Notes: a model not told the origin generated them from the letters alone. A stretch of DNA of 11,759 nt from Candidatus Nanohaloarchaea archaeon (GCA_041640035.1 JBEQBC010000019.1:1-11759), one strand, 5' to 3'; counted from the stretch's first letter, positions 1-11,759 are shown. A program made the numbers and translations.

Positions 1-47
1 GCTTCATCGAAAAGACAGAGAAACATGTAAAGAAGCTGGAAGATTAG
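1..47 (+). CDS. Probable 3' end of an upstream CDS (partial), ...FIEKTEKHVKKLED*
   Basis: Frame 3 (TTC at 3) is open to TAG at 45-47, with A-rich codons like those of neighbouring genes. Only 14 codons are visible, so no product can be assigned. Confidence 0.45.
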   Translation, partial: FIEKTEKHVKKLED

Positions 48-132
48 AACTTTCTGAATTTACAGGTTTACAGTACTGAATACCTGCATGTTTTAAACCA
101 AGGCAACACCATAATTTACTGTAGAACCCGCC

Positions 133-951
133 ATGTTCAATGTTGGATCGGAAGACAAGGAAAAATTGAGAGAAAACATGGAAGAAATCAAAGACCTTAT
201 ACAAGGCAGAGACGAGGACAGTTCAAAAGGATTCGAACCACCTCAAGAAACGGAAACCTCACCACAGGACGACGGCTTTGATTCACAGACAGGTCCATCC
301 AACCTGGAATCAAACCAAAACAACCCGGTAAACCAGGTTGAAGAAACTGGCGGAGACGGATTCCTAGAGGAAACTGATGAAGAGATTGATTCTGGAGTTC
401 AACAGAACTCAGGTAACGCAGGTCTCCAAGAAACCAATAATGAAGAGCTGAACACAGCGCAGAACACCGGAAACGGATTTAATCAACAGGAGCAGAATCA
501 GGGTCAACAACCTGTACAGAATCAAGGCTCTAACAATCAGGTTCAGCAGACACCCCAACAGAATAATATTGAGCAGTCTAATCAGCAGCAGACCGGAAAT
601 CCTCTTCAGCAGTCAGCACAGCAACAACCAAGAGATGATAACCAGCAGCGAAATGAAAGCCAAGTAGTTAACAGTTCAGGAATACAAGAAGGCAATCAGA
701 GAAATGAAGGTAGACCTAGTGGTTCTGGGAGCCAGAAACTGTTCCTTGAAGTTGAAAGGTTTGAGAAGGTTAAGGATATGATTGATGAGATGCAGCAGTT
801 GACTTCTGAAATCGAGGATACTTCTGAGGACTTGGAAAGCCAGATAGATAGGGAAAGAGAAAGTGAGAACCAGGCTCAGCAGCTTCTTGAAAACTTTTCT
901 GACCGGAAGAATCAGGTTGAAGATGTGGTTCTGGACTCGGAAGAAAACTAA
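133..951 (+). CDS. Hypothetical protein, 272 aa: short N-terminal helix, long acidic then Q/N-rich disordered linker, C-terminal coiled coil
   Basis: Long ORF with ATG start and a TATA-like TTTTAAAC at 91-98. N-terminal helix KEKLRENMEEIKDLIQG, central QQ/NQ/NN-rich tract, C-terminal heptad-like segment starting KLFLEVERFEKVKDMIDEM. Confidence 0.88.
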   Translation: MFNVGSEDKEKLRENMEEIKDLIQGRDEDSSKGFEPPQETETSPQDDGFDSQTGPSNLESNQNNPVNQVEETGGDGFLEETDEEIDSGVQQNSGNAGLQETNNEELNTAQNTGNGFNQQEQNQGQQPVQNQGSNNQVQQTPQQNNIEQSNQQQTGNPLQQSAQQQPRDDNQQRNESQVVNSSGIQEGNQRNEGRPSGSGSQKLFLEVERFEKVKDMIDEMQQLTSEIEDTSEDLESQIDRERESENQAQQLLENFSDRKNQVEDVVLDSEEN

Positions 952-977
952 AAAGAGTTCTCAACAATTTTTGAGTT

Positions 978-1205
978 ATGGAAGAAAAAGAAATCAGAGA
1001 AGTCCTGGAAGAATACAAGGACGCACATACTCCTGAAAAACTTGTTTCTCTACTTACCGAAGAACTAATTGAAGAACTTGAAAGCATGCCAGCGGAGAAT
1101 GAGAGGCAGAAACACAATCTCAACCTGAAGATAAGAAACCTGGAAGAGGAACTGGACTGGGTTGAGAACAACAAGTTAGCTGAGTTCGACCCTGAACAGC
1201 AGTGA
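978..1205 (+). CDS. Small acidic helical hypothetical protein, 75 aa
   Basis: ATG start 26 nt after the previous stop, Glu-rich amphipathic composition matching the rest of the proteome, fills the gap before the rpl7ae promoter. No family recognised. Confidence 0.8.
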   Translation: MEEKEIREVLEEYKDAHTPEKLVSLLTEELIEELESMPAENERQKHNLNLKIRNLEEELDWVENNKLAEFDPEQQ

Positions 1206-1227
1206 ACCAGGCACCGAGGGTTTAGGG

Positions 1228-1235
1228 TATAAAAA
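1228..1235 (+). promoter_or_regulatory. TATA box of the rpl7ae-rps28e-rpl24e transcript
   Basis: TATAAAAA at 1228-1235. Typical archaeal spacing would put the start site near 1258-1262, just 5' of the kink-turn. Confidence 0.7.
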
Positions 1236-1265
1236 AGTTCTATTCTCTTACAGTTTGTAACACAG

Positions 1266-1291
1266 ACCTTGATGAACAGTTTGTGAAAGGT
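1266..1291 (+). promoter_or_regulatory. Kink-turn in the rpl7ae 5' UTR (L7Ae autoregulatory element) overlapping the SD
   Basis: ACCUU-GAU-GA-ACA-GUU-UGU-GA-AAGGU: 5-bp canonical stem, 3-nt bulge ending in U, tandem G-A/A-G pairs, 3-bp stem and triloop. The 3' arm is the SD-like AAGGTG (1287-1292). Confidence 0.85.
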
Positions 1292-1304
1292 GTTTTCAAC
1301 AACA

Positions 1305-1682
1305 ATGGTATATCAAAAATTCGAACCATCCGACTCGCTCGCAGAGAAAACCTACAACGCAATCGAAAAAGCACGCGACACAGGAAAAGTCGTAATCGGT
1401 ACTAACGAAGTAACCAAAAGCATCGAACGAAACGATGCTGACCTGGTCGTAATCGCAGGAGATGTCTCCCCTGAAGAAATCGTTATGCACATCCCAAGCC
1501 TAGCGGACGAAAGAGACATCAGCTACACATTCGTACCTGAAAAAGAAGAACTCGGTCTAGCAGCAGGCATCAATGTACAGTCAGCTGCGATCGCAGTAAC
1601 CGACTCAGGTAACGCAGACGACCAGATCGAAGAGATCAGCGAAAAAGCAGAAGAACTTCTGGACGCAGAAGAAGAGGAATAA
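1305..1682 (+). CDS. rpl7ae: 50S ribosomal protein L7Ae (kink-turn-binding), 125 aa
   Basis: Motifs TGKVVIGTNEVTKSIER, LVVIAGDVSPEEIVMHIP, VPEKEELGLAAGI. Start placed at ATG 1305 (MVYQKFE) rather than GTG 1290, which lies inside the SD/kink-turn. Confidence 0.97.
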   Translation: MVYQKFEPSDSLAEKTYNAIEKARDTGKVVIGTNEVTKSIERNDADLVVIAGDVSPEEIVMHIPSLADERDISYTFVPEKEELGLAAGINVQSAAIAVTDSGNADDQIEEISEKAEELLDAEEEE

Positions 1683-1692
1683 ACCTTCCTCT
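1673..1692 (+). terminator. Stem-loop enclosing the rpl7ae stop codon (terminator or processing candidate)
   Basis: AGAGGAA (1673-1679) / loop TAAACC / TTCCTCT (1686-1692), a perfect 7-bp stem. The structure is seen; the function is inferred. Confidence 0.45.
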
Positions 1693-1744
1693 CCACTCAA
1701 AAATCTGCAAAATCCAGAAAATTACAATCTAAGGTAACAGGAAA

Positions 1745-1921
1745 ATGGTAAAAGCCAAGATCATCGAAGTAATCGGAGACCAAGGTCACAGAACCGTTCG
1801 AAAGGTTCGATGCCGAGTCCTCGAAGGAAACGAAGAAGGAAAGATCCTAGTAAGAAATGTCAGAGGACCGATCCGAGAAGACGATGTAGTACACATCAAA
1901 GAAACAGAGATGGAAGGATAG
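1745..1921 (+). CDS. rps28e: 30S ribosomal protein S28e, 58 aa (not in ORF track)
   Basis: Manual translation MVKAKIIEVIGDQGHRTVRKVRCRVLEGNEEGKILVRNVRGPIREDDVVHIKETEMEG*. Contains the S28e signature RNVxGPxRxxD and sits in the conserved position after rpl7ae. Confidence 0.96.
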   Translation: MVKAKIIEVIGDQGHRTVRKVRCRVLEGNEEGKILVRNVRGPIREDDVVHIKETEMEG

Positions 1922-1925
1922 GTGA
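1920..1925 (+). promoter_or_regulatory. Shine-Dalgarno site for rpl24e, overlapping the rps28e stop
   Basis: AGGTGA ending 9 nt before ATG 1935 and overlapping the TAG at 1919-1921. Confidence 0.7.
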
Positions 1926-1934
1926 CCAAATAAA

Positions 1935-2090
1935 ATGACAAAATGCGAATACTGTGGAGAAGAACTTGCCCGCACACAGGGCAAACTCGTGGTAGAAACC
2001 AACGGCAACAAGCACTTCTACTGCTCAGGTAAATGCGAGAAGAACGCAGCCAACAACAGGAACCACGGATACTCCAGCGACGAGGAATAA
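1935..2090 (+). CDS. rpl24e: 50S ribosomal protein L24e, 51 aa (not in ORF track)
   Basis: Manual translation MTKCEYCGEELARTQGKLVVETNGNKHFYCSGKCEKNAANNRNHGYSSDEE*. CxxCG and CSxKC zinc motifs, conserved position after rps28e. Confidence 0.93.
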   Translation: MTKCEYCGEELARTQGKLVVETNGNKHFYCSGKCEKNAANNRNHGYSSDEE

Positions 2091-2118
2091 ACACTTCCTC
2101 ACCACCTTTCTTTCTCTC
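2082..2118 (+). terminator. Stem-loop enclosing the rpl24e stop codon followed by a pyrimidine tract
   Basis: GAGGAA (2082-2087) / loop TAAACAC / TTCCTC (2095-2100), followed by CCTTTCTTTCTCTC. Confidence 0.5.
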
Positions 2119-2166
2119 AATACTTACCAACTTTAACTTCTGAAACCCTTCTCAGAATTCCGTCGA

Positions 2167-2174
2167 TATATAAA
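2167..2174 (+). promoter_or_regulatory. Candidate TATA box for infB
   Basis: TATATAAA about 50 nt upstream of ATG 2224, with an SD-like GGAGG at 2203-2207 in between. Confidence 0.55.
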
Positions 2175-2223
2175 ATTTTACTGGCATCTATTGCCGTGTA
2201 AGGGAGGGGTTAGAAACTAGAAA

Positions 2224-3978
2224 ATGCCGCGTCAACCAATACTTTCAGTTCTCGGACATGTAGACTCCGGAAAAACCACACTACTCGACCGTATCAGAGA
2301 ATCAAGAATAGTAGACGGCGAGGAAGGTGGCATCACACAGATGATCGGAGCCACCGAAATACCCTTAGAAACCATCGAAGATGTATGCGGCGACCTTCTA
2401 CAACAACTTGACACTGACATAACCATACCAGGAATGCTTTTCATCGATACACCAGGACACGCAGCATTCTCATCACTCAGAAAACGGGGAGGCAGTATCA
2501 GCGATATCTCAATCGTAGTAGTAGATATACAGCAGGGAATACAGCCACAGACAGAAGAAGCACTGAAGATCCTGCAGGACACCAACACTCCCTTCATAAT
2601 CGCACTGAACAAGATAGACACCCTACCTGGATGGCAAAGCGAGCACAACCTCTTCACCAAGAACCTGCAGGAACAGACCGATAGAAACCAGCAGAAACTT
2701 GATGAAGAGATATACAGCTTAATGGGTGACCTACACGACCAGACAGGAGTTACCGCAGAAAGATTCGACCGTGTAGACGACTTCCAGAAAAAAGCAGCGA
2801 TCGTACCGATCAGCGCAATGACAGGAGAAGGAATACCGGAACTACTGATGACACTGACCGGATTAAGCCAGAACTACCTCTCAGACCAGCTCGAAACACA
2901 TGACGACAGCATAGGAAAAGGAACAGTACTGGAAGTAACCAAAGAAAAGGGACTGGGAACAACACTAGACATAATACATTACGACGGCACAATCAACGCC
3001 GACGATACCTTAATATACGGAACACAGGACGGAGTGAAGACAACAGATATCAGAGCACTACTCCAACCCCGACCGCTCAAAGAGATAAGAGTAGACAAGC
3101 AGTACAGCCAGGTCGACAGCATTGAACCAGCATCCGGAGTCAAGATATCCGGAAAAGACCTTGAAGGGGCAATAGCCGGAGCACCAGTAAGAACCACAGC
3201 AGAAAATGTCGAAGAAGTCAAAGAAAAAGTAAGAGAAGAACTTGACACGATCGAGTTCGAGACACAGAACGAGGGAATAATGGTTAAAGCCGACTCCCTT
3301 GGATCACTGGAAGCAATTATGCGAGAAATAGAAGACATACCGGTACAGGAAGCCAAAGTCGGACCTGTAAAGAAAAACGATGTAGTAAAAGTAGAAAATG
3401 AGGATCCTGAACACAGAGCAGTCTTCGCCTTCAATGTAGGAATCACAGACCAAGCACAGGACATGATCGAAGACAAGGGAATCGAACTTTTCCACAACGA
3501 AGTAATATACAAGATAGTAGAAGACTACGAGGAATGGAAGGAAATTCTGGAAAAGAAACAACAGGAACAGGCACTGGAAAAGATTCCAAGACCTGGCAAG
3601 ATCCAGTTGATGCCTCAACACATATTCAATCAGGCCAAACCTGCCGTAATAGGAGCCAAAGTCAAGAAAGGCGTGATTAAACCCGATACAACGCTGATGA
3701 ACCAAGAAGGAGAAAAAGTCGGAAGACTGAAGGCGATACAGGAACAGAACGAAAGCATAGATCAGGCTACCAAAGGCGACGAAATAGCAGTATCAATCAG
3801 CGGAGCCACAGTAGGAAGAACCTTCGAAGACGACGCAGTACTACTGGCAGACCTGACAGGAAAACAGTACCGACAACTACAACACCTGGACGACCACATG
3901 TCAACAGGAGAAAAACAAGTTCTGGAAGAAATAGTAGATATCAAAGACAGTAAAGACCCTCACTGGAAAATAGGATAA
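2224..3978 (+). CDS. infB: Translation initiation factor aIF5B / IF2, 584 aa
   Basis: RQPILSVLGHVDSGKTTLLD (G1), GGITQMIGA, DTPGH (G3), NKID (G4), PISAMTGEGI, KADSLGSLEA. Length is typical of an intein-free archaeal aIF5B. Confidence 0.98.
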   Translation: MPRQPILSVLGHVDSGKTTLLDRIRESRIVDGEEGGITQMIGATEIPLETIEDVCGDLLQQLDTDITIPGMLFIDTPGHAAFSSLRKRGGSISDISIVVVDIQQGIQPQTEEALKILQDTNTPFIIALNKIDTLPGWQSEHNLFTKNLQEQTDRNQQKLDEEIYSLMGDLHDQTGVTAERFDRVDDFQKKAAIVPISAMTGEGIPELLMTLTGLSQNYLSDQLETHDDSIGKGTVLEVTKEKGLGTTLDIIHYDGTINADDTLIYGTQDGVKTTDIRALLQPRPLKEIRVDKQYSQVDSIEPASGVKISGKDLEGAIAGAPVRTTAENVEEVKEKVREELDTIEFETQNEGIMVKADSLGSLEAIMREIEDIPVQEAKVGPVKKNDVVKVENEDPEHRAVFAFNVGITDQAQDMIEDKGIELFHNEVIYKIVEDYEEWKEILEKKQQEQALEKIPRPGKIQLMPQHIFNQAKPAVIGAKVKKGVIKPDTTLMNQEGEKVGRLKAIQEQNESIDQATKGDEIAVSISGATVGRTFEDDAVLLADLTGKQYRQLQHLDDHMSTGEKQVLEEIVDIKDSKDPHWKIG

Positions 3979-3985
3979 GAATTAA

Positions 3986-4690
3986 TTATTCTCCGAACCA
4001 GGAATTCAAGCTACCTTCCGTAACCGACTTTACTTTGTTGTCAATTTGATCCTGTTCCTGCCCTATTTCATCTCTAAGGTCCTGTAAAGATTTCTCTGCT
4101 TTTTTAACATCCTCATGAAGTAAATTTTCAAGGACTTTAAGCTTCTCTTGTCTTTCCTCAATGAGGTTAATGAATGATTCTATAGACTCTGTGCCGCCAG
4201 CAAGGCCGTAACTACTTACGATCTCCTCACAAATTATAAACTTGTTTTTAGATAACTGATACCGATGTATGACATTTTCAGTTAGTTTGATTTCGCCTTC
4301 TCTAATTTGTTTTAGCTCATCGTCTGAAGGCATACTTATATTGCCCCAGTTATTTCCTCTATCTACGAATCGGCCATCTGCCTCTTTAAATTCCTCTGCA
4401 GCCTCTTCAAAAAGTTCCTCAAAACAGAAAGCAGCCAAAGCTTGAGAAGAAATACCCTTCTCTTCAGCAAAATCCGAAATGTCGTCCGCAGCCTGCCTCA
4501 TATCTCTTAACTCACGAGAATCGCTATTCCTATCAGTAGCAGTGAAAGTGTGCATATTATCCTCCACCCTATCAAATCCCTCAACAAAGTACTCTTCCCA
4601 ATACTGTTCCATTAGATTCTCCTCTTTCTTGGAAAATCTGTTCTTAAAGTAACTCTCTACTTTTGACCTCAATTGATCATGAATTCCCAT
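3986..4690 (-). CDS. Hypothetical acidic protein, 234 aa, with C-terminal coiled coil and PIP-box-like end
   Basis: Long ORF filling the infB-nreA gap, ATG start, acidic composition, AT-rich upstream element at about 4711-4722. Ends TEGSLNSWFGE. No family recognised. Confidence 0.85.
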   Translation of the reverse strand: MGIHDQLRSKVESYFKNRFSKKEENLMEQYWEEYFVEGFDRVEDNMHTFTATDRNSDSRELRDMRQAADDISDFAEEKGISSQALAAFCFEELFEEAAEEFKEADGRFVDRGNNWGNISMPSDDELKQIREGEIKLTENVIHRYQLSKNKFIICEEIVSSYGLAGGTESIESFINLIEERQEKLKVLENLLHEDVKKAEKSLQDLRDEIGQEQDQIDNKVKSVTEGSLNSWFGE

Positions 4691-4750
4691 AGACCAAATT
4701 GAATTTTGGACAAAAATAATAGATAGGGTCGCTTGTAGTACGCCACTCTA

Positions 4751-4757
4751 CTTATGA
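4751..4757 (+). promoter_or_regulatory. Candidate TATA box (CTTATGA) for a leaderless nreA transcript
   Basis: Begins 28 nt before ATG 4779, no SD visible. The same heptamer occurs at similar spacing before ribL. Confidence 0.5.
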
Positions 4758-4778
4758 GTTAAGACAAAAAATTCGAAT

Positions 4779-6002
4779 ATGGGATACGGCAAACTCGCGA
4801 AAGGTATGTCTGAGGAACAGGCGAAGAGAAAGCTGGAGTCAGTCATGCCTATACAGAATAATGCCAAGAAGTTTAACGGTTCGACCCCGCCAAGCGTTTT
4901 CATCGGCTCACACAACTATCCCAAGCCCAGTACCGGTGTGCTCTCACCGCAGCATCAAGGCGACTCGAAGCTGATGGACTCACCGGATAAATGGTACAGC
5001 GAAAACTACTCCATAGACAAGATCGCTTCACTCCGAACCAGCCTAGTCAACTCAAGAAAACAGACCAGAGTGAATAAGACTGATGAATTTGTGGATACAG
5101 CACGGGAAATCGCTATGGCCCGAAAACCGACACATGTCGAGGTAGAGCTGGATAAGAAGCCTTTCAACAGTGTGAATGCCGGACGGGTGAAACCGGTTTC
5201 AGCTTCCGGAGATCTGAAGCAGTTCAACCTGGGAGAGAACCCTTCAGTGAACAAGAAAGTGGAGGACGCATTCTACGACAAAGAATTTAAGGCAGAAAAC
5301 GCTGTGAAGAAACTTTACAGGAAGGGAGTAGATAACTACACGCTTCAGCAGGTTATGTCCACAGGGATGCTGGGAAAGAAGGAGAACCGGAAACTGGTTC
5401 CAACCCGGTGGAGTATTACCGCGACAGACGACACGATAGCCTCACAGATACTTGACGGAGTTAAGCAGAACCAGGAAATAGGACAGATCGAATACTACAA
5501 GAACAGCTACATCGGCAACAACTTCCACATATTCCTCATACCCGGAAAATGGGAGTACGAACTTCTCGAACTGAAACGCCCGGACTCAGCATGGAACGCG
5601 ATGCAGAACACATACATCGCGAACAACTACGAAGGATACTCAGGTCGTACAGAGTACGCAGAGGAAACAGCTGGAGCATACTACGCCACCAAACTAGGAA
5701 TCATGGAACATCTCCAGAAAAGGAACCGTCAGGCCAAAGCGGTAGTAGTTAGAGAGGTCACACCGGAGTACTGGGCGCCACTGGGAGTATGGGTGATTCG
5801 TGAAACAGTTCGTAACGCTTTCAGTAATCCTGAAGAACTTGAGAACATGGAACAGGTGAAATGGAAGCTGAACAGTAATTTCCGTTTCTTATTCAAGAGA
5901 ATAAAGAAAAGAAGTAAGATGCTGGACCGTCGCCAGTCCAGTCTTGACAGCTATCTTTCAACGAATTCTTCTTCCTCGAACTCTTCAAGGTTCAACACAT
6001 AG
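4779..6002 (+). CDS. nreA: Nre-family archaeal DNA repair protein (PCNA-interacting), 407 aa
   Basis: Motifs GSTPPSVFIGSHNYPK, RKLVPTRWSITATDD, GAYYATKLGIMEHL, REVTPEYWAPLGVWVIRETVR, plus PIP box QSSLDSYL near the C-terminus. Confidence 0.93.
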   Translation: MGYGKLAKGMSEEQAKRKLESVMPIQNNAKKFNGSTPPSVFIGSHNYPKPSTGVLSPQHQGDSKLMDSPDKWYSENYSIDKIASLRTSLVNSRKQTRVNKTDEFVDTAREIAMARKPTHVEVELDKKPFNSVNAGRVKPVSASGDLKQFNLGENPSVNKKVEDAFYDKEFKAENAVKKLYRKGVDNYTLQQVMSTGMLGKKENRKLVPTRWSITATDDTIASQILDGVKQNQEIGQIEYYKNSYIGNNFHIFLIPGKWEYELLELKRPDSAWNAMQNTYIANNYEGYSGRTEYAEETAGAYYATKLGIMEHLQKRNRQAKAVVVREVTPEYWAPLGVWVIRETVRNAFSNPEELENMEQVKWKLNSNFRFLFKRIKKRSKMLDRRQSSLDSYLSTNSSSSNSSRFNT

Positions 6003-6925
6003 AAGTAGTGCTTGTAGGTCTCGATAGGTACTCTTACATACAGGTTGATGACGAAGAATACCAGTAGACCTATCACCGCTACTGCTAGTCCTGCCACCGG
6101 CGCCACAAGATAGGCTAGGATTCCAAGAATTCCGAACGGAATCAGCAGAGCCAGAACCACTACAAGTGATGCAACCAGTCCTAGGATTCCTAATGCTATT
6201 CCTATTGCAACCTTGGTGATGAAGTAGATCGCTGCCTGTCCTTTCTCAGCTCTAACAAGTCCAAGAGATCTTCTGACTGCCTCAATTACATTGATATCGT
6301 TCTTGATCATCAACGGAATACCGAAGTCGTTGATGAATGTCAAGGCCAATGCCATTACAATCCAGTAGATAACAAGTACTGCGATAAATACTGCTGCAAG
6401 GACTTGACTTGAACTTCCGACTGCTACTGCCGGGAAGAGTGGTGCCGCCGCCAAGATCAGTACGAGAAAGCTCAGTCCGATAAACTGAAGAGAGTTAGTC
6501 AGGTTCTCAGAGAAAAGCCTTCTGATACCTGTTTTCTTCTCCATAACTGCCTGGAAGTAACTGAACTTAGCCAGCATCGCAAGGACGGTAAAGATAATTG
6601 CAACTACTGCTACTAAAGCTATAATAGCTGCATCAACTCCAGCCGAAGCGCTGAAAGCTCCAGTAGCCATATTACCTAGATCCAGTCCTTGATGCATATC
6701 GGCAGTAAAGGACGGTGCGGTTGAAGCGATATCTGCATCTGAAAGAGTGCTGCCGGATGTGCTTGGCCCTGAACCTCCCGTCGGAGGGTTAAAACTCCCA
6801 AGCCCTCCTCCCATCAGGAGAACCAGAACCGCCAAGCTTGTCCATAAACCCATGTTAAATGGTGTAAGAAAGTCTTTAGTCTCATTTAATGCTTCTTCAA
6901 TCTTCTGTGGAGCGTACCAAGTCAT
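5951..6925 (-). CDS. Multi-pass membrane protein, 324 aa, resembling the archaeal DUF7544-type family
   Basis: Several long hydrophobic segments and an N-terminus (IEEALNETKDFLTPFNMGLWTSLAVLVLLMGGG) followed by a G/S-rich loop. The family label is from memory of haloarchaeal proteins and needs an HMM check. Confidence 0.85.
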   Translation of the reverse strand: MTWYAPQKIEEALNETKDFLTPFNMGLWTSLAVLVLLMGGGLGSFNPPTGGSGPSTSGSTLSDADIASTAPSFTADMHQGLDLGNMATGAFSASAGVDAAIIALVAVVAIIFTVLAMLAKFSYFQAVMEKKTGIRRLFSENLTNSLQFIGLSFLVLILAAAPLFPAVAVGSSSQVLAAVFIAVLVIYWIVMALALTFINDFGIPLMIKNDINVIEAVRRSLGLVRAEKGQAAIYFITKVAIGIALGILGLVASLVVVLALLIPFGILGILAYLVAPVAGLAVAVIGLLVFFVINLYVRVPIETYKHYFYVLNLEEFEEEEFVER

Positions 6926-6950
6926 AATAACAAAGTTTAACTGAAATTAA

Positions 6951-6956
6951 CTTAAA
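6951..6956 (-). promoter_or_regulatory. Candidate TATA box (TTTAAG on minus strand) for the membrane protein gene
   Basis: Lies 26-31 nt upstream of the ATG at 6925, consistent with leaderless spacing. Confidence 0.5.
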
Positions 6957-7035
6957 GAAACTTTGCCATCTCCTTGTTTTTTCCAGACTTCCGGTGCCGT
7001 AGTGTTTTTTACAGTAACCGGTCATCGTAATGTGT

Positions 7036-8853
7036 ATGGATCTTTTCCCGTTCGATACCCCGAGAGACATGCAGACAGAGATGATAGAGGTAGTTGAAGA
7101 AGCAATAGACAACGAAGGCTCAGCGACAATCCACGCACCAACCGGACTGGGAAAGACCGCCGCAGCGCTTACACCAGCGATTGAAAAGGCTATAGAAGAG
7201 GGGAAAAAGGTTTTCTTCCTGACACCGCGTCACAGCCAGCACCAGATTGCACTGGAAACAGTGAGAAACATCAACGAGAAACACGGGAAAAAGATTACTT
7301 CAACAGACTTGATCGGTAAAAGCCACCTGTGCGAAGCTCAAAATGTGATGAAGGATGAGGACGAACCTGACTGTCCACGGCATGACGCCACCTTCGACGA
7401 TAATCATCAGTTAACAGATCAGGCGATGAAAAGAGTAAGAGAAGTAAGAAACAAGAACCTAACCGCTGAAGAAGTAAAGAAAATATGCCACAAGGTATGT
7501 GCTTACCAAGTACAGATGCACAGCCTCGAACACAGCAAATTAATAGTAGCAGACTACTTCCACATATTCCATCCAGGAGTCAGAGATGTAGTACTGGAGA
7601 AAGCAGATATAGACCTTTCAGACGCCATCATAATCGTAGATGAAGCGCACAACCTGCCTTCAAGAACCCGTAGCCTGTACTCAGCCACATTAAAGGACTC
7701 CCTGGTTAAAAACGCGGTATCAGAAGCAGGAAAGCACCAGTTCCATGATGAACAGCAGCACCTGCAGCAGTTGAAGAGAAAGTTCCAGAGACTAGTTCAG
7801 GACAAGCTTTCAAGCCAGAACCCTGAGCAGAGAGTGGAGAAATCGGATTTCACAGATATAGTAGACAGCTTCCGGGATTACGAGGACTTCATAGTCGACC
7901 TGGAAAAAGCAGGTGAAGAGATCGAGTCCAGACAGGACAAAAGATCCAAGGTACTTCAGATAGCCGAGTTCATGGACAGCTGGAACGGAAAAGACGAGGG
8001 ATTCTCACGGATACTTCAGCGAACGAACTACGGCGAGGTACATCTAAAGTACTCATGCCTGAACCCCGAAGCCACGACACGCACACCTATCAAGAAATCA
8101 TACTCAACAGTGCTGATGTCCGGAACACTTACGCCGACAGATATGTACAACGATCTTCTGGGAATCGATGAAGAGAAAAATATTACCAAGGAGTTCAAAT
8201 CGCCGTTCCCCAGTGAAAACAAGACAGAACTTGTAATACCGACACTTACCACCAAGTACAGCGAAAGAGACGAATCCATGACACAGAAATACGCATGGTA
8301 CCTGTCCAAAAGCCTGGAAGAGATTCCAGGAAACGCAGCAGCATTCTTCCCCAGCTACAGCTACATGGAAGATGTCAAAGACCAATTAAAGATGCATACA
8401 GACCGTCGAATATTCGTCGAAAAACCGCAGATGGACAAAGAGGAGAAACAGCAAACACTTGACCGGTTCAAAGACCGGAAAGATGAAGGAGACGCAGTCC
8501 TACTCGGTGTAACAGCCGGAAGCTTCGGAGAAGGAATCGACTTCCCAGGAGAGATACTCAAAGCCGTATTCATAATCGGACTACCACTACAAAGACCGGA
8601 CCTGGAAACCAAAGACCTGATCAACTTCCTAGACGAGAAATACGGGAAAGGATGGGAATACGGCTACACATACCCAGCGATCAACCGGGCTGTACAGGCA
8701 GCAGGCCGCTGCATAAGAAGCAAAACGGATGAAGGCGCCATCATCTTCATGGACAAAAGATACAACTGGAGCAACTACCGGAAAACACTTCCAAAAGACA
8801 TCAACCTGAAAGAGACCAGAGCACCATGGAAAGAACTCGGCGAGTTCTTCTGA
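7036..8853 (+). CDS. xpd: XPD/Rad3/DinG-family Fe-S DNA helicase, about 605 aa
   Basis: Q motif (FPFDTPRDMQ), Walker A APTGLGKT, four Cys (HLC, PDC, KIC, KVCAY) for a 4Fe-4S cluster, DEAH, MSGT, EGIDF, QAAGRCIRS. ATG 7036 is preferred over 7030 because TTTTTTA at 7005-7011 gives leaderless spacing. Confidence 0.95.
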   Translation: MDLFPFDTPRDMQTEMIEVVEEAIDNEGSATIHAPTGLGKTAAALTPAIEKAIEEGKKVFFLTPRHSQHQIALETVRNINEKHGKKITSTDLIGKSHLCEAQNVMKDEDEPDCPRHDATFDDNHQLTDQAMKRVREVRNKNLTAEEVKKICHKVCAYQVQMHSLEHSKLIVADYFHIFHPGVRDVVLEKADIDLSDAIIIVDEAHNLPSRTRSLYSATLKDSLVKNAVSEAGKHQFHDEQQHLQQLKRKFQRLVQDKLSSQNPEQRVEKSDFTDIVDSFRDYEDFIVDLEKAGEEIESRQDKRSKVLQIAEFMDSWNGKDEGFSRILQRTNYGEVHLKYSCLNPEATTRTPIKKSYSTVLMSGTLTPTDMYNDLLGIDEEKNITKEFKSPFPSENKTELVIPTLTTKYSERDESMTQKYAWYLSKSLEEIPGNAAAFFPSYSYMEDVKDQLKMHTDRRIFVEKPQMDKEEKQQTLDRFKDRKDEGDAVLLGVTAGSFGEGIDFPGEILKAVFIIGLPLQRPDLETKDLINFLDEKYGKGWEYGYTYPAINRAVQAAGRCIRSKTDEGAIIFMDKRYNWSNYRKTLPKDINLKETRAPWKELGEFF

Positions 8854-8879
8854 AGAGCCGAACTAACTTATCAAAAACA

Positions 8880-8886
8880 CTTATGA
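8880..8886 (+). promoter_or_regulatory. Candidate TATA box (CTTATGA) with upstream A-rich BRE-like tract for ribL
   Basis: CAAAAACA-CTTATGA, with the heptamer beginning 31 nt before ATG 8911. Confidence 0.5.
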
Positions 8887-8910
8887 CAGTCACAGACCTC
8901 AGATACTATT

Positions 8911-9300
8911 ATGACAACAGTGATGGCACAGGGAACATTCGATATAATACATCCCGGTCACATCCACTACCTTGAGAAATCAGCCGAGAAAGGCGATGAA
9001 CTGGTAGTAGTGATCGCCAGAGACTCAAGAATCGAAAAAAATACACATTTTGATGAAGATGAACGAAGAAAGATAGTCGACAGCATAGAACATGTCGAAA
9101 GAGCCGTGCTGGGCAGCGAGGGCGACATATATTCAACTGTAAAGGATATTGACCCTGATGTAATCACCTTGGGATATGACCAAGATCACGATGAAGAACA
9201 GGTCAAAGAGATGGCTGAGAACGCAACAGGACACAAAGTAAATGTCGAAAGAATCTCAGGTCTCAAAGACTATTCATCAAGCAATATCAGAGAGTCCTAA
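8911..9300 (+). CDS. ribL: Archaeal FAD synthase (FMN adenylyltransferase, cytidylyltransferase-like HxGH family), 129 aa
   Basis: VMAQGTFDIIHPGHIHYL, LVVVIARD, PDVITLGYDQ and C-terminal SSSNI. Substrate specificity is inferred from family resemblance. Confidence 0.85.
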   Translation: MTTVMAQGTFDIIHPGHIHYLEKSAEKGDELVVVIARDSRIEKNTHFDEDERRKIVDSIEHVERAVLGSEGDIYSTVKDIDPDVITLGYDQDHDEEQVKEMAENATGHKVNVERISGLKDYSSSNIRES

Positions 9301-10067
9301 TCGTTAACCGCCTCAACAGCCTTGGCAAAACCTTCTCTTACAAAGTTTCTGTACCTCAGATCATAGCTATCCGGCCTCCAGTTGAGAGAAAACCCTCTAT
9401 CCCTTAGAGAGATTTCGAGATGAAGAGGCTCATCCACATCCTCAAAATCAAACTCGTAGATACGCCAGTCCTTACCTGAGTCAAAACCAAGCTCCACATC
9501 GAAATCAACATCCTCAGGGAAACTCTCCTCATAGAAACTGATAGCCTTATCCATAACCTCATGCTGATCAAAATCACTCCAAGTCTCCAGCTGTCGAAGC
9601 GGATTCTCCCTGCCTTCTCTATAGAAAACAGGATTACCTTCCTTGATAGAGTCCGGACGGGTTACACGGCAGAACTCGGACTTGATATTCTTGAACTTTC
9701 TCTCATGATCTGAACGCGGATGCATGCTGTAGGCAACAGTCTCTCTATCCTCATCTGATGCTATCGAGCTCTCCGCAACCGATCTCTCAACCTCAACCAT
9801 CACGGACTCTTCAACATCCGGCAAGTCTATATCATACATCCTGAAATCGCCGTCATTCGCAGAAAGATCCATACCGTACTCATTCAATCCCAGGACCTCA
9901 AGAAACTCATCATCCGACTCAAGGCCAGAGAAAGTGATATTATAATTACTGTACTCCTCAGTCAGATGGTTTTGAAGGCTTTCAACATAACCTTCGACCG
10001 CGGTTTCCAGCGCCGACTCAAAAACCTCCCAGGACTCATCTTCAGCAAGCCTCTGACTGTACTCCAT
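9297..10067 (-). CDS. Highly acidic hypothetical protein, 256 aa, with two similar halves
   Basis: Long ORF convergent with ribL (4-nt overlap of stops). ATG at 10067 preferred over TTG at 10070. TTTTATC on the minus strand at 10091-10097 gives leaderless spacing. Confidence 0.85.
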   Translation of the reverse strand: MEYSQRLAEDESWEVFESALETAVEGYVESLQNHLTEEYSNYNITFSGLESDDEFLEVLGLNEYGMDLSANDGDFRMYDIDLPDVEESVMVEVERSVAESSIASDEDRETVAYSMHPRSDHERKFKNIKSEFCRVTRPDSIKEGNPVFYREGRENPLRQLETWSDFDQHEVMDKAISFYEESFPEDVDFDVELGFDSGKDWRIYEFDFEDVDEPLHLEISLRDRGFSLNWRPDSYDLRYRNFVREGFAKAVEAVND

Positions 10068-10152
10068 CAACTACTTAACAGGTCTCAAGGGATAAAAAAG
10101 GAAGCTGATGTGTTCACAGAAAATTAAGGTTACCTGGCGGTTTTGTCGAGGA

Positions 10153-10158
10153 TTTAAA
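10153..10158 (+). promoter_or_regulatory. Candidate TATA box (TTTAAA) for sufB
   Basis: Begins 30 nt before ATG 10183, no SD visible. Confidence 0.55.
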
Positions 10159-10182
10159 GATTTACACCACTAAGAGTTGAAT

Positions 10183-11583
10183 ATGAGCGAAGACGAAATC
10201 CAGAAGGACCAAGAAAAGTTCAACCATGTAACCGACGCAGAAATCAAGTACGACTCCGGAGAAGGACTAACAGAAGATACTATACGAAAGATATCAGAAG
10301 AGAAAGACGAACCGGAATGGATGCTGGAAAAGAGACTTGAAGCCTTCCGACATTTCAAGAGACGACCAATGCCAGACTGGGGACCAGACCTGTCAGAACT
10401 AAAGATTGACGAGATAACACCTTTCAAGGTTGCAGAGGGAGAGCAAAGCGACGACTGGGACGAAGTACCAGAAGAGATCCAGGAAACATTTGACAAACTG
10501 GGAATACCTGACGCAGAGCAGGAAGCACTTTCAGGCGTAGGCGCACAGTACGAATCAGAAGTCGTCTACCAGAACATGAAAGAAGAATGGGAAGAAAAAG
10601 GCGTCATCTTCATGGACATGGACAAAGCAGTCCAGGAACACCCAGAACTAGTCAAAGAATACTTCATGACAAAGAATGTCCCTCCACAGGACAACAAGTT
10701 CGCCGCCCTCCACGGAGCAGTATGGAGCGGAGGAAGCTTCGTCTATGTACCCGAAGGAGTAGAAGTCGAGATACCTGTACAGGCCTACTTCCGAATGAAC
10801 AGCAAAGGAATGGGGCAGTTCGAACACACACTTATCGTAGCCGAGGAAAACAGCAGATTACATTATATAGAAGGCTGCAGCGCACCGCAGTACACCAGAA
10901 ACAACCTGCACGCCGGATGTGTCGAAGTATTCGTCAAAGAAGACGCACATGTACAGTACTCCACAGTACAGAACTGGAGCAAAAACACATACAACCTGAA
11001 CACAAAAAGAGCCAAAGTAAAGGAGGATGGAGTAATGGAATGGGTCTCCGGAAGCATGGGATCCAAAGTCACAATGCTATACCCAAGCAGCCATCTAAAC
11101 GGTGAAGGCGCACGAGCCAACCACATCACAATCGGATTCGCAGGAGACGGACAGAACATCGACACAGGAGCCAAAGTTGTCCATAACGCACCGAACACAA
11201 AGTCCACTATCGAATCCAAATCGATCACTCAGGGAGACGGCCGAACCAACTACAGAGGCCTGGTAAGAGTTCCTGAAGGAAGCCATGGCAGCAAAGTCAG
11301 CATCGAATGCGATGCAATGATGTTCTCAGATGAAGCCACCAGCGATACAGAACCGTACATCGAGATACAGGAAGACGATGTAGAAATGGCGCACGAAGCC
11401 ACAGTAGGGCGAATCGGAGATGAGGAAATTCATTACATGCAGAGCCGTGGAATTGAGGAAGAAGAAGCCAAAGAGATGATCGTCAGAGGATTCATCGAAC
11501 CAATCGCGAAAGAACTACCTCTCGAATATGCTGTCGAGCTGAACCGATTAATCCAGTTAGAGATGGAAGGAAGTCTGGGATAA
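10183..11583 (+). CDS. sufB: Fe-S cluster assembly scaffold SufB, 466 aa
   Basis: Motifs GVGAQYESE, DNKFAALHGAVWSGGSFVYVP, GQFEHTLIVA, HYIEGCSAP, YSTVQNW, ECDA, HEATVG, ELPLEYAVELNRLIQLEMEGSLG. ATG 10183 preferred over TTG 10177. Confidence 0.97.
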   Translation: MSEDEIQKDQEKFNHVTDAEIKYDSGEGLTEDTIRKISEEKDEPEWMLEKRLEAFRHFKRRPMPDWGPDLSELKIDEITPFKVAEGEQSDDWDEVPEEIQETFDKLGIPDAEQEALSGVGAQYESEVVYQNMKEEWEEKGVIFMDMDKAVQEHPELVKEYFMTKNVPPQDNKFAALHGAVWSGGSFVYVPEGVEVEIPVQAYFRMNSKGMGQFEHTLIVAEENSRLHYIEGCSAPQYTRNNLHAGCVEVFVKEDAHVQYSTVQNWSKNTYNLNTKRAKVKEDGVMEWVSGSMGSKVTMLYPSSHLNGEGARANHITIGFAGDGQNIDTGAKVVHNAPNTKSTIESKSITQGDGRTNYRGLVRVPEGSHGSKVSIECDAMMFSDEATSDTEPYIEIQEDDVEMAHEATVGRIGDEEIHYMQSRGIEEEEAKEMIVRGFIEPIAKELPLEYAVELNRLIQLEMEGSLG

Positions 11584-11597
11584 ACCCAGAATCTTTT
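11574..11597 (+). terminator. Stem-loop enclosing the sufB stop codon followed by a short T tract
   Basis: TCTGGG (11574-11579) / loop ATAAA / CCCAGA (11585-11590), then ATCTTTT. Confidence 0.55.
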
Positions 11598-11698
11598 GAT
11601 TACTTCTAAGAAATATTAAACGTCTTTAAACATTTTGTTAGATAAGATTCGAACAGTTTCAAAATGGTTTTAAAGAAAGGTAGTTCTCTGCTTTAAAC

Positions 11699-11759
11699 AT
11701 GTTTAACTTAACCCATGATAGAGCCTTTGTTGCGGTTCTGGCGCTTGTCGTTTTTTCAT
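11699..11759 (+). CDS. 5' end of a probable secreted or membrane-anchored protein (partial), MFNLTHDRAFVAVLALVVFS...
   Basis: ATG 11699 is open to the window edge, with a short polar n-region and a hydrophobic stretch. TTTTAAAG at 11668-11675 begins 31 nt upstream. Confidence 0.65.
   Translation, partial: MFNLTHDRAFVAVLALVVFS

Follow-up and report, generated by a model that had tools for sequence, protein, structure and literature searches.

The predicted leader of the l7ae gene in the window (the whole stretch of 11,759 nt of Candidatus Nanohaloarchaea archaeon DNA that was analysed) carries a standard kink-turn (k-turn) hairpin and is very probably an L7Ae-responsive k-turn switch, which would exert negative translational feedback by L7Ae-induced folding. 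Positions 1266-1291 read ACCUU, GAU, GA, ACAGUUUGU, GA and AAGGU, and every base is as the sequence-only reading had described it: all k-turn consensus elements are present, and the 3' arm is the Shine-Dalgarno (SD)-like AAGGUG, 12 nt upstream of the ATG at 1305 (Table 1). Both the position and the conservation of the element go beyond chance, which confirms that the k-turn observation is real. The SD-like motif is itself the 3' strand of the C helix, a layout shared by 63 of the 69 l7ae leaders compared. The spacing between SD and ATG is longer than in most relatives; among relatives, the first base 3' of the second GA lies 10-18 nt upstream of the start codon. The innermost C-helix pair, -1b:-1n, is U:A, hence neither C:G nor among the pairs that have been studied.

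Table 1. Features of the l7ae leader and of the genes that follow it, in window positions.
Feature	Position	Strand	Remarks
l7ae TATA box TATAAAAA, flanked by GG (5') and AGTT (3')	1228..1235	+	Conserved in relatives; presumed promoter function
Direct repeat ACAGTTTGT (9 nt), copy 1	1250..1258	+	In the window's genus only (L001-L003)
Predicted transcription start	1258..1263	+	Ruler of 30-35 nt applied to 1228
C-helix 5' strand ACCUU (-5b to -1b)	1266..1270	+	Pairs A-U, C-G, C-G, U-A, U-A with 1291-1287
3-nt bulge GAU (L1-L3)	1271..1273	+	Invariant in 61/61 aligned leaders
G1b and A2b of the tandem sheared G:A pairs	1274..1275	+	Invariant in 61/61 aligned leaders
NC stem-loop ACA/GUU/UGU	1276..1284	+	3-bp stem closed by GUU; 3b:3n = A:U
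G2n and A1n of the tandem G:A pairs	1285..1286	+	Invariant in 43/43 leaders of the same type
C-helix 3' strand AAGGU, with G1292 the SD-like AAGGUG	1287..1292	+	GGU invariant in 61/61 leaders
A/U-rich spacer, AAGGUG to ATG 1305	1293..1304	+	12 nt
l7ae coding sequence	1305..1682	+	125 aa; Pfam PF01248, E 4.5e-27
rps28e	1745..1921	+	Probably co-transcribed; Pfam PF01200, E 4e-16; own AAGGU at -14
rpl24e	1935..2090	+	Probably co-transcribed; Pfam PF01246, E 3.8e-08; own AGGUGA at -15

For comparison across the phylum, 70 genomes from one order and five families were used. An l7ae match was present in 69 of them, the remaining genome being 88% complete, and the 160 nt upstream of each l7ae were collected. 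A fixed detector was applied that demanded GAUGA, a GA 3-45 nt downstream and a stem of at least three uninterrupted pairs, in which the sequence preceding the bulge pairs with that following the second GA, the whole ending no more than 30 nt before the start codon. The element was detected in 63/69 leaders, in all five families and about 30 genera; the C stem had at least four pairs in 48/69 leaders and at least five in 43/69. When 13,800 shuffled leaders were screened, 0.64% matched at three or more pairs and 0.11% at five or more, and the reverse complements gave 0/69. Shuffling of only the 8 nt 5' of the bulge left 10.6% that reached three pairs and 2.6% that reached five. Given that the detector demands at least three pairs, pairing of the lower stem follows by construction and is partly built into tables of pairs; the shuffled controls are the valid test of the count of 63/69. 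Its recurrence in this position in 63 of the 69 leaders makes the element more than a chance occurrence, and the k-turn with the SD as its C-helix 3' strand, which had been proposed from a single rpl7ae leader, is conserved phylum-wide.

What is kept and what is free to change can be seen from the 61 distinct leaders that were aligned. GAUGA is invariant (61/61), as is GGU in the 3' strand, and the segment between the two GA dinucleotides measures 3-22 nt among relatives and is unrelated in sequence across lineages. The stem comes in a long format, RCCUU-GAU-GA...GA-RAGGU, found in the majority of the window's family, and a short format, RCC-GAU-GA...GA-GGU, found in the other families and a few genera. 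Between ACC...GGU and ACCUU...AAGGU there is a matched gain of 2 nt on both strands, with the bulge and the GA remaining flush with the stem. In L008, L009, L039, L058 and L067 the helix is lengthened further to 6-9 bp, by sequences that are lineage-specific and differ from each other. Some leaders missed by the detector have a k-turn-like layout, with an AAU bulge in otherwise the same arrangement in L055 and an AUU bulge with an 8-bp stem in L067; L054, also missed, is a weaker candidate with a UAG bulge. Inspection of the 69 leaders gave no convincing k-turn in L024, L029 and L063. Because these three have none and L055, L067 and L054 depart from GAU, the device is dispensable or variable in some lineages.

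The sequence-only reading had suggested a covariation analysis of rpl7ae leaders across Nanohaloarchaeota. This was run and its signal is not significant. In the window's format, represented by 43 leaders, the core of the C helix has five pairs, which are standard in 40, 43, 43, 43 and 43 leaders. Three of the six stem pairs are constant, one changes on a single side (G:U 25, A:U 15), and the innermost is U:A in 27, U:G in 15 and in one leader (L068) C:G by a double change. The covariation score of the k-turn stem over these 43 leaders was 0.134 against 0.127 +/- 0.009, and 114/500 shuffles scored as high. The 3' strand varies little since it is doubly constrained, as part of the helix and as SD.

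The same 43 leaders were used to build a covariance model, with which the host genome was searched. The l7ae leader was the sole strong match (36.9 bits, E 5e-10), its place at the top being given by construction because the window's genus is in the training set; the next matches, at 19.4 and 18.4 bits, are coding sequence without k-turn features. Secondary matches, C6:22501 and C1:203642 among them, were rejected as coding sequence or plain SD-spacer-ATG contexts. The element is thus unique in its own genome, where nothing else resembles the l7ae leader. A k-turn-like candidate at the start of nop5 (CUUC-CUU-GA...GA-GAAG) was dismissed as a chance occurrence, being found in 2/3 loci of the genus and in 0/27 other nop5 loci. 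Neither the covariance model nor the comparison of nop5 loci gave evidence of a wider L7Ae regulon.

The element sits between a conserved TATA box and the ATG of l7ae. A TATA-like 8-mer, with the consensus GGTATAAAAAAGTT among relatives, was recognised in 54/63 leaders. It starts 31-34 nt upstream of the C stem in 36 of these 54; the distance is 38 nt in the window's genus (three genomes) and 86-89 nt in three leaders that have an extra upstream hairpin. As a ruler we used the genome itself: of 66 TATA-like 8-mers that lie no more than 60 nt from an ORF start, 31 begin at -35 to -30, a peak that is presumably the signature of leaderless genes. Applied to the box at 1228, a ruler of 30-35 nt therefore predicts a transcription start 3-8 nt upstream of the helix; a start past about 1270 would need a distance from TATA to start of more than 42 nt. 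The conserved spacing would thus put the hairpin at the 5' end of the mRNA, as had been claimed earlier from the TATA box at 1228-1235 in the window: the box is conserved and the predicted start falls upstream of 1266. A scan with bacterial-type promoter and terminator models, which are not applicable to archaea, returned nothing relevant.

Devices of this kind have been described in detail. In Sulfolobus acidocaldarius the l7ae leader is bound in a GA-dependent manner, as judged by EMSA, with a 1.6-fold effect in a reporter assay, and leaders of several other archaea including Haloferax volcanii are bound as well (Daume 2017, mBio 8:e00730-17, PMC5539422). That L7Ae of this species represses its own mRNA via a leader k-turn, which the sequence-only reading had given as established, is as stated in that paper, where the mechanism is reported as conserved in most archaea. 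For Archaeoglobus fulgidus, FRET, a crystal structure and in-line probing are available, and the SD is incorporated in the C helix (Huang, Ashraf and Lilley 2019, RNA 25:60, PMC6298567). The six l7ae UTRs analysed there all have a GAU bulge and in none is -1b:-1n C:G, a pair that confers ion-induced folding. In the A. fulgidus UTR 3b:3n is A:U, which blocks ion-induced folding, and the RNA is unfolded in Mg2+ and folds with L7Ae (Huang 2019, PMC6298567).

Judged by its sequence, the layout of the window matches the published L7Ae autoregulatory switch, with a GAU bulge, A:U at 3b:3n and the SD in the C helix. It resembles A. fulgidus closely: in both, the l7ae leader (a predicted one in the window) carries a stem-loop that has a GAU bulge, tandem G:A/A:G pairs, 3b:3n = A:U and the SD in the C helix, -1b:-1n is not C:G (U:A in the window, C:A in A. 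fulgidus), and the free RNA is expected to be unfolded. The window differs in having five perfect C-helix pairs and a hairpin predicted at the very 5' end, and its host is a mesophilic, nano-sized halophile with an acidic proteome whereas A. fulgidus is a thermophile. With S. acidocaldarius the window shares a GAU-bulge k-turn adjoining the SD, here in a predicted l7ae leader, and the proposed logic of negative feedback. The strand order is reversed, however: in the Sulfolobales, where the C side has one G-C pair, it is Kt-n, SD, Kt-b, and in the window Kt-b, NC-side loop, Kt-n fused to the SD, a comparison that covers the species named in the text of the papers. Yeast L30e/RPL30 is similar in that a protein of the L7Ae family binds a k-turn in its own transcript in a feedback loop; it differs in being eukaryotic, in controlling splicing also, and in a protein and RNA layout unlike those considered here (via Huang 2019, PMC6298567).

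The device is known and the phylum is new: mechanism, logic and wide distribution are already in print, and no new question is opened. The alignment of 121 species in Daume 2017 (PMC5539422) is arranged under Crenarchaeota, Thaumarchaeota, 'Other' (Korarchaeota, Nanoarchaeota) and Euryarchaeota; Nanohaloarchaeota were not found among these headings or the members as given in its accessible text, and its only DPANN member, Nanoarchaeum equitans, is reported to be without SD. In the literature searched no printed report of an l7ae k-turn leader in Nanohaloarchaeota or DPANN was found, and Eckert and Weinberg 2020 (PMC7247131) contains no occurrence of L7Ae, k-turn or eL8. A literature match that combined Nanohaloarchaeota and L7Ae concerned RNase P proteins. 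By eye only, the same layout was seen in Micrarchaeota (L137, L139, L148), Altiarchaeota (L142, L147) and Thermoplasmatota, for instance GCC-UAU-GA-UAG-GA-GGC in L116, and the l7ae leaders of Aenigmatarchaeota appeared to have a related and more elaborate layout. A published feedback switch of a ribosomal protein is hereby extended to the Nanohaloarchaeota, which are very small, host-dependent, salt-in archaea. The 60-odd natural variants, whose spacers measure 3-22 nt and which include both stem formats and U:A, U:G or C:G at -1b:-1n, could serve as material for testing the rules of k-turn folding at molar salt.

Thermodynamic folding does not predict the k-turn hairpin in the free leader. 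The region 1240-1330 has a minimum free energy of -13.6 kcal/mol (z = 0.29), and 117/200 shuffles fold equally well or better; in the predicted ensemble the probability of the C stem is 0.0. A device whose folding is induced by its protein would behave as follows. The switch would be formed by the first ~30 nt of the l7ae mRNA. While rRNA, box C/D and other RNAs take up L7Ae and little of it is free, the leader would be open or in weak alternative folds, AAGGUG would be exposed and l7ae would be translated. By analogy with other archaea, surplus free L7Ae would bind the leader and fix the k-turn with its GAU bulge and the pairs G1274:A1286 and A1275:G1285, folding thus depending on the protein. 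The bound protein would close the 5-bp C helix ACCUU/AAGGU and bury the SD in a protein-clamped helix 12 nt upstream of the ATG, so that initiation would fall and l7ae would be repressed by its own product. This is in essence the interpretation of the sequence-only reading, which is supported in that its testable parts, all read from sequence, held.

Many leaders of the window's family have a further element, which allows a more elaborate account of the free state. Their loop carries CCAAGG, CCGAGG or AGAGGC, each able to pair with the CCUUG that runs from the C strand into the first bulge position. In thermodynamic folding this competing hairpin reaches a probability of at least 0.85 in 22/61 distinct leaders, and 80.7% of its alignment cells pair versus at most 60.6% for slid partners; its covariation is not significant, 63/500 shuffles reaching the score. 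Inner element and stem have changed jointly in L068. The window's genus is without an inner element of the CCAAGG type and its NC arm is a 3-bp stem, the NC stem-loop at 1276-1284 being the second copy of a 9-nt direct repeat. The predicted ensemble of the window's leader contains neither the k-turn stem nor the decoy hairpin. It is conceivable, and in our opinion rather unlikely, that the leader in much of the phylum is a two-state switch of which the window's genus holds a derived form. In such a switch, pairing of the inner element with CCUUG would leave the SD accessible as long as L7Ae has not captured the k-turn conformer, and the free state would be a defined ON conformer. In the window's genus a duplication of 9 nt (1250-1258, 1276-1284) would have swapped the decoy for the 3-bp NC stem and shifted the hairpin 5-6 nt farther from the transcript start.

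A different function for the same hairpin is improbable, namely that when capped by L7Ae at the 5' end it mainly shields the l7ae-rps28e-rpl24e transcript against 5' decay, or links the fate of this transcript to ribosome assembly, and does not act by SD occlusion. This would agree with a hairpin that lies within a few nt of the predicted start in most relatives (31-34 nt from TATA to stem in 36/54), with the adjacency of the three genes, in this order and on one strand, in 30/30 loci, and with the repression of just 1.6-fold in Sulfolobus (Daume 2017, PMC5539422). Stabilisation would not need a 3' stem strand that is always an SD-like GGU(G) 5-13 nt from the start codon, and in A. fulgidus the ribosome-binding site is protected upon L7Ae binding (Huang 2019, PMC6298567), both of which argue against this function.

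Very unlikely is a hairpin independent of protein, folded by the salt that a salt-in halophile accumulates to very high levels inside the cell and setting a constant or salt-dependent low translation. Some k-turns do fold with metal ions alone (Huang 2019, PMC6298567), the proteome is acidic, and in the short-stem format of the other families -1b:-1n is C:G and 3b often C, both reported to confer ion-induced folding. Against this, the rules derived from sequence point the other way for the window: its A:U at 3b:3n is a Watson-Crick pair of the type reported to block ion-induced folding, and U:A at -1b:-1n is not a favourable pair. A plain hairpin that sequesters the SD, moreover, needs no invariant GAU bulge and two GA dinucleotides, and the gene that follows the element encodes the only protein known to bind the k-turn motif.

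The consensus match by itself is weak, and the bare pattern occurs no more often than by chance. GATGA-N(3-25)-GANNGGT has one match in the window versus 0.56 expected, and 77/200 shuffles hold at least one. A loose definition of k-turn hairpins (C stem of at least five pairs with G-U allowed, GAU bulge, GA...GA 3-30 nt apart) gave 77 in the 0.98-Mb genome versus 24-38 in five mononucleotide shuffles. Three of these are in the window, two of them (779-814 and 9047-9074) inside ORFs; at genome density about 0.002 matches would be expected per 47-nt leader on one strand. GAUGA owes its frequency in the genome to the abundance of Asp and Glu in the proteome. The genome is GA-rich and the bare k-turn motif frequent in it. 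A relaxed genome list (C stem of at least four pairs, L3 = U) held 2117 k-turn hairpins, and its open-frame filter was too crude, masking the l7ae site itself, so that this list was set aside. Together with the lack of significant covariation, such a common motif (77 in the genome and 3 in the window, at a pattern expectation of 0.56 per window) might suggest a chance match beside an ordinary Shine-Dalgarno sequence. We consider this highly implausible: it is contradicted by the conservation data, with 63/69 leaders versus 0.64% of shuffled leaders and 0/69 reverse complements, and with a GAUGA that is invariant while flanks and spacer diverge.

That the site is a box C/D small RNA gene or its remnant upstream of l7ae is the least credible reading of all. 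In its favour, UGAUGA at 1270-1275 is box C-like, UGA at 1284-1286 is like the end of box D (the box C/D consensus is quoted in Daume 2017, PMC5539422) and the genome encodes Nop5 and fibrillarin. A box C/D sRNA, however, has two box pairs, C/D and C'/D', with guides of about 12 nt between them. The site has a single C-like and a single D-like element with 9 nt between them (3-22 nt in relatives), which leaves no room for guides; there is no second pair and no Rfam C/D match, and the site lies between the TATA box and the SD and ATG. When the window was scanned with cmscan against Rfam 15 up to E = 10, no match was obtained at 1240-1310; two weak matches lie elsewhere, at 5895-5985 and 8455-8510.

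The protein that would operate the k-turn switch is, by sequence comparison, an ordinary, canonical L7Ae. Its best solved relatives are archaeal L7Ae (E 2.9e-36), GTNEVTKSIER of the product aligning with GTNETTKAVER of solved L7Ae, and its pI is 4.1. The gap between l7ae and rps28e is 62 nt, and there is no TATA-like box in it or elsewhere between the three genes; aIF5B follows downstream of rpl24e behind its own TATA box. Because rps28e and rpl24e have SD-like motifs of their own and lie beyond a gap of 62 nt, any effect of the leader on them would be indirect.

An SD-like motif within 25 nt of the start is absent from 9/13 genes of the window, which makes plausible the earlier claim that most of the other genes there look leaderless; the genes that have one are l7ae, rps28e, rpl24e and aIF5B. 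This fits the published observation that in the archaea, where leaderless mRNAs abound, l7ae retains a leader (Daume 2017, PMC5539422). A search of the assembly with a 10-nt motif did not find the 16S 3' end. Over the whole genome, SD-like pentamers are found in 166/1033 ORFs at -20 to -4 versus 30/1033 at -60 to -44. The host had been taken for a probable DPANN halophile, and this fits the affiliation of the relatives (which include Nanohaloarchaea, Nanosalina, Nanohalarchaeota and Nanoanaerosalina), the small genome of 0.98 Mb and the acidity of the encoded proteins, 10/13 of those in the window having a pI below 6.

The k-turn layout of the l7ae leader, with bulged strand, loop, GA and SD, is, by eye, also visible in l7ae leaders outside the phylum (see table). 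In the Aenigmatarchaeota leader type ACCUGAAAAAUGA...GAUUAAUGGAGGU the complementarity of the NC stem is kept though its sequence varies among genomes. Leaders L160-L164, from Heimdall and Bathy, contain two GAUGA or AAUGA boxes each.

Within the phylum no convincing k-turn was found in the l7ae leaders L024, L029 and L063 (from genome G014, with 7% contamination, genome G039, and genome G032, with a completeness of 78%, respectively). In L024 a TATA-like box stands some 33 nt upstream of the ATG, a spacing as for a leaderless gene. The feedback device may have been lost in these particular lineages. Leaders L019, L020 and L050 have their TATA box 86-89 nt upstream of the k-turn, as compared to 31-38 nt elsewhere, and the extra stretch of about 55 nt contains an inverted repeat, so these leaders may have a further hairpin upstream, or two promoters.

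Many relatives show a k-turn loop with an inner CCAAGG, CCGAGG or AGAGGC, which could pair with the bulged strand at its CCUUG (L004, L007, L010, L013-L016, L018-L020, L031-L038, L042, L045, L047, L049-L051 and L068). The resulting competing hairpin was predicted by folding with P of at least 0.85 in 22 of the 61 distinct leaders; it would free the SD. It is absent from the l7ae leaders of the window's genus. Folding further predicts that, in many relatives (e.g. L010, L014, L018, L033 and L037), the SD-like AGGUG also pairs with l7ae codons 2-4, there GCAUACC, encoding Ala-Tyr-Gln; the window's own codons, GUAUAUC, do not allow such pairing with AGGUG.

The leader of the window carries an exact direct repeat that is restricted to its genus (three genomes). 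Its downstream copy makes up the k-turn's NC stem-loop, and its upstream copy lies at or slightly upstream of the predicted transcript start. Immediately 5' of the l7ae promoter lies a very acidic ORF, which 20 of 30 related loci also have at this position; neither this ORF nor the acidic ORF preceding it corresponds to a Pfam family. Two Rfam matches in the window, both far under the gathering score and within or spanning ORFs, are probably due to chance.

Features of the window, the nop5 locus and leaders of other phyla
Feature	Position or leaders	Description
Direct repeat ACAGTTTGT	1250-1258 and 1276-1284	9 nt, exact; 26 nt apart
Acidic ORF	133-951	272 aa, low-complexity, Q/N/E-rich, pI 4.05
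Very acidic ORF	978-1205	75 aa, pI 4.4; C-terminal end AEFDPEQQ
snoZ152 match	5895-5985	20.5 bits, E 8.7
twister-P3 match	8455-8510	20.1 bits, E 4.4
nop5 locus	window's own genome (G000), contig C5, ~2195-2290	minus strand
k-turn layout, Aenigmatarchaeota and further archaea	L114, L117, L126, L131, L133, L141	
k-turn layout, Micrarchaeota and another archaeon	L137, L139, L148	
k-turn layout, Altiarchaeota	L142, L147	
k-turn layout, Thermoplasmatota	L116-L122	

At the nop5 locus a k-turn-like candidate overlapping the TTG was rejected, being conserved in only two genomes of the window's genus and not beyond. This TTG seems to be the nop5 start codon, 15 nt 3' of GAGGUG. Here another ORF is directly followed by nop5 and then by fibrillarin.
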